Assembly: GCA_050250255.1 (NCBI GenBank)
Contig: JBFWOZ010000001.1
Span: forward strand, 1 to 64,000
Direction of reading: 5' to 3'
From: Bdellovibrionales bacterium
Lineage (GTDB): Bacteria > Bdellovibrionota > Bdellovibrionia > Bdellovibrionales > DASUEL01
Length of the DNA stretch: 64,000 bases
Shown: positions 1 to 64,000 of the stretch, piece after piece
How positions within the stretch are numbered: position 1 is the stretch's first letter
How the letters are laid out: every line of letters starts with the position of its first letter
Notes under the pieces: generated by a model
What the model was told of the DNA's origin: nothing
Database searches by the model: none
Seen by the model: only the letters and a program-made list of their open reading frames with translations
Translations under genes and position numbers: made by a program

Positions 1-2
1 GG

Positions 3-83
3 TTGCCACAACCCGATTTGAGAATTACAGCTATATCAGCTCCAGAATCCTGGCGCATCTACTTACAGTTCGAAGCGGGCTAA
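3..83 (+). CDS. possible 3' end of an upstream CDS cut by the window edge
   Basis: Open frame LPQPDLRITAISAPESWRIYLQFEAG* ending at TAA 81-83; too short to identify. Confidence 0.3.
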   Translation: MPQPDLRITAISAPESWRIYLQFEAG

Positions 84-143
84 CGTGAACCCAACAGCTA
101 ATCGGATCTTGCCAATTTATGAGTTGGGTTCTAGGATTTTGCT

Positions 144-821
144 ATGTTTGTAAAAGTCGCACACAAATCAGAAGCAGATTCTCTCTATCAAGCGGTGATT
201 GATCAGAAGCGTCCTTTACAAATTCAATTATCTAATAAAAAAATTGTAACGGCTAAAGCCATTGAGAGACTGGGACAAGATCTTAAGCTCAACATCGCCT
301 ATATCGAACAGTTTCGTGGAGACCAAGATGTGACGGTGTCTTTTTCTGTCGGAGAAGACATTTTATTTTTAAAGAGTCATATCGTGGATAAAGGAAATCA
401 TTATCTACTCAACATTGCTTCGGGACTTCATAAGCTACAGAGACGCGGAAGTTTTCGTCTGACGGTTCCTGAAAACATGGATGCCAAAATCAAATTTGAT
501 CCCATAAAAGGAACAGAATTCAAAAAGCCTTTTCACCTTTCCAATATTAGTGGGGGCGGCTTGGGAGTAGAGTTACCGCTGGCTCATCGAGATCTTTTTA
601 AGAAAGAAGATCTTGTGGAATTCCAGTTGGAATTGACAGGTGAGTTTAATAAAAAAGTCTCAGGCCGAATCAGACTCGTAGCTGACTCGAAAGAAGATCC
701 CACAAAAAAGTTTCGTTTAGGAATCCAATTCGAAGGACTCAAGAAGAACGACGAAGAAAAGCTCACGCAACTAATCACCAATCTTTATCGTCGTTTCTTT
801 CTTGCTTCGAGATTTTCTTAA
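144..821 (+). CDS. PilZ-domain flagellar brake-like protein (YcgR family)
   Basis: QRRGSFR (RxxxR) and NISGGG (D/NxSxxG) c-di-GMP-binding motifs; adjacent to flagellins. Confidence 0.85.
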   Translation: MFVKVAHKSEADSLYQAVIDQKRPLQIQLSNKKIVTAKAIERLGQDLKLNIAYIEQFRGDQDVTVSFSVGEDILFLKSHIVDKGNHYLLNIASGLHKLQRRGSFRLTVPENMDAKIKFDPIKGTEFKKPFHLSNISGGGLGVELPLAHRDLFKKEDLVEFQLELTGEFNKKVSGRIRLVADSKEDPTKKFRLGIQFEGLKKNDEEKLTQLITNLYRRFFLASRFS

Positions 822-834
822 TTTACCCGTTTGG

Positions 835-941
835 GGTTGGAGGTTTGAGGTTTATCGTTTGAGGTTCGAGGTCTAGGTTTGAGGTTTGAAAACCTTAAAC
901 GGTACCCCAAACCTCAAACGATAAACCTCAAACCTCCAACC
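835..941. repeat. palindromic element built of GAGGTTT-type heptamers (32-bp perfect inverted repeat)
   Basis: 835-866 GGTTGGAGGTTTGAGGTTTATCGTTTGAGGTT is the exact reverse complement of 910-941; related copy at 38237-38384. Confidence 0.9.
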
Positions 942-1032
942 GAAACCGTCTCATAACAAGAAACTCTCGAAGCCCTCCTAAAACCAAAATTAAAAAATTA
1001 ACAATTAATTTCAAATACTTAACGCTTTGTGC

Positions 1033-1059
1033 TAAAGTTATTGCGCTATGCGCCGAAGA
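1033..1059 (+). promoter_or_regulatory. sigma28 (FliA) promoter of flagellin 1
   Basis: TAAA-N15-GCCGAAGA vs consensus TAAA-N15-GCCGATAA; implies TSS near 1066. Confidence 0.8.
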
Positions 1060-1146
1060 GTTCCATGACGGCTGATATGTTTTGAAAATTTAATTGTGGG
1101 CGACGACTGAATCACAGTCTCTTGATGAGACTTGAGGAGGTGTCCA

Positions 1147-1980
1147 ATGCCTTTACGTATTTCAACCAACCTGTCGAGCATTTCTGCTCAACGGCACTTA
1201 TCCAAATCCCAGGAGAGAGCGGAGCATTCCCTCAAAGCACTCGCTTCGGGTTCACGTATTGTGAGCGCGGGCGACGATGCGGCTGGGTTAGCAATCAGTG
1301 AGACGCTTCGTGGGCAACTCTCTGGTTTGCGCCAATCACGCATAAATGCTGAAAACGAAGTTTCTTTGATTCAGGTCGCTGAGGGTGGGCTTAACGAACA
1401 AAACAATATCCTTATTCGTTTACTCGAATTGGGAATTCAAGCGGCGAGCGATACTGTTTCAGACCGAGAAAGAGAATATTTAGATAAAGAATTCTCAAGC
1501 TTGGTGGAAGAATTAGATCGTATTGCGCTGACAACAACCTTCGGGAACAAAGCCCTTCTTCAAGGGACAGGGGAACAATTTGAATTCCAGATTGGACCTG
1601 ATAGTGGACCCGAGAGTGTTGTGAGTTATGTGCTTGATTCTGATTCGCGTGCTGACACTTTAGGTGTTGCGGGTCTTACGGTTGTGGATCAAAGTGATGC
1701 ACGTTCGAGTCTTTCGAGTATTGATGATGCGATCGATAGAATCTCAGAAATTCGTGCGGACTTTGGTGCTTTCCAAAGCCGCTTTCATGCAGCAGCTAGT
1801 AACTTGGATATTCAATATGAGAATATCGCTGCGGCTCGTGCTCGCATCTATGATGTGGACGTAGCCCATGAAACTTCGGAGTTATCTGCTGCGCAGATCA
1901 CTCAAGAGGCAGGCATCGCGGTTCTTGCTCAAGCGAACCAAATGCCGATGAGAGCCAGTCGTCTCATTAATCTGGTATAA
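1147..1980 (+). CDS. fliC: flagellin (fla1, more divergent paralog)
   Basis: MPLRISTN...LASGSRI..AGDDAAGLAISE N-terminus, VLAQANQ C-terminus; SD GAGGAGG at 1134-1140 before ATG 1147. Confidence 0.95.
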   Translation: MPLRISTNLSSISAQRHLSKSQERAEHSLKALASGSRIVSAGDDAAGLAISETLRGQLSGLRQSRINAENEVSLIQVAEGGLNEQNNILIRLLELGIQAASDTVSDREREYLDKEFSSLVEELDRIALTTTFGNKALLQGTGEQFEFQIGPDSGPESVVSYVLDSDSRADTLGVAGLTVVDQSDARSSLSSIDDAIDRISEIRADFGAFQSRFHAAASNLDIQYENIAAARARIYDVDVAHETSELSAAQITQEAGIAVLAQANQMPMRASRLINLV

Positions 1981-1993
1981 GAAACCCATCAAG

Positions 1994-2017
1994 AGGCCCC
2001 CCAAAAGGGGCCTTTTT
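1994..2017 (+). terminator. intrinsic terminator after fla1
   Basis: AGGCCCC-ccaaaa-GGGGCCT followed by T run. Confidence 0.8.
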
Positions 2018-2130
2018 CGTGAGCTCCGTCCCCAAAACCTAGACTTTCATCTAAATATTTTTTATTTGGCGTTTTTGAATAAAAACAAGCACAAGACGCA
2101 TCGCGCCCTAACTCCAACTAGACCTTTGGC

Positions 2131-2157
2131 TAAAGTTTCCTAGACCAAGGCCGAGAA
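2131..2157 (+). promoter_or_regulatory. sigma28 promoter of flagellin 2
   Basis: TAAA-N15-GCCGAGAA; implies TSS near 2164 and a ~200-nt leader. Confidence 0.8.
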
Positions 2158-2163
2158 GTTTCA

Positions 2164-2363
2164 TGAACACGTTGGAGCATCGGGAAGTAGAAACATATCA
2201 GCCGTCACTGAAATGTTTTTTGCTGACTGATCATTAAGTCAAAAAAAGCAATTTCGCTTTTCTCTTAATCTTCCAACAGACATTTTTAACGAGCTATGAA
2301 GGCACTCGCTGTAGGGCGCGGGTTTATGACACCAAGGATTTGGAACGTCAGTTGGAGGCTACT
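2164..2363 (+). promoter_or_regulatory. structured 5' leader of fla2 (antisense segments, anti-SD, CsrA-like site)
   Basis: Hairpin AAACAT-A-TCAG-ccgtca-CTGA-A-ATGTTT at 2191-2218; anti-SD 2270-2281; CCAAGGATTTGG at 2332-2343. Confidence 0.6.
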
Positions 2364-3188
2364 ATGGGCTTAAGAATTAATACGAATATCTCTTCGATCA
2401 ATGCGCAGAGACAGTTAGGAAAGCAACAGGCAAGAGCAGAGCATGCTTTGCAAGCGTTGTCTTCAGGAAGTCGAATCGTACAAGCAGCAGATGATGCCGC
2501 TGGTCTCTCGATTTCAGAAAACATCAAAGGACAAACTCGAGGTTTAAAGGCCGCACGCGGTAACGCCTACAACGCGGTTTCTCTCGTACAAGTTTCTGAG
2601 GGTGGTTTGTCAGAAATCAATAACATCTTAATTCGTTTACGTGAATTGGGTGTACAAGCAGCCAGCGATAACATTGGTGAAGTGGAACGCGGATTCCTCA
2701 ATCAAGAAGCGGTGCAGTTAGTACAAGAAGCGGATCGTATTGCGAAAACAACTCGATTCGGTAACAGAACACTTCTTGATGGTTCTGGAGAGCAATTAGA
2801 GTTCCACGTTGGACCATACGCCGGTGACGAAAACGTGATCAGATATCAAATCACAGCCGATGCAACAGGTGAAAAACTTGGTTACAATGGCATCACTGTT
2901 GATACAAAAGACTCAGCAAGACAGACGCTTGAAGCAGTGGACGAAGCATTAACTCAATTGGGTTCTATGCGCGCTGACTTCGGTGCCGTGCAAAGTCGAT
3001 TGAATACTACAGTGTCGAACTTAGACATTCAGTACGAAAACTTAAGTGCTGCGAACTCTCGTATCCGAGATGCTGATATCGCCTTCGAATCTTCAGAGGC
3101 CGCAGCAGCGACAGTACTACAAAACGCTTCGATCGGAGTTTTGGCTCAAGCGAACTCGATCCCATCGCAAGCTTTAAAATTATTGTAA
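2364..3188 (+). CDS. fliC: flagellin (fla2)
   Basis: MGLRINTN...LSSGSRIVQAADDAAGL; NLSAANSRIRDAD; SD GGAGG before ATG 2364. Confidence 0.97.
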   Translation: MGLRINTNISSINAQRQLGKQQARAEHALQALSSGSRIVQAADDAAGLSISENIKGQTRGLKAARGNAYNAVSLVQVSEGGLSEINNILIRLRELGVQAASDNIGEVERGFLNQEAVQLVQEADRIAKTTRFGNRTLLDGSGEQLEFHVGPYAGDENVIRYQITADATGEKLGYNGITVDTKDSARQTLEAVDEALTQLGSMRADFGAVQSRLNTTVSNLDIQYENLSAANSRIRDADIAFESSEAAAATVLQNASIGVLAQANSIPSQALKLL

Positions 3189-3197
3189 TAAAAGAGG

Positions 3198-3221
3198 CTC
3201 CTGCATCAGTGCGGGAGTTTT
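3198..3221 (+). terminator. weak terminator-like hairpin after fla2
   Basis: CTCCTGCA-tcag-TGCGGGAG followed by only four T. Confidence 0.55.
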
Positions 3222-3255
3222 CAAAAGTTAGATATGAACAAGTTATAAGATAAGG

Positions 3256-3372
3256 TAGCGCAAGAGTGAGCAACTAGGAAACGTCGTCGCCCACAAACCG
3301 ATGCAACTTAGTCACTCGAATGTTACTCTTAAGCCCACCCCGGCAGTGTCAAAGCTCCGGGGTTTTTTATTT
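3256..3372 (+). ncRNA. candidate small RNA or fla2 3' UTR extension carrying anti-fla1 and anti-fla2 segments
   Basis: Stem AAGAGTGA(3262-69)/TTACTCTT(3323-30) encloses GTCGTCGCCCACAA, which is antisense to 1094-1107; ends in a +strand terminator CCCCGG..CCGGGG-TTTTTT (3338-3368); 5' end uncertain. Confidence 0.55.
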
Positions 3373-4688
3373 TATGGAGTCGCGGTCGCGGCTTTTACTG
3401 CAGCACCCGTATTTAAATAACCACCCGTTAAAACTTTTCCTTCGAGTTTCGGTGCTTTGATAGCAGTTGCTAAAATAATATCTTTTACTTGTTTCCAATT
3501 GAGCTGCGGATTGGCGCTGTACATGAGTGCAATTGTGCCAGTGACGTGAGGCGCAGCCATAGAAGTTCCTGCAAGATGCTCGTAATAGTATCTGCGTAAT
3601 TGGGAGTGTGTCGGATTATAGGTGCTGTAAATGTGAATTCCTGGTGCAGCGATATCTACAGTTGTGGCGCCTTTGCTGGAAAACCACGTGAGATTTTGTT
3701 TGTTGGAATCAAGAGCGGCGACGCTGATGATGTTTTCGTTGTTATAAGATGCGGGATAAGACGGTGTTTTATCATTATCGCTGCTACTGTTTCCAGCAGC
3801 GGTGACAACAATTGTACCCTTATTTTTTGCATATTCGATGGCATCATAAAAAGTTTGGCTGTATCCATCGCCACCCCAACTACAATTCACCGCTTTCGCA
3901 CCCATTCTTGCTGCATAGAGAACGGTTTTGATTCCATTGTCGATGGTCCCAGATCCGTCTCTATCAAGAAACTTTGTATCTATCAGTGAAACAAGGCCGC
4001 TGACTCCAGAGATTCCTGAATTGTTATCATCACCCACGGCCCCTACGGTTCCACCTACGTGTGTTCCATGGTAATGAGTATCGATTGGGTTATTGATATT
4101 TCCTTCGAAGTTCCATCCGCGAACGTCATCAATAAAACCATTTTGGTCATCATCAATTTTATTAATCGCTTTATTGTTTCCGTTAGTATCTAAACCCATT
4201 TCACCAGGATTTTTCCAAAAGTTTTTCATGAGATCGCCATGGGTCCACATGCCAGTGTCAGAAATCGCAACGGTAATGTCGCGGCTTCCTCTTGTGATTT
4301 CCCAAGCTTCTTGAACTTTGATGGCATCTAATCCCCACATTCCCGTTGATGGGTAGGGGGGAGGAAGAAATGTAGGATCAAATTCTAACTCACCCGCTCG
4401 CACAACGTAGTTGGGTTCTACGTATTCAATGAGTTGAGATAACTCTGAAGCAAGTGGAGAATTTTTTGTCACCACAAGCGGATTTTTATTGGATACCAAC
4501 ACTTGCAACTCTGGAATTTCGGATTCTACCTCTACCCCTAAGCTATTGATAAAGCTTTTAGTACTCATTGCGGACACAGTATTTTTCAGTTTGATGAGAT
4601 ATCCACGATGCTCGAGAGAAGTTGCGTGAGTATTTATTGTGAAAGTGAGAAAAAGAAAAGAAGCGGCAAGCATTCCTAATCGGTTCAT
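3372..4688 (-). CDS. secreted subtilisin-like S8 serine peptidase
   Basis: VAISDTG, HGTHVGG, AAGN, GTSMAAPHV catalytic motifs; signal peptide after ATG 4688. Confidence 0.95.
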   Translation of the reverse strand: MNRLGMLAASFLFLTFTINTHATSLEHRGYLIKLKNTVSAMSTKSFINSLGVEVESEIPELQVLVSNKNPLVVTKNSPLASELSQLIEYVEPNYVVRAGELEFDPTFLPPPYPSTGMWGLDAIKVQEAWEITRGSRDITVAISDTGMWTHGDLMKNFWKNPGEMGLDTNGNNKAINKIDDDQNGFIDDVRGWNFEGNINNPIDTHYHGTHVGGTVGAVGDDNNSGISGVSGLVSLIDTKFLDRDGSGTIDNGIKTVLYAARMGAKAVNCSWGGDGYSQTFYDAIEYAKNKGTIVVTAAGNSSSDNDKTPSYPASYNNENIISVAALDSNKQNLTWFSSKGATTVDIAAPGIHIYSTYNPTHSQLRRYYYEHLAGTSMAAPHVTGTIALMYSANPQLNWKQVKDIILATAIKAPKLEGKVLTGGYLNTGAAVKAATATP

Positions 4689-4857
4689 GAACCCTCCGTG
4701 GCTCTTGATTTCTTTTAAGTTTATCATTTTCAAGAGTGAGGGTTTGTAATGTTTAAAAAGTGAGCACAAGAATCAGTCTAAGGACTTGGGGTCAGTTTGA
4801 TGCTGAGATGATCGTCTAGTTTAAGCACGACGTACATCGTAAGTTTATAGGTAAATT

Positions 4858-4884
4858 TTAAGTTATCTCTTTTTGAGTCGATAA
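4858..4884 (+). promoter_or_regulatory. sigma28-like promoter of the lipoprotein/beta-barrel pair
   Basis: TTAA-N15-GTCGATAA. Confidence 0.6.
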
Positions 4885-4941
4885 GACTTTATGCAAACCC
4901 TCTCATGCGGAGAGCGTTTTAAAGCCAAGGAGCGGCTTATT

Positions 4942-5910
4942 ATGAGTTTCAGTTGGAAGAAATTATTATCCAGCATAATTGCATTGCTGTTATGTGCTTG
5001 TGGTGGGACTCCGTCCGGAGCTCTTTATTATGGAGCGCTTGGTTTTGGTAAACCCAAAATTATTATTTCCAATGCTGACGCCACAGCTCCGGTTCAACAC
5101 ACAATCACAATGTATGATGAAAACGGGACTCTTCTTAAGGTGCTTGCGGACTACACAGATCTAGCAGATCGGCCCCGTGGTTTAACCCTGTGGGGTTCCT
5201 TTAGTTTTCTCGTTCCTATCGAGGGAACAGACCGCATTGATATTGTCGATATTTTTGGGGTGAGAAACACTTGGGCTACGAATGCGCAGTTTACGGGTAA
5301 TATTTTTAAGTCCGTGAATGACTCTAGTGGTAATGTGTATGTTATTGAGACTAATACAATTGAAAGATTTCTGGCGAGTGGAGAAAGAGCTCAGCAGTCG
5401 AGTGCGACTCCTTATATCGCAGCCACACTTGGTACCTGTGTTTTGAGCACACCACGTGGTATGGCGATTGCTCCAACGACCGGTTATTTGGTCGTTTCAA
5501 ATACTGGTAATGATCGAGTGAATATTTATAATGTGAATGCAACTCCCGCAACTTGCGTGAGTTTTAACTCGGCCTCGTACACAACTGCAGATCCATTGCC
5601 AATTCTCACGCATACGAATGGTTCTATGTACATAGGAACTCAAACCGCTGACCTAATTCGAAAAGTCAGTGCAGATGGTGTAACCGTCTCGACGGCTTGG
5701 AGTACAAGTTTGACGGTTATGGGTGATCCCACAGCGATTGCAGAGCTTCCCGATACAAATATTCTTGTAGCTTCAGATCTCACGGATTCAGTAGAAAGAT
5801 TTAGCCTTGATTCGACAGGAAACACTCTTACTCGCGTAGGTAGTGGACCTTTTATTAAGAATGCTTTCACAACTGCAGTTACTGAAATTTTGGTAATACC
5901 AGGAAAATAA
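4942..5910 (+). CDS. putative lipoprotein, beta-propeller (NHL-like) repeats
   Basis: Lipobox LLCAC; repeated PRGL/PRGM/PTAI blade-like motifs; SD AAGGAG. Confidence 0.6.
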   Translation: MSFSWKKLLSSIIALLLCACGGTPSGALYYGALGFGKPKIIISNADATAPVQHTITMYDENGTLLKVLADYTDLADRPRGLTLWGSFSFLVPIEGTDRIDIVDIFGVRNTWATNAQFTGNIFKSVNDSSGNVYVIETNTIERFLASGERAQQSSATPYIAATLGTCVLSTPRGMAIAPTTGYLVVSNTGNDRVNIYNVNATPATCVSFNSASYTTADPLPILTHTNGSMYIGTQTADLIRKVSADGVTVSTAWSTSLTVMGDPTAIAELPDTNILVASDLTDSVERFSLDSTGNTLTRVGSGPFIKNAFTTAVTEILVIPGK

Positions 5911-6576
5911 ATGAAGATTTCTTTTGGGCTTTTAACATTCGTAATTATCTTTGGACTTTTCAGTTCACAGATAGCTTTGGCTCAAAAATCGTCAAAAAAA
6001 GGCAATCGAGATGATCGTGGTTTATCAGCACAAGTAGATTTGGGTTTACCAACGGTGACGATTGAAAATCCAGATTCTTCAATTGCGTACTATACGGGTA
6101 TTGGTGTCACTGGAAGAGGTATTTTACCGTTATTGGATACTAGGTACTTCTCATTCAATCTTGTAGGTAATGCAAAATACTTAGATCTTAAGAACACAGC
6201 GAGTACGGCTTCGCAAAAAGAGATCGCTAACCACATTGGTGCTGGCGGCGGTGTGAGTGTCATGCTCTGGATTTTCTTTTACGGTATCGATTACAACTAT
6301 ATGTTAGCAAGACATTACACGGTAGGTACCTTTTCTCAGGAACTTAATTACAATTATACCTCAGCAGTTACTTATTACGGAGCACAAATAGAATTTGGTC
6401 AGCTTTCACTGGGAGGTGGCGTGAGTATGAACACAGCCACAATTTCGAATGGGGCCACGGACCTCAATATGGACTCACCTTATTCAGAAAAAACGTATTT
6501 CGTTTTTGCTCGCTATTCAACGGGACTGACAGTTCCCCGAATGTTCAAAGCCCTCTTCTCAGACGGCAAAAAATAA
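5911..6576 (+). CDS. putative outer-membrane beta-barrel protein
   Basis: Signal peptide; alternating amphipathic, Gly/Tyr-rich strands; starts immediately after the upstream stop. Confidence 0.55.
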   Translation: MKISFGLLTFVIIFGLFSSQIALAQKSSKKGNRDDRGLSAQVDLGLPTVTIENPDSSIAYYTGIGVTGRGILPLLDTRYFSFNLVGNAKYLDLKNTASTASQKEIANHIGAGGGVSVMLWIFFYGIDYNYMLARHYTVGTFSQELNYNYTSAVTYYGAQIEFGQLSLGGGVSMNTATISNGATDLNMDSPYSEKTYFVFARYSTGLTVPRMFKALFSDGKK

Positions 6577-6758
6577 TTACCACAACAAAGCTTCTGCGTT
6601 CTCGACTCGACTTTGAGTTGTGCAGACCAAGCGCCACCTCGACATTCATCTCATCAAATTCAACGATCTAAGTCTGGTTTTCCCAAACCTACGTCTAGCT
6701 TTTCCTCTGCTAAAGTCTAGTTTCCCCTCAACAAAAGTCCAGATTCACTGGATCAGAC

Positions 6759-6785
6759 TTTAGTCACTCTCGACCTCGCCGAAAG
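6759..6785 (+). promoter_or_regulatory. sigma28-like promoter of flagellin 3
   Basis: TTTA-N15-GCCGAAAG; weaker -35; implies TSS near 6792. Confidence 0.55.
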
Positions 6786-6985
6786 GTTTGGTGTGAGTGC
6801 TGAGAAAACAGCAGCTGAGTGAGAGACGATCTTGACGGAGAAGCTCTCAACAAAAACTCAAATGCTGATTCAAAGTCTCCAACGTGTTTAACAAAAACTT
6901 AGCGCAGGATGCGTAGTCAAATTCGTTCTCGGAGGGGTCTGAGAGCAATGACGGAGAAAGTATTCTCTCAAATGAGGAGGATAAA

Positions 6986-7819
6986 ATGGGTTTCAGAATT
7001 ACGACGAATGTATCGTCAATCAATGCGCAGAGACACTTCGGCGCGAGTCAGAGAGAGATCACAAAAAACTTCGCACAGTTATCATCTGGTAGCCGTATTA
7101 CAAAGGCGGCAGACGATGCAGCAGGATTAGGGATTAGCGAAGGATTACGAGCTCAAATTCGTGGATACGGTCAAGCAAAGCGAAATGCTGCAGATGCCGT
7201 TTCCTTACTTCAAGTTTCTGAAGGCGGTATGGGCGAAGTGAGCAATATCCTCACTCGATTGCGTGAACTCGGTGTTCAAGCCGCTTCTGATACAGTGGGT
7301 GATCGTGAAAGAAATTTCATTGATAAAGAAGTACAGCAACTCAAAGCAGAATTACAACGTATTGCGGAATCGACCCGTTTCGGATCAACAAAACTTCTTG
7401 ATGGATCTGGTGGAGTTTTCGATTTCCAAGTGGATATTAACAATAACGAATTTCAAGATAGAATTTCTTTTAATGCCGGCGCACAAAATGTGACTACGAG
7501 CCAGTTGGGCATTGAAGGCTTAGACTATAATTCCAAAGAGGGCGCTCAAACAGCTCTTGAGACAATCGATGCGGCTCAAGTTCAAGTGAACTCGTACAGA
7601 GCAAACCTTGGTGCGATTCAAAATCGATTGTTCTCCACGCAAGAATATTTGGGAATTGCAGAAGAGAATTTGTCAGCTGCAAACTCTCGAATTCGAGATA
7701 CTGATATCGCTCAGTCAACGGCCGAGCTCACTCGCAATAACATTCTCATGCAAGCAACAACAGGTGTGTTGTCTCAAGCGAATGCGATGCCGAGCATGGC
7801 GCTTAAGTTGATTGGTTAA
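6986..7819 (+). CDS. fliC: flagellin (fla3)
   Basis: MGFRITTN...LSSGSRITKAADDAAGL; RANLGAIQNRL; SD GAGGAGG. Confidence 0.97.
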   Translation: MGFRITTNVSSINAQRHFGASQREITKNFAQLSSGSRITKAADDAAGLGISEGLRAQIRGYGQAKRNAADAVSLLQVSEGGMGEVSNILTRLRELGVQAASDTVGDRERNFIDKEVQQLKAELQRIAESTRFGSTKLLDGSGGVFDFQVDINNNEFQDRISFNAGAQNVTTSQLGIEGLDYNSKEGAQTALETIDAAQVQVNSYRANLGAIQNRLFSTQEYLGIAEENLSAANSRIRDTDIAQSTAELTRNNILMQATTGVLSQANAMPSMALKLIG

Positions 7820-7848
7820 TTTAAAAATAAGTCAAAAAAGCGTTTATA

Positions 7849-7910
7849 TAGACCAGGTACTTATCCTCCCTGGTCTAACCCAGCCCGGAGACATTGTTTC
7901 CGGGATTTTA
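7849..7910 (+). terminator. anti-SD-loop hairpin followed by terminator hairpin after fla3
   Basis: TAGACCAGG-tacttatcctc-CCTGGTCTA (7849-7877), then CCCGGAGAC-att-GTTTCCGGG-atttt. Confidence 0.65.
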
Positions 7911-7985
7911 TAGGGTTCGACTTTGGTAGAGGTTTTGCTCAAAGTATTCAGGATTTAGAGTGTTTGGCCGAAGAGATAAGCGAGT

Positions 7986-8351
7986 ATGAATATCAAATCG
8001 GTGGCTCACAACATTCTACCGCTCGAGATTACAAAGATTCGACGGAGTCAGAGCGAAAAGGCTGGGGATAGAGACCCAAACGCTCAGTCTGACGGCGGTG
8101 GCGGAGACGCAACTAAACGTCATTTATCCGAGGAAGAGATTCAAAAAGCCATTGCTCATCTCAAAGAGCTTAAGGGCGTTAAAGATAATAATTTACAAAT
8201 TCGACTCCACAAAAAAGACGGCATCACGATCGTGTTTGTTGAAGATCATTTGGGAAAAGTGATTCGACGGATTCCCGAAGCCGAGCTCTATCATCTGACC
8301 ACTCAGGATAAGAATACTGAGAAGGGTCATTTACTCAACAAAAGTTTGTAA
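7986..8351 (+). CDS. flaG: FlaG-like flagellar protein
   Basis: GKVIRRIP motif; lies between flagellin and fliD; TCAG-N15-GCCGAAGA promoter at 7948-7974. Confidence 0.75.
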   Translation: MNIKSVAHNILPLEITKIRRSQSEKAGDRDPNAQSDGGGGDATKRHLSEEEIQKAIAHLKELKGVKDNNLQIRLHKKDGITIVFVEDHLGKVIRRIPEAELYHLTTQDKNTEKGHLLNKSL

Positions 8352-8364
8352 TCAAAACAATACC

Positions 8365-8452
8365 TACAGGTTTCTAGGATGCGGGAATCCAGGAATACGG
8401 TATTCTGGAATAACTACTGAATCCCTGTGTTCCGATATCCAGAAAACCTGTA
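8365..8452. repeat. imperfect palindrome with ~8-nt GGAATCCA-like periodicity (copy 1)
   Basis: TACAGGTTTCTAGGAT...ATCCAGAAAACCTGTA; similar to 10045-10143. Confidence 0.7.
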
Positions 8453-8522
8453 TTCATATAAGACATTCCTTTTCGTTTTTCTCGAAAATAAAGTTACTTT
8501 GAGTCAAACATCCATGCCTGTG

Positions 8523-8610
8523 ACTTTTCAAAATTGGCGCATGCTGCCGTATCCCCTACGTTGGGGGACCCTCGGCAGTGCCAACCCCTTCGGGGCGAGT
8601 TTTGAAAAGT
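8523..8610. other. 88-nt multibranched GC-rich palindromic element just 3' of the HNH gene
   Basis: ACTTTTCAAAA/TTTTGAAAAGT ends; nested TTGGC/GCCAA, CTGCCG/CGGCAG, TCCCC/GGGGA; side hairpin CCCC-ttc-GGGG. Confidence 0.7.
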
Positions 8611-8611
8611 T

Positions 8612-9115
8612 CTAATGACTATGCGTTAATCGGTGATGGCCCGCACAAAGGGTGGCAAGATTCTCAAAAGTGTCTTGCCCTCCCTTGCTTTTCGGGATCA
8701 CGTGATGGGTGTGTAGCCATTTTCTTTCTGTGCAACGTACACCTTGTGGATTTTTATATGTGCACTGACCCTGATCACGCCGTTGAACCTGTCTTAAGAC
8801 AGGTTGGTGGGCTCTATGCATCAATTTTACAGCTTTCTGTACAGGATCTTTCTTCTCTAAATAGACATCCAGCAAGGCCTCAAAAGTTTCCTCAAAGTTT
8901 ACATTTTTTTGTTGGCGCTGGGATTCTAGTTCTTGAGCACGTTTGAGTTTTAGGCTCACGACTTCAGAAAATCTAAAATTTCTTTTACATCGAAGATGTA
9001 AGTACACGCGATGCTCATCGACTTGTTGAAGAATATCGATTAGATCACTCTCGGACTTGCGAAATCGTCCAGCTACTTCGAGAGCTTTTTCGTGAATTTG
9101 CATATGTTTTGTCAT
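8612..9115 (-). CDS. HNH endonuclease, probably internally deleted
   Basis: RDQGQC..C..LHTHHVIPKSKGG..ENLATLCAGHH HNH motif. Confidence 0.8.
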   Translation of the reverse strand: MTKHMQIHEKALEVAGRFRKSESDLIDILQQVDEHRVYLHLRCKRNFRFSEVVSLKLKRAQELESQRQQKNVNFEETFEALLDVYLEKKDPVQKAVKLMHRAHQPVLRQVQRRDQGQCTYKNPQGVRCTERKWLHTHHVIPKSKGGQDTFENLATLCAGHHRLTHSH

Positions 9116-9435
9116 AGGTTTCTCCTGTCAGGAAAGAGTTGGCGTGACTATAACATAGGTTTTTGAAATGCTAGTTTGTTGAAAATTAAATTGAGAAAAT
9201 GACTTTTTAAAAACGTGTTTAAACCTAAGTATTTCGCTTGAGGTCACTGTATTTCAAGGACGAATGAAAACAAAAGATTTTTATCAAACAACAAATCACA
9301 GGAAGTTTAAACGCCCCGAAATCTCGTCAAAATATATTTTCATATTTACTCAGTCAGTCGTAACATTTTGAACCAACTGTTGATCGAAAACCATTCTTAA
9401 TGGACAAATTATCTTCCTCAACGTAAAAAGTTTTG

Positions 9436-10002
9436 ATGAGAAAAAATTTAAATGAATTGCCACCCAATCTCCCGTGTCCGGTTGATGACGGTAAAGCGAA
9501 CCATCTGAAGAATTTAGAAATTCCTAAAATTAAACTTCAATCTACTGAGGGAGAAAAAGTAGACCTTTCGCTAATATTTCAAGAGCCTAGCGTGTTATTC
9601 ATTTACCCTCGGGCTGGTAGCCCATTAGAGTCCAACTCGAATCCTGATCTTTGGGATGCAATTCCTGGAGCTAGAGGGTGTACTCCTCAATCATGCGGAT
9701 TTCGAGATTTGTTTCAAGAATTCAAATCTTTGGATGTAAACATTTTTGGGCTTAGTATGCAGTCTCCGCTCGTCCAAAAGGAATTTGTTGAGCGAAATCA
9801 TATTCCCTTTCCAATTCTTAGCGATTCTAGATATGAACTAACGGATAAAATGGAGTTGCCAACTTTTGAATTTGAAGGGGAGCGTCTTATTAAACGAATG
9901 GCTCTGTTCATTGAGAATGGAAAAGTACATAAGGTGTTTTATCCTGTTTTCCCCCCAGATAAAAACGCGGAAGAAGTTTTGTCCTGGCTGAGGGAGCGGT
10001 AG
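9436..10002 (+). CDS. peroxiredoxin (BCP/AhpC-TSA family)
   Basis: PGARGCTPQSCGFRD CxxxxC motif; VFYPVFPPD. Confidence 0.9.
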   Translation: MRKNLNELPPNLPCPVDDGKANHLKNLEIPKIKLQSTEGEKVDLSLIFQEPSVLFIYPRAGSPLESNSNPDLWDAIPGARGCTPQSCGFRDLFQEFKSLDVNIFGLSMQSPLVQKEFVERNHIPFPILSDSRYELTDKMELPTFEFEGERLIKRMALFIENGKVHKVFYPVFPPDKNAEEVLSWLRER

Positions 10003-10044
10003 CTCGCTTATACAGACAAACATCTTGCAGCTCAGACAAGACCA

Positions 10045-10143
10045 TACCGGTTTTCTAGGATACCGGAATCCAAGAACACGGTTATCCGGTAGTTATTCGG
10101 GATAACATGTATCCCTAGATTCCTGTATCCCCGAAACCCAGTA
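10045..10143. repeat. imperfect palindrome with ~8-nt periodicity (copy 2)
   Basis: GGTTTTCTAGGATACCGGAATCCAAGAACACGGT resembles 8369-8401 GGTTTCTAGGATGCGGGAATCCAGGAATACGGT. Confidence 0.7.
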
Positions 10144-10279
10144 GTGTGAGGGTTTGTCTTCAGACCTTCGCCCATAATCACCAGACTTTTTTGCCTATCT
10201 GCTTAGGTCCATTGCCATATTATTGGCTCACGGTGTCTCGTTTTCTTTTGGGAGAATAAAAGGGAATAGGAGGCTCTCT

Positions 10280-11680
10280 TTGGCAATTTCATTTGGAGGA
10301 ATCAATACAGGATTACCACCAAACCTCGTGGAACAATTGGTCCAAGTGGAGCGTCAACCTATCAAAACGATCGAAGCTAAAAAAGCGAAAACCGAAAACA
10401 AACTCAAGCTTGTGACTGATCTCGATACAAAACTTCGTGGCATGTTAGGAACTATTCGTGATCTCGCGGGCTCTGGAGGTTTCAACGACATCAAACTTCT
10501 TTCTGGAGATGCCAGTGTTGTTGATGGGGCGGTCGATCCAAAAGAATCCATTAAAGGAAGCTGGAGTGTAGAAGTTATTGAGCTAGCACAAAAAGCTGCG
10601 GCGATTTCTAACGGTTTTCCAGACAAAGATAAAACAGAACTTGGTGTTGGTTATTTCAAGTTTGATACTCTTGAAGGTACCAAAGAAGTTTATCTAAGTG
10701 GTGGAAACAGCACTTTAGAAGCCGCCGCGAAAGCCATCAATGCGGCTGAAGTAGGCATGCAAGCCTCTGTGATCAAAGACTCTCGATATCCTGATGCTCC
10801 TTATCGCCTCGTGGTTGCGGGAGCCTCAGTGGGTGGCGAAAATCAAGTGAGTTATCCACAGCTTTACTTTCTAGATGGAGATCAGGATTTTTTCTTCGAG
10901 GAAGAAAAATCAGCTAAGAACGGAAAAGTAAAAGTTGATGGTATCGAGTTTGAAGTCACGGACAATCAAATCAAAGACATTATCCCCGGAGTCACTCTCG
11001 ATATTAAACAGGCAGCTCCAGGCCGACCGATCAACGTTAGCGTTAAAGAGGATCGTGAAGTCGTTAGCGGTAAAATTAAATCCTTTGTGGATACGGCAAA
11101 CGAAGTTCTGAGCTTTATTCAAGGTCAAAACAAACTTAGCGAGAAGAGCGATACCTCATCTACCTTAGGAGGCGATAGTCTTCTGCGCTCTGTAGAACAA
11201 AGATTAAGAAGCCTTATTCAAGATAGACAGTATGGAACTGGTGGGGTGATCACTTCTCTGAATCAGCTAGGAATTACTTTTAACAGAGGCGGTACTTTAG
11301 ATTTTGATCAGGAAAAATTCACATCCGCACTTTCAAAAGATCCAAATGACGTCAGAAATTTCCTTGTGGGCGACGGCGGAACCGTAGGATTTATTCCTCG
11401 GCTAAGAAACACAATTAACGTTCTGACGGACGGTGCTTTTGGAGCGGTCACGCAGAGAAAACGCGGGCTCGAAAATAACATTAAACAGGCCGATGATCGA
11501 ATTGAAACAATGGAGCGTCAGATCGGTCGAAGAGAGCAGGCGTTAAAGCGGCAGTTTGCAAATTTAGAGCAAACAATGTCCCGTTTAAAGTCACAAGGCT
11601 CTTATCTACAATCAAGAATGGGTGGCGGTGGAATGGGTGATATGAACTTTGGTGGTATGTCAGGTGCAGGTGGACAATGA
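10280..11680 (+). CDS. fliD: flagellar filament cap protein
   Basis: ISFGGINTGL N-terminus, LNQLGITF..GTLDFD, LKRQFANLEQTMSRLKSQ; TTG start after GGAGG. Confidence 0.95.
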   Translation: MAISFGGINTGLPPNLVEQLVQVERQPIKTIEAKKAKTENKLKLVTDLDTKLRGMLGTIRDLAGSGGFNDIKLLSGDASVVDGAVDPKESIKGSWSVEVIELAQKAAAISNGFPDKDKTELGVGYFKFDTLEGTKEVYLSGGNSTLEAAAKAINAAEVGMQASVIKDSRYPDAPYRLVVAGASVGGENQVSYPQLYFLDGDQDFFFEEEKSAKNGKVKVDGIEFEVTDNQIKDIIPGVTLDIKQAAPGRPINVSVKEDREVVSGKIKSFVDTANEVLSFIQGQNKLSEKSDTSSTLGGDSLLRSVEQRLRSLIQDRQYGTGGVITSLNQLGITFNRGGTLDFDQEKFTSALSKDPNDVRNFLVGDGGTVGFIPRLRNTINVLTDGAFGAVTQRKRGLENNIKQADDRIETMERQIGRREQALKRQFANLEQTMSRLKSQGSYLQSRMGGGGMGDMNFGGMSGAGGQ

Positions 11681-12081
11681 GTCAAAAATTAGCATATCAG
11701 AAATATAAAAAAACGGCGGTCGAGAGTGCGAGCAGAGAAAAAATTCTTCTCATGCTCTATGAAGGTGCAATTCGATTTACAAAATTGGGCATTAAGGCCT
11801 GCGAAGAAAAAAAGATCGCAGATCGAGGTTTCAATATTGGAAAAGCATTCGATATTGTTATGGAGCTGAACAACACCCTTGATCACAAGGTGGGTGGAGC
11901 GCTGGCAACAAATCTTGAGCAGCTCTACATGTTTATTACTGACAAATACACAGCGGCCAACATTAAGGGGGATCCAGAGCCTTTGCGACAAGCGCTCAAG
12001 ATCTTGGAGACTCTCTATGACGGCTGGGTAAAGGCTGTTGAGCAATTAAAGAAAAACGAATTACAAAACGAACAGAAGTAA
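11677..12081 (+). CDS. fliS: flagellin export chaperone
   Basis: ASREKILLMLYEGAI, ELNNTLD, NLEQLYMF. Confidence 0.95.
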   Translation: MSQKLAYQKYKKTAVESASREKILLMLYEGAIRFTKLGIKACEEKKIADRGFNIGKAFDIVMELNNTLDHKVGGALATNLEQLYMFITDKYTAANIKGDPEPLRQALKILETLYDGWVKAVEQLKKNELQNEQK

Positions 12082-12106
12082 CTATTAGTTATTTTGAGGG
12101 GGACAA

Positions 12107-12520
12107 ATGGAACAAGTTTTAAAACTGATCAAAGAGCGTAATTCTTATTTACGTAAGTTCTATACGATTAATAAGGCAGAGCTGTTTCGGCTAAATGAAG
12201 GAGATTTTACGCGTTTAGAATTCTTCTATAAAAATCGTGAAAATTTATTGGAGATGGTGGCCCATATAGAACGTCTGATTGATCAAGGGATCAAGGCGAC
12301 TCCAGTGGCACAAGCTATTAAGCCAGAGATGAAAACATCTATGAAAGAAGAGTTGGATTTTAAAGATCAAATCATAACTGAAATTCTTCGACAGGATGTA
12401 GACATCCTCGCAATCATTGAGAGCACAAAAAATCAGATTATTAAAGAGTTGCATGGTGTTTCTAAGACCAAGCAAGCCGTGAGTTCTTATCACAGCGAAA
12501 GTATTACGCGGAAAAAATAA
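12107..12520 (+). CDS. FliT/FlgN-like helical chaperone
   Basis: Helical protein after fliDS; C-terminal AVSSY. Confidence 0.5.
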   Translation: MEQVLKLIKERNSYLRKFYTINKAELFRLNEGDFTRLEFFYKNRENLLEMVAHIERLIDQGIKATPVAQAIKPEMKTSMKEELDFKDQIITEILRQDVDILAIIESTKNQIIKELHGVSKTKQAVSSYHSESITRKK

Positions 12521-12634
12521 ATGCAGGACCAAAAAAATCGTCAGAAACTTGACTGTCCTCCCGAGTTAACAAGTCAAACTCATGTCGATTTTTATCTGAG
12601 AAGACAATAGCTCGCTCTGATTCCTGCTTCGCAC

Positions 12635-12650
12635 TGGCACTTGAGTTGCT
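12635..12650 (+). promoter_or_regulatory. sigma54 (-24/-12) promoter
   Basis: TGGCAC-N5-TTGCT, exact consensus, ~30 nt upstream of the TPR gene. Confidence 0.8.
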
Positions 12651-12679
12651 CTACTTATTTTTGAAAGTGGGGCAACAGT

Positions 12680-13606
12680 ATGTCACGACTAGAGTCGAGT
12701 CTCTCGCAAAGTAAGCAAAATAATAAAACGGCCCATTCTCCTTTAGACCAGGCACTTCTACTTATTGATAACGGAGAATACAAATTAGCGCAAACCATGC
12801 TTCGAACGGTTTTGAACAAAGATCCTCAAAACGCCAAAGCTATGAGATGGCTGGGCTATTGTTTTGATCAAGCCAAAGATTATAAAAATGCACTTGTTTG
12901 TTACAAGCAGTGGAACAAGTTCGAACCCTGTGAACAATCTTATTTTCAATTAGGAATGGCTCACCTTAATGTACTTAATTTTAATTTAGCTCGCGAAAAC
13001 CTACAGCAGGCCTTGGGTTGCATTGACTACGAAAGTCCTAACCTTTTTGACATCTACAAACACTTAGGAAATTTAGCTCTCCGTTTTGGGGATATCGAAA
13101 GCGCTGAAGAGAATTATAATCGTGCTTACACTCTTTCTCCCCACTCCGATGCATTGATTGTCAATATGGGAACCTTAGAGGTTCAAAAAGGAGATTGGGG
13201 ACAAGCAGGCGAATACTTTCGTACGGCGATTGAACTCAATCAACAAAATGACAATGCTTGGATTGGGCTAGCCATGTCCTATAGATCTATTAGCGACCAT
13301 GAGTTGGCTTACGGTGCTGTTGAAAAAGGGCTAGACATCAATCCCACTAACCTCGTGGGTTTGCGACTCCTTATTGAGTGGGCATTTACGGATTTGAATT
13401 ACGGTGGTGCCATTGAAAGGTTAAAAACTTATTTAGAAAAAAGCAGTCACGATGAGGACATGAGCTTCTGTCTTGCCTCTTTACTCTATAAAGCGGGTCA
13501 TATTCGGGACGCCTCAATTGAAATTCAAAGAGCGAGAGAACTCGCGCCGCAAAGAGAAGATGTGATTCAGTTAGAAATGCTACTTCAGAAACAAGCGGAG
13601 TTGTAA
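12680..13606 (+). CDS. tetratricopeptide repeat protein
   Basis: Multiple TPR-like units (LG..Y..A..Y..A..L.P). Confidence 0.85.
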   Translation: MSRLESSLSQSKQNNKTAHSPLDQALLLIDNGEYKLAQTMLRTVLNKDPQNAKAMRWLGYCFDQAKDYKNALVCYKQWNKFEPCEQSYFQLGMAHLNVLNFNLARENLQQALGCIDYESPNLFDIYKHLGNLALRFGDIESAEENYNRAYTLSPHSDALIVNMGTLEVQKGDWGQAGEYFRTAIELNQQNDNAWIGLAMSYRSISDHELAYGAVEKGLDINPTNLVGLRLLIEWAFTDLNYGGAIERLKTYLEKSSHDEDMSFCLASLLYKAGHIRDASIEIQRARELAPQREDVIQLEMLLQKQAEL

Positions 13607-14232
13607 TGCTGGAGTGGCAAACCTCGGGACAAGATAAGGATTTGTGGATTCCATTGTGGAATGGTGCTTTATTGCATTCGCAAAAAAATCCGCAGCGAGA
13701 AGCTAATCTCTGGCTGGAGCAGCAAAAAAATCTTTTAGAGGGCGTGCATACCGCGTTCGTGTTGGGACTTGCCGGTGGCTTTCACATTCAAGCATTGCAG
13801 GAGTACAACCCTCAACTAAAAATCGTAGTTATTGAATCTCACGAGGCTTTTGTTACTTTAGCTTCGCCCCTTGTGCGATCGTTACAATCTCGCGCGCTTG
13901 TTTTTACTCAAATCGATCCACATATGCTTCTTAAGAACAAAAACATTGAGGAAGACCTAAAACGTACGTTCTGTGTTTTGGAATACAGGCAGGCAACAAA
14001 GCTAGATCCTGATTATTACCGACATGTGAAGGCGGCCCTCTGCGGTCGCGATTGGAAATCTTTTAACCATCACGTGAAGCTGCGTGGGCAAGGATGGATG
14101 AATCAATATAATTTCATAGAAAAATCAGATTCATTAATTTCGATAAAGCCCATTGCCGATGAAATTCAGAATCAAAAAATTGTCACTCCAGAAATGATGC
14201 AGTGGCTGTGTATCAGGGAGCTTGTAAAATGA
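13606..14232 (+). CDS. Maf (motility accessory factor) N-terminal-like protein
   Basis: LLHSQKNPQREA and VLGLAGGFHI..IVVIE resemble the Maf flagellin-glycosylation N-domain. Confidence 0.55.
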   Translation: MLEWQTSGQDKDLWIPLWNGALLHSQKNPQREANLWLEQQKNLLEGVHTAFVLGLAGGFHIQALQEYNPQLKIVVIESHEAFVTLASPLVRSLQSRALVFTQIDPHMLLKNKNIEEDLKRTFCVLEYRQATKLDPDYYRHVKAALCGRDWKSFNHHVKLRGQGWMNQYNFIEKSDSLISIKPIADEIQNQKIVTPEMMQWLCIRELVK

Positions 14233-15890
14233 AGATCCTTGTGTTGAGTCTTTTGCGGTTGGGTGATGCGGTGTTGGCAACCCCAGCTATTCACGGATTA
14301 AAAAAGCGTTACCCCAATGCGGAACTTCATTTGGCGCTTAATAAACAATTTCAGGGGTTAGCTCCGCTTCTTCCTTACGTGGATCGATTTCATTTTTTTG
14401 ACCGTAATAAAATACAGGAATCATTAGCTCTGGCAGATCGTCCACTTTTTGAATCTTACGACCGGCTGAGCGATTTTCTTTTGCCACTACAAGCAGAGAA
14501 TTTTGATTTAGTAGTGAACCTTACGCAGAATAAATTAAGTGGTTGGCTTACTTCAATGATCTCATCCAAAGATAAGATGGGATTACATTTTAGACAAGAT
14601 GGAGTTGCTCAGTTTGGATCTCCCTGGTTTCGACATTTGAATCAGTGGGGTTTAGAAATAACTGGCCCACAATTTCATTTTGCGGATATTTTCTACAACG
14701 GGGCGGTCGGACCTCAAGAGAATTATCAATTTGAAGTTTCTGAAACTACTAAAGGGCAGGATGAGGCAAAGGCCCTTTGTACTAGCAAAAAATATATTAC
14801 CGTTCAGCTACTAACAAATGACAAGAAAAAAAATTGGCACGTAGATCGGTTTCATCAAGCCATCGAAACCTTTCGAAAAATGAATTTAGATTTTGAGGTT
14901 TTGGTTTTGTGTTCACCCGCAGAGAGGAAGGACGTACAGCTGTTTGTTGAACGTTTTCAGGATAAAATGGTGCGAACGGCAGAATGCTCCTTAGAAGGGT
15001 TGTTTAGCCTTTTAAAGAGATCTTCTTTGCTTTTAACGGGCGATACGGCAACTAAGCACCTTGCGTGTGCTGCGCTGACTCCCATTGTGGAATTGAGTAT
15101 TGGAAGCAGTCATTACTTTCAAACGGGCAGTTATTTAAATGATAGCCTTATCATTCAATCCACGGAGCCCTGTGCTCCTTGTCACCATAGTAAGGATTGT
15201 CCTCAAAAAAGTCATCTATGTTCAGAGCGGGTTCCCGGCGATCTCGTAGGGCTTCTTTGTTCTAAACTTCTTGTTAAGGATTGGTCTGGAATCAAAGTCA
15301 TTTCTGACGAATTTACCGGTTACGCGGATGTGTTGCGTGTCGCGAAGGTGAGTTCAGGGCATTGGACGGCGGTACCGCTCGCGGCGTCTCCAAGTGCAGA
15401 GTATGTGGATAAAATTTTTGATCAAATGAGTTGGATGCTCCTTCTCAATAATGAACATAACAAATCCTTAACTCAGATAGGCTCTCTTGGGAGACGATTG
15501 GGTGAATTTTTTGAAAGATATTTTAGTTCCTATGACAAAGACGACATTGCGCTACGGCTTTTTGAGTTTGAAAATAACTTAGAAAGTTTGGAAGCTAAAA
15601 TTGATATTTTTCTCATCGACTTTCAAGAGGTCCTGAAAAGTTATTCACAAGGGTATGCTCTTGAAAATTTCTGCCAGAGTTTAAATGATTATTCTTTTAC
15701 TCTTAGCCAAAAAGTTTTTTTAAACACCTACAGTAACGCCTTGGCCTACGCTCAGAAGTCGATCCAGAAGGATGATGCCTTTGTCTTATTGCGCAGAATT
15801 CGCGAGTCCCTTTTTGATGTTAAACACAGATGCCAGCTAGAAACCAAGCTTGTCCGATCTGTAAAAAAATATATGGAGAATCACTTATGA
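14229..15890 (+). CDS. glycosyltransferase family 9 with C-terminal extension
   Basis: ILVLSLLRLGD..TPAI; LLLTGDTATKHLA; PCAPC. Confidence 0.85.
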   Translation: MKILVLSLLRLGDAVLATPAIHGLKKRYPNAELHLALNKQFQGLAPLLPYVDRFHFFDRNKIQESLALADRPLFESYDRLSDFLLPLQAENFDLVVNLTQNKLSGWLTSMISSKDKMGLHFRQDGVAQFGSPWFRHLNQWGLEITGPQFHFADIFYNGAVGPQENYQFEVSETTKGQDEAKALCTSKKYITVQLLTNDKKKNWHVDRFHQAIETFRKMNLDFEVLVLCSPAERKDVQLFVERFQDKMVRTAECSLEGLFSLLKRSSLLLTGDTATKHLACAALTPIVELSIGSSHYFQTGSYLNDSLIIQSTEPCAPCHHSKDCPQKSHLCSERVPGDLVGLLCSKLLVKDWSGIKVISDEFTGYADVLRVAKVSSGHWTAVPLAASPSAEYVDKIFDQMSWMLLLNNEHNKSLTQIGSLGRRLGEFFERYFSSYDKDDIALRLFEFENNLESLEAKIDIFLIDFQEVLKSYSQGYALENFCQSLNDYSFTLSQKVFLNTYSNALAYAQKSIQKDDAFVLLRRIRESLFDVKHRCQLETKLVRSVKKYMENHL

Positions 15891-16069
15891 GCGAAGAATT
15901 AAAAAAATATCTTGAAAGAGCTTTAGAGCAGCTGAATGAAGCAGAAAAAAAGATCGCAGTTCCAGGAGAATGGAAAAAAGAGTCGGCTCATTTAAGTGCG
16001 CTTAAAGAACTTGTAAAGGAACAAATTAGCAATGAGAATTCTTCTCATACAACTAGCTCGGCTCGGTGA
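15887..16069 (+). CDS. small hypothetical protein
   Basis: 60 aa; SD GGAG; overlaps both neighbours. Confidence 0.5.
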   Translation: MSEELKKYLERALEQLNEAEKKIAVPGEWKKESAHLSALKELVKEQISNENSSHTTSSAR

Positions 16070-17480
16070 TATTTATATCACATGGCCTATAGTTCGCGCG
16101 CTCGCGAGAAAGTACCCTGAGGCGAAAATCGATCTTGTGGTGCGCAAGCGTTTTGCGGAGGCCTGCGCGGGCCTCGAGTCGATTCATGAACTTCACATTC
16201 TTGAAACCGACAAAATTCTCGGTCCTTTGTTGGTAGATGATCTGGGATTGGAAGCAGTTAACGCCTCCAATCGGGAGTTCAGCAGTTTTGCAGATCGTCT
16301 TAGCCGCAACGCCTACGATCAGGTTATCAATTTAAGTTTTTCTCCGTTCTCAAGTTATCTCACCTCTTTGGTGACGGGAGAAAAAACGAGCGTATCAGGT
16401 TATACTCGCTATCAAGATGGATCCTTTTGTGTGGCGGATCCTGTAAGCCAATACTTTTATTCACAGATCGGCGTAGGATCTTATAACCGAATTCACCTTG
16501 TCGAACTTTTTTCAATGATTGCTGGTGTAGTTGTCGCTCCGGAAGATTGGCGGGCGCCTGATTATTTACCAGCCAAAGAGACTCAGCCGAACATTGTCAT
16601 TCATGTGGGTGCAAGTCAAAACGATAAAATGGTTCATCGAGATTCGTGGGTTAAAATCATCCACGCTCTTTCTCAAAACAGAAAATATAAAATTCTTCTT
16701 GTAGGAGCTAAGGCCGAAGCTAAAATAGCCTCTTCTATTGTGGAAATGCTTTCTCAGGGGAACATTGAAAATTTGGTGGGTAAAACAAGTTTGAAGGAGC
16801 TTTTTCAAATTATACAATCGGCGCAACTCGTTATCGGAGGCGACAGCTCTCCAATCCACGTTGCCCCACTCACAGAAACACCATGTCTTAATATTAGTTT
16901 TTCAAGTGTCAACTTTTGGGAAACTGGCCCTCGCTCTGCGAAGAGCCGTGTGCTCTACTTTCATACACCGCACGAGTTAGATACCACCGCGGTCGTGGAA
17001 GAGAGTTTTTCCTTACTTAACGATGAAGAACCAAGACAGGCGTCGGTGCGATCTTCAGATGCCAGCAGCTTTTATGAAGTACTTAGAGATGCAGATCATG
17101 AGTTTGAATGGTCGCTGCTTTTGGCTCTCTATTTTGGATCTTCTTTTCCCTCGTCACCCGATGCTTTATTTGTGAATAGTTTGATCAGGCTTCAGGAAGT
17201 CAGTCAGGTTGTACAGCAGCAGCTCGACATTTTAGAAAGAAATCCAGCGCAGAAAACAGCTCTTGGTATCATTGAGCGCCTGGACGAAGTAACAGAAAAA
17301 ATTGGGGAATTGGTTCCGTCTGCTCGAATTTTAACCAGATGGCTCATGGGTCATAAAATAAATATTCCTCCTGGTTCGCTCAATGATATTATTAATCAAA
17401 CGAGACAGCTCTACGCAAAACTAGACCAGGTTATTTCTAATTACACATCTGTTGCGAGAGAGACTCCCAAAAACATTTGA
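16032..17480 (+). CDS. glycosyltransferase family 9 with C-terminal extension
   Basis: ILLIQLARLGD; IHVGAS; NLVGKTSL; GGDSSPIHVA. Confidence 0.88.
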   Translation: MRILLIQLARLGDIYITWPIVRALARKYPEAKIDLVVRKRFAEACAGLESIHELHILETDKILGPLLVDDLGLEAVNASNREFSSFADRLSRNAYDQVINLSFSPFSSYLTSLVTGEKTSVSGYTRYQDGSFCVADPVSQYFYSQIGVGSYNRIHLVELFSMIAGVVVAPEDWRAPDYLPAKETQPNIVIHVGASQNDKMVHRDSWVKIIHALSQNRKYKILLVGAKAEAKIASSIVEMLSQGNIENLVGKTSLKELFQIIQSAQLVIGGDSSPIHVAPLTETPCLNISFSSVNFWETGPRSAKSRVLYFHTPHELDTTAVVEESFSLLNDEEPRQASVRSSDASSFYEVLRDADHEFEWSLLLALYFGSSFPSSPDALFVNSLIRLQEVSQVVQQQLDILERNPAQKTALGIIERLDEVTEKIGELVPSARILTRWLMGHKINIPPGSLNDIINQTRQLYAKLDQVISNYTSVARETPKNI

Positions 17481-17483
17481 GGT

Positions 17484-18149
17484 GTGGGTATGAACGAAAA
17501 TTATTTGTCAGCTCAACAAATCTCCGAAGGCTACTCCCAGTACGAGAATCTTGGAGATCTGATCACGAACATAGAACTCGCGGCGCAAGCACAGGGCCAA
17601 GTTGTATGTGAGGTGAAGGTGGATGGGCTCTTGTTAACAGAAGAAGATGAAAAACGTTTTCGAAATACGTCATTAAACGGAATCAAAAATATCAGTTACA
17701 AAACTCAAGAAATTCAAAATTTGGTAAAAGAATCTATTGTCTCAGTGTTGCAGTATCTCGCACGCTTAACGGAGACCGCCATCGTGACCTCTGAAAAACT
17801 AAGACTTGGTCAATGGGACGAAGCCTACTCTACGCTCAATGCTGTAGTTAGTGGAACTGAGTGGGTGGTGGACATGCTCAGTCAAATTCGCATCGTGGAT
17901 AAAAAAGCTCAAGCTTTAGACTTGGATTGGCAAGCGCTTGACGATGAGTTTTTAAAGACAACTCGAAGCTTATTAGAAGCATTCGAGAAAGCGGACTACG
18001 TTTTGGTAGCAGATTTATTAGAATATGACTGGAGTAACTCATTGGAGAAATGGTTGAGTTTAGTGAATAGGCTTGCTAGCTTACATACAGAAACTCATGA
18101 ATTCATCAATCCAGAGCAAAAACCAACAATCGAAGCCGACCTCAAATAG
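17484..18149 (+). CDS. hypothetical flagellar-locus protein
   Basis: C-terminal DYVLVADLLEYD helical motif typical of flagellin-modification loci. Confidence 0.55.
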   Translation: MGMNENYLSAQQISEGYSQYENLGDLITNIELAAQAQGQVVCEVKVDGLLLTEEDEKRFRNTSLNGIKNISYKTQEIQNLVKESIVSVLQYLARLTETAIVTSEKLRLGQWDEAYSTLNAVVSGTEWVVDMLSQIRIVDKKAQALDLDWQALDDEFLKTTRSLLEAFEKADYVLVADLLEYDWSNSLEKWLSLVNRLASLHTETHEFINPEQKPTIEADLK

Positions 18150-20145
18150 CGCTATAGAGTCACGCGCTGAGATTCAGCATAGAATCCTTTTTTTTGGTGT
18201 GCAAGCCAGCTTGCGGGAGTCTTTGCTCGCTTCCAAAAAATGGCTTGTCGATTTGACGGATGATTTAAGCGAAGTCCGAAATAAACTTTCAAGTGAGAAG
18301 TATGATCTTCTCGTTTTTGACTCTCAATTGTTTGATAAAATTTATTCGCTCGACAGATTTCTGATGGATTATAAATCTCTTCAAAAAATTGTTCTCGCTC
18401 GACCCAAGGATATAGAAAAATTTAAACAATGGCAGGAAGAATATAGCATTCAAAGATTTGTTGTATCTCCCATTGATTTTCTACAGCTGGGGGAAGCTAT
18501 TCTTCAGGTGCTAACGCGAGTTCGATTAAAGGATGGGCAGCGCGATTTTTTAAGAGAAATTGATTTTAAAAACCGTGAGCTAGAGCAACTTACGGACGGG
18601 TTAGAGATCAGTGTGCAGCAGCGTACTCAGAGCGCAAAAGATTCTAAGCAAGAAGCCGAATTGAAGCAAAAGAAGGCTCGTAATCTTATTTATTTTATCA
18701 AAGATTTGGGCCGAGCAGAATCTAACGAAGAGATTTTTTTACTTTTACAAAAGGATCTCAGACAGCATTTAGGAATTAAAGATTTGATTATGGGTTTGAG
18801 AGGACTCGATGGCTCTTCACAGTTGTACTACATTCAGGGGCAAACAATACATCATTTGACTCCTCAGAAGAGTTGGCCTCTCATTAAGTCCATTCAACCA
18901 CACTCCTCAGAGATCCAAAAGTATTTAGCAGAAGAACTTGGTCGTCCGGTGGCATCAGTTCTTTACATGCCTTTTTTACTCACACCCTCTCAGCCCGCTT
19001 CATTGCCATTTTTGGCTTTGGAGCATGGCTTTAAAAATGAACAGGTGCATGAACTTATGGAGTTTGTGACGGAACGTTTTCAAGCGGTGGCCATTGCCGT
19101 CGATCGAGTGGCCATGACTCTTTCTTTAAGAGACTCCGCTCTGCAGTGGGAAAAAACATTTGATGCGCTCCACGAGCCGGTGAACATTGTGGATACATCT
19201 TACCAGTTGCTTCGAAGTAATAGTTTCTTCTCTGAAGAATTAAGCGATGGAGCTTGTTATAAAATTTTTCAAAATCAAAATCGACCCTGTTTTGGTTGTC
19301 CCATGGAAGAAGCCATGAAGACCGGAGAATCCAAAATAGGAGAAATACGTAGAGGGGAGAGAATTTTTCGAGTCAATTCTTACCCGATCAAAATTCCTGG
19401 CTCGCTTTACACGAACACTGTTGTAAATCATTATTTGGATGTTACTGAAGATAAAAAGCTCTATTCTCGCATGATTCAGAGTGAAAAAATGGCAGCGTTG
19501 GGAATTATGGCTGGTCACATAGCTCATGAGCTCAATAACCCGCTGACGGGGCTCCGGTCACTTTCTCAAATTTTGCAGACCGAAATTAAAGAGAATCAAA
19601 ATCTCGTGAGTGATCTCTCAGAAATCGAAAAAGCGGCAGTCCGATGTCAGATTATCATCAAAAATCTTTTAGATTTTTCAAGTTTAGGCGATTCTTTTGA
19701 GGAAAAAGAAGCTTCTCTTAATCAATTAGTCCAACACACAATTCCGATGATTAAAACGGCATTACGCATTCATCGTTTTGATATGGATTTAACGGAAAAC
19801 GAAAAGCCTATATTTGTGAATGCCCATCTTTTACAGCAAGTTATTTTTAATCTTGTGAATAATGCCTGTCAGGCGATGAAAGACTCAGGAGAGTTAAGTA
19901 TCTCTACGCGATTAGATCAGGACTTCATGGAGCTTTATGTCTCAGACACGGGAACGGGCATTCCTGAGCCTATACGAGAGAGAATCTTTGATCCATTTTT
20001 TACGACGAAGCCCGAGGGAGTAGGCACGGGCTTAGGGTTAAGCATGAGTCGTTCTGTTGTTGAAAGTTTTGAAGGAACGCTCACTCTTGTGAAGAGTGAT
20101 CTTACGGGCTCCACATTTCTTGTGCGTTTGCCGGTGAAACTATGA
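18097..20145 (+). CDS. NtrB-like sensor histidine kinase with PAS domain
   Basis: AHELNNPL H-box, [26 protein letters not shown]. Confidence 0.93.
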
Positions 20146-20501
20146 AAGTTTTAGTTGTGGACGATGAGTCTATTATTCGTCGAGCGTTGGGCCGAGCTCT
20201 GCAGTCACGAGGACATCAAGTTTTGGAAGCAAGCGACGGCGAAGCAGGGAAAAAAATATGGCTAGAGGAAAGTCCAGATGTGGTTTTTTTGGATATTCTG
20301 ATGCCTGGTCTCAGTGGTTTACAAGTGCTCGCAGAAGTAAGAAAATCAAATAAGGCAAAGGTGATTCTCATGTCCGCATATACTGGCCATGGGAGTAAAG
20401 AAGAGGCTCTTCAAGACGGGGCAGATCTTTTTATAAAAAAACCTTTCCAAGATATTTTTGAAATGGTTCGGGTGGCCGAAAATTTAGTTGGTTCTTCATG
20501 A
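20142..20501 (+). CDS. single-domain response regulator
   Basis: VLVVDDE, LDILMPG, IKKPF. Confidence 0.93.
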
Positions 20502-21061
20502 GAATAATATCTGGAAAATTTGGAGGTCGTAGGCTGGTTTCTTTTCAAGCCGACCATATTCGTCCTACCACTGATCGCGTCAAAGAAAGTCTCTTTAATA
20601 TTCTGAGAGATGCTTGCGAAGAGGCTCGCGTACTCGATCTCTTTGCAGGTACGGGCAACCTCTCTATTGAGGCCTTGTCTCGAGGCGCTCGCTCGGTAGA
20701 AGCGGTGGAATTAAATCAAAAAAGTATCGATATCATTAAAAAGAATCTAGAGCTTTTAAAGATCACGGAGATACAAGTTATTAAAAAAGACGTGTTTTCT
20801 TATCTCAAAAAGTATGTCGGTGAAGGATTTGATCTCATTTTTGTTGACCCGCCTTTTACGGAAAAATTGGCCCATGATGTGATGTTGCAAATGTCGGAAA
20901 GCCAAGTTTTTCGACCTCACACGCACATTGCCATAGAGTCTGCCAGGAAAGAACGTATTGAGGACGAGTACGGAAACCTTGTTTGCATTGACAGAAGAGA
21001 GTTCGGTGATAAAATTCTCTCATTCTTTCAACAAAGGCTTGATGAGAAAGGGTCTGTATGA
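20498..21061 (+). CDS. rsmD: 16S rRNA m2G966 methyltransferase
   Basis: MRIISGK..RPTTDRVKESLF; LDLFAGTG; DPPF. Confidence 0.95.
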   Translation: MRIISGKFGGRRLVSFQADHIRPTTDRVKESLFNILRDACEEARVLDLFAGTGNLSIEALSRGARSVEAVELNQKSIDIIKKNLELLKITEIQVIKKDVFSYLKKYVGEGFDLIFVDPPFTEKLAHDVMLQMSESQVFRPHTHIAIESARKERIEDEYGNLVCIDRREFGDKILSFFQQRLDEKGSV

Positions 21062-21540
21062 AAAATGCCGTTTATCCTGGCAGTTTTGATCCTCTCACGA
21101 ACGGGCACTTAGACATTATCGAAAGAGCTTCAAATTATTTTGATTCACTCGTGGTACTTGTTGCTCAATCAGAAAATAAAAAATATTTGTTCTCTTCTGA
21201 AGAGCGCGTCTCTATGGCCAAATCGTGCTTAAAGAAATTGAAGAATGTCAAAGTAGACAGCTGGGATGGCCTCACGGTTGAATATATGAAGAAAAATAAA
21301 ATCTCTCTGATTTTAAGAGGCCTGCGAAGTACCTCAGATTTTGATCAAGAATGGATGATTGCGCAGACAAATAAAACATTAAACAGTCAGATTGAAACGA
21401 TGTTTATGTGTTCTCGCCCTGAGAATAACTTCATTGCCTCCCGGATTGTGAAAGAAGTTGCTCTGAATAAAGGTAAACTTGATGCATTAGTTCCACCACT
21501 GATCGTAAAAAAGCTTCGCGAAAAATTGGGGGCTTCATGA
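21058..21540 (+). CDS. coaD: phosphopantetheine adenylyltransferase
   Basis: YPGSFDPLTNGHLD; LRGLR. Confidence 0.97.
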   Translation: MKNAVYPGSFDPLTNGHLDIIERASNYFDSLVVLVAQSENKKYLFSSEERVSMAKSCLKKLKNVKVDSWDGLTVEYMKKNKISLILRGLRSTSDFDQEWMIAQTNKTLNSQIETMFMCSRPENNFIASRIVKEVALNKGKLDALVPPLIVKKLREKLGAS

Positions 21541-22733
21541 TTTCAGAAAGAGTCAAAAAAATAAAATCTTCTCCAACTCTCGCTTTGGCGGCACAGGCCC
21601 AAGAGATGATTGCAAAGGGAGAAGATGTGATTTCTCTCTCGGTCGGTGAGCCTGACTGGAATACGTTAAGTGATGCCATCGAGGGAGCGATTGAAGCGAT
21701 TCATCAAGGAAAAACAAAATACGCTCCTTCAAATGGCTATCCATCTTTGCGTAAGGCCATTGCTAAACAATTCAAAGATGATTTCGGTTTAGAGTTTAGT
21801 GCCGATGAAGTGACAGTTTCTGCAGGCGGAAAATTTATTTTGTACAGTGCTTTACAGAGCATCTGTAATCCTGGCGACGAAGTCCTTGTTCTCGCTCCTT
21901 ATTGGGTGAGTTATCCTACGATGATTGAAATGTCGGAAGGTGTTCCGAAGTTTTGTATTTGTGAAGAAAAAAACGGGTTTAAACCTACGGCGCAAGACTT
22001 AAAAAATGCGCTCACATCAAAAACAAAAGCCCTCATTCTTAATTTTCCTTCGAATCCTACAGGTGCTTCTCTCAACCGAAAAGAGTTAGAAGATATCGTG
22101 CAAGTCGTTGAGCAGTTTCCTAATCTCATCGTGATTACGGATGATATTTATAACCGGCTCATTTTTGATGGCAGCAGAGTAGCACCGCATATTCTCCAAA
22201 TTGCTCCTCAGCTGCGTTCACGTACAATCATTGTGAATGGAGCTTCAAAAAGTTATTCGATGACGGGATGGCGTGTGGGCTGGGCTCTCGGACCCAAGGA
22301 AGTCATTCAGGCCATGACAAAACTTCAAAGCCAAACGGTTTCTGCCGCCGCTTCGTTTTCGATGTTGGGTGTGCAGAGAGTTATGGAGAATGGCGAACAA
22401 GGTTTGTCGAAAAAAGTAGCACTGCTCAAAAGTCGATGTTCTAAGGCGGTAGCGCAAATTCGCGCCATCAAGGGCTTGAGCGTTGTGGAACCTGAAGGCG
22501 CTTTTTATCTTTGGGTGAACATTAAAGATGTTTTGAATAAAAAGTCTCAAGGCGAAGCCATCGGCACTTCTTCGAAGTTTTCTCAACTTCTTTTGGCGCA
22601 AGAGAAGGTGGCCGTTGTTCCCGGTATCGAGTTTGGGATGGAAGGTTACTTCCGGATGTCTTTTGCGCTCGATGAACAAAGAATTCTTGAAGCGATCACG
22701 CGTCTTTCCCACTTTGTCGGTGGACTTAGTTAG
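21537..22733 (+). CDS. PLP-dependent class I aminotransferase (aspartate aminotransferase-like)
   Basis: GEPD, PSNPTG, DDIY, SKSYSMTGWRVG. Confidence 0.93.
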   Translation: MISERVKKIKSSPTLALAAQAQEMIAKGEDVISLSVGEPDWNTLSDAIEGAIEAIHQGKTKYAPSNGYPSLRKAIAKQFKDDFGLEFSADEVTVSAGGKFILYSALQSICNPGDEVLVLAPYWVSYPTMIEMSEGVPKFCICEEKNGFKPTAQDLKNALTSKTKALILNFPSNPTGASLNRKELEDIVQVVEQFPNLIVITDDIYNRLIFDGSRVAPHILQIAPQLRSRTIIVNGASKSYSMTGWRVGWALGPKEVIQAMTKLQSQTVSAAASFSMLGVQRVMENGEQGLSKKVALLKSRCSKAVAQIRAIKGLSVVEPEGAFYLWVNIKDVLNKKSQGEAIGTSSKFSQLLLAQEKVAVVPGIEFGMEGYFRMSFALDEQRILEAITRLSHFVGGLS

Positions 22734-22982
22734 AGAGCATTATCAGTCAGCCATGCTTGGCGATCTTTGCGACGATCGTTTGTGATGGTTATTGGGGCAG
22801 TGAGGACTGGAAAGATCAAAAGGTCAGCGCATACATAGCCAAGGATATGATCTGATCACTATTGGTTTAACTACCAACGCAATGTCCAAGCGCCACAACG
22901 GTACTTTGCGTTGTTCTGACAGTAAGTCGTGAAGTCAGTGCATTTTGGATTGTCTTTTGCCATTTTCAAGAGTGGTTGATAG

Positions 22983-23657
22983 TCAACGTTTCGAAAGAAT
23001 TTGTTCCACTGCTATTTTTAGACTCTCTAAGGAAGATTCAGAATATAGAAGAGCATTTAGACGTCTTATATCATAATCGCTAATACGCTTTTTATTTATA
23101 GAATCTCTGAAGATAACTTGATTGAAAGCAAGGTGAGAAAAAAGAGCTGCTTGATCAAGGATGGTCATTCTTATGTTTATATCTTCTGTTCCAAAAACGA
23201 CAAGATTATCCTTAAGGTCTTTTGACGTTATTCTGCCTTTGCGTAGATCAAGCATAGGGGGAATTGAATCTCCCTTGGGTAAGTCTGTATATTCAATTGC
23301 GAATACGGCACGATTTTTTTCCAGATAATTTCTATAGGATTGGATTGCTTCTTGTACCTCTACCCCAAACCTGGGATTAACTGATTGAAGTTTGCGTATG
23401 GCAATATCCAAGTAGTTTTCTGTAGAAAAATTATTGTTAATAGTAAAAGAATGATTTGCCTGCTTGGCTTCCCATATGTCTAAAAGAAAAACTGATTTTA
23501 AATCTTGAAGTGTACCTGAAGTAACAAGGTTAAAAACAGAGTAATCAGAAAGACCAGCTATCGATCTTTGCATGGATTTGTTTCCAACTATCTTAGTAGG
23601 CGAAGTTGCACAGCTTGCTATTAATACGAATAAAAATAAATGCGTTAAATTTCTCAT
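22983..23657 (-). CDS. AT-rich hypothetical lipoprotein
   Basis: Lipobox IASC after a hydrophobic stretch; AT-rich compared with neighbours. Confidence 0.55.
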   Translation of the reverse strand: MRNLTHLFLFVLIASCATSPTKIVGNKSMQRSIAGLSDYSVFNLVTSGTLQDLKSVFLLDIWEAKQANHSFTINNNFSTENYLDIAIRKLQSVNPRFGVEVQEAIQSYRNYLEKNRAVFAIEYTDLPKGDSIPPMLDLRKGRITSKDLKDNLVVFGTEDINIRMTILDQAALFSHLAFNQVIFRDSINKKRISDYDIRRLNALLYSESSLESLKIAVEQILSKR

Positions 23658-23897
23658 ATATTTATTATCGGAATTATAGACCGGTTTATTCAACAGGACT
23701 TCGGTCCTAAGCCAAACGGTTTATGGTCTCGGTGTAACCAGCAAAACGTTGAATAAAAGTGTACGGCTCTCTGGCGTCTTAATAAGCCGAGTCCCTTTGT
23801 GACCGAATCTCCAGACCTAGGGCTAGGCTTTTTTGCTCTCATTTTAGTTCCCTCATCGACTTTGGTAGAATAAATCAAGAACGGAAACGAGGTATCC

Positions 23898-24740
23898 ATG
23901 TCCGCTTGGCTTATATTTTTTCAAATGGTTGTGAACATTGGTTTATTACTGGGTCTTTTCCTCATTTGGGCACGCACCACAAGACCACCGAAAGAAGACG
24001 CTCGTCTTAGCAAAGGTTTGCAGTTACTTCAGAGCAAAATTTCTATTTTAGAAGATCTTTCTGACCGAACCGACGTGCAAGTTCGTCAATTGACCGCTCT
24101 TCTTGCAAGCAAAGTGGTCGAGGTCCAACAGAAAATCAACGAATCTGATCGCCAAATCGTCGCCATCGAAAAAAGTATGGAAAAGAGTCTCGAGGTTTCA
24201 AAAATTTTCCAAGACAAAATTCCTCATCGTGAAATCATCGAGCGTGAAAATTCTTATAAATACATTGAAGCCGCACGTATGGCTCATAAAGGTGTGACGG
24301 CAGACCAAATTTCTCAGCAGCTTGCTATTCCTCAGGCCGAAGCTCAAATCATTGTAAATATGAATCGCGATCGACTGATTGTCAGTGATAGCGAAATTCC
24401 ACCTTGGGCTCAGGCTTTGATAAATCCAGAAACTTCAGCTCCCACTCCACCAATGCCTACTACGCCAAGTTCCTCTTCTTTTTCGACGGCCTCTTTTGTC
24501 CAAGATTTTCCGGTTTCCCCTTTGAAGAATTTGGGCGAAGTCGAGCAGATGATTGCTGAGCAGCCCTTCGTAGATATTGGAAATCAAGAAGGCCAGCCGC
24601 TTCCTCCAACACCGAATATGGTGGTACCACCAGCTCCCCCGGAGCCTCGGCATTTTTTGCAGACGCAAAAAAACAAGACGCCACAAATCACTCCTTACGA
24701 GTTTCCAAAGATTAATCCCGCTGACAAAAAATATATATGA
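23898..24740 (+). CDS. membrane-anchored coiled-coil protein (DUF2802-like)
   Basis: N-terminal TM, coiled coil, KYIEAARMAHKG..ISQQL..PQAEAQII HTH-like segment, Pro-rich tail. Confidence 0.6.
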   Translation: MSAWLIFFQMVVNIGLLLGLFLIWARTTRPPKEDARLSKGLQLLQSKISILEDLSDRTDVQVRQLTALLASKVVEVQQKINESDRQIVAIEKSMEKSLEVSKIFQDKIPHREIIERENSYKYIEAARMAHKGVTADQISQQLAIPQAEAQIIVNMNRDRLIVSDSEIPPWAQALINPETSAPTPPMPTTPSSSSFSTASFVQDFPVSPLKNLGEVEQMIAEQPFVDIGNQEGQPLPPTPNMVVPPAPPEPRHFLQTQKNKTPQITPYEFPKINPADKKYI

Positions 24741-24976
24741 TTTCGAAAAAGATACGTTTCGAGGTTGGTCAAACCGTTCAAGCAACAATTGAACGCGTGA
24801 TCGACCAGGAACGTGTCATGGCCAACATCCTGGGGCACTTTTTTGTTATTTCCAATCAGTCGAATGAAATTTTTAAAGCGGGGGAGATGATTTCTCTCTA
24901 TGTGGAATCGGCAGACCCTGTTCGACTAAAAATCGCGAAGAAAAAAGACACTCGACACATCGATTATAACGTTTAA
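24737..24976 (+). CDS. small hypothetical protein
   Basis: Translationally coupled (ATGA overlap). Confidence 0.6.
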   Translation: MISKKIRFEVGQTVQATIERVIDQERVMANILGHFFVISNQSNEIFKAGEMISLYVESADPVRLKIAKKKDTRHIDYNV

Positions 24977-24985
24977 GATATTTCC

Positions 24986-25348
24986 ATGAGTAAAAACACC
25001 CGTCTGGTGTACTCCACAAATCATGTGGAGAACATTCCCTGTCCAAAATGCAAAGAATTAAAGTCAGAGTGTATATGTGAGCCAGAGGTGGAACTGAAGT
25101 CTTACAAATTCGTAGCCATCCTACGCATGGAAAAATCCGGTCGCGGCGGTAAAACGGTGACCGTGATTGATCAACTCCCAAAGAATGAAATTTTCTTAAA
25201 AGAACTCACAACAGAATTAAAAAAGAAGTGCGGATCCGGAGGCACTTACATTATGTCTGGTAAAGAGGGTGTCATCGAAATTCAAGGGGACAAACGAGAA
25301 ATGATTCGCAGCCTTTTGCAAAAGAAAAACATGAAGGTCAAAGGCTGA
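24986..25348 (+). CDS. yciH: SUI1/YciH family translation factor
   Basis: RLVYST, GRGGKTVTVI, LKKKCGSGGT, IEIQGD. Confidence 0.92.
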   Translation: MSKNTRLVYSTNHVENIPCPKCKELKSECICEPEVELKSYKFVAILRMEKSGRGGKTVTVIDQLPKNEIFLKELTTELKKKCGSGGTYIMSGKEGVIEIQGDKREMIRSLLQKKNMKVKG

Positions 25349-26212
25349 TTAAGCCTCTAAAATGAAATCCCAACGAATTTTTATAAGTCCATCGGCATCG
25401 ATGATGCCCTTAGGTGGATTAGGAAAAGGGGCTGCTTGTCGGAAAGCTTCAATCGCCGCATCGTCGAGATCGCGCACACCGGATTCCCCAATCACTTGAA
25501 CTTTTACGAGAATTCCTTTTTGATCGAGTGTGATCACCACTTTTGTGACGCGATCTTCATCAGAGGCAATATTACGACCTTGATCAAAAATCTTTTTCAT
25601 TTTGTCTTTGATTCGAGGTTCCCAGTATTGCTTAAGCTGAGCGCGGATACGGTTGTAGTAAGAGTAATAAAGGAACTCACGAGTGCTAAGAAGCGTCTGC
25701 GCACTGACCGCAACATCTTTTAAGTAGTCATCGGTTTTGCTCGCTGTCTGACGTTTTGAGCCTTGCGAATTCTCATTCACTTTTTCCCAATCAAAATTCG
25801 GCTTTAACGCCTGTAGGATTGGCATACCATTTAATGTTTTGTCTTTTAAGTCGAGGCCTTTACCTACTTTGGATTTTGGCTTGGCTTGCTTTTGTGGGGT
25901 CTCTTTAGCGTCCACGAGGTCGGCTTGATTTGTAAATTCACCCGATTTTGCCGCACGAGTCTCTTTCACGACTTTTTGATTATGTTCGCCCATGAACTTT
26001 GCATGTTCAGGAATTTCGTCATTGAGAGGCTTTGAGTTTTGCTGAACGATCTGTCGTCTTTGCTTTTGAATGGGCTTAGATTCTTCGAAAGTGACTTCGA
26101 TGTATTCCTTTTTCTCTTCTTTCGTACGCTCTTTCAAAGTCAACATCAGGACGGTCCCGAAGTGAATAAGAAGCGAGAGAATTATGCTGATGCGAAAAAG
26201 GTTACGAAACAT
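25349..26212 (-). CDS. TonB-family energy transducer
   Basis: N-terminal TM with SxxxH; C-terminal SGVRDLDDAAIEAFRQAAPFPNPP. Confidence 0.85.
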   Translation of the reverse strand: MFRNLFRISIILSLLIHFGTVLMLTLKERTKEEKKEYIEVTFEESKPIQKQRRQIVQQNSKPLNDEIPEHAKFMGEHNQKVVKETRAAKSGEFTNQADLVDAKETPQKQAKPKSKVGKGLDLKDKTLNGMPILQALKPNFDWEKVNENSQGSKRQTASKTDDYLKDVAVSAQTLLSTREFLYYSYYNRIRAQLKQYWEPRIKDKMKKIFDQGRNIASDEDRVTKVVITLDQKGILVKVQVIGESGVRDLDDAAIEAFRQAAPFPNPPKGIIDADGLIKIRWDFILEA

Positions 26213-26230
26213 CTTGTCTCCTATTGATAC

Positions 26231-26257
26231 TTATCGGCTCAAAGGCCGATTCTTTAA
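26231..26257 (-). promoter_or_regulatory. sigma28-like promoter of the TonB-family gene
   Basis: Minus strand TTAA-N15-GCCGATAA (perfect -10). Confidence 0.65.
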
Positions 26258-26301
26258 GGGATTTCTTGAGAAAGTTTCCACCTCATGTGTATGATTTATT
26301 T

Positions 26302-27027
26302 ATGCAAGTAGAGGTATGGTCTAAGACTGATGTCGGGCTTAAAAGAGAGAGCAACCAGGACGCTTTTTTAGCCAATCAAGATTTGGGTTTATATATTGTC
26401 GCTGACGGTATGGGCGGCCATCGCGGTGGCGAAGTGGCTTCGGCAATGGCGATTGATGCGACTCAAAGAACGATTGCAGAAACTTTGCAGTCGAGTGAGC
26501 CATTTCAACCCCATCAGGCTATAAGTCGAGCTTATAAAAAAGCGACCCAAGAAATTTTTGAAAGAGGCGTGAAAGATCCCAATCTCCGAGGCATGGCGAC
26601 GACGATGGTTCTTGCTCTGAAGGTAGGAAATAAGTTGGTTGTTGGAAACGTGGGAGATTCTCGGGCTTATTTGATTGCAGCACCAGGCTGTTGGCAGATG
26701 TCAGAAGACCACTCTTTGTTTAATGAACAACTGAAGGCGGGTTTGATACGCGATACCAACAAAGAAAATTTTGAAGGAAAAAACATCATTACTCGAAGTG
26801 TTGGATTTGAGCATGACGTCACCTGCGACATTATTGAGCGGGAAATGCAGCCTGGAGAAATGCTGCTCCTATGCTCAGATGGATTATCTGGTTTAATCTC
26901 TGACCAAAGTATGGCAACAATTTGTCTGACAATGAGGCCTGATCGCGCTGTCGATCGCCTCATTGAAGAGGCAAAAAAAGCGGGTGGAGATGACAACATC
27001 ACCGTGGTTTTGATCCGAGTCAGCTGA
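26302..27027 (+). CDS. PP2C-family Ser/Thr phosphatase
   Basis: TDVGLKRESNQD, VADGMGGH, NVGDSR, CSDGL, GGDDNIT. Confidence 0.95.
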   Translation: MQVEVWSKTDVGLKRESNQDAFLANQDLGLYIVADGMGGHRGGEVASAMAIDATQRTIAETLQSSEPFQPHQAISRAYKKATQEIFERGVKDPNLRGMATTMVLALKVGNKLVVGNVGDSRAYLIAAPGCWQMSEDHSLFNEQLKAGLIRDTNKENFEGKNIITRSVGFEHDVTCDIIEREMQPGEMLLLCSDGLSGLISDQSMATICLTMRPDRAVDRLIEEAKKAGGDDNITVVLIRVS

Positions 27028-27251
27028 TCGACCTGAGTCGAGTCCTGAAATTTCACTCGACCGATCAAAATCGAGTTTTCACTCGAGAAATTGTGAATTT
27101 AGTGTCTCAAGATGAGATTTTTCACAGACAAAAGACGGGTTTTTATGCGTTACGTTGTAGTGGCCCGCTTGAGACGGAATTAAAATTGCCGATAAGAGTA
27201 AAACAGGTAAGATAGAAATTAAGCAGTAGTTGCAGTAATTTAGGATACTTG

Positions 27252-28253
27252 ATGAAGAAGCCAACAATCACATTTTTAATTGTGAGCAATCGCAAAGGGG
27301 TCACCCAGCGATTTAACTTTTCCGTGGCTTGGTTAAAAGCCATTGGTCTTCTTGTTTCTATTTTTGCATTACTCGTTTCTGTTGCTGCTGTGGATTATGT
27401 TGGGCTTTTAATGGAGTCGGTTCAATTAAAGCGGCTCAAAGCCGAGAACGCCCGCCTTGAAACCCAATTCCAGATCGTTGAAGGAAAGCTCGCCGCTTTC
27501 GAAAAACAAATGGATAAGGTGAAAAGCTCCTGGATTAAACTAAAAATGATTACGAACATGGAAGATCCAGACAGAGCTATGAAGCTAGCAATGGGTCCTA
27601 TCACTGCACCAGGCCGAACGATAGATGAGCTAAACATTCCTATGGACCAGCGTGAGCCGGCAGGCATCACGACCAAAGAAGATAATAGCTTTCTTGAAAG
27701 TCCACCCTTAGATCTCACAAAAAATGAAATTGCGGTTCAATCAAAAGATTACTCTTCTCTTTCTATTCGTATCGACGAAGCCGTTAAAGAGTCGGGTTTA
27801 CGTGAACAGGGCATTATTGAATTGTGGGAAAGTCTTCAGGGTCGTCAGAACCTGATGAAAGCCACACCCTCATCTTCTCCCGTCCGTGGATGGTTCACCT
27901 CGCGTTTCGGCTACCGGATCTCTCCTATGACAGGCCGAGCGATGATGCACCAAGGTTTAGATATCGCCGCGTCTCCCGGAACATCCGTGTACTCTCCAGC
28001 GGATGGTGTGGTTTCTTTTGCAGGATATGATTCTGGTTACGGAAAATTAGTTTCCATCGATCACGGATACGGAGTCGTCACTCGCTACGGACATAACTCT
28101 AAAATCTTCGTGAAAATGGGCCAGGTCGTTAAACGTGGTGATCTTCTCACCGCAGTTGGTAATACCGGTCACTCAACAGGTCCACACTTACACTACGAAG
28201 TACGCATCAATGGCGTACCGGTAGACCCTTCTAACTACATCCTCGAAGAATAA
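27252..28253 (+). CDS. M23 family metallopeptidase
   Basis: HQGLD, YGH, STGPHLHYEV; N-terminal TM and coiled coil. Confidence 0.95.
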   Translation: MKKPTITFLIVSNRKGVTQRFNFSVAWLKAIGLLVSIFALLVSVAAVDYVGLLMESVQLKRLKAENARLETQFQIVEGKLAAFEKQMDKVKSSWIKLKMITNMEDPDRAMKLAMGPITAPGRTIDELNIPMDQREPAGITTKEDNSFLESPPLDLTKNEIAVQSKDYSSLSIRIDEAVKESGLREQGIIELWESLQGRQNLMKATPSSSPVRGWFTSRFGYRISPMTGRAMMHQGLDIAASPGTSVYSPADGVVSFAGYDSGYGKLVSIDHGYGVVTRYGHNSKIFVKMGQVVKRGDLLTAVGNTGHSTGPHLHYEVRINGVPVDPSNYILEE

Positions 28254-28307
28254 AGGTACGGACACACTTTTGGGACTAGGTGCGTCCCAAAAGTGTGTCC
28301 GTACCTT
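28253..28307. repeat. REP-like palindrome (24-bp perfect arms)
   Basis: AAGGTACGGACACACTTTTGGGAC-taggtgc-GTCCCAAAAGTGTGTCCGTACCTT. Confidence 0.9.
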
Positions 28308-28316
28308 AGCAAAAAA

Positions 28317-29050
28317 TTACTGAGGAATCGCGTGAACGAAACCTTGAACGCGGTTGTGTACGGCCGTCGCAAATTGCGTGAGGAGCGGCTCTTTCACTTG
28401 AGCGGCTTCAAAAGCGCGCTTCACTTGCTCGAGACTTAAGCCTTTCATACGAAGAGAAAACCACTGGGCATGATCCAGTGGAATCGATTGAAATACCGAA
28501 TTCGCATCTTTGCCGTCATTGTACAATGTCACTGTTGCACCAGAGACACCAGCAACCACAGGAGGATTACTCGTGTAATCTTTGAGACGGAATTTATTGT
28601 GCTCAGCCAGCCACCCATTTTTCCAAGCGTGCCGCCGTAATCACCGATGATGTAAAACGGAGTCACTCCGTCGAAACTCACAATTTTGTTGTTCGTATCT
28701 TTTGTGTCCCAGTTCGCCACGATAGAATTCATAACTGCAAGGCCTGAAAATTCACGGGTTCCAACAAATTCGTTATTCTTGAAAGACCAGTAAGCGGATT
28801 CAGTAGGAGTTTTAGGTTTTTTTGATTTGCCACCAGTTGAAGGTGAAGGGGCGGGGGCTTGCGCATCTCTTCTTTCAAAACGAGCGGGCTTAAAAGATCC
28901 GTTGTTTGCAATGAAAGATCCTGCTCTTTGAAGTTGTGGTTTCACTCCATTAGAGAAAATGATTTGTCCTTCAGACACAAAATAAGTTTCTTCCACTCCA
29001 TATCCCGCGGCCCAAATAAGGCGAGTAGAAATCGTTCTCAAGCCATTCAC
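28317..29050 (-). pseudogene. frameshifted, probably 5'-truncated hypothetical gene
   Basis: Two overlapping minus-strand ORFs (28529-29050, 28317-28559); second frame opens near 28645; no clear RBS. Confidence 0.5.
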
Positions 29051-30016
29051 GCACAGAGAGAGTTTGCGACGGAGGTACTACGTCGGTGTGGTGAGTGTCG
29101 CGTTGAGGGTTTTAGCGCTAGGTGGGGAATTCGTGCATATCGTATTTCAATTCCCCACGTTGATTTTTGGTTTGTGATTAACTTAGATCCCGCCACGATC
29201 GAGGTGCAAACCAAACCCACGACTCTCGAAGATCTCAAAAAAATAGCACCTGTTTTACAAGAACTTATTTTTGATGCAGCTCGCGCCGTACACCTTCAAC
29301 CGTACTACGAAGCTGCGGGACACATACATCTATCCGTAAAGGGGGTTTTTCATGGAGATGCTGTTCTTTTTCGCAATTTCCTTGTTGATTTTGTTAACCA
29401 CTCCGAACTAGCCACGGGGGTTTTAGAATATGACCACATGAATGCGCCTCCGCTGTCGGCATTAACGCAAAAACAGCAGGAAGCGTTTCGACAGATCATT
29501 AAGGATTTTGATCGCACACAAAAGATGTCGATTCATGAGCTTGCCTCAAGAATCCAGAAAGAAGTCTTTACCGAGAGTCCTTCGGGGTGGACTCCGGCTG
29601 CCAAGTATCAGGCATTTTCTCTTGCACGCATCCTTAATCCTAATCTCACGGAAGAGGAATGGACTTTGGAAATTCGTTCGATTCGTGGTTCTCTTTCCAT
29701 GTTCGATACGATTCTCACTTTAGAGCTCTTCCATCGACGTATAGCCTATCTTCAAAAGAAAGGTGGACTGGTAACCCTCAGGAAAAGGCTTCTCTCTGCC
29801 GAGCTGTCAGAGCGCTCCGCAGAGTATTATTTTCGTCAGTATGTGAGCGAGATGAGGGCTTCGTGGGATAAATTTAAAGTCTTAATGATGAAGTACGGCG
29901 CTCAAGCACCCTCAGCGGAAGACATCTTGTCGCCACGACGATCGCCTTTTGAGCCTTATCCCATCGTTCGAAACAAAAAAAATCAGAGTTCCTGTTCGAG
30001 AACTCTGATCCCTTAA
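28859..30016 (+). CDS. amidoligase-like (COOH-NH2 ligase type 2) protein, start uncertain (probably truncated near 29050)
   Basis: TIEVQTKP, AAGHIHLS, KYQAFSL, TLEIRSIR motifs. Confidence 0.5.
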   Translation: MRISSFKTSGLKRSVVCNERSCSLKLWFHSIRENDLSFRHKISFFHSISRGPNKASRNRSQAIHAQREFATEVLRRCGECRVEGFSARWGIRAYRISIPHVDFWFVINLDPATIEVQTKPTTLEDLKKIAPVLQELIFDAARAVHLQPYYEAAGHIHLSVKGVFHGDAVLFRNFLVDFVNHSELATGVLEYDHMNAPPLSALTQKQQEAFRQIIKDFDRTQKMSIHELASRIQKEVFTESPSGWTPAAKYQAFSLARILNPNLTEEEWTLEIRSIRGSLSMFDTILTLELFHRRIAYLQKKGGLVTLRKRLLSAELSERSAEYYFRQYVSEMRASWDKFKVLMMKYGAQAPSAEDILSPRRSPFEPYPIVRNKKNQSSCSRTLIP

Positions 30017-30039
30017 TTTCTTGAATTGTAAGTAACGGA

Positions 30040-30435
30040 TTAGCGCTTGGAGTACTGGTAACGAGCGCGGGCTCCAGATTGACCGTACTTCTTTCTTTCC
30101 ACCATTCGCGGATCTCTCATGAGGAATCCTGCTTTTTTAAGCTGAGGGCGGTTCGCAGCATCAAAAATGACGAGAGCACGAGAAAGAGCATGTCGAATCG
30201 CTCCTGCTTGGCCGGCTTCTCCGCCACCGCTGACAGTGACGTACAGATCAAATTTATTTAATTGATTCAAAAGCTCAAGCGGCTGAAGAGCGATTGTGCG
30301 AGAAGTTGAGCGCTTAAGGTAATTTTCCAAATCGCGGCCATTTACTTCGATAGCACCTTTTCCGGGCTTCATGAATACACGAGCTGCGCTGGTTTTACGT
30401 CTTCCTGTTGCGTAGTAAACTTTTTCTTTAGACAT
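30040..30435 (-). CDS. rpsI: 30S ribosomal protein S9
   Basis: TGRRKTSAARV...RDPRMVERKKYG..QYSKR. Confidence 0.99.
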   Translation of the reverse strand: MSKEKVYYATGRRKTSAARVFMKPGKGAIEVNGRDLENYLKRSTSRTIALQPLELLNQLNKFDLYVTVSGGGEAGQAGAIRHALSRALVIFDAANRPQLKKAGFLMRDPRMVERKKYGQSGARARYQYSKR

Positions 30436-30447
30436 GGTGACCTTTCC

Positions 30448-30876
30448 TTAAACTTTCAATGCTTCTGGTTTTTGAGCTTTATGTGGATGTTCGGCTCCAG
30501 GGTAAACTTTCAAATGCGTAAGAAGCTTATTAGAAAGTTTATTTGCAGGAAGCATCCCTTGAACGGCTTTCAAAATCATATCCGCAGGTTCACGCTCAAG
30601 AAGTTCTGCAGCAGTTAATGCATGCAAACCACCGAAGTATCGTGAGTGACGGTAATAGATTTTGTCAGACATTTTTTTACCAGTGAGTTTTACTTTTTTA
30701 GAGTTGATCACAACAACAAGATCACCAGTATCTACGTTAGGTGTGAACACAGCTTTGTTTTTTCCGCGAAGTACAACAGCGATTTCTGTCGCGAGACGAC
30801 CCAAAGTTTTATCTGTGGCATCAACGATCCACCATTTTTTTTCAACAGCTTCTTCTTTTGCAATAAACGTTTTCAT
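30448..30876 (-). CDS. rplM: 50S ribosomal protein L13
   Basis: WWIVDA..LGRLA..LRGKNK..TPNVDTGD..HPHKAQKP. Confidence 0.99.
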   Translation of the reverse strand: MKTFIAKEEAVEKKWWIVDATDKTLGRLATEIAVVLRGKNKAVFTPNVDTGDLVVVINSKKVKLTGKKMSDKIYYRHSRYFGGLHALTAAELLEREPADMILKAVQGMLPANKLSNKLLTHLKVYPGAEHPHKAQKPEALKV

Positions 30877-30923
30877 AACGGCTCCGATACTGGTCACATA
30901 AGTCTTTAAACTGAGGGAACTTT

Positions 30924-31718
30924 TTAAATTTTACGGCATTCATTGTCAAGAAACTCCGGGTAATAAACCCGAGAGAGTGTAAGTCCTTGCGGAGGAGCCG
31001 TCGTTCCCGCCGCCTGACGTGACTTTGCGGCGAGCACCTGGAGCACGTAATCGGGCTTTCTGGCGTATTTCTGCATATCTAGAAGGGTGCCTACGATGTT
31101 TCTCACCATCTGCTTAAGAAAGCCACTGCCCGTAATGGTGAAGGTGATGCGCCCATTTCCATCGGTTTCCCAAAAGGCCTCAAGGATTTCACGGTCCGAA
31201 CTTTTGGGAGTGGAACCGGAGCTCTGAAAGCTCTTAAAGTCATGATATCCCAAAATAAATTGGCTTGCTTCGTTAAGGAAATCGACGTCCAAAGGGCGCC
31301 TAACATGAGTGAAAAAACGCTGATTAAAGACATTAGGAATACGGCGATTATCGATACGGTATTTGTAAGTTTTTTTCGTCACATCGCGAAGGGCGTGAAA
31401 CTCAGGTGGCGCAATCCATATGCGGCGAACGGCAATTGTATGAGGGGTAAGTTTCTGCAAGGCATCATGAAGACGAGGGATTCGGGCAGGGTCTAAGGGG
31501 GCGTCAAAGTGCGCGTGGTAGGCTTCTGCGTGGACTCCAGAATCTGTTCTTCCACATCCCATGACCTTGATGGACCGACTAAAAAATTCACTAAGAGCCT
31601 CTTCCATCGTTTGTTGAAGGGTGATCGGAGTGTGCCCAAGTCTCTGCCAACCGAAATAATCGGTGCCATCAAAAGACAAACACATACGAAATCGAGTTAT
31701 AGGATGGGGCGAGTTCAT
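30924..31718 (-). CDS. truA: tRNA pseudouridine(38-40) synthase
   Basis: FDGTDYFGWQ, GRTDSGVHA, FLKQMVRNIVG. Confidence 0.97.
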   Translation of the reverse strand: MNSPHPITRFRMCLSFDGTDYFGWQRLGHTPITLQQTMEEALSEFFSRSIKVMGCGRTDSGVHAEAYHAHFDAPLDPARIPRLHDALQKLTPHTIAVRRIWIAPPEFHALRDVTKKTYKYRIDNRRIPNVFNQRFFTHVRRPLDVDFLNEASQFILGYHDFKSFQSSGSTPKSSDREILEAFWETDGNGRITFTITGSGFLKQMVRNIVGTLLDMQKYARKPDYVLQVLAAKSRQAAGTTAPPQGLTLSRVYYPEFLDNECRKI

Positions 31719-31722
31719 GAGA

Positions 31723-34095
31723 TCAGAACTCTACCATGAAACCTGCGCTGAAGGAATCGTTTGAGAAATCGATATCGCTGTCGAGGCCGTGTACGGACCG
31801 ATACTCTGCCGTCAACCACATATGGTTAATACCGTAATCACTGTCCACTTCGGCAATCGCGCGAGGTGCGAAACTATCTAAAAGAAAAGATCCACCGAGA
31901 GCGAAGTAAGCAACGGGGGAGCCACCGTACTTTGTGCGTTTGTAATCGTCACGTAATTCTATAAAGGTGTAGTAGCCAGCACCGGCTTCCGCAAATGGAA
32001 CCAGAAACTGTTTGTTCCAAAAATCAAGACGGTAAATCGCACCAACGGTATTAGGAAACATGATGAAGGTGTATTCTTCCTTCGCTTGTAGGCGGGGATT
32101 ATTTTTAAATCGCCCTTTACCCTGAGCGGTGAATACTCCCGTACCACCTTTTAAACCGAGCTTCCCAAAGGATTGGAACATCTGCCATTCAAAGTCGGTG
32201 TACACGATGGTGCCCGCGGAGCTGGAGTACACATCATCAAAGCGTACAGGATCGCCATTCACACTGTTATTTTGTAAGGAGGCGGGACGAAAGCTTCCGA
32301 CTCGAAGTGAAGCGGCGTATTTTTGCGGGCTGAATTTAGGTGGGTATTGAATCTCGCGTTTTTTTTTAGAAATTTTCGCAGGAGGAAGCATTTGTTTTTC
32401 GAGCTCGAAAATGGTGTCTTTTTTCCCGCTGATTCTTGTTCGTCGAACACGCTGCTTTTGCTCAATCATTTCTGCTTGTGTTTTCAACTCTTCAATTTTT
32501 TGATTGTCAGAATCGAGTTGCTGTTGATCGGTCATCAAACTCTTTTCAACTTTTTGCAGCTTATTCTGAATGGCTTCTTTACGTTCGGAAGTCAGCGGAA
32601 TGGTTTTGCTTGGTGCCTCGGTGGTTGGTGGGGCTTCTTGAATCACCACGGGTGGTTCTTCATTGGGAGATACATAAGGTGCTTCAGCGGGTGGAGCGTC
32701 TTCCTCGGGTGGAAGCGACTCTTCTTGCGCGCGAAGAGTTTGGGCCCAAAGTGCTGCTGAAATAAAAACGAAGAAAAGAAACAGACGATTTTTTTTGAGT
32801 ACAAAAACGGGAAGAGAGCTCTTCACGCGTAATCTTGTAACCATAAAAGTGACTAAAATAAAAAGACTCATGAAAGTCAAAAGCGCAAAGACAAAAGAAA
32901 ATTCTAAAGCCAAAGTGGCAAACGCCCAAAATGGAAGAAGCACAAAGCGAACCGCACCACGTGCCCATTCACGGTCGCGAATCCAATCGGCAACAGGTGG
33001 GCTGTGCTTGTAGTAGAATTTTACAAAGCTGCGTCCTAGAGAGTGAGATTGAAGAAATTGGCTACGGAATTGTCGAAGGACAAGAACGTGAGGTTCAAAA
33101 GAAGAACCGTACGCAGCCGTCGCAATAAAGCAATTCGCTTCTTTAGTAAGCACTCCAACTACTTCGCTTGGAGCGGCTCGATGTCTGGTTGGGGTACTAT
33201 AAGAGGTAAAGAAACCTATGTTTTCAGCTTTGTCGACATTGGCTAAGCGAAAGCAATAGTAAACATCGTTTTGAAAACCTTCGACCATATCTTCGTATTC
33301 GGCCCCACCGGTCGATTTCACACCAACAGGAATTTCTTTAAAAGGAGTGGTGTCGAATGAATAAGACGCATCTGTCACAGAAGTTTCGGTTTCGCAGGGA
33401 AGATAATAGAGTCGCACGCTCTTAAAAGCAAGGTTTCCAGATCTTGTGGGATATAGCCCATCACTCACGTCGAGAGAAAGATAAATTTTTTCATCTCCTG
33501 GAAACACTGACAGATCGCAAGCACCAGTACCGGCAGTAGTGGGAGTGCAGGTAGTTGTGTTTTGAGTAGAGGTATCCAAGGACTGGAAGCTCACGGTTAC
33601 AGAGATACTATTGTCTGGAGAGGTGCCAATTTTTAGTGTTGGAGATTTAATTGTTCCACCAGAATTACAACTTCCGCTGTTAATTCGATTACAGATTTCA
33701 GTCCAATCTAAAGTGACAAAAGCAGTTTGGCCTGCTGTTACGGAACTAGACGCAGAAACAACGGTGAGTGCTGCGTCGGCGGAGGTGTAGGCCTGTGCGG
33801 CTCCTGCATCGGTATCCGAAGTGAAGCTAAATGTAACGTAACTGCCATCCTTCACAAATCTTGTAGAGCAAGCAACGCCAGTTCCGATACTTCCAGTACA
33901 ATTGCTACAGGTTTCAGTAATGCTTCCCGTGGTGCAATCCGTGCCAGTTCGACCTACATAGACTGTAGCTGTTGTTGCGGTGATTTCTTTATTGGAGTAA
34001 GCGCCAGAAATATCGGTGATAGTGATCGCCGCAAACGCAGAGGACGACCACAAGAATGTGCCTAAAAGGAGGACTTGGATGAAAGCTTGTTTCAT
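31723..34095 (-). CDS. Cys/Thr-rich secreted protein with CFI-box, fused in frame to an outer-membrane beta-barrel
   Basis: CFIATAAYGS..LRQFR..FVKFYYKHSPP; TM; second signal-peptide-like segment; C-terminal barrel ending FMVEF. Confidence 0.7.
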   Translation of the reverse strand: MKQAFIQVLLLGTFLWSSSAFAAITITDISGAYSNKEITATTATVYVGRTGTDCTTGSITETCSNCTGSIGTGVACSTRFVKDGSYVTFSFTSDTDAGAAQAYTSADAALTVVSASSSVTAGQTAFVTLDWTEICNRINSGSCNSGGTIKSPTLKIGTSPDNSISVTVSFQSLDTSTQNTTTCTPTTAGTGACDLSVFPGDEKIYLSLDVSDGLYPTRSGNLAFKSVRLYYLPCETETSVTDASYSFDTTPFKEIPVGVKSTGGAEYEDMVEGFQNDVYYCFRLANVDKAENIGFFTSYSTPTRHRAAPSEVVGVLTKEANCFIATAAYGSSFEPHVLVLRQFRSQFLQSHSLGRSFVKFYYKHSPPVADWIRDREWARGAVRFVLLPFWAFATLALEFSFVFALLTFMSLFILVTFMVTRLRVKSSLPVFVLKKNRLFLFFVFISAALWAQTLRAQEESLPPEEDAPPAEAPYVSPNEEPPVVIQEAPPTTEAPSKTIPLTSERKEAIQNKLQKVEKSLMTDQQQLDSDNQKIEELKTQAEMIEQKQRVRRTRISGKKDTIFELEKQMLPPAKISKKKREIQYPPKFSPQKYAASLRVGSFRPASLQNNSVNGDPVRFDDVYSSSAGTIVYTDFEWQMFQSFGKLGLKGGTGVFTAQGKGRFKNNPRLQAKEEYTFIMFPNTVGAIYRLDFWNKQFLVPFAEAGAGYYTFIELRDDYKRTKYGGSPVAYFALGGSFLLDSFAPRAIAEVDSDYGINHMWLTAEYRSVHGLDSDIDFSNDSFSAGFMVEF

Positions 34096-34107
34096 CTAAA
34101 TATCTGA

Positions 34108-35148
34108 TCACGAGCCTCGGGTTATGTCAAAAATTTGCTCGGCGATTTGAATGCCGTTAAGAGCAGCGCCTTTACGCACGTTATCGGCGGCAATCCACAT
34201 CAGCCAAGTGCGGGGATCGTCGCTGTCACGGCGAATACGGCCCACATAGACGGGATCTTTCCCGGAGACCGTAATGGACATGGGATAAGAGTTGTTCGAT
34301 GGATCATCCATCACTTCGATACCAGCGGCGGGTCGAAGAGTTCTTAAGATATCTTCGTGATTTACGGTGCGATCGAGCGTCACCCACACAGCTTCACAGT
34401 GAGAGTTGAGTGCAGGGACACGAACCGCCGTCGCGGTGATTTTAAGATTTGGGAGCTCCATAATCTTTTTGGTTTCGCCCATGATCTTAAGCTCTTCTTC
34501 GCTAAAACCTGTGTCGTTGATCTCACCAATTTGGGGAATCACATTGAAAGCAATTGGATGTGGTAAATATTGTGGCTTTAAATCATTAGGAGCCGCTTTA
34601 TTGAGCACTTCTTGCGATTGCGTTTTTAATTCTTCAATAGCATCACGACCAGCCCCACTCACGGCTTGGTAGCTCGAGACCACCACTTTCGAAATCCCGA
34701 AAGCTTTTTGCAGAGGCTGGAGAACTGCGACAAGTTGAATCGTTGAGCAATTAGGATTAGCGATCAAAGCGGGTTTTGTTGCGGGAGGAAGAAGATGCCC
34801 GTTCACTTCCGGAACGACGAGAGGAATTTCTTTATTCATGCGAAATGCAGAAGAATTATCGATGGCAAAAGCGCCCTCTTTCACCGCAATCGGCGCCCAT
34901 TCGCGACTGATGGGATTTCCGGCAGAGAAAAACACGACATCGAGTCCACGAAAACAATTTTCCGAGAGAGTTTGTACGGAAATATTTTGTCCACGAAACT
35001 TAATTGTCGAGCCTTCGGATTTTTGACCCGCAAAAGCACGGAGTTCGCCGATGGAAATTTTGCGATCTTCTAAGATTTTAATAAATTCTTGGCCAACGAT
35101 ACCTGTTGCACCAACAACGCCAACATTCATGAGAGAGCTGGGAGCCAT
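34108..35148 (-). CDS. asd: aspartate-semialdehyde dehydrogenase
   Basis: VVGATGIVG, DNSSAFR, ANPNCST, DNVRKGAALN. Confidence 0.97.
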   Translation of the reverse strand: MAPSSLMNVGVVGATGIVGQEFIKILEDRKISIGELRAFAGQKSEGSTIKFRGQNISVQTLSENCFRGLDVVFFSAGNPISREWAPIAVKEGAFAIDNSSAFRMNKEIPLVVPEVNGHLLPPATKPALIANPNCSTIQLVAVLQPLQKAFGISKVVVSSYQAVSGAGRDAIEELKTQSQEVLNKAAPNDLKPQYLPHPIAFNVIPQIGEINDTGFSEEELKIMGETKKIMELPNLKITATAVRVPALNSHCEAVWVTLDRTVNHEDILRTLRPAAGIEVMDDPSNNSYPMSITVSGKDPVYVGRIRRDSDDPRTWLMWIAADNVRKGAALNGIQIAEQIFDITRGS

Positions 35149-35993
35149 TAATCGCCTCCTGTGTAATCATCCTCAAAAGAAGGCGTGTTGACGTAAACTT
35201 GGGCTGTGGTCTTCTTTTTTCCGATATTTAAAATTCCAAAAATAGCACCTAAAAGAGCGTAAGTGAGAAAGAGAACAAAGAGCATCACTTCGGGTCTTAA
35301 AGCCACGACCACAAGAAGGACCGTTGCGGTTACGAGATAGCGGAAGGGAAGTCGCTCTTTCAAATCGAGATCCTTAAAACTGCGATAGCGAAACGTGCTC
35401 ACCATCACGAAAGAAAGTAAGAAAGTCATAAGGAGCAGCGGTAAACTTTTGTAAGCTTCAAGTCCTAAATCGTGAAAGCAAAGCACAGATCCTGAGACAA
35501 TGCCTGCGGCCATTGGAATCGGAAGGCCTTGAAAATCTTTTCGCTCGACGATGTGAGCTTGAACGTTAAAACGAGCGAGTCGTAAAGCTCCGCAAGCTAC
35601 AAAAAGAAATGCTGCGAGCCAACCGAGTCGACCAAAAGGTTGCAGGGCCCAGAGAAACATTAAAATCGCAGGCGCCATTCCAAAGCTGATCAGATCACTG
35701 AGAGAATCATACTCGGCACCGAAGTGACTGGTGGTGTTCGTCATGCGTGCGACACGTCCGTCGAAAAGATCAAATGCGGCGGCGGCGACAATCGCGTAAG
35801 CGGCCGTAAGATAATCACCTTTGATGGAGTAGATGACCGACATAAATCCAAAAAACATGTTGGCCGTGGTGAAGAGATTCGGAAGAATGTAAATCGAAAG
35901 AGGTACACGATTTCGCAATCGGATGCGTCTCTTCTCAACTCCCTTTAATTCTCGACGTTTCAATGAAAACTTTTTGATGTGATCTAACTCCAT
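35148..35993 (-). CDS. pssA: CDP-diacylglycerol--serine O-phosphatidyltransferase
   Basis: LPNLFT, DLFDGRVAR..FGAEYDSLSD, LRLARFN, FQGLPIP. Confidence 0.93.
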   Translation of the reverse strand: MELDHIKKFSLKRRELKGVEKRRIRLRNRVPLSIYILPNLFTTANMFFGFMSVIYSIKGDYLTAAYAIVAAAAFDLFDGRVARMTNTTSHFGAEYDSLSDLISFGMAPAILMFLWALQPFGRLGWLAAFLFVACGALRLARFNVQAHIVERKDFQGLPIPMAAGIVSGSVLCFHDLGLEAYKSLPLLLMTFLLSFVMVSTFRYRSFKDLDLKERLPFRYLVTATVLLVVVALRPEVMLFVLFLTYALLGAIFGILNIGKKKTTAQVYVNTPSFEDDYTGGD

Positions 35994-36032
35994 GTGCAAT
36001 GTTTTACCACAGGATCTAAGGGGTCACAAGAG

Positions 36033-36297
36033 TAGAACCCATCTCATAAATAGGCAAGCCCCGACGATTTCCCAATAGTTCCAAGACCGCGGCACGAGGA
36101 GGAGTCATAGTGGTGCTATGCCGACGACGAGTAACAAAGGGATTGGAACTATTGGGAATCGCCCAAGGGTTTTTTGTTATTGTTTCAATCTCTTCGTTGC
36201 TCCTTCTCACCATAGTACCACTATGCTTCGTCGTCGCGCCTTGATCTTGAATCAATAACAAAAAATCGGGGTTTGCCTATTTATGAGATGGGTTCTA
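36033..36297. mobile_element. 265-bp MITE-like or ncRNA-like structured element with 32-bp terminal inverted repeats
   Basis: TAGAACCCATCTCATAAATAGGCAAGCCCCGA / TCGGGGTTTGCCTATTTATGAGATGGGTTCTA (one mismatch); TA at both ends; internal 16- and 13-bp inverted repeats. Confidence 0.7.
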
Positions 36298-36298
36298 A

Positions 36299-37057
36299 CT
36301 AAGCGAAGCCACCAAAGGTCATGAAAAGAAACCACAGCAAGGTGGAGCTATAAATAGGAAATGAGAAATTATCATCCCATTTTCCGAGAGGAATAACTTC
36401 TGAAACCGCGCCAATTAAACCTGTGATGAGGGCGACTAAAATCGCGCGTTCCGCCATGACATTGTTATAGAGAAAGTACACATAACTCACGAGAGTGCAG
36501 ACCAGAAAAGCGGCGCAAGCTCCCTGGAGGCTTTTATTTCTCCAGATTTTGTCTTTTCCAAAGCGAACTCCGAAGATAGTCGCTGCCGGATCGCCAAAAG
36601 CGAGCATGAGGAGGCTCAACTCAACAATCGATCTCGGGAAGAGAGTTGTAATAATAAAAATCCCGAGGAAGAGGTAAGTTACGCCTGACAGTGCGTTGAC
36701 TTCACTTTCTCGAAGAATGGGTCGAAACCACTTTAAGACAAATTGGTTTAAACGTGGAATATGGAGTCTTAGAAAATCGGGTAGTGCGAAAATGAGAAGC
36801 GCAAAAACGAGCAAAATTAAGGCGCTGGGATAATTCACGGCTTGGTAAATAAGGGCAATGGCTAAGACTCCCAAGACATGCCAGATTCGTCTGGCCCAAT
36901 GAATCGCCGCACGTGGCTTATAGGTCCCAGAATTCATCCCTAACGGGGTGGATTGAGGCTGAGAAGGACGATGTTGAGTGTTCTGATCCAAAGGTGCCTG
37001 TCCTGGTGGGGTTTTCGACCTAGAAAAATTTGTTGGTTCTGTTTTCACTGAGAGCAT
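36299..37057 (-). CDS. CTP-dependent diacylglycerol/polyprenol kinase family membrane protein
   Basis: RRIWH, LRESE, GDPAATIFG..FG, NKSLQG, DDNF. Confidence 0.85.
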   Translation of the reverse strand: MLSVKTEPTNFSRSKTPPGQAPLDQNTQHRPSQPQSTPLGMNSGTYKPRAAIHWARRIWHVLGVLAIALIYQAVNYPSALILLVFALLIFALPDFLRLHIPRLNQFVLKWFRPILRESEVNALSGVTYLFLGIFIITTLFPRSIVELSLLMLAFGDPAATIFGVRFGKDKIWRNKSLQGACAAFLVCTLVSYVYFLYNNVMAERAILVALITGLIGAVSEVIPLGKWDDNFSFPIYSSTLLWFLFMTFGGFA

Positions 37058-37356
37058 GTCCTCAACTTGATCTTACAACTATGAGAACGAAATAAACCCC
37101 GCCCCCAACACAGAGTCATGACAAAGCCTGGGATTGAATTCAACCAGAAGCGCATGTCCTGAGCCGCTTTGTGTCACTTGTGGGGTTACAGAGGGTTTAA
37201 GGCTGACAACATAAATAATTGAAATAACTAAATAAAATAAAAAACCAGAAAAAAGTGAACCGGAAATAATCAAGGGGAGCTCTTAGCTGATGTGGGATGT
37301 GATTTAATAAGCAGGAACCTGTCTCTCAGTTGGTACTGGAATTGAAATACCTCAGG

Positions 37357-38232
37357 ATGAGGAAGTGTACTTTGGCGACATGGATTTCAAAAATTCTTAT
37401 CATTTTGACGGCGACCACAGTGCCGGCGGTTTCCTATGGAAATTGGCGTTCTCCGGCTTTAATGAAAGATTTGGTCGCGCTTCGCGCGCCTGACAGTGAT
37501 TATATTTCTAGCATCGAAGAGGATCGTCAAAACGAAGCAAAAGAATTGATTTTGGTTCCGGTGCCAGCAGGATTTGTTCGCGCAGATTTTAAAACCAGCC
37601 TTTTTACAGATTCTCTCAGTAAAGAATTTATAGAACGCTACCGGGAAAAATTGGGTTACACCGAAGCGGAACAAAACGCTCAGACTCCCGTCGATTTAAA
37701 AGCTTACGGCGATAGTACCGGTTACACCGAAGAAGTGAAACGCCATCGAGAAAAACAAAGAGAGTTTGGGGAGTACATGTTCCGTCGATTGGCGGAGTTT
37801 CATGTCGATAACTACTTCAAGTCCGAACCAAAGCTTAAAAAAGTTTATGAGATGAAAGAGCGTTTGAGTAATCTTGACGTGAGAGTGAACGAATCGACAA
37901 AGTTAAATACGAATTATTCCTTTAGCGGTAACTTCATCACGGCAACCTTAGAAAACCCTTACATCAACGCCCGAGCGCGCTTCGAAATGAATCCCGCTCA
38001 ATTAGGTCCAGGCCCCGTGGAAGAAACGATTCTGTCTCTCTACAGAAATATCACCGAAACATTTTCGTTCGAAAATCACTACAAATTGACTCAACAGATT
38101 TTAAGTTTGGTCGGTAGAAAAAGTTTCTCTGAACGGTTGCAATCGACGTTGACACTTTCTAACAGCTTTATCGATTTAAAAGATAAACCCAAAGAGTCCA
38201 TCGCGCTCGCGGGACTCCTCTTCGTTTACTAA
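37357..38232 (+). CDS. exported hypothetical protein (C-terminal beta-rich)
   Basis: Long ORF with signal peptide; start uncertain; sigma54-like TGGTAC-N5-TTGAA at 37331-37346. Confidence 0.6.
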   Translation: MRKCTLATWISKILIILTATTVPAVSYGNWRSPALMKDLVALRAPDSDYISSIEEDRQNEAKELILVPVPAGFVRADFKTSLFTDSLSKEFIERYREKLGYTEAEQNAQTPVDLKAYGDSTGYTEEVKRHREKQREFGEYMFRRLAEFHVDNYFKSEPKLKKVYEMKERLSNLDVRVNESTKLNTNYSFSGNFITATLENPYINARARFEMNPAQLGPGPVEETILSLYRNITETFSFENHYKLTQQILSLVGRKSFSERLQSTLTLSNSFIDLKDKPKESIALAGLLFVY

Positions 38233-38236
38233 TTCA

Positions 38237-38384
38237 GTTTGAGGTTGGAGGTTTAACGTTTGAGGTTTGTCGTACCGTTTAGGGTTTGAGGTCTAAACCA
38301 CCAATGGTGCTCAACCGAAAACTCAAACGATAAACCTCTAACGGCACCTCAAACCTTCAACCCCAAACGACAAACCTCCAACCG
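38237..38384. repeat. GAGGTTT heptamer palindrome, second copy
   Basis: GTTTGAGGTTGGAGGTTT... / ...AAACGACAAACCTCCAACCG between convergent genes. Confidence 0.85.
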
Positions 38385-38387
38385 AGT

Positions 38388-39560
38388 TTAAGTAAACCTT
38401 CGGGCCGATAACCACGGCTCGATGTCGCGGCCGTAAATCACATCGACCAATCTTTTTGTCGTGTGAAAAGATAAACCAATTCCGTGAGCGGTATAGCCGC
38501 CCGCAAAAAACACCTGCGGATCGTCAGGCAATGCGCCGACCATCGGTTCGCCATCTTTTGAAAAACCCATCACTCCCGACCAGCGGTGCGTGACTCTCGA
38601 ATTTTTGTAATTCGGGAGATGTTCATTCACAAATTTTTGGAGTGCGACTTGGATGCCTTCGGTGATGTTGTCGGAAATCCCTACTTCTGTTTCTTTTTCC
38701 ACTTGGCGGAAGCCTCCGATGAGAAGTTCTCCCGTTGGCATTTGACGGAAATAATCTAAATAAAAATTTGCATAGCAAGGAGCATCCATAAAGCGGGGCA
38801 CGGATTCCATCATCAGACACTGTCCGCGAGTAGGAAAAATCTTATCTTGGAACCAGGGATGCAACGTAAAGGAATAACCGTTGAGATTTAACAGAATGAG
38901 TGGGGCTTCGAAGTCCCCTTTATCGGTTTTTAAAATGCGAGTTTGTTCATTCGTCGACTCAATTCCAAAAGCTTCAACACCTTCGTGAAGGTCGGATTTT
39001 GTTTTTGAAAAGATGTGGTTTACAAGTTTTACGGGATTGACGGAAGCATCGTCGAGATACTTGATGCCGCCCACAAAATTGTGTGCGCCAACACGTTTTT
39101 CAGCAGTCTGCTGATCGATAATCTCGGTGCGAATTTTTAAATCGTTCATGATTTGAGCGACTTTTTTTAGTTCCTCAAATTCATTGGGTTGAGTGGCGAG
39201 AGAATAAGCGCCGTTATGTTCAAACTCGAGTTTCTCTGCGTCGTCTTGGACAATTTCTTGTTTTAAAAGGCGTAAGTTCTCTTGAGCAAATCGCCAGATC
39301 TCAGTGGCTTGGGCAAGGCCATGCTTATTGATCATGCGGTTGAAATGTTCCACCGATCCGCAAGTGATGAAGCCCGCGTTTCTTCCGCTTGCACCAAAGC
39401 ACATTCGGGATTTTTCGACGATGGCAATTTTTAAAGAGGGATCTTCTTTGTGCAACCAGTATGCGGTGGAGAGGCCAGAGATTCCGGCACCAACAATGAT
39501 GGCGTCGTAGCTGCGGCGATCATGGTGAGACGAACGGTCGAGCCAAAAAGAAGTACTCAT
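38388..39560 (-). CDS. FAD-dependent oxidoreductase (DAO/PuuB-like)
   Basis: IVGAGISGLS, GASGRNAG, WSGVMG, GGYTAHG. Confidence 0.9.
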   Translation of the reverse strand: MSTSFWLDRSSHHDRRSYDAIIVGAGISGLSTAYWLHKEDPSLKIAIVEKSRMCFGASGRNAGFITCGSVEHFNRMINKHGLAQATEIWRFAQENLRLLKQEIVQDDAEKLEFEHNGAYSLATQPNEFEELKKVAQIMNDLKIRTEIIDQQTAEKRVGAHNFVGGIKYLDDASVNPVKLVNHIFSKTKSDLHEGVEAFGIESTNEQTRILKTDKGDFEAPLILLNLNGYSFTLHPWFQDKIFPTRGQCLMMESVPRFMDAPCYANFYLDYFRQMPTGELLIGGFRQVEKETEVGISDNITEGIQVALQKFVNEHLPNYKNSRVTHRWSGVMGFSKDGEPMVGALPDDPQVFFAGGYTAHGIGLSFHTTKRLVDVIYGRDIEPWLSARRFT

Positions 39561-40126
39561 AATTGATCTATCTCCAAATACATTTCTTGGGCGGTACAAA
39601 GACAAGGAGGTTTCAAACACCTTGTGCAGTTGTAATCAACGTCTTTCCAATAGTGAAGATGCTCTTTAACAACATTGAATCCCAATTTTTTTAAGTAACG
39701 AGTCGAGGAGTCATTAGGGCTCTCTTTCCAGGAGTGGCACACGACACCCTTCGTGTTCAATTTTTTGAGTGTCTCGAGGGAATGGCGTGAGAGCTTGCCT
39801 CCCCATCCTTCACCCTGAAGATCAGCCGACAAAAAGAGGGATTGAAAGTAGGCGGTGTTTTCAAGCGGGTAGGGCCAAGCTTGAACGGTGAGTCCGCTGC
39901 CTTTGCCCTTTTCCCATTTGCCCGCGGGATAAGTTATACGAACCCCTTTGATTTTTTGTTCAGGATTTTTCAAGACGAAGGAGCACATCACTTCTTGCGA
40001 AGAAGACTTTTGAAAAATCTCTTCGAGTTCTTTTCGGCTGTAATATCCTTTTCCAATTTCGGCGTCGGTAAAGGCCTGTACGGCCTCTAAGTCTTCCCAT
40101 CGTAAAGGTTCAATTTTTAGTGACAT
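39557..40126 (-). CDS. GNAT family acetyltransferase
   Basis: LQGEGWG acetyl-CoA motif; RYLKKLGF; C-terminal CxxC..CxC. Confidence 0.8.
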   Translation of the reverse strand: MSLKIEPLRWEDLEAVQAFTDAEIGKGYYSRKELEEIFQKSSSQEVMCSFVLKNPEQKIKGVRITYPAGKWEKGKGSGLTVQAWPYPLENTAYFQSLFLSADLQGEGWGGKLSRHSLETLKKLNTKGVVCHSWKESPNDSSTRYLKKLGFNVVKEHLHYWKDVDYNCTRCLKPPCLCTAQEMYLEIDQL

Positions 40127-40268
40127 GCAGGGTGTCCTACCAAGGCATAAAAGGGGAGGCAAGAATTAAACGGGTCGCCGTCATCTCAAAACGATACGCC
40201 TAAAGTCCGGTCAAAATTCTGCCGAATTATTCTTTGTACGAAACGTTTCGAAGAACAAGGATGGACCT

Positions 40269-40772
40269 TTGGCTAAGCCCATTTCGAATTTACGCAAGAC
40301 TCAGCAAATGCTGAATCAGCTCACTGTAGGAATTGTGACTGTCTTTGGCGTTATCTCCGCGTTTACCATCTTTAGCTCTCCCATTTCGATGAATAGCTCA
40401 GATGTGATGATGGCTCCTTCTGAAGGCCTTCGCGGTCCAGCTTCTGTTGGGGTTACCAATGAAATGGGAAAGCAAGTTACCGTAGATGTACTAACAATTG
40501 AATGTGGAAAGGACATTGAGGTTCTCTCTCAATCTCCACAAGTACGACTTCGAGGAAGTATCTGTGCTCAAGAGTCCCAGGCTCAATTGAAAAGCTCTTC
40601 AATTAAAAATAAAGATAACAAAGACGTGGCGACCGTATTTTTAATGAATCGAGATTTCACTACTGATGTGATCCATTTATCTAAGGATCATAACGAACTC
40701 ACAATTGTGAATAAGCTTAGCAACGGGGAAACAGAAACCCGTCTTCTCAAAATCCGACTTAAAAAAATGTAG
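40269..40772 (+). CDS. membrane-anchored hypothetical protein
   Basis: N-terminal TM, RGPAS linker; TAAA-N16-GCCGAATT upstream (40201-40228). Confidence 0.6.
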   Translation: MAKPISNLRKTQQMLNQLTVGIVTVFGVISAFTIFSSPISMNSSDVMMAPSEGLRGPASVGVTNEMGKQVTVDVLTIECGKDIEVLSQSPQVRLRGSICAQESQAQLKSSSIKNKDNKDVATVFLMNRDFTTDVIHLSKDHNELTIVNKLSNGETETRLLKIRLKKM

Positions 40773-40777
40773 ATAAA

Positions 40778-41278
40778 TTAACGAGCGCTCTCGCGGATAA
40801 ATCGGCTGAGATAAAATCTCACCATATTGTCGAGATCCGTGATGCGTGTTTTACGAAAACACCAGTGAAGCTCGTTGAAAGCTCCCCATTGGGCTTCGAT
40901 TACATCTTCATCTGTGGGTGAGCTGGTTTCAACCGCTGCGGGAGTGCCGGGCACAAAACCGCTATGGCTTGTTTTGATGGCGACGGTGCCGGGTTTTTTC
41001 ATTGTGAAAATCATTTTTTGGCCGTTACGGAACAGCATGAAATCCGCTTTGGTATTCGCGATTCCATAGATCTTAATATTACCAATCGCAACGCCCTTCA
41101 TTTGATTGAAGGCACTGGAATAATCGACAAAAGATTCTTTGAGTTTTTCTAAAAAAATATGGGTTTCATCTTCAACAGCTTTTTGGCCGTCAAAACCAAT
41201 CGTAAAATCCACCATGTCAGCTTCTTCAAGCTGCTGTTCGGATCTTACAAGATCGCGTACCCAATCCAGTTTACTCAT
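40778..41278 (-). CDS. hypothetical protein
   Basis: 166-aa ORF with plausible RBS. Confidence 0.7.
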   Translation of the reverse strand: MSKLDWVRDLVRSEQQLEEADMVDFTIGFDGQKAVEDETHIFLEKLKESFVDYSSAFNQMKGVAIGNIKIYGIANTKADFMLFRNGQKMIFTMKKPGTVAIKTSHSGFVPGTPAAVETSSPTDEDVIEAQWGAFNELHWCFRKTRITDLDNMVRFYLSRFIRESAR

Positions 41279-41348
41279 GCAACCCCCCGTACCTCTTTAA
41301 ATTATAGGATGAGTTTGGCTAGCTATGTCAAGGCGACAGATTCTTTAA

Positions 41349-41424
41349 AGGTGCCAGGTTCCGTTTCCGGGTCACACCGCTTCATAATGGACGCGGTGTG
41401 ACCCGGAAACGGAACCTGGCACCT
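41349..41424. repeat. REPIN-like palindrome (32-bp perfect arms)
   Basis: AGGTGCCAGGTTCCGTTTCCGGGTCACACCGC-ttcataatggac-GCGGTGTGACCCGGAAACGGAACCTGGCACCT. Confidence 0.9.
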
Positions 41425-41437
41425 AAATGGGGAGAGG

Positions 41438-42730
41438 TTATAGGAGGAGGGGTAGAGTGCCGTTTTTTGTGTTGCGGAGGCTTTCGATTTTGAGTTCGGC
41501 GCAAAGTTCTGGCGAAGAGATGTCCTTTTGAACTTCCCACTCCAAGACCTGTTTTGACGACTTGGGGCTCACCGCGTATTCCGGTAAAATTTGGCAAAGA
41601 AGGTTCATCACGCCGGCCTTGTAAGTTCCAACTTGGTTGAATCCATATCCATCAAATAAAGGCGGACGACTCATTGAAAAAGCTTTTACATTTGTACCCG
41701 AGCTTTCAAAAAGATATTTTAAGCCGGCCATTCTTGATGCGTCTTCTAATTCATCTGTAAATCTGGCTAAGTGGGCGAGAGAGCCCCTATCGTTAATGGC
41801 CTTAGAAAATTCAATGTCACGCTGGTGATTGTAGTTAACAGTTTTTTCGACTTCCGCTTTGAGTTGAGCAAAGCGCTGAGGATTTCCACCTTCTAATTTT
41901 TTTCGTAGTGGAGAATTTGCTGGGCCAACAAAATCAGGAATGTTGGAGCATCCGATGAGGTTTGCAATTGCCGCCGTACGAAACTGCGTCCAGTTGGGAT
42001 TCTTTTTCAGCTCTGAATGAATACGTTTGTAGTTGAAGCCGTTGAGATAAATCGTCAGGATTTGTCCCAACGTGTCCGGTTGATGAACCGTCATTGGGTA
42101 AAAGCGATCTTTCTCATAAAATTCCATTGGTGCGGAATTGGCTTGAAATTGTCCAGGCCATGCGCTGTAGGTGCGCCAAATAGGACGAAAAGGAGTGCCG
42201 TGACAAGAAAAACAGGTCTTCGTATCCTTTGGATCCATAGAAAATTTTGTGCCTGCAGAAGAAATTTGTCCAACAAAGGGTTCCCAGCTGTTTTGCTCAA
42301 AGTTGTATCGAATGCCATCAATTTTTTGAGCATATCTTACGGGTATAGGAACGGGCGCATCGACAAGTCCCATGATTACGCCACCAGAATGAAAGGTGAT
42401 CAATCGCGGATGGGTGGGGCTAGTGGCAGCCATTTGAAGACTGCGACTGTGTGCCATTCTCATAGAGCCAAGAGAGAACTCTTTATACTCAGGGAGACTC
42501 ACGAGTTTTTTAAAATATTCGACGGAATCCACGGCAGGCGTTGCCGCACTCCAGGTTTTGAGTTGCTCATAAAATTTATTATCGCCAGTAGGTGAAAGAC
42601 GTTGAACGTCGCAAGTTTCTACAAATTTATTGGGCGGCATTTTGCTTGAAGCCTGTTCTTGCGTTTGGCCAGTGTATGACAAAAATTGGCTTAAAAGGAC
42701 AATGCTCGCGAGTAGGATACCATTAGACAT
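41438..42730 (-). CDS. exported protein with a single CxxCH heme-c motif
   Basis: Signal peptide; TCFSCHG..RPIW..Y..WPG. Confidence 0.65.
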   Translation of the reverse strand: MSNGILLASIVLLSQFLSYTGQTQEQASSKMPPNKFVETCDVQRLSPTGDNKFYEQLKTWSAATPAVDSVEYFKKLVSLPEYKEFSLGSMRMAHSRSLQMAATSPTHPRLITFHSGGVIMGLVDAPVPIPVRYAQKIDGIRYNFEQNSWEPFVGQISSAGTKFSMDPKDTKTCFSCHGTPFRPIWRTYSAWPGQFQANSAPMEFYEKDRFYPMTVHQPDTLGQILTIYLNGFNYKRIHSELKKNPNWTQFRTAAIANLIGCSNIPDFVGPANSPLRKKLEGGNPQRFAQLKAEVEKTVNYNHQRDIEFSKAINDRGSLAHLARFTDELEDASRMAGLKYLFESSGTNVKAFSMSRPPLFDGYGFNQVGTYKAGVMNLLCQILPEYAVSPKSSKQVLEWEVQKDISSPELCAELKIESLRNTKNGTLPLLL

Positions 42731-42855
42731 GCAAAACCGCCTTTACTTGATTATTTTGAGTTGAAAATGCATGAAGGGTGCCACACATCAAGGCTTGGCA
42801 TACATTCTGCTTTGTCATTACATTGTGGAACGACAATCGATTAAAGGAGATCTTA

Positions 42856-43290
42856 ATGACTAAAGATGTAAAAGAAAAAGTGATCCAAAAATTGAATGAA
42901 ATATTAGAAATGGAGATCTCTGGGGTTGTAAGATATCTGCACTACTCTTTGATGATCACTGGCCCTAACCGTATTCCCATTGTGAAGTGGTTTCAAGATC
43001 AAGCAACCGAAGGTTTCGGTCACGCTTCGCAAATCGGAGAAAAAATCACATCTCTTGGTGGTCATCCCACTTTAAAAGTACGACCTGTTCCAGAGACCAA
43101 CAAGCACGGCACTCTTGAAATTTTAAAAGAAAGTCTCGAGTTTGAAAAAGAAGCCGAGAAAATGTACCGCGAACTTCTTCCTCTCACGGAAGATTACGTT
43201 TCTCTCAACGAAATGATTCGCGCTCTTCTCTGTGATGAACAAAACCACATCGAAGAAGTTGAGAAAATGCTCAAGGTAAATAAAGAATAG
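42856..43290 (+). CDS. bacterioferritin/ferritin-like protein
   Basis: LNEILEME..Y, E..H, E..A..Y, DEQNH diiron residues; sigma54-like TGGCAT-N5-CTGCT at 42796-42811. Confidence 0.85.
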   Translation: MTKDVKEKVIQKLNEILEMEISGVVRYLHYSLMITGPNRIPIVKWFQDQATEGFGHASQIGEKITSLGGHPTLKVRPVPETNKHGTLEILKESLEFEKEAEKMYRELLPLTEDYVSLNEMIRALLCDEQNHIEEVEKMLKVNKE

Positions 43291-43430
43291 TTTATAGCCA
43301 TAGGGCATATGTCAGCGGCATAAGGAAATGGTAGTGAAATTTGAATCCGCCATGCATGGCCATTGCTTTATGCCTCCACCATATGCCCCTTACATATGCC
43401 TTATGCCACAAAATCACTTGTTTCGTACCT

Positions 43431-46268
43431 TTAGAGTTTCGGTAAGCTCAGTGTAATGGCGGTTGAAAAACCGCCGTAGGCATTGGTGTTAAGCCCGTAG
43501 TAGAGACCTAGTTTTAACATCGCTGGAATATGAAACCCGAGGGTGATGTCGCTTCGAAATTCCATTCCCGTGCTCCAAAAAAAACTTCCTAAATAACTGG
43601 TTCGAGTTCCACGAATATCTTTTGCGTAATATGCGCCCTCAAGAGTCGCGGAGTCGACAAAAACTCCAGCGTGCCACCTGCGGAAAAGAACGGGGAAGGT
43701 GCCAAGGTCTCCTGGGCTATCCGTTAAAGGAAATCGATACTCAAAAGTATTTGTAATCAGTGACCAACCCACAAATTCTCCGACCGGGTAACCACGCACT
43801 AAGTAAGGTGATTCACTTAAGTAGGAAAGCGTGTAGTCGCCGCCCGCTGGCGTTCCAAGGAGAATGCTTCGATTGCGAGGGGAGAAAATCGAACGTGTAC
43901 GAAGCATCATTGCATGACGATCGGGAAGCCAAGGCGAAATGTAGATGGCTCCATTGGCGCGAAGGTTGTAAAATTCCGTGTTTCCCCAGCTTGGCAAAAA
44001 GTATTGATAATCGAGAAGTGCCTCTTGACCTTTGCGAGGAGAAATTTGTGTCGGTTTTTGAGTTGCGTTTAAGTAACTTAATTGTACGGCAGGTCCTGCA
44101 TACAAATAATCATCCGAAGTTGTAGGTAAATCTGTGGAAAAGCGGGAGACACGAAAGCCCGTTCGCCAGTCTTTGTTATGTCGGTTGAGTGGCATATCGT
44201 ATTGGGCTTCGAGGTAACTACTGGTGGTGATAAGATCGTAACTATAAAAATACTGGTTCACCACCTGCCCTAAAAGACTTACGTTCCCGTGATGAATCGC
44301 TCGGGAGAAAACAGCGCCCCCGCCGGTTTTTTTTGTGAGAGAGTCGTAGTTCACGTTGAGTGCATAACTTTGAATTCTTAAAGGGTCGATTGCTCCCGTC
44401 ATAGCGGAAACGGCGTAGCTATTTCCAAAAAAACCAACGAGCGGAACCCAGTAAGTGGGAAGCATGTACGACCATGGCGAATATTCTTCCTCTTGCGATG
44501 AGATGATAGCCTTTGTTGGTTCTTCGTATTTAGGCCAGTCGCTCTCGGTGAGAGAGGCTGTTGGAGTAGGAGTAGTGTGTGAAAGAACCTTTCGTTTGAG
44601 TGCCACTCCGCGCCCAGTGAGTTCTGAAAAATAAAGTGTCGATGTGTTGGAGTCGATGGTGGCGGTGTTAGCTTCGGTGTAGGAGTTCGTGAGAGCTTTG
44701 ATCGTTTTAAAATCACGGCTCGCCCAATAGAGGTTGGCAATGCCAGATTTTGCGGAAGTAAAAAGAATCCCGTTTTTATAAGGCACTGCGAACTGCGCCG
44801 GTGAGTAGTCGCCTAGGGCGATGCGAACGTCTTTCGTCGCAAGATTAAAAATTTTAAGGACTTCTTTTCCTTGAGGCGAACGTTCAGAAAAAAGAATTTC
44901 ATCTTCGGAGAAAAAGGAAGGGCGCGAAATGCGGTGAAGTTGTGGTGGAGAATAAACAATATTCTCTTTTTTCTCTTCAGGAAGTCCTGTTAAGACGGCT
45001 AATTGTGAAGTCGCCGCTTTTGTTTTGACGTAAACGATGCGATGTCCGCCAGAATCCACCGCAGGTTCTTGCGCACGTAAGCCTTGGGTCACGGGATCTG
45101 CTTTTTTATCGCTAAGAAAAAGGCGATGGAGATCGGAATATTCGTAATAAAGATCTTCGGTATCGATCGCATCGAAGACGAGAGATTCTGAATTGGGCCA
45201 CCAGGAGATTTTTTTAGTTCCCGTAGATGTGTGGAGCTTCTTTTGTTGGTGGAAATCAAAAGGAACCTTGGTATTTGGTCGTTCGACCATCCAAATTTCA
45301 CTATCGCGGTCGTCGTTAAAGAGGACGTAAGCGAGGCGAAGTTGGTTTGGACTTATCGTGGGAGAGTGCGCTCCCGGAAGAGTATTGGGAAGTTGTTCTG
45401 AGGTGGGAGGCGAAGCCGATTTTATTTTTTCAATCTGTACATCGGCTAATTTTTTATAAGTTTCACGAACACTTTGGGCAAAACCTTCGTAACTAACTCC
45501 TAAAAGATCATGAATAGGACCGTTGATGAAAAAAGGAACGCGGCCGGCATATTGATCATTTAAAGTACGAAATGCTTCAACACCTTTTCTTTTTCCAATT
45601 TCATGAAGCAGTAAAGATCCCCAAAAGTAAGGGCGCATGCCGTAAGGCCATGATGGAATCATGATCTCATTCATGGAAGCGAGTGATTGGTTCCAAGTGT
45701 TATCGAGAACCATCGCGCGCATCATGGCTGCAAAAAGTGGAGAGCGAAGACGGCCCTGAGAAGTGAAACGTGTTTCCATTTCCACTGCGAGCCCCTCAAG
45801 GTACCAAGTGGGAAGAAGGGCGTTTGGTCGAACGATGGCACCTAGCAGAGTGCGAACAGGTCCTAGGAATCCGCGAGCCGGTTCCATGTTTAAAATATGA
45901 GTGTATTCATGGATTAAGAGTTTTTGACTCCAGTTGTCATAATGTCCGATGGAATCTAACGCTGTCGGTAATACAGGAAAGAGCGTGATCATGGGCCGCG
46001 GAAAAGGAGTCGCTAAACCGTTAGGGCTGTCGGAACGGTCATAAATCCAAATAACGGTTTTAGATGGAGCGGTCTGAAAAACTGGGACAAGTAAGGAGTA
46101 AGTGCGTTCTGCCTGGAGAGCGACTTCCTGTGCGAGTAGGGGATGATCTGCATCAAAAATAATTTCGAAATGTTCCGTTTGGAGGGTTCGCCAACGTATG
46201 TGTGGCTCTGGTGCCGCCAGGCCGCGTGAACAAAAAATGAAAACGAAAAGCAAGAGAAAGCGATACAT
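43431..46268 (-). CDS. outer-membrane protein: Zn-peptidase-like N-domain, TolB-like propeller, Omp85-like barrel
   Basis: HEYTH...WYLEGLA; PD40-like repeats; LVRGY..EYRFPL barrel motifs. Confidence 0.75.
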   Translation of the reverse strand: MYRFLLLFVFIFCSRGLAAPEPHIRWRTLQTEHFEIIFDADHPLLAQEVALQAERTYSLLVPVFQTAPSKTVIWIYDRSDSPNGLATPFPRPMITLFPVLPTALDSIGHYDNWSQKLLIHEYTHILNMEPARGFLGPVRTLLGAIVRPNALLPTWYLEGLAVEMETRFTSQGRLRSPLFAAMMRAMVLDNTWNQSLASMNEIMIPSWPYGMRPYFWGSLLLHEIGKRKGVEAFRTLNDQYAGRVPFFINGPIHDLLGVSYEGFAQSVRETYKKLADVQIEKIKSASPPTSEQLPNTLPGAHSPTISPNQLRLAYVLFNDDRDSEIWMVERPNTKVPFDFHQQKKLHTSTGTKKISWWPNSESLVFDAIDTEDLYYEYSDLHRLFLSDKKADPVTQGLRAQEPAVDSGGHRIVYVKTKAATSQLAVLTGLPEEKKENIVYSPPQLHRISRPSFFSEDEILFSERSPQGKEVLKIFNLATKDVRIALGDYSPAQFAVPYKNGILFTSAKSGIANLYWASRDFKTIKALTNSYTEANTATIDSNTSTLYFSELTGRGVALKRKVLSHTTPTPTASLTESDWPKYEEPTKAIISSQEEEYSPWSYMLPTYWVPLVGFFGNSYAVSAMTGAIDPLRIQSYALNVNYDSLTKKTGGGAVFSRAIHHGNVSLLGQVVNQYFYSYDLITTSSYLEAQYDMPLNRHNKDWRTGFRVSRFSTDLPTTSDDYLYAGPAVQLSYLNATQKPTQISPRKGQEALLDYQYFLPSWGNTEFYNLRANGAIYISPWLPDRHAMMLRTRSIFSPRNRSILLGTPAGGDYTLSYLSESPYLVRGYPVGEFVGWSLITNTFEYRFPLTDSPGDLGTFPVLFRRWHAGVFVDSATLEGAYYAKDIRGTRTSYLGSFFWSTGMEFRSDITLGFHIPAMLKLGLYYGLNTNAYGGFSTAITLSLPKL

Positions 46269-46375
46269 GTGCGTAGTATCTCAACATTTTGAATGTGTTC
46301 CCACAATCACAAAAGTTTGACATTCCGGCTCAAAAAACTATTATTAATGGGTCACCAACTAAGGAGAAACCACAT

Positions 46376-46915
46376 ATGCAAACACAGCAAAAAACATTTC
46401 AAACCTGGATGATCCAACTACTTTCCGTTGTCATTATGGTTTCTTTCGCACTTTCTTGTTCGAAAAAGAAAAAAGACGACGGTCAAATCGGCGAAGAAGT
46501 TACAGAGGGACAATTGGATCCAAATGTTGCGAATCAAGCGCTTGGATTTGATCCTCAAGGAAGCGATGGCGGAACAATTGAAGGACTAAAGACGGTCTTT
46601 TTTCCTTATGATTCTTCTACACTCACGAATGATGCAAGAAAACGTCTCCAAGGAAATGCTGATTGGATGAAACAGCATGCGGGCACCAATATACAAATTG
46701 AAGGTCACTGCGACGAAAAAGGCTCTATCGAATATAACTTAGCTCTCGGTGAACGTCGTGCAAAAGCTGTACGTAGTTACTTGGTGAGTTTAGGTGTTGA
46801 TGCGAGTCGCGTAAGCGTTATTTCTTATGGCGAAGAAAAGCCGATTGAAAGTGGCGACAGCGAAGCGGTGATGGCGAAAAATCGTCGTGCTAACTTCTTA
46901 CCACTCGGCCAATAA
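46376..46915 (+). CDS. pal: peptidoglycan-associated lipoprotein
   Basis: Lipobox ALSC; IEGHCDEKGSIEYNLALGERRA; SYGEEKP; NRRA. Confidence 0.93.
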   Translation: MQTQQKTFQTWMIQLLSVVIMVSFALSCSKKKKDDGQIGEEVTEGQLDPNVANQALGFDPQGSDGGTIEGLKTVFFPYDSSTLTNDARKRLQGNADWMKQHAGTNIQIEGHCDEKGSIEYNLALGERRAKAVRSYLVSLGVDASRVSVISYGEEKPIESGDSEAVMAKNRRANFLPLGQ

Positions 46916-46921
46916 TTTTTT

Positions 46922-47215
46922 GTGAGCCGGTTGAATTTCACATATGGTTGCGCAGTTTTTATTCTCTGCGCTTCTTGTGTAGGAAGACCTCCGATCAAAA
47001 ATTACACTCTTGCTAGAACGGCAATCGAAGCGGCTAGAAAAGTAGATGGGTTAAGATATTCACCCGAAGTTTTTCATCGTGCTGAAGAATTCTATAGAAA
47101 AGGCGAGATCTACTATAAAAATCACGAGTATGCGAATGCCGAGAGTGCTTTTGAAGAAGCGCGCCTAAATGCAGAAAAAGCCGAGAATGAAGCTCGCATG
47201 AGACCCACGGATTAA
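46922..47215 (+). CDS. small lipoprotein (DUF4398-like)
   Basis: CASC lipobox; A..AI.AA....G..Y.P pattern. Confidence 0.6.
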   Translation: MSRLNFTYGCAVFILCASCVGRPPIKNYTLARTAIEAARKVDGLRYSPEVFHRAEEFYRKGEIYYKNHEYANAESAFEEARLNAEKAENEARMRPTD

Positions 47216-47227
47216 AAGGAGAAGTGC

Positions 47228-47857
47228 ATGTCTATTCAAAAAATGGTTTTAACTCTCTCCCTTCTTGCGCTCTCAGGATGTCTTCTGACACGCAATGAAG
47301 TCTCCGAAGAGCAGAGAATGCAGTCTCAGGTGAGTCAATTGCAAAAAACCAAAGCGGATCAAGAGGCGAACATTCAAAGCTTTGATGAACGTGTCCGAGC
47401 CATGAGTGGGCGATTGGAAACTCTCGAGCATCGGGTGGAAATTTTAACTCAAGAAAAAGACGGATTAAAAAACCAACTCGCTTCTGCGGAGAATCGTTTT
47501 AAAGAATTAGAGCAGGCGATTTTGCAAGTGGAACACACGTCCTCTGCTCCTCGACCACGCGAAGAAGAGAAAGTCGAAAACTCTCGTGAGAAAAAACGTA
47601 CCGCCTTTGACGAAGCGGAAGAATTCTACAGCCAAAAACAGTGGAAGAAGGCCATCGCTTTTTATCAAAAGTTTCGCGATAAGAATCCCAGCGGACTAGA
47701 GTTTGGTTTGGCGACTTTGAAAATTGGTCAGTGTTTTCAAGAATTAAAAATGTTTAAAGAAGCTCGTGTTTTTTATGAAGAGGTTGTCGAGAAATATCCC
47801 AAATCAAAACTCGCCAAGACAGCCACGACGAAATTGAATCAAATTAAAAAGAAGTAA
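47228..47857 (+). CDS. cpoB: CpoB/YbgF-like lipoprotein (coiled coil + TPR)
   Basis: LSGC lipobox; coiled coil; TPR ending VVEKYPKS; downstream of pal. Confidence 0.75.
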   Translation: MSIQKMVLTLSLLALSGCLLTRNEVSEEQRMQSQVSQLQKTKADQEANIQSFDERVRAMSGRLETLEHRVEILTQEKDGLKNQLASAENRFKELEQAILQVEHTSSAPRPREEEKVENSREKKRTAFDEAEEFYSQKQWKKAIAFYQKFRDKNPSGLEFGLATLKIGQCFQELKMFKEARVFYEEVVEKYPKSKLAKTATTKLNQIKKK

Positions 47858-47860
47858 ATT

Positions 47861-48892
47861 ATGGCACAAATTCAACGGGTATTGGCCGTTGAGACAAGTT
47901 GTGATGACACCTCCGTCGCGATCGTTGAGGCCGACGGGAAGGTTTTATTCTGCGAATCGGCCAATCAAGATATTTTTCATAAACCTTTTGGCGGCATCGT
48001 GCCTGAGATTGCTGGTCGCAATCATACGGAAAAGCTTTTACCTCTTATGGAAAAAGCTTTTGTCGAAACGGGCCTTACTTGGAAAGATATCGGTGGTCTT
48101 GTTGTGACTTCAAGGCCTGGTCTCGTGGGCTCTCTTCTTGTCGGTGTGGTGACCGTTAAATCCATCGCTCTTGCAAAAGGGCTTCCCTTCCTGGGAGTGA
48201 ATCACTTAGAAGGTCATATTCTGGCTCCTTTTTTAAGAGACGAAAAATATCAGCCACCTTCGAACTTTGATTTTCCTTTTGTTGCGCTGGCCGTGAGTGG
48301 TGGGCACTCTTCGCTCTACCATGTCGAAGGGTTAGGTCAATACACCGTCATCGGACGCACGATCGATGATGCGGCTGGCGAGGCTTTTGATAAATTCGCG
48401 AAAATGGTGGGCTTAGGATTTCCAGGTGGAGTTCATGTTGACCGTTTAGCAAAACAAGGTGACCGTATGGCATTTCCGTTCCCTCGAGCGATGCTGGGAG
48501 AAGATGTTTATGACTTTAGTTTTTCAGGGCTGAAATCAGCAGCGAGTCGACTCATTTCGAGCATGAAACCTCAAGAAGTGAGTGAACAGATAGAAGATTT
48601 ATGTGCTTCTTATCAAGAGGCCATTGTTGAAGTCCTCATGAGAAAATTAGAGCTCGCACTACAAAAAACAAAGCTCAAAAAGTTCATTATCACGGGCGGG
48701 GTGAGTGCAAACTCTAGGCTTCGCGAGGCGGCCGAAGAGTTGGGAATGAAGAATAAGTACCAATGGATTGTGCCTCCTATGCGCTATTGCACAGATAATG
48801 CAGCCATGATCGGTTATGTTGGCATTCAACGCATGAATAAAGGCGAAAGAGCCGATTCAAGTCTTGGAGTTTCGCCCGAAGTAACGCTATAA
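47861..48892 (+). CDS. tsaD: t6A threonylcarbamoyltransferase
   Basis: ETSCDDT, GGIVPEIA, NHLEGH, SGGH, DDAAGEAFDK, CTDNAAMI. Confidence 0.97.
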   Translation: MAQIQRVLAVETSCDDTSVAIVEADGKVLFCESANQDIFHKPFGGIVPEIAGRNHTEKLLPLMEKAFVETGLTWKDIGGLVVTSRPGLVGSLLVGVVTVKSIALAKGLPFLGVNHLEGHILAPFLRDEKYQPPSNFDFPFVALAVSGGHSSLYHVEGLGQYTVIGRTIDDAAGEAFDKFAKMVGLGFPGGVHVDRLAKQGDRMAFPFPRAMLGEDVYDFSFSGLKSAASRLISSMKPQEVSEQIEDLCASYQEAIVEVLMRKLELALQKTKLKKFIITGGVSANSRLREAAEELGMKNKYQWIVPPMRYCTDNAAMIGYVGIQRMNKGERADSSLGVSPEVTL

Positions 48893-48900
48893 GTCTGTCC

Positions 48901-49704
48901 ATGGTTCAGTACTCCCTACAAGACGTAAAAGCGAAGCTTGCCGAGCTCGGTATTTCTCCGAAGCGTGCGCTCGGTCAAAATTTTTTGATCAATCAGAGTT
49001 CCTGTCAAAAAATCCTCCAAGCCGTGCAGTCTTTTGGACCTAAAAGCATCATAGAAGTAGGGCCAGGCCTTGGTGCGATCACCGAACTTCTTTTGACGTT
49101 GAATGTACCGATGAAGGTCATGGAACTGGATTCAAAATTTAGTGAAATGTGGCGATCTCGTGGAGTCGATGTGTTGGAGGGTGATGCCCTTCACGTCAAT
49201 TGGACTCAACTCGGGATGCCCGAGCCTACGACTCTCGTCAGTAATCTTCCCTACCAAATTTCTTCTCGCCTTGTCGTAGACCGATGTCTTGAACCAGGAT
49301 CTGTACGTCATATGGTTCTCATGTTTCAAAAGGAAGTCGCAGAGCGGATGATGTCCAAACATGGGGTGAAAGAGTACGGTCTTCTCTCGGTCATCGCGCA
49401 ATCGGCCTGGGATATTGAGAAGCTTTTTGAAATCAGTTCGAAGGATTTTTTTCCGCCTCCGGCAGTGGCCAGCCGCGTTTTAGTGTTTAAATTTAAAGGC
49501 CAAGCTTTAGAACAGCGTTATTTGAATCTGGTGAAGGCTGCCTTTGGACAAAGGCGCAAACTTTTGCTATCCAACCTGTCGAAATATGCGTCTGGAGAAA
49601 GTGTTAAAAAATGCTTTGAGAAGTTGGGTTTAAACCCCCAATGTCGAGCCGAAGAATTAAGCCCTCGTCAGTTTCAGGAGATTTATCAATGTCTACGTTC
49701 TTAA
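48901..49704 (+). CDS. rsmA: 16S rRNA dimethyladenosine transferase
   Basis: LGQNFL, EVGPGLG, NLPYQIS, MFQKEVA, AFGQRRK. Confidence 0.97.
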   Translation: MVQYSLQDVKAKLAELGISPKRALGQNFLINQSSCQKILQAVQSFGPKSIIEVGPGLGAITELLLTLNVPMKVMELDSKFSEMWRSRGVDVLEGDALHVNWTQLGMPEPTTLVSNLPYQISSRLVVDRCLEPGSVRHMVLMFQKEVAERMMSKHGVKEYGLLSVIAQSAWDIEKLFEISSKDFFPPPAVASRVLVFKFKGQALEQRYLNLVKAAFGQRRKLLLSNLSKYASGESVKKCFEKLGLNPQCRAEELSPRQFQEIYQCLRS

Positions 49705-50987
49705 ATTTACTTTTTGTTCTCTTGTTACCTGTGGAGTCTTGGGCCGATATGAATTCCACTTATGGTTTTGGTTCAACCTCAGCTGCCCTTGCTGGCAGTA
49801 ATCGTGCGAAGTCTTACGATGCATTTACGGTAGAGAGAAATCCTGCGCTCATGAGTTTTTCTGGCGCGCGCACAAGTTACGGACTTCTCGGTGGCTTTGA
49901 TCAGTTTCAAGATTTAGAGAACGTGAATACCGATAGTGTTTTTCTAGGCGGTTCTAATACCACCTCCTCAGTCGACACGGATGTTCCTGACACTCTTAAT
50001 GTTCTGGTCGGCTCGATTTGGACGTTTGGAAGTTCTGATCGTGATTATCGAGTGGGTTTAACTGTTTCTGCGCCGGTGGACAAGGTCACTGAACCTACTA
50101 CGAAAGATCTCTATCAGCCTCAGTATGCCATGTACCTTTCTGATTCTCAGCGACTTAGTCTGTCTGCCGCGATTTCGCGACGCTTGGGAGAGCGGTGGAG
50201 TTTGGGTGTGGGACTTGCGTACTACTTAGTTCAAGGGGCGACTTACCAATCGCGTATGCCTTCTGACGGAGCCACAGCGAGAACAACAACCGCCAATTTA
50301 AAAACCACAGTGAAGCCAGCGTATGCTCCTCTCGCAGGACTTGCTTGGAAAGCCACAGATCGACAAACATGGTCTCTGAATTACGTGGGCATTCGTGACA
50401 GCAAATTAAAAGCTCGAAGTGAAGTGGTACTTGGAATCGTAGGGGCAACTCCTGTCGCCTTCGAAGGTGAAGCTTCTTTATTTTATGATCCTGAGACGTG
50501 GAGTTTGGGTTACACCTATGAGGGTGAAAACACAGATATTCTATTAGCTCTCGATTATGAAAGATGGGGCCGATTCAACGGCTCGGCGATGCAGTTAAGC
50601 TTTATTACTTTTCAATCCACGTTTCGCCAATACCCTGTTGATGCGCAATACAAAGATATTTTAGTGCCTCGGTTAGGTCTTTCGACTCGCGTGGGAGAAG
50701 GCTCCGTCAAAACTGGGTTGGCTTATCGCCCTTCGCCAACTCCGGCTCTTGAAAAAGAAACGAACTTCTTGGATTCAGATCGTGTGATCTATGGATTAGG
50801 TTACGGTTTTCCTTCAACGCTTTTTGGATTGCTCGATTCCCCGCTGACGATCGACCTTCATTCTCAAGTTCAGTATCTTATGCCTAAGACGGTCATCAAA
50901 GAAAATCCAAGTTCCATTGGTGGTCCTCGATATGAAGTTCGAGGCTATGTGTTCAGTTACGGAATTAACTTTAATGTAGGAATTTAA
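49689..50987 (+). CDS. FadL/OmpP1-like outer-membrane transporter
   Basis: Signal peptide; YGFG..S.ALAG; NPA motif; beta-barrel pattern. Confidence 0.75.
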   Translation: MSTFLNLLFVLLLPVESWADMNSTYGFGSTSAALAGSNRAKSYDAFTVERNPALMSFSGARTSYGLLGGFDQFQDLENVNTDSVFLGGSNTTSSVDTDVPDTLNVLVGSIWTFGSSDRDYRVGLTVSAPVDKVTEPTTKDLYQPQYAMYLSDSQRLSLSAAISRRLGERWSLGVGLAYYLVQGATYQSRMPSDGATARTTTANLKTTVKPAYAPLAGLAWKATDRQTWSLNYVGIRDSKLKARSEVVLGIVGATPVAFEGEASLFYDPETWSLGYTYEGENTDILLALDYERWGRFNGSAMQLSFITFQSTFRQYPVDAQYKDILVPRLGLSTRVGEGSVKTGLAYRPSPTPALEKETNFLDSDRVIYGLGYGFPSTLFGLLDSPLTIDLHSQVQYLMPKTVIKENPSSIGGPRYEVRGYVFSYGINFNVGI

Positions 50988-50993
50988 AAATTC

Positions 50994-51611
50994 ATGAAGG
51001 TACGTGTTCGATTAAGAACTTATTTTGTAACGGGTCTTTTGGTGATCGTGCCGGTCATTTTAACTTTTTGGCTCGCGCAGTCTGTTGTCGTTTGGGTCGA
51101 TGAAATTCTTCCGTTAGAACAACTGACGGGTAGAGACATACCGGGTTTGGGTCTTGTTCTCACACTGGTCATTATTTTGGTCGCAGGCTTTTTGGGTCAA
51201 AACTTTTTTGGTGCCTGGGTGGTGGAACAACTTTCTAATCTGGTTGCGAAGATTCCATTTATCGGTTCGGTGTATGGCAGTCTTCGCCAGGTCATGACGA
51301 CTTTGATGAACAGCCAGGGTGATCGTTTCGGACGCGCGGTACTTGTTGAATTCCCAAAAGAAGGGAGTTGGACGATTGGGTTTGTGACCGCCTCCAAGCC
51401 TCCACGCGAAATGGCAAAACATCTTTCTGAAAAGCATGTTTGCGTTTTTATTCCAACCACGCCAAATCCGACTTCCGGATTTTTTGTTTTTGCAGCTCCA
51501 GAGAACGTGAAAAACTTAGACGTGTCAGTAGATGAAGCTTTCAAAGTTTTGATTTCGCTTGGGCTTATTGGTCCTCACGGGCAAATGAGAGAGGTTTCAG
51601 AAAATGGCTAA
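50994..51611 (+). CDS. DUF502 membrane protein
   Basis: FVTGLLVIVP, IPFIGSVY, VLVEFP, FIPTTPNPTSGF. Confidence 0.9.
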   Translation: MKVRVRLRTYFVTGLLVIVPVILTFWLAQSVVVWVDEILPLEQLTGRDIPGLGLVLTLVIILVAGFLGQNFFGAWVVEQLSNLVAKIPFIGSVYGSLRQVMTTLMNSQGDRFGRAVLVEFPKEGSWTIGFVTASKPPREMAKHLSEKHVCVFIPTTPNPTSGFFVFAAPENVKNLDVSVDEAFKVLISLGLIGPHGQMREVSENG

Positions 51612-52089
51612 GCCGCATAAGCCTGCTGCGAAATCAGAGAGCGGTGGGATAAAAATTGTGACCGAAAACCGCAAGGCTCGCCATGACTACATGATCATGG
51701 ATAAGCACGAAGCCGGCATGGTGCTCACAGGCAGCGAAGTCAAATCCCTAAGGGCCGGTCAGTGCCAGCTTAAGGACTCCTACGTTGTTTTTCAAAATGG
51801 CGAAATGTATCTCCAGAACGCACATATTTCTGAATACAAAGCGAGCAGTTACAACAATCACACTCCAGAGAGAAAACGAAAACTGCTCATGCACGTGCAG
51901 GAGATCCGAAAGCTCGACTCTAAGACCCAAGAAAAAGGTCTCACGCTGATTCCTCTAAAAGTTTATTTTAAAAATGGCCGCGCCAAAGTCGAAATTGCTC
52001 TCGCAAAAGGCAAGAAGGCCCATGATAAGCGGGAGTCGATCAAGTCCCGCGACGTCGACCGCCAACTCCAACAAGAACGCCGTCGTTAA
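51604..52089 (+). CDS. smpB: SsrA-binding protein
   Basis: NRKARHDY, GSEVKSLR, RKLL, AKGKK.HDKRE. Confidence 0.98.
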   Translation: MAKPHKPAAKSESGGIKIVTENRKARHDYMIMDKHEAGMVLTGSEVKSLRAGQCQLKDSYVVFQNGEMYLQNAHISEYKASSYNNHTPERKRKLLMHVQEIRKLDSKTQEKGLTLIPLKVYFKNGRAKVEIALAKGKKAHDKRESIKSRDVDRQLQQERRR

Positions 52090-52884
52090 AAGGTGCCAGT
52101 GTCATTTTTCTGGCTACAGCAAGTCATATTCTAAGGGATGTGCACGAGAATCTATTTTAGGTAAACTAAATATTTTTCTTCGTAAGGCTTTCCTCATCGC
52201 CTCTGAGTTTTCGGTTTTAGAGGCATGGTTTAGCCAATTGAGGGTTCCGATAGGGTCAGAAAAAAGTGTCACATCTTCGACTAGGGGAATATAGAGGGGC
52301 GTATATCCAAGAGTTCCATGCAAAGTACTAAATGGATACTCTTCTACTTGAGCGCAAAGTTGTGACCTAACTGGATTTCGATATACATATTTGTACGCAT
52401 TTAGAAAATAATGGTGATTTTTAATTTCACAACGGTTGAAGCGTCCACCCCAAATCGGATTGATTCGCCCGGCTTCTTGTCCAACTGATCGACTTGTTTC
52501 CTGCATAAAATGTTGAACTCCACGACTAATATTACATTCCGGTGCAGTTACGAGCATATGGTAATGATTGCTCATTAGGACAAAGGAGTGAATTTGAAAT
52601 TGAAATGCATGATGTATAAAAAACAGATGGTCACTCATGATGTTCCATACTTTTGACATCGGTATATCAAACCATTCTTTATTAATGCATCTTGCAGATA
52701 CGTGATAAGGGTTGGTTGAGGGTAGAAAAATTCTTCGTGACATACACTATGTAAATGCAGGACTCACGCCGTCGAAGACGAGCAAGCTTTTACTAAAAGA
52801 GTGTAGGTTGTTCCGATGTACGAACTAGTTTTAATGGTATTTATAGTTGACGCTATGTAGCCAGAAAAATGACACTGGCACCTT
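52090..52884. mobile_element. RAYT locus bounded by perfect 29-bp inverted REP sequences
   Basis: 52090-52118 AAGGTGCCAGTGTCATTTTTCTGGCTACA is the exact reverse complement of 52856-52884. Confidence 0.85.
52114..52743 (-). CDS. REP-associated tyrosine transposase (HUH Y1)
   Basis: YHVSARC, FVLMSNHYHML (HUH), WGGRF, YVYRNPVR (catalytic Y), YPFST. Confidence 0.9.
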   Translation of the reverse strand: MSRRIFLPSTNPYHVSARCINKEWFDIPMSKVWNIMSDHLFFIHHAFQFQIHSFVLMSNHYHMLVTAPECNISRGVQHFMQETSRSVGQEAGRINPIWGGRFNRCEIKNHHYFLNAYKYVYRNPVRSQLCAQVEEYPFSTLHGTLGYTPLYIPLVEDVTLFSDPIGTLNWLNHASKTENSEAMRKALRRKIFSLPKIDSRAHPLEYDLL

Positions 52885-53356
52885 AAAAGACCGGTTCGTC
52901 TGCGGCAACATTATATGGGCCATGCTCGCGAACAAAAACAATCTGATCTTTATGGATTGAGAAGATCAAAATATTTCGAATCATATTATTTCCCATATCG
53001 TAAGTCGCCACGCCAATTTCTTTGTTTCCATCCCCATCTAGGTCGTAAGCAAATCGGCCCGGTTTTAAACGAAGGAAGTAGGCATAGTTCCATGCCCGGT
53101 CATCATTCGTTTGATAAACTTTAGACCAAATAATATCCTTCTTCTTTTCAGTTCCTCGGCCGCGGCCGTAAATAAAATTTACGCGATCATAATTTTTTTC
53201 CCAATCTCCTTTTTTTAGGTGGAGCCATGTTCTATTTTTCAACTGAAGAAACGTACGACTCAAGTCTTCGATAGGGGGATCTGCGTGTATAGTCGTGCAA
53301 ATAAAAATTATAAATAATGCTGGGAAAGCTTTACTTCTTTTTGCGAGATTTTTCAT
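52883..53356 (-). CDS. exported hypothetical protein
   Basis: Signal peptide; DLDGDGNKEI Ca-binding/FG-GAP-like motif; overlaps end of upstream gene. Confidence 0.55.
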   Translation of the reverse strand: MKNLAKRSKAFPALFIIFICTTIHADPPIEDLSRTFLQLKNRTWLHLKKGDWEKNYDRVNFIYGRGRGTEKKKDIIWSKVYQTNDDRAWNYAYFLRLKPGRFAYDLDGDGNKEIGVATYDMGNNMIRNILIFSIHKDQIVFVREHGPYNVAADEPVF

Positions 53357-54043
53357 AGAATAACAAAACTTTATCAGCATAAATATCTCCCCCCTTGTCT
53401 CGTGAATGATACTCTCTGACAACTTGACGGACATTTCTCTTTTTTGGATTTTTAATTTGAGACCATTTGTGACCTAATATCCGCACTCCTAAAGCAATAT
53501 TGGTAACTGGATCAAGTTTATCAGATTTGTCGACGTGAATAAGATGTTTACGCATTTCGATCCATTTCTCTTGGTTTGGAAAGCCGCCCATAACACGTAA
53601 GGATTGGTCAGTGACCTGCATAAGTCCTGCGGCGGTGCTGTTGCTTTCGTGATTTTGCTTGGGTCGAACGTCGATTCGACCGCGATCATCGCTTTGACTA
53701 TAAGTGGATCGAGATCTTTCGGAAACTCAATTCCTTGAGCTTTCCAATAATCTAGCCAAAATTGAATCAACGGGTCGAATTCCGCTCCTAATCCTTCAAA
53801 TCCTTTAATCTCATTTAATATAGGGTATTTCTTTTTGGAGTTCCAAAACAGAAAATGAATATTCTCCTTAAGAAGGCCTGGACGGATCTTCTCACGATTT
53901 TTCCTGATGTGAGCGTCGACCCAAGTGGCCGTGCCGGACTCACAAACTCGTTTGTGTCCTTGGACCACGTGATAACCCGGAGGGCACATCTCAGACGAGC
54001 TTGGTTTGATCAGAGTTTTATATTGATTCTTGATTTTACCCAT
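53331..54043 (-). pseudogene. frameshifted SLT-type lytic transglycosylase
   Basis: KAMIAVESTFDP in ORF 53489-54046 continues as AAGLMQV..LDPVTNIALGVRIL in another frame; shift near 53640. Confidence 0.75.
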
Positions 54044-54055
54044 CAAAGACCTATT

Positions 54056-54622
54056 TTATTTGTTCCCTAAAGAAATATTTAAACGTTTTGCTTTTTCGGA
54101 GATGAGTTCCTGCCAGATGGCTTGGGACTCGGGGTCCATATTCTGTGCGACTTTTTGCAATCTTTCGATTTCTGATTTGGTTTGATGTCTAAGAGACTTG
54201 TAAAAGTAATGGTAGGCTTCCACTAATTCGTAGAATTCTTCCTCTTCGGAGGGGACGATGTCGGGGATGTTCCAGTGGCCTCGAGAGAGCATTTTGATGT
54301 GTTCTCGCATTTGTAAAAGGGGTTGGGCGAGTTTATTGGTCATGCGTAGGCCAAAGAGGAAGCTAAAAATGCTGACGCCAATGACCAGGGCCACCACGCA
54401 AATGTTCACCCAGGTTTTTTCGCGGGTTAAGTGAACGAGGAGTTCCGGGGACTGAGTGAGCGCTAAATCAATAAAAACGTTATAATTTTCATTTAAAAAA
54501 TAGAGGCTCACGATAGCAACGGGAAGAACGGCGCCTAAGATCGCGCCTACAAGGGCAAAGGTGTATTTCATTTGAAACCGGCGGTCGATCACCAATTGAT
54601 TTGTCGAAGGATAAGATGACAT
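54056..54622 (-). CDS. two-TM HAMP-like membrane protein
   Basis: IDRRFQMKY, two TMs, TNKLAQPL. Confidence 0.65.
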   Translation of the reverse strand: MSSYPSTNQLVIDRRFQMKYTFALVGAILGAVLPVAIVSLYFLNENYNVFIDLALTQSPELLVHLTREKTWVNICVVALVIGVSIFSFLFGLRMTNKLAQPLLQMREHIKMLSRGHWNIPDIVPSEEEEFYELVEAYHYFYKSLRHQTKSEIERLQKVAQNMDPESQAIWQELISEKAKRLNISLGNK

Positions 54623-54709
54623 AAAGCCTCCAGTTGATTCTCTCCCTATTATGGAATCATAATATAAAACGGACGTCAGCATTTAAGTCAGTCGATACGA
54701 GGAGATTCT

Positions 54710-55456
54710 ATGAAGTGTTCTGCGGTGATGTTGGTCATTTTTATGGTGGGTTTGCTTGGATGTTCATCAAGAGCAAAAAAACCGGCGTTGGCGAGTGAAA
54801 TGGGGACCGAGTTTAAACTCAAAAAAGATCGCTCAGACATGGAAGCTCTTCGCAAAGACATTCCCGAAGAGATACGTGCCCATAATGACGAGAGTGCCTA
54901 CCTCATAAACCTCTTTCAAGATAAACAAAAAAATCCCCAAGATATTTCGAATAAATTTAATTCTGACGTACGTCGTAAACGCGATGAATTTTCTAAATGG
55001 GAAAGACAAAAGCGAGAAGAGTACACGCGTCAGGAGGTTCGTCGTCGCGAAGACTACATGAGCGAATCGAAAAAGAAGCGCGAAGACTCTTCTGTTAAAA
55101 GTTTGAAAAGCCAAGAAAGAAGCCGCTTTTTTCAAGATTTAGAGGTCAATAGGCGTCAGTTTTTTTCGGGCGAATCAGATGCTCGCCGTAACTTTGAATC
55201 AGAATTAAAGCAAATCCGAAGCGACTTCGAAGCGGAGATGAAGGATTTGCGCTCTCGATATGATCACGAGTATAAGGCTTATTCTCAGGCCTATAACGAA
55301 AAGAAAAAAACGAATCCTTCAACCGGGTATTCGCTGTCTCCAACAACGGGAGTGCCTCCAGGCTTTACTGAGCAGGACATGAAAGATATCCAAAGCTTAC
55401 CAAAATCCAATAAGTCCCTACTTTATCCTGGCAATGGATCGGAGACTGAGGAATAA
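54710..55456 (+). CDS. coiled-coil lipoprotein
   Basis: LLGC lipobox; R/E/K-rich helix. Confidence 0.65.
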   Translation: MKCSAVMLVIFMVGLLGCSSRAKKPALASEMGTEFKLKKDRSDMEALRKDIPEEIRAHNDESAYLINLFQDKQKNPQDISNKFNSDVRRKRDEFSKWERQKREEYTRQEVRRREDYMSESKKKREDSSVKSLKSQERSRFFQDLEVNRRQFFSGESDARRNFESELKQIRSDFEAEMKDLRSRYDHEYKAYSQAYNEKKKTNPSTGYSLSPTTGVPPGFTEQDMKDIQSLPKSNKSLLYPGNGSETEE

Positions 55457-55463
55457 AGATCCC

Positions 55464-57089
55464 ATGATCCATCTTGCGAATATTACGAAAAGCATCGGCG
55501 CTCGAGTTCTTTTTCAATCCTCGAGCTTCCAAATCAATCCCGGAAATAAAATTGGTTTGGTAGGCCCTAATGGTGCGGGGAAGACCACCATTTTTCGTGT
55601 CATCACAGGCGAAGAGAGCATTGATTCTGGTTCGGTGAACATTCCTGATAAATTAGTCGTAGCTTATTTTTCTCAAGATGTGGGGGAGATGAAGGGCCGT
55701 TCGGCGCTTGAAGAAGTAAAGGCCGGAGCGCAAAGAATCTACGAGCTTGGGCGTCTTATGGCTGAACTCGAACAAAAACTTTCCGACACAAATCTTCCCG
55801 AAGACGAAATGATGTCGGTGGTTGAAAAATATGGCGAAGTTCAACACGAATACGAAGAGCGCGGTGGATATAACCTCGATACACGTGCCAAAGAAATCCT
55901 CACGGGCTTAGGTGTCCAACCCATTGATCACGATGCTCCGGTTGAAAGATTTAGTGGCGGTTGGAAGATGCGTATTGCGCTTGCGAAAGTACTTCTCTTA
56001 AATCCTGACGTACTTTTAATGGATGAACCGACGAACCATCTCGATATGGAATCGATTCTTTGGCTTGAGCAGTGGCTCATTAGTTTCAAAGGCTCTGTCC
56101 TTATGACAAGTCATGATCGTGAATTCATGAATCGCATCGTTTCGACCGTGGTAGAAGTTGCGAATCAAAAAATCACGCCTTACTCGGGGAACTACGATTT
56201 CTATGAGAAAGAACGCGAGATTCGTAAAGAACAACTCGTAGCTGCTCATAAACGCCAGCAGGATATGCTCGCCAAAGAAGAAGACTTTATCGCGCGTTTT
56301 GCTGCTCGCGCATCCCATGCGGCTCAGGTTCAATCGCGCGTAAAGAAGATTGAAAAAATCGAAAGAGTCGAGCTCCCGCCAGAAGAAAGAACCATTGATT
56401 TTGAATTCGCAAATCCTCCTCGAAGCGGAAATGAAGTGGTGAAGATGGAAAATCTCACGAAAGAATGGGTGCAGGATGAGAATCGTGTAAAGCCTGTCTT
56501 TAGCGGAATTACGGGTTTGATCCGACGCCTTGATAAAATTGCGGTGGTCGGAGTGAACGGTGCTGGTAAGTCCACCTTCTTAAAAGTGATCAGTGGTCTC
56601 ACAGACCCTACTTCAGGACGAGTCGCTTTAGGCTCTGGAGTGAAGCTTGGATATTTTAGTCAGCACTCTTTAGAAGTTTTGAAGCCCAATCGTACTGTTT
56701 TAGAAGAAGTGGAATCACGGGTTCCTAACCCAAACTTGGGTTACATAAGAAATCTTTTGGGCGCCTTCATGTTTAGCGGCGATGATGTGTACAAAAAGAT
56801 TTCGATTTTATCAGGAGGCGAAAAGAGCCGAGTGATTTTAGCTACAATGCTCGCAAATCCCCTGAACTTTTTAATTTTGGATGAGCCGACAAACCATTTG
56901 GATATTCGTTCTCGTGAAGTATTGCTCTCGGCCATTCAGAAATTTGACGGAACCGTCGTACTTGTAAGTCACGATCGTCACTTCTTGCGGGCGATTGCAC
57001 ATCGAGTGTTCGAAGTAGGACACGGTCAGCTCAATGTCTTTGAAGGCAATTACGATTATTACTTGTCAAAAGTAACTCCCAAAGCATAG
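55464..57089 (+). CDS. ABC-F family ATPase
   Basis: Two NBDs (GPNGAGKT, FSGGW, DEPTNHLD; GVNGAGKS, LSGGE); no TM segments. Confidence 0.95.
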   Translation: MIHLANITKSIGARVLFQSSSFQINPGNKIGLVGPNGAGKTTIFRVITGEESIDSGSVNIPDKLVVAYFSQDVGEMKGRSALEEVKAGAQRIYELGRLMAELEQKLSDTNLPEDEMMSVVEKYGEVQHEYEERGGYNLDTRAKEILTGLGVQPIDHDAPVERFSGGWKMRIALAKVLLLNPDVLLMDEPTNHLDMESILWLEQWLISFKGSVLMTSHDREFMNRIVSTVVEVANQKITPYSGNYDFYEKEREIRKEQLVAAHKRQQDMLAKEEDFIARFAARASHAAQVQSRVKKIEKIERVELPPEERTIDFEFANPPRSGNEVVKMENLTKEWVQDENRVKPVFSGITGLIRRLDKIAVVGVNGAGKSTFLKVISGLTDPTSGRVALGSGVKLGYFSQHSLEVLKPNRTVLEEVESRVPNPNLGYIRNLLGAFMFSGDDVYKKISILSGGEKSRVILATMLANPLNFLILDEPTNHLDIRSREVLLSAIQKFDGTVVLVSHDRHFLRAIAHRVFEVGHGQLNVFEGNYDYYLSKVTPKA

Positions 57090-57098
57090 GTTTTATTT

Positions 57099-57380
57099 AT
57101 GTCGAAGATGTCAGAAGTCACCATCGAATTGAACGGCCAAAAGAAAACGCTTTCCGTAGGCAAAGACGAAACCATTCTCGATGTGTGTTTGAAAGAGGAT
57201 GTAAACGCGCCCTATTCCTGCATGTCAGGAAGTTGCACTGCATGTTTAGCCGAATTAATTTCGGGCACCGTCGAAATGGATTACGCCGACGCTCTCACCG
57301 AAGACGAACTCAAAGAAGGCAAAATCCTCACCTGCCAAGCGAAACCAACTTCCGACAAAGTCGAAATCAAATATCCTTAG
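57099..57380 (+). CDS. 2Fe-2S ferredoxin
   Basis: PYSCMSGSCTAC...LTCQ. Confidence 0.95.
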   Translation: MSKMSEVTIELNGQKKTLSVGKDETILDVCLKEDVNAPYSCMSGSCTACLAELISGTVEMDYADALTEDELKEGKILTCQAKPTSDKVEIKYP

Positions 57381-57427
57381 CTGGGTCTATAGCTTTTTTG
57401 GCATTACCTTTGCTGATGGTAGCTCCT

Positions 57428-58366
57428 ATGAGGAATTCAATTATCAATTTCTTTCTAGAGCGCTCACATGACGTTATTGCGGTGACTGCTTTCGTCATGT
57501 GTATTTTTTTTGGTCATATCGCTTCTGCGGATAAAGTTATACTTCATGCCATGGTCATTGATGATCATGCTGCTCGTGAGGTCACTCTTGATAAAGAAAA
57601 TGCTTACATCCAAGAACATTATCCAAACCATAAGCTTATATCTGTGAAAGTCCGAGCAAGTCGATTTTTTCCAATAGATAAAGCTGTGCATGCGGCCCTG
57701 GTGAAAGAGATGAATCAACTAGCACTTGCAGAATCGGATCGTATCGACGTGATGATACTGACAACTCATGGTCAGACTAAAAATGAAGCTACGCAATTAA
57801 GTTTTTTTGGTGAGTTTTCAAGTCAAGGTCCTAACGAAGAACTAAAAGAAGTTTTTAATCCAGTTCTTAAGCATATTGCAGATGATGTCCGGGTTATTAT
57901 GCATTCATGTTCCACATTTTGTGGAACCAATGAACAAATTGTGAGTAGGTCTAAAGCTTTCCTGACATATTTGGGAGCTGCCAAAGGAAGTATTTTTGGA
58001 CTCACTACTCCTGGGTTAGACCCACAACTGAATATTTCAAAATCGGATTTGAAATTCTTTGCTGTTTCAGCGTCACTGGGTGTTTATACCTTATTCGTTG
58101 GAAGCTTTTTGAGTGGAAATTTTGAAGGATTTACCCCGTCATGGTTAATAAAAACAGCGATATTCACGGGATCTCTAACCTACATGATGGCCTTGATTGA
58201 TTTTACTTTGCGAGAGGGTAGGGTTATAGCGAAATCAAAAGCAAAAATAATGAACTGGGGTAAGCTACTCAAGTTTGACCACAGCCAGGATGTTATTATC
58301 GAAGAGGTTTCTTATTATTATGATAAGCCCACGGTGTATGGGTTTGGTTGTGGTAGTGTTCTCTAA
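57428..58366 (+). CDS. AT-rich exported/membrane hypothetical protein with possible caspase/clan-CD-like dyad
   Basis: ILTTHG...IMHSC; start uncertain. Confidence 0.5.
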   Translation: MRNSIINFFLERSHDVIAVTAFVMCIFFGHIASADKVILHAMVIDDHAAREVTLDKENAYIQEHYPNHKLISVKVRASRFFPIDKAVHAALVKEMNQLALAESDRIDVMILTTHGQTKNEATQLSFFGEFSSQGPNEELKEVFNPVLKHIADDVRVIMHSCSTFCGTNEQIVSRSKAFLTYLGAAKGSIFGLTTPGLDPQLNISKSDLKFFAVSASLGVYTLFVGSFLSGNFEGFTPSWLIKTAIFTGSLTYMMALIDFTLREGRVIAKSKAKIMNWGKLLKFDHSQDVIIEEVSYYYDKPTVYGFGCGSVL

Positions 58367-58375
58367 GGAATAAAG

Positions 58376-58426
58376 ATCCTCACCTGTCAAGCCAAGTCCG
58401 ACAAAATCGAAATCAAATATCCCTAA
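58376..58426 (+). repeat. diverged duplicate of the ferredoxin 3' end
   Basis: Encodes ILTCQAK--SDKIEIKYP* vs ILTCQAKPTSDKVEIKYP* at 57324-57380. Confidence 0.85.
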
Positions 58427-59232
58427 GGTCTAAAGAGATCAATGCAGAGAGTGCGGAGAGTTTCTTCTGTGGAGACTTTTGCTTGGGCGACGAGTTTTTC
58501 GATGATGGTGGCAAGTTCAGCGCGCATCCACTCGACGTCTTTTTCTGAAACACTGACGACCGCTGAGAAATGCAAATCATCGGGTTGATTACGGTCGAGA
58601 GAGTCTATGGATCTCATGCGCCAGTTGGTGTGATGTTTGTTGATGAGAGTGGAATCGTTTCCTAAGTAGATAAGATTTTGGCTTGGGATCCACTCTCCTC
58701 CGCGTTTGATGAGTAAATCCATTTTCTCTAAGTCATTTAAAACTTTAAGGGCGTGCTGACGTTCCAGCCGTAAAATTTCACAGAGAGGTTCGAGCGTTTG
58801 GAATTTGGGAATTGTGACGAGTATGTGAATCGCAGCGTAGTGCCAGGAGCTATAATATCTTTGCTGATCTTCGAGAGTGAGTTGCTGGCGAATCTGTACG
58901 CGATTCTTTAATTGTCTACGTGATTCATGCACGCGATCGATTTGCGATTGGTAGCGCTTTTTTAAAAGCGAAGTTCCAGCCCGTGCAAACATGAGGAGCA
59001 AAAGCAGAAACTCCGACTCTTCAGGGGTGTGATCAAGCCATTGGTTGAGGGATTCGACCTGTTCGGGACTAAAATGGGCACTACTGTTTAAAACTTGGGA
59101 GACATAAGCAGGCTGACAACCGAGTGCTTTCGCAATCTCCGACCGCAACCCATGCCCCCGCGAGGGACGGAGCTCGAGATAAGCCTTTAAATAGGCTTTA
59201 TAGTCAGAATAATCAAAGATAGATTTTTTCAT
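58423..59232 (-). CDS. TIGR02147/DUF4423-family HTH protein
   Basis: SIFDYSDYKAYL, IAKALGCQPAYVSQVL HTH, YYSSWHYAAIH, HHTNWR. Confidence 0.85.
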   Translation of the reverse strand: MKKSIFDYSDYKAYLKAYLELRPSRGHGLRSEIAKALGCQPAYVSQVLNSSAHFSPEQVESLNQWLDHTPEESEFLLLLLMFARAGTSLLKKRYQSQIDRVHESRRQLKNRVQIRQQLTLEDQQRYYSSWHYAAIHILVTIPKFQTLEPLCEILRLERQHALKVLNDLEKMDLLIKRGGEWIPSQNLIYLGNDSTLINKHHTNWRMRSIDSLDRNQPDDLHFSAVVSVSEKDVEWMRAELATIIEKLVAQAKVSTEETLRTLCIDLFRP

Positions 59233-59388
59233 AGTTTCAATAGGTTATCTTTATATTTTAAGTATAGCTTAAATTTAACTTAATAAATTAATAAAGTTCA
59301 TCTGGAGAGTTTTTCATGGTTCCTTTATTATTTAATGCATCACGTTAATTGGAGCGTGAGTTGCAAAAAATAACAAAAGGAGTCCCTT

Positions 59389-60447
59389 ATGAAACCAGTT
59401 CGTTTTTTTAAGTCCGTAGTAACTATGAATCTTATCGCTTTGTCTGCCTTCGCAGGCCAGGTGCCAACACCGTTACAAAAAGGTGGAGTGAGTGGCGGGG
59501 GCGGAGATCTTAACCCTGCCGTTCGAGTGTCAAAAGCGGAAGTGAGAAACTTCTTGGATGCTCGAGTTAAAGATGATGTGAAAAGCATCTTTACCGCGAT
59601 TGAAGCGTTGATGACGAAACAAGATTTGCCTTCAGAAGATAAAGAAATTCGAAGAAAGTTATTTAGTGGTTCGAAAACAGTTTATCAATCGATTCAAGAT
59701 GCGGTCATAGAACCACTTGAAAATGGCGCCTGTGTTGATCCCATTACTCGTAAACCGAAAGATGCGGCTTATAACAACAACAAGGTTTGTTTTAGCCTTG
59801 AGCGAATCACCAACCGTGTTCACAGTCTGAATTACGTGCAAGCTATCCTTGCCCTGGCTTCTCATGAAATATCTCATGGAGCAGGTTTAACGGAGAAAGA
59901 AGCTTATTCGCTTCAGCTACGTATCGAATCGAGTTTGCCAAAGATGCACTTTTACAGTGTGCTAAATCAAAAGATGGGATTTCATCGCCAAATTCAGATT
60001 GTAGAAGACACACTTAAGCCGTTTTTGACAAATCTTATTAAAGGAGAAGCTCTTGCTTGTGCACGTTTAGGTACTTTTAGAGGTTTCGCTTCAGATTTGT
60101 TAGGAACGGTGTCGACTGGTGATGCGCTTTACATTGGGTTGCTTCCCGTGTCTTCAAGAGGCGCGCTCAGCACCCTTGTTGCTCGAATGCATAACCTCAC
60201 GCAGTATTGTTTTCCAGCACCTCAACTGGCGAACGGTAACGAGGGAGCTTCTATGGACGAAGTTTTTAATAATCAAGCCGAGATGGATGTCGTAGATTAT
60301 ATCAGACGCGTTTATGTAAACGTAGATCTTTTACCGACACGCGGAACGATGATAAGACGTATTCATTCTTTTAATAAAGATGCGCTTTATTCAGAGTTAC
60401 AGGAAATCTTAAAGCTTTTAGCAGAGATTAAAGCAAAAAAACTCTAA
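59389..60447 (+). CDS. secreted protein with GGxxGGGG motif and HExxH
   Basis: Signal peptide ..SAFA; GGVSGGGGD; SHEISH; sigma54-like TGGAGC-N5-TTGCA at 59350-59365. Confidence 0.65.
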   Translation: MKPVRFFKSVVTMNLIALSAFAGQVPTPLQKGGVSGGGGDLNPAVRVSKAEVRNFLDARVKDDVKSIFTAIEALMTKQDLPSEDKEIRRKLFSGSKTVYQSIQDAVIEPLENGACVDPITRKPKDAAYNNNKVCFSLERITNRVHSLNYVQAILALASHEISHGAGLTEKEAYSLQLRIESSLPKMHFYSVLNQKMGFHRQIQIVEDTLKPFLTNLIKGEALACARLGTFRGFASDLLGTVSTGDALYIGLLPVSSRGALSTLVARMHNLTQYCFPAPQLANGNEGASMDEVFNNQAEMDVVDYIRRVYVNVDLLPTRGTMIRRIHSFNKDALYSELQEILKLLAEIKAKKL

Positions 60448-60471
60448 GTAGAAATTAAAAGACAAATGCTG

Positions 60472-60500
60472 GCCTATCCGAAAGGGTAGGCTTTTTTTAT
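60472..60500 (+). terminator. intrinsic terminator
   Basis: GCCTATCC-gaaa-GGGTAGGC-TTTTTTT. Confidence 0.85.
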
Positions 60501-60501
60501 T

Positions 60502-61185
60502 TTACCGCTTTACGTACCGTTTTTTCATTTGGGAAATCGCAATAGCGCCGATGATGGAAGGGGCGATCCAAAGCCAGAGCATTCCGTCGTCAAAGTTGAG
60601 CCACTTTCTTCCGCCAAAAACTAAAAAAGCCGTGTGTGCGGCGATGCCTGCTCCGAGCATGGAGGAAATATGTTCTTCCAACCACTCTTGAGGGGCCCAT
60701 ACATTTTTTCGTACGAATCGTAAGTCTTTAAGACCCGTGAGTGCGGTTAGAAGTCCAAAAGCAATAAACAGAATGTTCTCTTGATAAATACCGAGCACCG
60801 CTAAGGCTGCGCCAGTGCCGATGCAGAGACCACAAGTCAAATAGGTAAAAGGAGTTTGGAGAAGCTGAAGGTTTTGTTTTTTCACAATTGTCTTTTCACC
60901 CATCCATGCTTGAGCAAAAGTAAGAACCGTGAGAGCTAAAAGGAAAAACGACATGGGTTGAAACGCAGGATCACGTTCAAAAAATTCAGGTGAAACCAGA
61001 TTTGCCATGCATATTAAAAAAGCAGAGCCGGTAACGAGATACATGCAGCGAGTGAAGAGGCGTCCGTAATAAATGTGTCGTGGAGAACCTTTTCTCGAAA
61101 GTACCGAGCACCAGAATAATAAAAGACTGAAGGCGCCTAGTAAAACGTGGCCCGTAAGAAAGGTTTTGTACATGAGGGCCGGCAT
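60502..61185 (-). CDS. DUF2306-like integral membrane protein
   Basis: H..G, RKGSPRH..GR, WLEEHI..MLG..IA..TAF. Confidence 0.75.
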   Translation of the reverse strand: MPALMYKTFLTGHVLLGAFSLLLFWCSVLSRKGSPRHIYYGRLFTRCMYLVTGSAFLICMANLVSPEFFERDPAFQPMSFFLLALTVLTFAQAWMGEKTIVKKQNLQLLQTPFTYLTCGLCIGTGAALAVLGIYQENILFIAFGLLTALTGLKDLRFVRKNVWAPQEWLEEHISSMLGAGIAAHTAFLVFGGRKWLNFDDGMLWLWIAPSIIGAIAISQMKKRYVKR

Positions 61186-61925
61186 TAGTCTTCTTTTAGC
61201 TTTGGAGCCTGAAGAGCTTTCTTCGCCATAATGTAAGGAATGACTTTGTACTCACCGCGCTTGAGGCCTCCCATAGAGAGAGAGCCAACGGAGATCCTTT
61301 GAAGTTTTAAAACGTCAAAACCAATCTTCTCGAACATGCGACGGATCTGTCGGTTACGACCTTCGGTAATGGAAATTTGGAGCCAGTCATATTTCTCAGC
61401 CCCTTTGCGGAGTCGGCGAATGCCTACGGCTTTTACGCGTCCAACGGCGGTGCTCACGCCATTCAAAAGTTTTTGAATTTGATTTTGAGAAGGGTGGCCG
61501 TTCACTTTTACGATATAAGTTTTTGGAATATCCCCTTTTGGATGGGCGACGGCTTGGGCGAAGTCTCCATCGTTGGTCATGAGCAGCATGCCTTCGCTAT
61601 CCCAATCAAGACGACCCACTGGGAATACACGCATCGGGAATTTTTTAAAATACTCTCCAAGATTTGGACGATCCATTGGATCGGACATCGAAGTAAGAAC
61701 ATTTTTAGGTTTGTTGAAAATCACGTACACATGTTGACTCTGTGGCTTGATGGGCTTGCCCTTGATGTTGATACGATCCACTGCTGGATCTATTTGAATT
61801 CCAAGCTCGTATACGCGACGGCCATTGACCATCACTTGGCCTTCTTCGATCATTTCGTCGGCCTTGCGGCGGCTTGCGATTCCAGATTGTGAAATGTATT
61901 TATTTAAACGTACTTTGGATGACAT
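61185..61925 (-). CDS. rluB: rRNA pseudouridine synthase (RluB/RsuA family)
   Basis: S4 domain RLNKYI..G.ASRR; GRLDWDSEG; EGRNRQIRRM. Confidence 0.9.
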   Translation of the reverse strand: MSSKVRLNKYISQSGIASRRKADEMIEEGQVMVNGRRVYELGIQIDPAVDRINIKGKPIKPQSQHVYVIFNKPKNVLTSMSDPMDRPNLGEYFKKFPMRVFPVGRLDWDSEGMLLMTNDGDFAQAVAHPKGDIPKTYIVKVNGHPSQNQIQKLLNGVSTAVGRVKAVGIRRLRKGAEKYDWLQISITEGRNRQIRRMFEKIGFDVLKLQRISVGSLSMGGLKRGEYKVIPYIMAKKALQAPKLKED

Positions 61926-62059
61926 GTTATCCCTCAACTTAGACCCGACTTAAGTCCCAATGATATACGCCGAATGGGGCCATTTTTGTAGAAGAACTTA
62001 AGATCCAAGGCCAAAGTGATATAAAGTGGTGTAATATTTAGCCTAAATAGGGAGGTCTT

Positions 62060-62512
62060 ATGGCGAGTTCAGAATTCGAAAAGTCAAAATCACTCATTGG
62101 CAGTTATGGACAGCCTGAATCGACTCCCGCAAGAAAAGACAACAGCCTCAGGCGTGCGGAAGAGCGCATGGATATTCTCACACAAAAACTTGAGGAACTC
62201 GCGAAGCTCATGACTATGAAAACTGAGCGGCTCATGGTGAAGGTTCGCTTGATGGAAGAACGTCAAAACGAATTCATCATGGACACGCAAAAGAAACTTA
62301 CTGGAATGGTCACTCGATCGGCCGAACTTCCACGAGTTGAGATGCGCATGCACGAAGTGATCGAAAAACATAATCAAGTGGTGAGAGCTTTCGAAAATAA
62401 AATCAATCAGATCAAAAGATTGGTCGATCAACAAGAGGTTCAGCTTTTTAAAGCGATGGGTGAACTCGAAGAATCTCGCAAAGAAATCGCTCGTCTTAAG
62501 CGGCTTACTTAA
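62060..62512 (+). CDS. coiled-coil hypothetical protein
   Basis: Heptad pattern; SD GGAGG. Confidence 0.7.
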   Translation: MASSEFEKSKSLIGSYGQPESTPARKDNSLRRAEERMDILTQKLEELAKLMTMKTERLMVKVRLMEERQNEFIMDTQKKLTGMVTRSAELPRVEMRMHEVIEKHNQVVRAFENKINQIKRLVDQQEVQLFKAMGELEESRKEIARLKRLT

Positions 62513-62592
62513 AGGTGCCAGTGTCTTTTTTCTGGCTACGCTGCGTCCACTTCGTGAAGCGGTGTAGCCAGAAAAAAGACACTGGCACCTTT
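62511..62592. repeat. REPIN: inverted pair of the RAYT-flanking REP
   Basis: AAAGGTGCCAGTGTCTTTTTTCTGGCTAC-24nt-GTAGCCAGAAAAAAGACACTGGCACCTTT; one substitution vs 52090. Confidence 0.92.
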
Positions 62593-64000
62593 TAGGGAGC
62601 TGCGGATTTCATTCTTTTTAGAAAGGCATCGGCGTTTTCGAAGCCGGTGAGAGTTAATTCCTTCTTCTCTTTTCCATTGGAATCGAAAAAGATCATCGTA
62701 GGTAAGCCCACAACTCGGTAAAGATTTTTGAGGCGATTCACTTCGTCCGTGCTGTTCGTCGCATCGAGTTTTAATAATACAAAATCTTTACTTTTTTCGC
62801 GAACGGCGTTGTCGGTGAGAGTGAAAACCTCAAGCTCTTTACAGGCCACACACCAGTCTGCCCAGAAATCGAGAATCACGGGACGTTGCTCCGAACGCGC
62901 TTTTGCTAATAGTTCATCGGAGTAGTGTTGCCAATCGAGTTTTTGAACATTTTCCGAGAGAGTTGCGGAAGAGAAGAAGCGAAGTGAAGGTGGGAGAATG
63001 GGTTGCAAATAATAAAACGCCATGACGATCATGGTTGTTCCAAAAATAAACTTTACACCATTCATCCATGAGCCTGATTTAGGAATTTTTTTGAGGAGTC
63101 CTTCGAAAGTTCCAAGTACAAGAAAAATTTGTCCGAGTCCTAGGGCAAATACAAAGAGTAACGAAAAACCGAAAATTAAATTTTTTGATTCGGCGACGTA
63201 AGTCAAAACACTCACGAGAACGGGACCAACGCAGGGACTCGCTACGATACCAGCAATGAGACCGGTGACGAAGGCTCCGAAATATCCCGCTTCCGTTTTT
63301 GAGGAGCTCAATCGGTTCGCGATAAATGAAGGGACCTTGATTTCAAAGAGACCGTACATACTAAGTCCCATGATCACAAAGATAAGGGCGATCGCTGAAA
63401 CCACGAGGGGGTGACCTAAGTAAGAACCAAACAGCGCTCCTGTTTTTGCTGCGAGCATTCCAAGGCAAGCATAGGTGACTGCAATTCCTAAAACGTAACT
63501 TAGGCTGAGAGTAAATCCCCTGAATTTCGTATGTCGAGAAGTCGCGGCAGAGCGGGCGCCAATAATTGCTAACGTGATAGGAATCATTGGGAAAATGCAA
63601 GGAGTGAAAGAAGTCAGGATTCCTGCTAAAAATACAAAAAAGAAAGCGTAGAGCATCCCTCTATTCAATGCATTTTGTAAGAGATCTGTGGACGGAGGCG
63701 CGTTGACTCCTGTTGTGGAGAGAGAGGTGGTGAATTCCATGGGAATATCCATAGTTGTTGGAAACATACAGTAAGTGTCAGTACACACTTGGTAAGTGAA
63801 CTGTGCTTCACCCTTCCATGCGCCCGGTTTCATGGTCGAAGGAAATCTTAAGTCCACAATCACGGTGGAAGAACCTTTGATTCCCTCGCGTGTTTTTTTA
63901 GAAAATTTATCTTCAAATTTAAAACTCGGTGTCGCGACGATTTGAAATACTTGAACTTCGGGAATCGATTTGAACTTCACTTTGAACATGTCGACGTAAG
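62592..64000 (-). CDS. dsbD: thiol:disulfide interchange protein (5' end beyond the window)
   Basis: YQVCTDTYC, FTPCIFPMIP, SPCVGP, WADWCVAC. Confidence 0.95.
   Translation of the reverse strand, partial: YVDMFKVKFKSIPEVQVFQIVATPSFKFEDKFSKKTREGIKGSSTVIVDLRFPSTMKPGAWKGEAQFTYQVCTDTYCMFPTTMDIPMEFTTSLSTTGVNAPPSTDLLQNALNRGMLYAFFFVFLAGILTSFTPCIFPMIPITLAIIGARSAATSRHTKFRGFTLSLSYVLGIAVTYACLGMLAAKTGALFGSYLGHPLVVSAIALIFVIMGLSMYGLFEIKVPSFIANRLSSSKTEAGYFGAFVTGLIAGIVASPCVGPVLVSVLTYVAESKNLIFGFSLLFVFALGLGQIFLVLGTFEGLLKKIPKSGSWMNGVKFIFGTTMIVMAFYYLQPILPPSLRFFSSATLSENVQKLDWQHYSDELLAKARSEQRPVILDFWADWCVACKELEVFTLTDNAVREKSKDFVLLKLDATNSTDEVNRLKNLYRVVGLPTMIFFDSNGKEKKELTLTGFENADAFLKRMKSAAP

Follow-up and report, generated by a model that had tools for sequence, protein, structure and literature searches.

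The flagellin cluster and its RNA elements

The window, i.e. the whole stretch of 64,000 nt of Bdellovibrionales DNA that was analysed, carries three flagellin genes (fla1, fla2 and fla3) in the same orientation, together with a conserved RNA element that lies directly behind fla2 and ends in a terminator. The features discussed below are the following:

1033..1059 (+): fla1 promoter, sigma28 (FliA)-type (consensus match; predicted +1 at 1067)
1066..1082 (+): 5' end of the fla1 mRNA, donor of helix C (exact complement of 2191-2207; co-varies in relatives)
1094..1107 (+): site A of the fla1 leader, predicted 5' arm of a stem over the ribosome-binding region (exact complement of 3283-3296)
1147..1980 (+): fla1 flagellin, 277 aa (Pfam PF00669/PF00700)
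1994..2017 (+): terminator-like hairpin with U tract 3' of fla1 (read from the sequence; absent from the list of a simple scan)
2131..2157 (+): fla2 promoter, sigma28-type (consensus match; predicted +1 at 2165)
2165..2277 (+): structured 5' domain of the fla2 leader, the hub (fold z = -3.9; 0/200 shuffles as good)
2165-2177 (+): fla2 5' end, donor of helix D, within the hub
2177..2183 (+): helix B arm in the fla2 leader, incidental (6/7 bases predicted paired in cis; not conserved)
2202-2207 (+): fla2 hairpin loop, entry site of helix C, within the hub
2270-2277 (+): fla2 closing/anti-Shine-Dalgarno element, within the hub
2364..3188 (+): fla2 flagellin, 274 aa (Pfam; tree)
3268..3372 (+): conserved two-hairpin RNA element (3' element), donor of helix A (alignment and model)
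stem 3282-3286/3299-3303, loop 3287-3298 (+): seed hairpin of the 3' element (alignment and model)
3338-3362 (+): terminator hairpin of the 3' element, then a U tract (alignment and model)
6759..6785 (+): fla3 promoter, sigma28-type (consensus match; predicted +1 at 6793)
6833..6838 (+): putative loop hexamer of the fla3 leader, complementary to the fla2 loop 2202-2207 (reduced form of contact E, found by inspection)
6877..6890 (+): site D of the fla3 leader, mimicking fla2's own closing element (complementarity; co-variation)
6986..7819 (+): fla3 flagellin, 277 aa (Pfam; best-hit labelling), with flaG, fliD and fliS downstream

In the tree, the fla1 protein forms the sister clade to fla2 and the fla2 protein clusters with FliC1 (Bd0604)-type proteins, while fla3 occupies the gene position of FliC2 (Bd0606), its placement in this small tree being weakly supported. 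With the fla1 query used here no fla1 was found in genus g26 (G034, G036 and G048). Minus-strand gene rows (G034 fC6, G036 f, G096 c and d, and five G013 rows) were left out of the flagellin comparison, and L177, which has no flagellin in the locus, and L186 were excluded from the locus set.

In 47 of 50 leaders, a conserved GAC at the fla1 5' end corresponds to the 8th base past the -10 octamer. Judged by eye, the +1 has the same offset from the -10 in 10 of the 13 rows that come first among those marked FliA-positive in Table S2 of PMC3627812, where the Bd0606 promoter, orthologous to that of fla3, is also mapped. The public RNA runs consist of contigs only, from which levels, strand and RNA-RNA chimeras cannot be read; at locus L167, contigs of two of the eight runs (two studies) start exactly at the equivalent of the fla2 +1, which is a weak hint.

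The 3' element is present in 97 of the 151 genomes of the order, with nine weak model matches (24-29 bits) outside it. Neither the element nor the leaders matched an Rfam family: positions 1-12000 gave weak microRNA-model matches below the gathering score, none of them there. A 59-nt contig covering the seed was seen in run X9 and was not counted as evidence. Homologues of both structured regions have been published as attack-phase RNAs, plus strand, of Bdellovibrio bacteriovorus (PMC3627812). The L167 homologue of the fla2 5' domain is APsRNA3, whose published start lies 4 nt downstream of the predicted +1 and would shorten helix D there. The homologue of the 3' element overlaps APsRNA4, which covers the seed hairpin by the coordinates of Table 2, the sequence in Fig S1 being displaced by 30 nt from them. 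In the parts of that source drawn on here, neither RNA is given a target or function, and conservation beyond the species is not mentioned.

Complementarity between leaders and 3' element

The preliminary description of this DNA had proposed that three antisense helices, in cyclic order, join the non-coding regions of the cluster in a three-way junction. All three are exact Watson-Crick reverse complements, with the linkers of 1, 7 and 11 nt that it gave. Helix A joins 3283-3296 in the 3' element to 1094-1107 in the fla1 leader (14 bp), helix B joins 3298-3304 (CCGATGC) in the element to 2177-2183 (GCATCGG) in the fla2 leader (7 bp), and helix C joins 2191-2207 in the fla2 leader to 1066-1082 at the fla1 5' end (17 bp, or 16 bp from the predicted start at 1067). 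The sequences of A (14 nt) and C (17 nt) are each confined to their two sites in the 3.09 Mb genome, in which the 7-mer of helix B occurs 312 times. A contact of the fla3 leader at 2164-2177, said to abut helix B, is real in the form of helix D (2166-2177 with 6877-6888, 12 bp exact, or 14 bp as read from the sequence with one G-U allowed); it does not abut B, as base 2177 is common to both. Helices A, C and D are above chance and B is at chance level. The canonical 7-nt pair of contact E, between the fla2 and fla3 leader loops, is absent from this genome.

Co-variation across Bdellovibrionales

Helices A, C and also D co-vary across 40-52 Bdellovibrionales loci, and B fails to do so. Helices between partners from the same genome were longer than those between partners from different genomes, at 10.2 against 7.7 bp for A (n=40), 12.5 against 7.8 bp for C (n=52) and 11.6 against 8.5 bp for D (n=43), with shuffled sequences giving 5.3-5.9 bp. 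When partners were swapped between nearest relatives, the own partner was better in 14/16, 23/24 and 17/21 non-tied pairs for A, C and D, respectively, compared with 13/20 and 10/14 in the controls. As many as four Watson-Crick pair types occur in a single alignment column of the helices, and where 3' elements with altered seeds were found by the model alone, the fla1 sites were altered to match (9.4 vs 6.0 bp, n=11). The loops of contact E are perfect complements in 43 of the 47 loci with both motifs, nine of these pairs lying in five non-consensus variants. Internal helix positions hold 38 G-U against 8 A-C oppositions, an excess that points to pairing of plus-strand RNA; helix A alone is without strand bias (G-U 5, A-C 6). 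The permutation test was significant for one of the control pairs too (fla2 5' end and fla1 leader, 6.1 against 5.5 bp), which indicates that kinship inflates the permutation p values, and pairing is inflated at the columns of the conserved cores on which the motifs were anchored. In G001, the closest relative, the search for the fla2 leader was negative, and the compensatory change in helix C was replicated there on the fla1/fla3 side only.

The contacts are also kept where the genes are far from each other or on opposite strands, which argues that they act in trans. With fla1 inverted, L103 retains 20 bp of C and 12 bp of A, and with fla3 inverted, L040 and L046 retain 9 and 10 bp of D. The number of fla2 loop motifs is one in four of the five genomes without a detected fla1, and at least two in 47 of the 52 loci with fla1. 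Complementary stretches that have evolved together in dozens of genomes suggest that these RNAs pair, and we regard the pairings as very probably real. The earlier idea that flagellin RNAs sense each other by strand displacement finds support in part, for A, C and D, as trans pairing by loop- or toehold-initiated invasion.

Other partners were less convincing. The fla3 5' end has a partner neither in the fla1 nor in the fla2 leaders, and in the genome studied (G000) its match to the f6 leader is limited to 8 bp. The seed of the 3' element has no match in the fla3 leader, and fla2's own leader was rejected as its general target (7.1 vs 6.9 bp; swap 12/23), being plausible only in single lineages. 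Genus g26 retains the seed without fla1; the sole candidate site there, in the fla2 leader, is imperfect, pairs about as well across genomes as within one (-18.3 and -19.0 kcal/mol) and has no effect on the ribosome-binding site (RBS).

Predicted effects on ribosome access

Signs of regulation were computed by equilibrium folding. The preliminary description had fla1 clamped by the paired element, and here the prediction is the reverse: in 32 of 49 leaders site A, mostly 20-80 nt upstream of the fla1 start, is itself predicted to pair with the ribosome-binding region of fla1, so that binding there is predicted to open fla1. Blocking A lowered the opening cost of the fla1 RBS by a median of 2.7 kcal/mol, with a drop of at least 1 kcal/mol in 25 of 34 leaders and the opposite in two; random blocks in fla1 leaders average -1.5 kcal/mol, so part of this effect is generic. 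In this genome site A has 9.1 expected pairs to the RBS region, and the change in fla1 opening due to A is no more than -0.5 kcal/mol, against -1.3 for the control.

In fla2 leaders (n=47), the bases at which helix C would enter belong to a loop, with a P(unpaired) of 0.78; for the six bases that follow it is 0.25. C and D are predicted to close fla2 weakly, raising its RBS opening cost by medians of 0.7 and 0.8 kcal/mol; in this genome C changes it by -0.2 kcal/mol, and blocking the fla2 5' end raises pairing of the anti-Shine-Dalgarno element to the RBS from 3.1 to 7.8 bp. The closing helix is formed at equilibrium in just 9 of 53 leaders, and the anti-Shine-Dalgarno element pairs with the RBS in 28 of 53, up to only 31 of 53 with the fla2 5' end blocked. 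No effect of D on the fla3 RBS is predicted (median 0.0, n=39).

The reading that we favour, with moderate confidence, is that the flagellin leaders and the 3' element pair two at a time, in a trans relay centred on fla2, with helix B incidental. The 3' element would be released from fla2, or transcribed behind it, and its loop seed would invade the stem hiding the fla1 RBS and turn fla1 translation on. The first bases of the fla1 mRNA would invade the hairpin of the fla2 leader through its loop and open it, and the fla3 leader would catch fla2 through a kissing contact between loops (E) and via the fla2 5' end (D). Both the fla1 and the fla3 contacts would free the fla2 anti-Shine-Dalgarno element, turning fla2 down and passing expression to fla1 and fla3. 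Since A and C can occupy the fla1 leader together, three RNAs could form one complex with no need of helix B. That regulation has these proposed signs is, on the folding predictions, an even call.

The same pairings may instead act on RNA stability or assembly and not on ribosome access, with duplexes of 12-20 bp provoking or preventing nuclease cuts, or loop-loop contacts bringing flagellin mRNAs together. This would fit the absence of an RBS change in fla3 upon pairing of D, the median effects below 1 kcal/mol of C and D on fla2 and the distance of the pairing sites from the start codons. An RNase E/G gene is present, the fla2 5' domain is followed by an A/U-rich tract (mean 70%) in which, by PMC3627812, APsRNA3 ends, and a precedent for stability exists in hly-prsA2 (PMC8722363). 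Against it, site A and the fla2 closing element pair with RBS regions of their own leaders in the 32/49 and 28/53 cases given above, and we consider this alternative unlikely.

Origin of the 3' element

A further possibility is that the element stays on the full-length fla2 mRNA, which would then hold the fla1 leader with both of its ends, through A and C and without helix B; as in the AND gate of the preliminary description, only complete fla2 transcripts would act. A and C formed together in 31 of 32 three-strand folds; no sigma28 promoter was found before the element in any of 57 loci, nor any promoter in front of it in a sigma70 scan, and RNA contigs at L167 extend from fla2 over the element, a contig being no proof of a single transcript. 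However, a terminator-like structure (lenient definition) lies between the fla2 stop codon and the element in 30 of 57 loci, with a gap of 12-485 nt, and the motif RNWUU, which we take to be RNase E-like, precedes the element stem in 36 of 57 loci against 11.8 expected. PMC3627812, moreover, treats APsRNA4 as an RNA in its own right and gives a start for it. A double grip by the intact messenger is, on balance, improbable, and a pairwise relay remains the preferred reading.

Helix B and the three-way junction

The junction originally proposed, clamping fla1 through A, B and C, has the cyclic geometry claimed for it and does fold in silico here: with ViennaRNA the three helices form together in junction-compatible strand order, with P about 0.98 each. 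It is not conserved, however, and its folding in this genome is incidental. Helix B is practically as long with partners from other genomes (4.6 bp) as with those from its own (4.7 bp, n=54), and it gained 0.1 bp in the swap test (13/19); it reached at least 7 bp in 4 of 32 three-strand folds, its mean of 2.6 bp equalling the 2.7 bp with a shuffled arm, and 17 of 100 partial shuffles of this genome's sequence attained 7 bp. With the element and fla2 strands alone its probability is 0.0, and both arms are predicted to lie inside hairpins of their own RNAs. The length, swap and folding tests rule out B as a conserved arm, and a functional junction is very improbable. Chance, or relics at the DNA level such as inverted duplications and protein sites, would account for B, and core-anchored motifs do inflate pairing at conserved columns. 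For the matches as a whole, an origin of this kind without RNA pairing is hardly credible: compensatory changes separate nearest relatives, altered seeds were matched out of sample, G-U is favoured, and pairing begins at the predicted first transcribed base.

Flagellin order and comparison with known systems

The filament of B. bacteriovorus is built in ordered blocks, FliC3, FliC5, FliC1, FliC2 and FliC6 (PMC2791853). With flagellin promoters that all look sigma28-type here and mRNAs present together, this order is left unexplained in what we draw on of that source. In this species the FliC1- and FliC2-type leaders share contacts D and E, and the fla2-fla3 link of the relay matches the published proximal-to-distal order of FliC1 then FliC2. 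It could be, though we put this forward as a tentative and rather doubtful extension, that a chaperone-free relay of paralogous flagellin mRNAs sets the order of synthesis under one sigma factor, and hence the filament blocks. If true, the relay would give APsRNA3 and APsRNA4 a function and be a rare case of mRNAs directly regulating paralogous mRNAs; the co-varying contacts would offer single-base handles on RNA-level ordering in this cultured and harmless predator.

Our literature search found no paper on the leader pairs or on pairing of the 3' element, and a search within the preprint bioRxiv 10.64898/2026.06.08.730854 gave no match. The known systems resemble the relay in part. FlaX of Vibrio cholerae, shown to alter filament composition, is likewise an RNA from behind a flagellin gene, and it pairs with the 5' UTR of a paralogous flagellin mRNA (PMC11879080). 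As described there, flaB is repressed through three sites, the RBS among them, and FlaX depends on ProQ, whereas here there is one loop seed with an upstream site and predicted activation, and neither ProQ nor Hfq was found in G000 (99% complete). No homology was seen between FlaX and the 3' element, and leader-to-leader pairs, as seen here, were not found for FlaX in the portions of that paper used. The sigma28-dependent FliX and MotR of E. coli are RNAs from flagellar-gene UTRs that tune flagellar expression, but they pair within coding sequences in an Hfq-containing, single-flagellin organism (PMC10578931), and CJnc230 of C. jejuni, also derived from a flagellar UTR, targets flgM and not flagellin paralogs (PMC11187230). 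Direct trans pairing of two mRNAs is known for the hly 3' UTR and the prsA2 5' UTR of Listeria monocytogenes, the model for a full-length fla2 mRNA acting on fla1; it involves a single pair of unrelated genes and protection from RNase J1 (PMC8722363), as opposed to several paralogs, 5' ends and loops here. The predicted entry of helix C resembles IS10 RNA-IN/RNA-OUT, in which an unstructured mRNA 5' tail meets a hairpin loop; RNA-OUT is cis-encoded and fully complementary (PMC4737173), whereas the partners described here are leaders of separate paralogous genes on the same strand, which must co-evolve.

Organization of the flagellin cluster

The flagellin cluster at the start of the window is that of a Bdellovibrionales-type genome, and includes the following features:

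1147-1980, fla1 flagellin gene
2364-3188, fla2 flagellin gene, in the same cluster as fla1
3268-3372, + strand, 3' element, a two-hairpin RNA behind fla2
6986-7819, fla3 flagellin gene, followed by flaG, fliD and fliS

Six flagellins are present in this genome. In a small tree, fla2 clusters with FliC1-type proteins and the further flagellins f4, f5 and f6 with the FliC3, FliC4 and FliC5 types, while fla3 occupies the FliC2 gene position. Both CsrA and FliW are encoded (csrA adjoins fliW on contig C4), and neither Hfq nor ProQ was found in this genome. Hairpins with GGA loops at 2331-2343 (fla2 leader) and 6902-6914 (fla3 leader) resemble CsrA sites. Each of the three genes is preceded by a match to the sigma28-type promoter consensus, in agreement with the one given in PMC3627812.

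A long palindrome of 7-nt units (828-948, after a PilZ-domain gene; fold z = -12.5) has related copies at about eight further places in the genome and is likely a dispersed REP/MITE-like element, unconnected with the flagellin contacts. Other, mutually related imperfect palindromes (8352-8480 and 10040-10150) flank an HNH gene (8612-9115, minus strand) and a redoxin-like ORF, which sit as an insertion between flaG and fliD.

Pairwise contacts between flagellin RNAs

Comparison of sequences among relatives indicates that a set of pairwise flagellin RNA contacts is real and conserved. The three helices reported in the preliminary description were confirmed as exact in the sequence, and a fourth was identified:

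3283-3296 with 1094-1107, helix A, 3' element with fla1 leader
3298-3304 with 2177-2183, helix B, 3' element with fla2 leader
1066-1082 with 2191-2207, helix C, fla1 5' end with fla2 leader
helix D, fla2 5' end with fla3 leader

The sequences of A and C have no further occurrence in the genome. The locus set comprised 107 loci around fla2 orthologues plus the window, with 9 duplicates and 4 near-duplicates removed; twenty regions were added later, of which 18 were used. A fixed promoter-score cut was passed by 55 fla1, 83 fla2 and 49 fla3 leaders, and a seed-containing 3' element was recognized by pattern in 60 of the 95 loci having fla2. Since this pattern required the seed, elements found solely by a covariance model were tested too.

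The longest exact helix was longer with the same-genome partner than with partners from other genomes for A (10.2 versus 7.7 bp, n=40), C (12.5 versus 7.8 bp, n=52) and D (11.6 versus 8.5 bp, n=43). Because one control was also significant in this comparison, with a small effect (6.1 versus 5.5 bp), we relied upon exchanges of partners between nearest relatives. Among non-tied pairs, the own partner was better in 14/16 (A), 23/24 (C) and 17/21 (D), and in 13/20 and 10/14 for controls. Columns beside the helix cores show as many as four Watson-Crick pair types, and the C core of this genome carries a compensatory change relative to the common form. When elements found solely by the model accompanied a fla1 leader (n=11), altered seeds were matched by altered sites (9.4 versus 6.0 bp). 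Internal non-Watson-Crick positions were G-U in 38 cases and A-C in 8, an excess expected for plus-strand RNA; for A by itself the numbers were 5 and 6. Of 50 leaders, 47 have the first paired base of C in the 8th position past the -10 box, which is the usual mapped FliA start offset (10 of the first 13 FliA-positive rows of Table S2 in PMC3627812). The pairs are kept where the genes lie on opposite strands (L103, L040, L046), and therefore act in trans.

A loop-loop contact, E, would join hairpin loops of the fla2 and fla3 leaders. Of 59 loci examined, 47 carry both motifs; in 43 of these the two loops are perfectly complementary over 7 nt, and five changed versions account for nine of the 43. 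The canonical pair is absent in this genome, where six bases of the fla3 loop are complementary to the only fla2 loop, 2202-2207. With fla1 present, 47 of 52 fla2 leaders had two or more loop motifs, and in the five genomes where fla1 was not found 4/5 had one.

The 3' element

The element consists of a stem carrying the loop seed and then a terminator hairpin. In its hand-set structure 80.8% of cells pair, versus 72.2% in shuffles (0/500 as high), and both-sided changes occur in 12 of 16 pairs (126/500 shuffles as high). The covariance model matched 97 of the 151 genomes of the order, 94 of them once; beyond the order it gave exclusively weak matches, in 9 of 83 genomes, and no Rfam family matched the element. 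The element may be processed from fla2 mRNA or be made from a promoter of its own. At L167, a locus of a relative, the coordinates published for the attack-phase RNA APsRNA4 (PMC3627812) span the seed hairpin, with their start 30 nt past the stop codon; the 5' domain of the fla2-type leader there corresponds to APsRNA3. In that source the APsRNA4 sequence of Fig S1 lies 30 nt upstream of the Table 2 coordinates.

In L033, L047, L090, L097, L098, L102, L109, L113, L118 and L123 the seed core is repeated in the terminator loop, so that binding at two sites could be possible. Behind fla3, 7838-7915 matches the element model weakly (18 bits), as do sequences behind fla3 in L034, L036 and L046; it may be a paralogous element or merely a terminator. 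In g26, a genus where fla1 was not found (L167-L176, L179), a conserved bulged seed match lies in the fla2 leader about 60 nt before the start, with neither a same-genome excess nor an effect on the ribosome-binding site.

Helix B and the three-way junction

The preliminary description had combined A, B and C in a three-way junction. With strands in junction order, the fold predicted for this genome contains all three helices (P about 0.98), but across 32 loci B stays at the level of shuffles. In three-strand folds, A and C both reached at least 8 bp together in 31/32 loci and B reached 7 bp in 4/32, with a mean of 2.6 bp versus 2.7 bp with shuffled arms. Its 7-mer occurs 312 times in the genome, same-genome and cross-genome lengths were 4.7 and 4.6 bp (n=54), and the own partner was better in 13/19 swaps, with a gain of 0.1 bp. 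A conserved A/B/C junction is not supported. When the arm was shuffled with its first three bases kept, a 7-bp B arose in 17 of 100 cases for this genome, and B was absent from the predicted fold of the element with fla2 only. Both arms are predicted to lie within stems of their own RNAs, becoming free only once A and C form. Given the few 7-bp cases, the shuffle-level mean and these stems, B is best read as two freed strands pairing by chance. The fla1 leader could still bridge a complex of three RNAs.

Predicted effects on ribosome sites

For 32 of 49 leaders, folding predicts that the A site is base-paired to the ribosome-binding region of fla1, and blocking the site lowered the predicted opening cost of fla1 by a median of 2.7 kcal/mol (at least 1 in 25/34; just 0.5 in this genome). 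For these two reasons A would likely activate fla1, the reverse of the clamping proposed earlier. The predicted fla2 opening cost rose by 0.7 kcal/mol with C (at least 1 in 23/50, opposite in 5; -0.2 in this genome) and by 0.8 with D (at least 1 in 17/39, opposite in 4; +3.2 in this genome), and no effect of D on the fla3 ribosome site was predicted. In this genome 2270-2277 is predicted to pair partly with the 5' end of fla2 and partly with its Shine-Dalgarno region, moving to the latter once the 5' end is taken; in most relatives the fla2 element is predicted to be on the Shine-Dalgarno region at equilibrium already.

The preferred reading is that the contacts form a flagellin RNA relay with fla2 at its centre, in which the signs of regulation, drawn from predicted folds, have about an even chance of being correct. 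The main rival is that the contacts act through stability or assembly. A filament order of the FliC flagellins has been published (PMC2791853); fla2 belongs to the FliC1 group and fla3 to the FliC2 position, and thus the D/E link would join neighbours in that order.

Comparison with known systems

Our literature search, which covered papers outside subscription, found none on pairing between flagellin leaders, and within that scope the set of pairwise contacts is undescribed. The 3' element would work like FlaX, but differs from it in the chaperone and ribosome-binding-site features of FlaX; C would work like the IS10 pairing, but is not cis-encoded; and the nearest mRNA-mRNA case is hly-prsA2.

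Follow-up and report, generated by a model that had tools for sequence, protein, structure and literature searches.

Predicted base pairing among the untranslated regions of three flagellin genes in Bdellovibrionales

Repression of a flagellin by RNA from a sister flagellin gene has been described in Vibrio, where FlaX acts partly via upstream standby sites (PMC11879080). A different architecture is provided by RNA-OUT of IS10, which represses through a loop that captures the 5' end of its target, with cleavage by RNase III (PMC4737173). In Bdellovibrio bacteriovorus, the flagellar filament is made of blocks of near-identical flagellins in the fixed order FliC3, 5, 1, 2, 6; FliC1 thus precedes FliC2, which is a minor component, and the accessible part of the study gives no mechanism for this order (PMC2791853). 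For strain HD100, Bd0604 (fliC1) occupies 562130-562954 and is 825 nt long, Bd0606, Bd3052 and Bd3342 being 834 nt each, and attack-phase RNA reaches about 12,000 RPKM for fliC1 versus about 1,900 for fliC2 (PMC3627812). The same source maps a leader of 164 nt for Bd0606 and lists two small RNAs beside Bd0604. APsRNA3 (128 nt, with a FliA promoter, 14,726 RPKM in the attack phase) starts 276 nt before the gene, and APsRNA4 (98 nt, 3,500 RPKM), for which a FliA promoter is not marked, begins 30 nt beyond the stop codon of the gene. In the accessible text of PMC3627812, neither RNA is given targets, a link to flagellin or homology outside B. bacteriovorus.

The window analysed here is a stretch of 64,000 nt from a Bdellovibrionales bacterium (GCA_050250255.1, contig JBFWOZ010000001.1, positions 1-64,000 of the forward strand), whose 3.09-Mb, 99% complete genome carries six flagellin genes; the promoters, pairing sites and flagellin genes described below lie on the forward strand. 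The gene order is a PilZ gene, fla1, fla2, a subtilase gene, two other genes, fla3, flaG, fliD and fliS. Relatives recovered by protein searches carry Bdellovibrionales names. In a FastTree tree of 224 flagellin rows, fla1 belongs to one clade (type A), fla2 to its sister clade (type B), and the remainder include fla3 (type C).

Each of the three genes is preceded by a sigma28 (FliA)-type promoter. That of fla1 (1033..1059) has boxes at 1033-1037 and 1052-1059, the latter being the -10 box recognised in the sequence-only reading of this DNA, and its counterpart is found in 61 fla1 leaders. The coding sequence (1147..1980, Shine-Dalgarno (SD) sequence at 1134-1140) is followed by a terminator-like hairpin and T-run at 1995..2017, which a simple scanner did not report; a similar feature stands behind 35 of 63 fla1 genes. 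The fla2 promoter (2131..2157; predicted +1 at G2165) precedes a coding sequence at 2364..3188, and the fla3 promoter (6759..6785; predicted +1 at 6793) a coding sequence at 6986..7819, with flaG, fliD and fliS beyond it. A scanner for sigma70 promoters and terminators returned nothing relevant on the locus.

Several other features of the region deserve mention. The PilZ-domain gene (144-821) directly upstream of fla1 is a possible link between c-di-GMP and motility. Between it and the fla1 promoter, 828-948 forms a long hairpin with 45-nt arms; it is a repeated palindromic element, BLAST finding 25 pieces of related sequence at other places in the genome, and it gave rise to the sub-threshold miRNA hits of the Rfam scan described below. 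The promoter spacers carry class-specific words: a CTAGAC-like word before fla2 (window 2118-2147) in 103 of 121 loci, often with a second copy 22-23 nt upstream, and an ACGC/ATGC-like word before fla1 (window 1020-1046) in 59 of 61, which suggests separate transcription-factor inputs for the two genes. Between flaG and fliD, two genes, one for an HNH protein (8612-9115) and one for a redoxin, are enclosed by related repeats at 8361-8460 and 10036-10150, and similar repeats occur as paired copies about 100 nt apart on three other contigs (C29, C30 and C39); those in the window are possibly the ends of a small mobile element. Within fla1, five single-base differences in 1343-1424 separate the window from contigs of sequencing runs X1 and X2, reflecting either strain variation or an assembly difference. 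Runs X2 and X3 contain only small shares of the sequence, and none of the runs listed for the organism is of RNA.

The 5' domain of the fla2 leader (2165..2277) is predicted to consist of a free 5' tail, a closing stem P1 (2171-2177 with 2271-2277) and two hairpins, H1 (2179..2231) and H2 (2233..2269). H1 holds an antisense strand at 2191-2206, a loop at 2202-2207 and a displaced arm from 2208, and it is the partner in the first of the complementarities, site 1. Here 1066-1082 is the exact reverse complement of 2191-2207, as had been noticed from the sequence. The 17-mer has no further match in the genome at zero or one mismatch and three at two mismatches; for a leader-versus-leader match of this kind the computed chance is about 8e-7 with uniform base use, the earlier estimate having been roughly one in a million. 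The match had been said to begin at the fla1 transcription start. Pairing is indeed tied to the predicted +1, which is placed more probably at G1067, one base downstream of 1066, because HD100 FliA transcripts mostly start at the 11th base after a CCGA/TCGA box; by a count made by eye in HD100 Table S2, this holds for 12 of the first 17 FliA rows with such a box, Bd0606 included. Site 1 proper is therefore 1067..1082, the fla1 mRNA 5' end, and the predicted RNA duplex has 16 Watson-Crick pairs from +1, or 17 pairs with a terminal G-U. Folding reproduces the claimed hairpin: its loop, CCGTCA, occupies 2202-2207, and its 3' arm is imperfect. In the cofold of the window sequences, invasion of H1 by the fla1 5' end is favoured by 11.5 kcal/mol, and P1 is disrupted. 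The end of site 1 lies 64 nt from the fla1 start, so the ribosome site of fla1 is not covered.

Among relatives, 121 distinct fla2 loci from the order were collected, 62 with fla1 upstream and 61 with both leaders. A site 1 helix of at least nine contiguous pairs from the predicted +1 is present in 57 of the 61; one locus (L228) falls short solely through a mismatch at +1, and in the other three (L031, L056 and L234) the fla1 5' word and H1 have disappeared together. With these three dropped and identical pairs collapsed, 47 haplotype pairs remain, containing 42 different fla1 14-mers. Position +1 is paired in 46 of the 47 and positions +2 to +9 in all of them, through several pair types; pairing falls to 34 at -1 and to 14 at -2, which likewise supports a start at G1067. 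Across +1 to +14 there are 613 Watson-Crick pairs, 22 G-U, 7 A-C and 16 others. The best partner is the cognate leader in 36 of 47 cases, and the cognate mean was reached by none of 20,000 permutations, a value that overstates significance as the genomes are kin. Two genomes outside this set, with fla1 located 7.4 and 7.9 kb upstream, each retain 16 pairs from +1, and in one of them a changed fla1 5' end is mirrored by a changed H1. The geometry is conserved along with the complementarity: fla2 bases facing fla1 +1 to +5 are predicted to be unpaired with probabilities of 0.86-0.97 across the 47 haplotype pairs, those facing +6 to +14 are mostly paired (0.09-0.38), and the H1 stem facing the latter contains a mismatch or bulge in 41 of 47.

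These data bear on two explanations that do without RNA pairing. A perfect 17-bp inverted repeat around one gene might be a DNA inversion site flanking fla1, used for phase variation, but such a reading is barely credible in the face of the comparative evidence. The two genes share a strand in all 62 loci, at distances of 321-7016 nt, the match is anchored at +1 and in a hairpin loop, and G-U mismatches exceed A-C by 22 to 7. A contig from run X1, possibly the source sample, spans 912-3700 in the same orientation, no strand-changing joint is listed, and no recombinase was found among the 12 neighbouring proteins scanned. Alternatively, the words might be binding sites of an RNA- or DNA-binding protein, the complementarity being a by-product of one motif in two orientations. 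A core word common to the H1 and H2 loops, the resemblance of the fla1 5' end to the fla3 loop word, and the presence of CsrA would all fit. It is nevertheless very improbable, since words recognised by a common protein would not be expected to change in step, in one genome after another, across 14-20 bases. The alignment of orthologous leaders proposed in the sequence-only reading as a search for compensatory change uncovered just such covariation, the 42 different fla1 14-mers each being matched by their own H1.

The distribution of H1 follows that of fla1. An H1-like motif is present in 58 of 62 loci with fla1 and in none of 30 loci from a genus-level group, g31, the pattern having been designed after the fla1 loci had been viewed. 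In the g31 genomes, a family-matched query for a fla1 orthologue returned fla2 or nothing in 41 of 41 cases, and in controls the approach found fla1 in five of five, one of these near the cut-off. Judged by these comparisons, loss of fla1 goes with loss of H1; the remainder of the fla2 leader domain is retained in the g31 loci. In the place of the absent H1, leaders L167-L195 of this genus contain one or more CU-rich words resembling an anti-SD. A separate case is L056, where only about 60 nt of the fla2 leader remain, H1 and H2 being deleted and the fla1 5' word lost; there, the site 2 pairing described below is kept with a compensatory change.

The two ends of fla2 have probable counterparts in HD100. 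Orthology of fla2 with Bd0604 (fliC1) and of fla3 with Bd0606 (fliC2) is inferred from length, order and flanking motifs: fla2 and Bd0604 have the same length, 825 nt, and the 164-nt leader of Bd0606 resembles most fla3-type leaders of the g31 group. A protein search for the HD100 orthologue gave no HD100 entry among the 120 matches listed. APsRNA3 and APsRNA4 are located at the 5' and 3' flanks of a fliC1-type gene, as are the two fla2 elements. By eye, the published APsRNA3 starts and ends with the two P1 strands; its H2 loop is of the compensatory type, and it has no H1, whose absence is expected for a lineage lacking fla1. Also by eye, the end of APsRNA4 falls in the 5' arm of the hairpin of the 3' element, the 5' half of the fla2 3' element corresponding to this end. 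From position and these by-eye comparisons of sequence and structure, the fla2 leader domain and 3' element appear to correspond to APsRNA3 and APsRNA4. As both RNAs are expressed in the HD100 attack phase, the counterparts of the fla2 elements would be transcribed and abundant, either as free RNAs or as parts of mRNA.

Downstream of fla2, a strong hairpin and T-run, terminator-like or perhaps a stability element, adjoins the stop codon (3194..3221). Beyond it, the 3' element (3255..3372) is predicted to form a hairpin exposing the seed of site 2 (3283-3296), a single strand carrying site 3 (3327-3337), and a terminator; the fold of 3189-3375 has a z score of -4.0. No sigma70 promoter was found before the element by the scanner. 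With regard to a possible release of the element by RNase E, as for a FlaX-type RNA, an AU-rich stretch precedes the 3' stem in 23 of 63 loci, the element lies no more than 70 nt from the stop codon in 15 of 109, and a gene for RNase E/G is present.

At site 2, a 14-nt segment of the fla1 leader (1094..1107) is complementary to the loop at 3283-3296. The mean cognate run was 11.7 versus 8.7 in the first 23 pairs, and the duplex is worth -12 kcal/mol or better in 56 of 59 loci. It is absent from the minimum-energy cofold of the window, a model to which loop kissing is foreign. Overlap with the ribosome site of fla1 was seen in 0 of 56 loci. The 3' loop is also kept in 39 of the 49 cases in which the locus showed no fla1. 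A site 2-type word recurs in the leader of fla2 itself in 42 of 121 loci, often over the SD (L040, L048, L205, L206, L210 and L225 are examples). Within the fliD coding sequence, 11364-11377 shares 13 of 14 positions with the site 2 word, and similar codons occur in 3 of 11 relatives' fliD stretches; the 3' loop may have an additional target here, or the match may be chance, and it was left out of the count of pairings.

Site 3 directs the same element at fla2 itself. The strand 3327-3337 is complementary to 2365-2375, within the region of the fla2 SD and start (2351..2375), and the motif is found in 109 of 121 loci. Codons 2-4 of fla2 are fixed as a single set of triplets in 83 of 121 loci, compared with 9 of the 96 other flagellins that share the MGLR residues and none of 18 fla1 genes. 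Compensatory changes occur in L036, L045, L198, L207 and L209, and in L179, L060 and L231; the fit is cut to about six pairs in nine loci of one genus and broken in a few, such as L038. Pairing here would cover the fla2 start codon, and site 3 therefore reads as repression. The 3' element may thus repress fla2 at two sites, namely site 3 and the site 2-type word of the fla2 leader. A 12-nt match between 1383-1394 of the fla1 coding sequence and 3329-3340 was treated as chance, the codons concerned varying freely among fla1 orthologues.

Two further complementarities connect fla2 to fla3. At site 4, the fla2 5' end (2165..2177) is complementary to the fla3 leader at 6877..6889, with at least ten pairs in 71 of 80 loci compared with 7% in shuffled leaders, about a third of the loci being close kin. 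At site 5, the H2 loop is complementary to a mostly unpaired 7-mer of the fla3 leader in 66 of 80 loci, 51 having the common pair and 11 a compensatory one. H2 is degenerate in the window genome, and the kiss was not recognisable there or in 13 other loci. When the 5' ends of fla3 and three distant flagellins were compared with all leaders in six genomes, no convincing link emerged; the promoter finder missed several leaders. In L040, L046, L048 and L051 the fla3-type gene is duplicated, with a complement of the fla2 5' end in the first copy only, or, in L046, in neither.

Five conserved, covarying complementarities thus join the untranslated regions of fla1, fla2 and fla3 across dozens of genomes, as read from aligned sequences; four of them, and the third flagellin gene, were absent from the sequence-only reading. 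Pairing in trans is the likely mode, as fla2 has its own promoter and a terminator-like hairpin stands behind 35 of 63 fla1 genes. Searches of the genome, which is 99% complete, found no Hfq (PF17209), ProQ (PF04352) or RNase J, the ProQ control being positive in one of 14 genomes, while RNase E/G, RNase III and CsrA are encoded. Separate flagellin transcripts very probably pair in trans, and would do so without Hfq or ProQ.

The consequence of pairing is harder to predict. In the reading preferred here, to which a probability of about 0.5 is assigned, H1 traps the fla1 5' end and each later flagellin damps the earlier one. The fla2 transcript would serve as the hub. Its H1 loop would capture the exposed start of fla1 mRNA, and the hairpin would then open out into the 16-bp duplex, most likely damping fla1. 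H1 and the 3' loop would jointly cover the fla1 5' region, with the result that ribosome standby is blocked or RNase III is recruited. The same 3' element would also mask the first codons of fla2 itself, and the fla3 leader would capture the fla2 5' end, opening P1 and freeing an anti-SD strand. Such a strand is available because the fla2 SD repeats the 5'-end word of fla2, making the 3' strand of P1 able to act as an anti-SD. With the 5' end captured in this way, the fla2 ribosome site becomes harder to open in 27 of 60 loci and easier in 4 (controls were harder in 5), the cost in the window rising from 8.7 to 10.9; the shift is explained by the freed P1 strand, which can pair with the SD. 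Site 3, these folds and the precedents of IS10 and FlaX make damping of the captured, earlier mRNA the favoured direction, at odds close to even, and the folding effects are all of the order of 1 kcal/mol. A point against it is that fliC1 RNA exceeds fliC2 RNA in the HD100 attack phase, when a fla3-type leader could not titrate a fla2-type transcript.

Not every fold points the same way. Blocking of site 1 hardly moves the accessibility of the fla1 ribosome site (11.2 to 11.4). Blocking of site 2 makes it easier to open in 39 of 56 loci and harder in 5, the mean falling from 11.2 to 9.3 against 10.3 for control windows, which points to activation and against damping; in the window itself there is no effect (13.1 to 12.8). 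Pairing might then have a positive effect, with H1 capping the fla1 5' end against decay that depends on that end, the 3' loop opening the ribosome-site stem, and the fla3 leader shielding fla2. RNase E/G, which is present, needs an unpaired 5' end. The start of the duplex at +1 in 46 of 47 haplotype pairs would suit such a cap, and a precedent exists in the blocking of RNase J1 by pairing between the hly 3' UTR and the 5' UTR of prsA2 (PMC8722363). Protection is nonetheless somewhat unlikely: RNase J was not found and RNase III is present, the opening effect is only about 1 kcal/mol beyond control windows and absent in the window, and in certain loci, e.g. L036 and L039, the first several bases of the fla2 5' end are left outside the fla2-fla3 duplex. 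If it were true, fla1 would be licensed only with fla2 RNA present.

The sequence-only reading had instead proposed toehold-mediated strand displacement; taken in full, this would make fla1 mRNA the trigger and the fla2 leader the switch, so that displacement changes fla2 expression. The first part, loop pairing followed by invasion of an imperfect stem, agrees with the conserved geometry, and in the window cofold the invasion is favourable by 11.5 kcal/mol with disruption of P1. A switch that turns fla2 on gained no support from folding: blocking H1 lowers the cost of the fla2 ribosome site by at least 1 kcal/mol in 1 of 31 loci and raises it in 11, with little change in the window (8.7 to 8.5). 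The 11 loci with a raised cost can be counted for a switch of some kind, and an excess of the fla2 5' domain might likewise regulate fla3, APsRNA3 being about 7-fold above fliC2 RNA in the published HD100 values. A switch is still improbable, given that H1 lies at least 130 bases from the fla2 start in the window, that loci without fla1 do without H1 yet keep the remainder of the domain, and that the fla3 ribosome site changes little on fla2 binding (7.4 to 7.1; lower in 11 and higher in 4 of 68 loci). The idea that fla2 binding opens this site was accordingly set aside, such opening not being seen in the folds.

If damping of the earlier mRNA by the later is correct, it could help to set flagellin order and ratio in the filament. 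It is attractive to imagine a chaperone-free mRNA relay from fla1 to fla2 to fla3, operating by 5'-end capture beside transcription and timing the block-wise order of flagellins in the tapered filament, a proposal advanced only tentatively. The position of FliC1 before FliC2 in the B. bacteriovorus filament matches the gene order and does not decide the direction of regulation. One sigma factor is common to these flagellin genes. Were the relay true, its fliC1-fliC2 link would be testable in the laboratory strain, a tractable system in which exact base pairs can be mutated, namely the fliC1 5' end and H2 loop against the fliC2 leader, and the 3' element against the fliC1 start. Predicted targets are now available for two abundant attack-phase RNAs, APsRNA3 and APsRNA4, which previously had none. 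More generally, the locus would offer natural, long, orthogonal and co-evolving mRNA-mRNA duplexes among paralogues, in a lineage in which Hfq and ProQ were not found, and 42 natural variants of a single toehold-hairpin pair.

An Rfam scan of 700-8500 gave no family match, only sub-threshold miRNA hits on the hairpin at 833-952, and a literature search, with subscription journals outside its coverage, found no paper on these pairings or on a chain of 5'-end capture among paralogous mRNAs. The component parts resemble known mechanisms. The sigma28-dependent RNAs UhpU, MotR, FliX and FlgO of E. coli (PMC10578931) are likewise derived from flagellar UTRs and act post-transcriptionally, but as described there they use short Hfq-type seeds on many targets, without long covarying duplexes between paralogous flagellin mRNAs. 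In Listeria monocytogenes, pairing between the hly and prsA2 mRNAs at a 5' UTR couples two genes (PMC8722363); that case is a single pair, protective and dependent on RNase J1, and involves neither paralogues nor a chain. RNA-OUT and RNA-IN of IS10 (PMC4737173) share with H1 and fla1 a loop that takes an unstructured mRNA 5' end, a duplex that spreads through an imperfect stem, and the potential for cutting by RNase III. RNA-OUT, however, is a cis-encoded transcript of the opposite strand that overlies the ribosome site, whereas fla1 and fla2 are separate genes on one strand, compensatory change maintains their complementarity, and the ribosome site lies a long way downstream. FlaX of Vibrio cholerae (PMC11879080) is also a flagellin 3' UTR RNA that pairs with a sister flagellin leader at several sites. 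FlaX represses its own gene in a reporter and alters timing and filament composition, and the fla2 3' element is alike in its predicted self-target. FlaX is bound by ProQ and its action has been shown experimentally, whereas here the pairing is predicted from sequence, in a genome where ProQ and Hfq were not found. The Bdellovibrionales locus would differ further from FlaX in that the 5' leader also provides seeds, and in that mRNA 5' ends are predicted to be captured along a chain of three genes.

Follow-up and report, generated by a model that had tools for sequence, protein, structure and literature searches.

The leader of the flagellin gene fla2 is a conserved RNA element that probably acts as a translational OFF switch, thrown in trans by the mRNA of a second flagellin gene, fla3. 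It is very likely that the element exists and that its complementarity to the fla3 leader reflects genuine pairing, on the grounds of conservation and of covariation between the two genes; the two folds of the switch and the direction in which it moves come from folding models. Both genes lie in the window, by which we mean the whole stretch of 64,000 nucleotides that was analysed, together with a third flagellin gene, fla1, which may take part in a wider network of contacts.

Flagellin genes and promoters of the window

The window holds three flagellin genes and the whole genome six flagellins. A flagellin tree built with 33 relatives of the same order resolves six groups.

1033-1059, + strand: sigma-28-type promoter of fla1, start predicted at 1067
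1147-1980, + strand: fla1, flagellin of 277 aa
2131-2157, + strand: sigma-28 (FliA)-type promoter of fla2, from sequence and kept in orthologues, start predicted at 2165
2364-3188, + strand: fla2, flagellin of 274 aa, FliC1-type
3337-3368, + strand: terminator-like hairpin and U run after fla2, from sequence and fold, absent from the listing of the consensus scan
6760-6785, + strand: sigma-28-type promoter of fla3, start predicted at 6793
6986-7819, + strand: fla3, flagellin of 277 aa, FliC2-type, with flaG, fliD and fliS downstream

Judged by length, pI and gene pairing, fla2 appears to be the counterpart of FliC1 (274 aa) of Bdellovibrio bacteriovorus and fla3 that of FliC2, with fla1 a paralogue that has no counterpart among the six flagellins of that species. 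The predicted start of fla2 borrows its spacing from the mapped start of Bd0606, as given in the supplement to PMC3627812. At the three promoters and those of their orthologues, each group of flagellins is marked by conserved words of its own, both within the sigma-28 spacer and upstream of it, a hint of group-specific activators that could set the order of transcription.

Other features of the region deserve mention. After a PilZ-domain gene and upstream of fla1 lies a long imperfect inverted repeat of short repeated units (829-945). Similar repeat-like sequences (8378-8460 and 10050-10140) surround an HNH-like ORF (8612-9115, minus strand) and a peroxiredoxin-like ORF, both labelled by eye and inserted between flaG and fliD. 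Among the relatives, fla3 is duplicated in tandem in G005, G008, G017, G026, G029 and G036, the second copy lacking the trigger site described below and usually having a short leader. A contig titled as a Streptomyces griseus MAG (L169) carries fla1- and fla2-type flagellins with a fla2-type leader and is probably mis-binned.

A leader with a constant order of parts

The fla2 leader can be divided as follows.

2165-2170, + strand: 5' toehold, unpaired in the MFE fold, covarying with the fla3 site
2171-2177, + strand: 5' arm (anti-anti-SD), with 2271-2277 or the fla3 leader as partner
2179-2231, + strand: hairpin H1, in which 2191-2207 is complementary to the 5' end of the fla1 mRNA
2233-2269, + strand: hairpin H2, whose loop is complementary to a loop of the fla3 leader in most relatives and is lost in the window
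2270-2281, + strand: anti-SD, followed by an A/U-rich linker
2332-2343, + strand: small hairpin with GGA in its loop, from sequence and fold, candidate CsrA site
2347-2358, + strand: SD-containing strand, with GGAGG at 2354-2358

Relatives keep the same order of sigma-28 promoter, toehold, arm, at most two hairpins, anti-SD, A/U linker, variable 3' domain and SD, and in one of them (G027) the leader is reduced to toehold, arm, anti-SD and SD within 63 nt. The linker after the anti-SD is 73% A/U, against 52% for the leaders overall. The GGA in the loop at 2332-2343 resembles the CsrA-binding motif, and we take it to be a putative site. An Rfam scan of the 64 kb returned no match at or above the gathering threshold (one irrelevant match, E = 4.6, in 900-7100), and among its results there were no T-box features and no known aptamers. 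The conserved loops of the leader are accounted for by RNA partners.

Such a leader precedes the FliC1-type gene in 29 of the 34 flagellin-bearing genomes of the order. The leaderless cases are four genomes of one family with a divergent gene (G002, G014, G024 and G033); in the incomplete genome G001, no FliC1-type gene was among those fetched. A search of the species collection with a promoter-plus-arm pattern matched 88 loci. A FliC1-type gene adjoins the match at 75 of them and no flagellin does at 11; the named loci with an adjoining flagellin are almost all Bdellovibrionota. Since the pattern fixes the arm, the 67 loci added in this way were selected for it, and kin are not independent. 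Excluded before counting were G001, the four genomes with a divergent nearest gene, loci duplicating a genome of the order set, two loci with no call of the anti-SD motif (L121, L153) and two with a doubtful one (L167, L175); G026, G035 and L145 were left out of the pair tallies.

In a 44-row alignment, the arm:anti-SD helix together with H2 is paired in 82.9% of cells, against 70.8% after shuffling, with a covariation of 0.388 against 0.183, and it beats slid registers. Double changes lie nearly all within H2, the only helix that RNAalifold recovered from a MAFFT alignment; arm:anti-SD itself is 89.6% paired, with only five double-change cells. A covariance model found one copy in its own genome, matches in 16 of 30 other genomes of the order and one weak match in 120 other genomes of the phylum. 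Since it also missed two genomes that do bear the leader (G010 and G022), its misses elsewhere do not show absence. Of three weak model matches in the own genome, two were considered as further copies and discarded, both being inside coding genes on the opposite strand.

Two competing helices in cis

A sequence-only reading of the window had proposed that the SD is masked by an anti-SD, which a 5' arm can take up instead. The pairings it named are present: 2270-2281 pairs with 2347-2358 at 11 of 12 positions (one G-U, one A.A mismatch), 2171-2177 with 2271-2277 at seven of seven (one G-U), and GTTGGAG occurs at 2171 and 2351, with a third copy at 836. The continuation that it drew between 2182-2193 and 2252-2262 has to be dropped; the helix can be drawn, but its probability is 0.000 and it clashes with H1 and H2, which relatives keep.

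In the folded ensemble the two remaining helices compete, with probabilities of 0.55-0.67 for arm:anti-SD and 0.32-0.44 for anti-SD:SD when the transcript starts at 2164-2166, and of 0.14-0.64 and 0.36-0.85 with other fold boundaries. The same reading had named, beforehand, an SD unaffected by blocking the arm as the result that would speak against it; in the models the mean unpaired probability of the SD falls from about 0.20 to 0.01-0.02. With the arm forced unpaired, the opening energy of the SD in the window rises from 4.05 to 7.03 kcal/mol (+2.98), compared with -1.25 to +1.07 for eight control blocks. In the modelled ON state of the window the SD is still about 80% paired.

Over 96 leaders the arm block gives a median shift of +0.69 kcal/mol (56 above +0.5, 12 below -0.5), against -0.02 for 762 control blocks, and it is the strongest of its leader's blocks in only 28. 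The reduced leader of G027 shifts by +6.2 kcal/mol, yet its MFE fold hides the SD with or without the block. Among 92 leaders the block moves the anti-SD:SD probability up by more than 0.2 in 13 and down in 1. In about one third of leaders, L115, L118, L132, L141 and G039 of the genus Bdellovibrio among them, the models bring the anti-SD into no contact with the SD and the shift stays close to zero. The automated placement of the SD was wrong in several leaders, such as G029, G032, G040, L146 and L187. When free, 43 of 92 leaders hide the SD in equilibrium models and only 15 of 92 form arm:anti-SD with a probability above 0.5. The size of the switch is therefore uncertain, and the ON state would rest on the order of folding and on ribosome loading, which lie outside the scope of these models; it may be kinetic.

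The anti-SD:SD duplex of the window is within chance, being equalled in 195 of 2000 dinucleotide shuffles, and so proves little on its own. Across 92 leaders, the anti-SD binds its own initiation region at -12.85, against -10.79 +/- 0.22 for the initiation regions of others, and covers the SD in 89. The own fla2 site is the best anti-SD match among the genome's flagellins in 16 of 28 genomes (5.3 expected). At one genome per family this covariation is modest, with a median p of 0.028 and 69% of draws below 0.05. Over 77 distinct pairs, the arm:anti-SD core counts 406 Watson-Crick, 31 G-U, 2 A-C and 23 other cells. The proposed switch of SD, anti-SD and anti-anti-SD stands in so far as conservation, compensatory change and folding models point to mutually exclusive anti-SD helices, the hallmark of a translational riboswitch; its OFF outcome is a modelled one.

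Predicted pairing in trans with the fla3 leader

The site that would trigger the switch lies upstream of fla3.

6877-6889, + strand: trigger site of the fla3 leader, able to form 13 bp with 2165-2177, one of them G-U

The sequence-only reading had suggested this leader as an occupant of the arm, and conservation, compensatory change between both genes and folding models back it. In the window one of 2000 shuffles pairs as well as the fla3 leader does. Among 27 testable genomes gathered without bias, 25 carry a complement of toehold and arm in the fla3 (FliC2-type) leader at a cut-off of -18 kcal/mol or better, as do 34 of 35 pattern-selected loci. The site is missing in G026 and L145; a hidden partner in G026 and G035 was considered and rejected, the remaining flagellins there being C-type and without the site. 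Cognate pairs reach a mean of -23.2, against -17.3 +/- 0.6 when permuted (none of 20000 as good), and the upstream regions of other paralogues give medians of only -11.5 to -13.6 with the arm. The signal holds at one genome per family (12 families; p < 0.05 in all 300 draws).

The 590 cells of the trans core (59 genomes by 10 columns) hold 572 Watson-Crick pairs, 17 G-U, one G.A and no A-C, a bias that argues for pairing as RNA and against an inverted DNA site. Ten variant arm sequences are known from this set, with up to five of ten bases changed and still matched in the partner gene: eight are compensated in fla3, one is kept by G-U and one is mismatched. In G003, G016, G023, G025 and G040 a different contig or the opposite strand carries fla3, so that the pairing is in trans. 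The conserved complementarity is between two mRNAs with separate promoters. In Hfq/ProQ-dependent regulation of the FlaX or FliX type the regulator is a dedicated sRNA; the trigger here is located in the fla3 leader, and either the full mRNA or a released fragment may deliver it.

When the two leaders are folded together, the trans duplex and anti-SD:SD both reach a probability of 1.0, with the fla2 SD hidden and the fla3 SD unchanged. We infer from these patterns that the two messages pair in vivo and that translation of fla2 would be reduced as a result. Reciprocal activation of fla3 by the fla2 arm was not seen among 59 genomes (median +0.03 kcal/mol, 11 up, 7 down), and no strand in fla3 matches the anti-SD so as to open it. 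A second contact is possible in 47 of 55 genomes, where the H2 loop matches a loop that precedes the fla3 site, exactly in 44 and with compensated variants in three; four of the 55, the window included, have neither loop and four have only one.

The 3' element of fla2, which had been offered as another ligand of 2164-2183, did not hold up. It is equalled in 361 of 2000 shuffles, and over 81 genomes its cognate energy is -15.12, against -15.02 when permuted. Its conserved partner is the fla1 leader.

Further predicted contacts among flagellin mRNAs

The untranslated regions of the three genes hold further complementary segments.

1066-1082, + strand: 5' end of the fla1 mRNA, 17 Watson-Crick pairs with 2191-2207 in H1
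1094-1107, + strand: site in the fla1 leader for the fla2 3' UTR, by complementarity
3283-3296, + strand: segment of the fla2 3' UTR complementary to 1094-1107 of the fla1 leader
3327-3337, + strand: segment of the fla2 3' UTR complementary to the fla2 start region (2365-2375)
7861-7869, + strand: loop of the fla3 3' UTR complementary to its own SD region (6976-6984)

Among 66 pairs of UTR regions drawn from the six paralogues only four stand out, every one involving fla2, and no contact with FliC3-, FliC4- or FliC5-type UTRs did. The match of the fla1 5' end to the fla2 leader is not equalled in any of 2000 shuffles of the window, and no other place in the genome matches the site better than these 17 bp, once the opposite strand of the site itself is set aside. 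The pairing with H1 covaries in 53 of 56 genomes (-27.4 against -18.5 +/- 0.4), and the H1 site is absent in all six genomes without a fla1-type gene, an instance of co-loss. As a second OFF trigger fla1 binding was judged weak and set aside (a median of +0.18 over 53 genomes, 20 rising and 8 falling; +0.12 in the window). A fla1 co-fold did give the OFF state, but through extra pairing into the fla1 coding region that we consider untrustworthy.

In the other direction, the fla2 3' UTR pairs with the fla1 leader at -31.8 against -24.7 (n = 50). In the models, occupation of that site lowers the opening energy of the fla1 SD in 25 of 31 relatives, by a median of -2.3; the window is not among these relatives and the figure comes without matched control blocks. 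The start region of fla2 is itself constrained: just two forms of the first 12 coding bases account for 81 of 96 orthologues, and these bases are far more fixed than in paralogues. The hairpin loop of the fla3 3' UTR displays an anti-SD that matches the gene's own SD, with a cognate energy of -12.4 against -10.7 (n = 45). Relatives have another segment of this UTR that matches a loop in the fla3 leader. The fla2 3' loop against the 3' domain of its own leader is borderline (512 of 10000).

A published trace in Bdellovibrio bacteriovorus and RNA-related factors of the genome

APsRNA3 of B. bacteriovorus HD100 is listed in PMC3627812 as a 128-nt attack-phase RNA (561,854-561,981) with a FliA promoter, beginning 276 nt before fliC1 (Bd0604). 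Compared by eye with the published coordinates and sequence, it stands before fliC1 and contains the arm, the H2 loop variant CAATCAC, the anti-SD and an A/U tract in that order. Its published 5' end falls within the predicted toehold, which counts against the proposed switch. On the likeness of position and motifs, the 5' domain of the fla2 leader is APsRNA3, published and uncharacterised, and the element is transcribed in the model species. By the coordinates of the same paper, APsRNA4 is the 3' UTR of fliC1. In the portions of PMC3627812 consulted, both figure as independent sRNAs of the attack phase, with neither a function nor homologues beyond the species; the text connects them with no anti-SD, no partner RNA and neither of the genes fliC1 and fliC2, and fliC1 is absent from the table of start sites. 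Abundances are given there as 14,726 RPKM for APsRNA3 and 11,984 RPKM for Bd0604.

Genes for CsrA, FliW, RNase III and RNase E/G are present. Neither Hfq nor ProQ had a match in this 99.2% complete genome, and RNase J had none either. On contig C4 csrA adjoins fliW, and ANGGA motifs are frequent in the leaders of flagellin groups C, E and F (means of 1.4-1.9 per leader, against 0.2-0.8 in A, B and D), which together suggest CsrA-FliW control of the C, E and F flagellins. None of the sequencing runs covering 1000-3400 of the window is listed as RNA. The open literature, most subscription papers being outside its scope, gave no account of the leader or of pairing between Bdellovibrio flagellin mRNAs.

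Alternative explanations

The pairing could be real and have its output in processing or decay, with the 5' domain cut or terminated in the A/U-rich linker to yield a free sRNA or a sponge, or with the duplex directing RNase III or RNase E/G. That APsRNA3 was called a separate sRNA ending in an A/U tract, by a pipeline that threw out UTRs joined to genes (PMC3627812), favours release or processing. The A/U content of the linker, the presence of both nucleases and the weak modelled shift of the SD in leaders of the genus Bdellovibrio point the same way. Against this, APsRNA3 and Bd0604 are similarly abundant in the published table, release alone leaves the covariation of the anti-SD with the SD flank unexplained, and shielding of the 5' end as in hly-prsA2 is improbable because RNase J has no match. 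We hold this output to be unlikely as the main one; it can coexist with a translational switch. Less likely again is a leader that is OFF by default and opened by other means (ribosome capture during transcription, a protein, tertiary contacts), so that the fla3 duplex would only lock the OFF state or bring the mRNAs together. The many free leaders predicted to hide the SD, the greater stability in the window of anti-SD:SD (-13.2 kcal/mol) than of arm:anti-SD (-7.3 kcal/mol) and the presence of CsrA and FliW are what it has in its favour, but a constitutive OFF state would have no need of an arm:anti-SD helix conserved across the order, and no fla3 strand is there to open the leader by matching the anti-SD.

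It is very improbable that the conserved words are protein sites on RNA, of a CsrA-like kind, or inverted copies of a DNA-binding site, with complementarity as a by-product. GGA does occur in the arm and at the SD, the genome has csrA and a DNA site may have either orientation. The asymmetry of 17 G-U to no A-C in the trans core is not expected of a double-stranded site, however, and arm variants at up to half of the ten positions are matched in the partner gene, GGA is missing from arm variants, the sites lie downstream of the transcription starts and the H1 site disappears with fla1. Chance complementarity in a structured leader, to which the shuffles of anti-SD:SD alone would lend some colour, is contradicted by the comparative tests and by the concentration of the outstanding region pairs on fla2, and its probability is negligible. 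A translational switch triggered by fla3 is the reading that we retain.

Proposed mechanism and comparison with known systems

During synthesis of the leader, the first partner of the arm (2171-2177) would be the anti-SD (2271-2277). Their helix would close a junction that includes H1 and H2 and leave six 5' bases free as a toehold. As the alternative partner of the anti-SD, the arm would lower the modelled cost of opening the SD. The fla3 leader would then dock on the toehold, in most relatives also by a kiss between the H2 loop and its own, and displace the anti-SD through the 13-bp duplex. In the models the released anti-SD pairs over the SD and would hide the ribosome-binding site, and the effect would be one-way, the fla3 SD being unchanged.

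Translational riboswitches and T-box leaders share a platform of SD, anti-SD and anti-anti-SD, and the ligand of the T-box is an RNA. The fla2 leader differs in having no aptamer or T-box features and no Rfam match, its proposed ligand being an mRNA read by strand displacement. Synthetic toehold repressors and the antisense refolding of pT181-type plasmids combine a toehold or loop kiss, strand displacement and downstream refolding, as proposed for fla2; the fla2 system is natural and trans-encoded, with a partial complement from a separate gene in place of a cis antisense RNA.

FlaX of Vibrio cholerae, as described in PMC11879080, is alike in that an RNA pairs at several sites of the 5' UTR of one flagellin, represses it and so alters the composition and timing of the filament. 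This sRNA is bound by ProQ and itself masks the SD and standby sites (PMC11879080), whereas the regulator of fla2 would be the leader of another flagellin acting about 180 nt upstream by refolding, and neither ProQ nor Hfq was found in the genome. In hly-prsA2 of Listeria and irvA-gbpC of S. mutans one coding mRNA also pairs in trans with another, and hly binds the extreme 5' end (PMC8722363), as fla3 would at fla2. By that account, those pairs are single contacts between unrelated genes that protect from RNase J and leave access to the SD unaltered; fla2 and fla3 are paralogues that pair leader to leader in a predicted translational switch, in a genome with no RNase J match. The 5'-3' UTR pairing of icaR in S. 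aureus (PMC7821165) has its like in the fla2 and fla3 3' UTRs, complementary to their own initiation regions, though here such self-contacts are combined with contacts between mRNAs. The modelled element would work like an sRNA-triggered anti-SD switch and fits no described family, its regulator being the leader of a paralogue amid covarying contacts.

Implications for the flagellar filament

The flagellins of B. bacteriovorus are placed in the filament in the order FliC3, FliC5, FliC1, FliC2, FliC6, and the paper that mapped this order offered no mechanism (PMC2791853). With FliC2 after FliC1, the switch would pass synthesis on from the FliC1 block to the FliC2 block that follows it. More tentatively, and with the odds somewhat against it, a chaperone-free relay of flagellin mRNAs might alone time the blocks in Bdellovibrionales. 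By kissing and toehold displacement, the FliC2-type leader would shut translation of the FliC1-type gene. The FliC1-type 3' UTR would make the SD of another flagellin accessible, and the 5' end of that message would act back on the FliC1-type leader, while every 3' end would silence the message to which it belongs as soon as transcription is complete.

The switch would help to account for the ordered placement of multiple flagellins in blocks. Known cases of regulation between mRNAs are few and act on stability. The proposed switch is a model at the level of base pairs in a genetically tractable predator. If true, it would give a role to two orphan sRNAs and provide a natural toehold switch read by the mRNA of a paralogue.

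Follow-up and report, generated by a model that had tools for sequence, protein, structure and literature searches.

A conserved, terminator-ended RNA tail of the flagellin gene fla2 was identified in a Bdellovibrionales bacterium; this tail is likely released as a small RNA (sRNA), and on balance it likely activates the paralogous flagellin gene fla1 and represses fla2 through the fla2 start codon. Two complementarities, conservation of the element, compensatory changes and its occurrence as a single copy behind fla2 came from sequence comparison, and folding predicted that the pairing loop is exposed and that its target is the arm locking the fla1 ribosome-binding site (RBS), i.e., an anti-RBS arm. 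In addition, the tail of a homolog is expressed in the attack phase, as reported in PMC3627812.

Genomic context of the flagellin genes

The window, i.e., the whole 64,000-nt stretch of DNA that was analyzed, is the start of a contig from a 3.09-Mb genome that is 99% complete and contains six flagellin genes. Three of these are located on the + strand of the window: fla1 (277 aa, 1147-1980), fla2 (274 aa, 2364-3188) and fla3 (277 aa, 6986-7819). Behind fla3 come flaG and, at a greater distance, fliD. In flagellin trees built with FastTree, fla1, fla2 and fla3 formed separate groups. Length, synteny and flanking motifs point to fla2 as the ortholog of B. bacteriovorus fliC1 (Bd0604), and fla3 would correspond to fliC2 (Bd0606). 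Each gene is preceded on the + strand by a sigma28 (FliA)-type promoter, at 1033-1059 for fla1 (TAAAGT-N13-GCCGAAGA), 2131-2157 for fla2 and 6759-6785 for fla3. The fla1 promoter matches the sigma28 consensus given in PMC3627812, and most fla1 orthologs examined have a promoter of this type at identical spacing. Since all three genes have sigma28-type promoters, transcription alone may not set the order and ratio of their products. A terminator-like hairpin followed by a T run (1991-2017, + strand) lies behind fla1.

The comparative sample consisted of 36 genome stretches and 80 named loci. The 80 closest named relatives of fla2 were metagenome-assembled genomes, nearly all of them titled Bdellovibrionota, Bdellovibrionales or Bdellovibrio, with a few Proteobacteria, Pseudomonadota or Oligoflexia. 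In the listed loci that contain both fla1 and fla2, the two genes are on the same strand.

Other repeats are present in the window. A long inverted repeat at 828-948, whose 45-nt arms are 89% complementary, separates an upstream ORF from the fla1 promoter; sequences resembling part of it occur on three other contigs (C7, C24 and C73), which suggests a small repeated element. Its hairpin was the source of weak hits to miRNA models: a Rfam scan of window positions 800-8500 gave four matches, all of them to such models on this hairpin and with scores below gathering thresholds. Similar stretches at about 8370-8470 and 10050-10140 flank two ORFs inserted between flaG and fliD. We take the first (8612-9115, minus strand) to be HNH nuclease-like by its motif, and the second (9433-10002) is presumably peroxiredoxin-like.

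A structured and conserved RNA behind fla2

The region behind fla2 contains, in order, a hairpin just past the stop codon (3194-3221, + strand, -16.4 kcal/mol), an AU-rich linker (3222-3250), a first trailer hairpin (3251-3331) and an intrinsic terminator-like hairpin (3337-3363) with a T run that ends the RNA at 3368. The T's of the 3194-3221 hairpin belong to its 3′ arm, with no U tract behind them, so that read-through into the trailer is expected, as the sequence-only reading of this DNA had considered. The same reading had noted that the GC hairpin with its T run is on the + strand and that the adjoining gene is on the minus strand; both statements were correct, and the minus-strand neighbor is a subtilisin-like protease gene. 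The AU-rich linker, which also holds a weak TTCAAA/TATAAG match, is a candidate processing site.

Positions 3255-3372 folded with -37.2 kcal/mol (z-score of -4.19), and none of 200 shuffled sequences folded equally well. In the minimum-energy fold, a 12-nt loop of the first trailer hairpin (3287-3298) displays the seed of the pairing. The 14-mer at 3283-3296 had been placed in a stem-loop; this held for 3287-3296, which are in the loop, but not for 3283-3286, which pair with 3299-3302. Of the two stems proposed earlier, 3264-3269/3312-3317 is part of the minimum-energy fold, and the alternative, 3262-3272/3321-3330, was seen on inspection to be pairable and is equivalent to the stem that is conserved among relatives. 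No Rfam match was found over the trailer element (E-values up to 5), nor were there any matches in the three relatives' loci L131, L158 and L159 (E-values up to 1).

Most fla2 orthologs are followed by a short stem, the loop GCCCACAGAC, the motif TTAAGCCCRCCC and a terminator, in that order. The distance of this element from the fla2 stop codon is variable, with a median of 143 nt and a 5-95% range of 53-450 nt. It is present as a single copy behind fla2: a strict pattern of the trailer gave one match per genome in 35 of the 115 genomes from the order and in 2 of 286 from the rest of the phylum, compared with four matches for a reversed control pattern, and it also matched the window at 3290-3340. 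The seed was predicted to be unpaired in the folded trailer with a mean probability of 0.84, exceeding 0.7 in 60 of 74 loci. Double changes were found at all six pairs of the closing stem, which was 74.9% paired versus 42-57% when the structure was slid, a count that used a structure named from one row and thus favors named over slid structures. RNAalifold, applied to a gappy alignment of 57 of the 80 extracted trailers, recovered only the terminator stem and missed the first hairpin because of alignment gaps, and the stem was therefore counted with the named structure. A second CCCAC, a repeat of the seed, often occurs in the terminator loop (L016, L017, L036, L067, L084, L091, L096, L103, L107 and L117).

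Predicted pairing of the trailer loop with the fla1 leader

The trailer at 3283-3296, GTCGTCGCCCACAA, and the fla1 leader at 1094-1107 (+ strand) are exact reverse complements, as noted previously, and the 14-mer occurs at these two sites only in the 3.09-Mb genome. When the 184-nt trailer and the 81-nt fla1 leader were compared in 300 dinucleotide shuffles, the longest match did not exceed 11 nt (mean 6.8). Across 55 non-redundant loci, the longest perfect match between trailer and fla1 averaged 10.1 nt for cognate pairs, 7.4 nt for non-cognate pairs and 5.8 nt for shuffled sequences. A permutation test of the cognate match reached 0 of 20,000, a value that overstates significance because kin are not independent; we relied instead on swaps between sister loci. 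In 26 phylogenetically independent pairs from a 52-locus tree, the cognate partner was better in 17 swaps and worse in one, with eight ties; by duplex energy, the same 26 pairs gave 19 better, six worse and one tie. In addition, fla1 was the sole start with a seed match longer than 9 nt among 1,965 predicted starts in the genome.

Anchoring on the consensus seed was possible for 45 of the 55 loci, and in these the seed columns were 96-100% paired; many columns had double changes. Among the 10 unanchored loci, three (L027, L030 and L039) were divergent yet matched on both sides, and the other seven had no clear site or a mis-called leader. At the edges of the trailer duplex there was no excess of G-U (34) over A-C (44). 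The earlier proposal, a regulatory RNA from the + strand that is complementary to the fla1 leader, is thus supported by conservation, loop exposure and compensatory changes in independent lineages, and an expressed homolog, APsRNA4, has been published (PMC3627812). We consider it very likely that the trailer pairings are functional.

The trailer loop was kept in five of eight genomes in which no fla1-clade gene was detected (the hit scored for the loop in genome G010 lies past the terminator), and therefore fla1 is not its only reason to exist. In four of these five loop-bearing genomes, the best flagellin partner of the loop was the leader of fla2 itself. Over 76 loci, the match of the loop to fla2's own leader showed only a slight excess, 6.9 nt cognate versus 6.4 nt non-cognate. 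A search for an alternative loop target with TGTGGGCGACC in five genomes of genus g31 revealed no shared leader target: among 16 hits, five were the element itself, and the remaining 11, a number close to the 13 hits of the control, fell mostly within reading frames. As a separate observation, TGTGGG is present in 33 of 76 fla2 leaders and 2 of 68 fla3 leaders. A TGTGGG-like site near the fla2 RBS (e.g., in L132 and L161) may be a second self-target of the trailer loop, and a bulged version of this site is found in the window at 2310-2320.

Predicted pairing of the trailer with the fla2 start codon

A second pairing motif, which the sequence-only reading did not contain, was found at 3327-3337 (+ strand): TCTTAAGCCCA is the exact complement of the fla2 start region TGGGCTTAAGA (2365-2375) and is antisense to the start codon and codons 2-4. 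Columns +1 to +11 of this contact were 84-100% paired across 82 loci, with double changes at +8 and +11 and a G-U pair at +1 in 48 of the 82. Codon 2 is GGC in 85 of 95 fla2 genes and codon 3 is TTA in 80 of 95, compared with 20% and 21%, respectively, elsewhere in the same genes. The start-codon motif was also kept in genomes G038 and G010, both of which are without the trailer loop. The contact likely serves self-repression of fla2, in which the trailer would cover the start codon and block initiation.

Variants of this contact were observed. In G038 and G010 (loci L133 and L134), fla3 starts with the same GGGCTTAAGA as fla2, and the trailer motif could therefore cover the starts of both genes. 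In G022 (locus L135), the trailer motif has changed to GTTGTCACCCT, which matches codons 4-7 of the fla2 gene in that genome over 11 nt, i.e., a shifted self-contact.

Predicted contacts of the fla2 leader

The sequence-only reading likewise did not include the matches between the fla2 5′ leader and the other two flagellin genes, fla1 and fla3. The leader domain (approximately 2164-2280) is a structured RNA with compensatory changes across relatives and a homolog of B. bacteriovorus APsRNA3. Its hairpin A1 (2189-2220, + strand) contains 2191-2207, a 17-nt perfect complement of 1066-1082 (+ strand), which would be the 5′ end of the fla1 mRNA judging from its putative start. Cognate leader/fla1 matches averaged 12.8 nt versus 7.6 nt in 53 loci, and sister swaps favored the cognate partner 22 to 1; the edges of this contact had 53 G-U versus 29 A-C, which is supportive. 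The A1 loop was absent in all eight genomes without a detected fla1-clade gene and present in both genomes examined with one.

The 5′ motif A0 of the leader (AACACGTTGGAG, 2166-2177, + strand) is antisense to CTCCAACGTGTT at 6877-6888 (+ strand) in the fla3 leader. This match is 12 nt long in the window and at least 10 nt in 38 of 45 loci. A0 can also pair with the conserved closing motif of the leader domain, CTTCCAAC (2270-2277, + strand). In several lineages, a second leader loop, AGTCAC, co-changes with GTGACTG in the fla3 leader. In the window this loop is unrecognizable, and the equivalent fla3 motif, TGACGG (6833-6838, + strand, in a small hairpin, with a second copy at 6949-6954), fits the CCGTCA loop of A1 instead. 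Ten fla1 leaders (L058, L060, L069, L071, L075, L101, L108, L121, L126 and L129) have an extra hairpin with a GTGACT-like loop that complements AGTCAC of the fla2 leader, a possible third, loop-loop contact with fla1.

Predicted direction of the effect on fla1

The target of the trailer loop is predicted to partly lock the fla1 ribosome-binding region (1131-1152, + strand; SD at 1134-1140 and AUG at 1147). In 39 of 44 loci, folding predicted that the target site pairs with the RBS of fla1, and in 41 of 44 this pairing exceeded that of the best control window; the end of the target site is usually 20-75 nt upstream of the fla1 AUG. The RBS of fla1 was also the most locked of the three flagellins, with a median opening cost of 12.2 kcal/mol versus 8.4 for fla2 and 7.4 for fla3. 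When the target site was blocked, the mean opening cost fell from 11.7 to 9.2 kcal/mol over 49 loci (from 12.2 to 9.4 in the window), with a gain of more than 2 kcal/mol in just 24 of 49 loci and a better result than the best control window in just 18 of 49. Cofolding with the trailer raised RBS accessibility in 28 of 52 loci and lowered it in five, and shuffled RNA gave five increases and nine decreases in 30 cases. The window is one of the five decreases: its mean RBS accessibility falls from 0.34 to 0.26-0.28, since capture of the arm by the trailer lets a G-U-rich SD/AUG hairpin form. In the relatives' loci L097, L114 and L071 the prediction is clear-cut. These folding models indicate that trailer pairing probably activates fla1. 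Given the family-wide results and the ambiguous cofold of the window, activation is likely for the family and uncertain for this genome.

Alternative explanations

The matches could also be read at the DNA level, as inverted repeats serving as inversion sites, as a protein-binding motif seen twice, or as chance. This reading has in its favor that two repeat pairs bracket fla1 and fla1-fla2, that CsrA is present and that G-U pairs are not in excess around the trailer duplex, but we regard it as highly improbable. The same RNA matches multiple partners, among them its own start codon, the seeds are located in loops, both sides change together in a way that a fixed protein motif does not, the start contact has G-U at +1 in 48 of 82 loci, and fla1 and fla2 are on the same strand in the listed loci with both genes. 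DNA inversion and chance were rejected on the multiple partners, the loop-borne seeds, the co-changing sides and the shared strand. Repression of fla1 by the tail RNA, as FlaX acts on flaB, through a block of the standby site, formation of the SD/AUG hairpin or guided cleavage, is a more serious alternative, since SD and AUG become less accessible in the cofold of the window and the 3′-derived flagellin sRNAs FlaX and FliX are mostly repressors as described in the sources cited below. Nevertheless, it appears unlikely: in 39 of 44 loci the loop target coincides with the predicted anti-RBS arm, its end mostly lies 20-75 nt before the AUG, and RBS accessibility goes up in 28 of 52 loci and down in five.

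The origin of the RNA was also considered. The sequence-only reading had offered two possibilities, an own promoter and a 3′ extension of fla2. The proposed promoter, TTCAAA-N18-TATAAG, is present at 3220-3249 with both hexamers, and the start of APsRNA4 was assigned from transcription start site data as stated in PMC3627812; however, a promoter scan did not call the site, a sigma70-like site was found in just 7 of 84 trailers and a sigma28-like site in none of the 84. With an uncalled, unconserved promoter and no U tract behind the upstream hairpin, the element is best interpreted as the 3′-terminal part of the fla2 transcript, possibly processed, and independent transcription from this promoter is very unlikely. 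A different objection is that there may be no free sRNA at all, and that an intact fla2 mRNA clamps the fla1 leader with its 5′ and 3′ loops, its tail folding onto its own start. Such an arrangement would be compatible with fla1 activation; the two ends of the transcript are complementary to neighboring stretches of the fla1 leader (1066-1082 and 1094-1107), the trailer has no conserved promoter, and trailer length varies widely (5-95% range of 53-450 nt from the stop codon). On the other hand, the leader and trailer of B. bacteriovorus were each annotated as a discrete sRNA having its own 5′ end in the data cited from PMC3627812, and RNase E/G is present; we therefore view the intact mRNA as possible but doubtful, and a tail that acts as a released sRNA as the better-supported of these forms, with somewhat better than even chances.

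Proposed mechanism and implications

Genes for RNase E/G and CsrA are present in the genome, and neither Hfq (PF17209) nor ProQ (PF04352) was found in this 99% complete assembly, which fits long, loop-started duplexes. Several GGA motifs, which we take to be candidate CsrA sites, are located in the fla3 leader (6830-6985) and in the leaders of the flagellins on contigs C5 and C16. We propose that RNase E/G would process the tail in the AU-rich linker, and that the trailer loop would then pair with 1094-1107, acting without a chaperone, and pull off the arm that locks the fla1 RBS. As a result fla1 would be activated, although the sign of each effect is a prediction, and the tail RNA would help to determine in which order or ratio the flagellins are made. 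A second arm of this system would be the 5′ leader of fla2, through its matches to the 5′ end of fla1 and to the leader of fla3.

In a broader and more tentative model, for which we see somewhat less than an even chance, the whole fla2/fliC1 transcript would be an RNA switchboard free of Hfq and ProQ. Its leader would bind the start of the fla1 mRNA and two positions within the fla3 leader. Its tail would serve as a natural toehold switch, opening fla1 for translation and closing the fla2 start codon. Jointly, the contacts would determine when each flagellin is made and thereby produce the ordered blocks of the tapered Bdellovibrio filament. Such blocks, composed of several flagellins, are described for the Bdellovibrio filament in PMC2791853; the mutants reported there do not test these RNAs. 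The contacts described here offer base-resolved candidates for control of flagellin order and ratio, and assign a predicted function to APsRNA3 and APsRNA4, orphan sRNAs known since 2013.

Comparison with known RNAs

We found no published account of these flagellin RNA pairings in the literature searched, in which subscription journals were thinly covered. By position and shared motif, the window trailer is a homolog of B. bacteriovorus APsRNA4. In strain HD100, APsRNA4 is reported at 562,984-563,081 on the + strand, behind Bd0604 (562,130-562,954, 274 aa) (PMC3627812, Karunker et al. 2013); the window trailer is likewise on the + strand, directly behind a fliC1-type flagellin of 274 aa. The APsRNA4 sequence printed there ends with GAGGGGTCGCCC / GGGTCGCCC, corresponding to the 5′ arm and the start of the trailer loop, and the near-identical trailers of L157 and L158 continue with CCCACA...TCTTAAGCCCACCC and then a terminator. 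Judged on these two close relatives, the printed sequence lies about 30 nt upstream of its table coordinates, which, at +30 to +127 from the stop codon, would span the loop and the start-codon motif.

APsRNA3 is reported at 561,854-561,981 on the + strand, with a FliA promoter and ahead of Bd0604 (PMC3627812). It carries ACGTTGG, a CAATCAC loop and CTCCAAC, as does the fla2 leader, and is without the A1 loop, like the genomes of genus g31, in which no fla1-clade gene was found. Both sRNAs are specific for the attack phase (116-fold for APsRNA3 and 191-fold for APsRNA4). The sections of PMC3627812 cited here give no target or function for them and report no homology outside B. bacteriovorus.

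Three known systems resemble the trailer in its mode of action. DsrA and RprA are anti-antisense activators of rpoS that pair with the upstream arm of an RBS-hiding stem; both are Hfq-dependent and separately transcribed. The trailer has no relation to them in sequence or context, and Hfq was not found in the genome of the window. FliX of Escherichia coli, which depends on sigma28 and originates from the 3′ end of fliC, reduces the mRNA of its own flagellin and pairs within coding sequences in a single-flagellin organism, as described in PMC10578931. In contrast, the self-contact of the fla2 trailer covers the start codon, and its main trans target is the leader of a paralog.

The third system is FlaX of Vibrio cholerae, a flagellin 3′-UTR RNA that pairs with the 5′ UTRs of paralogs and with its own gene and changes filament composition (PMC11879080). 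As described in that source, FlaX is bound by ProQ and processed by RNase E; it represses flaB at three SD-like sites, and flaD is induced. The fla2 trailer differs in that neither ProQ nor Hfq was found in its genome, in that it would form one long, loop-started duplex on a predicted anti-RBS arm upstream of the SD, and in that the 5′ leader of the same transcript bears further antisense loops. Compared by description, the trailer works like FlaX and is probably not a member of its family. The findings suggest that 3′-UTR control among paralogous flagellins arose independently of Vibrio FlaX and without the usual RNA chaperones, and in this bacterial group it probably includes an activating arm.
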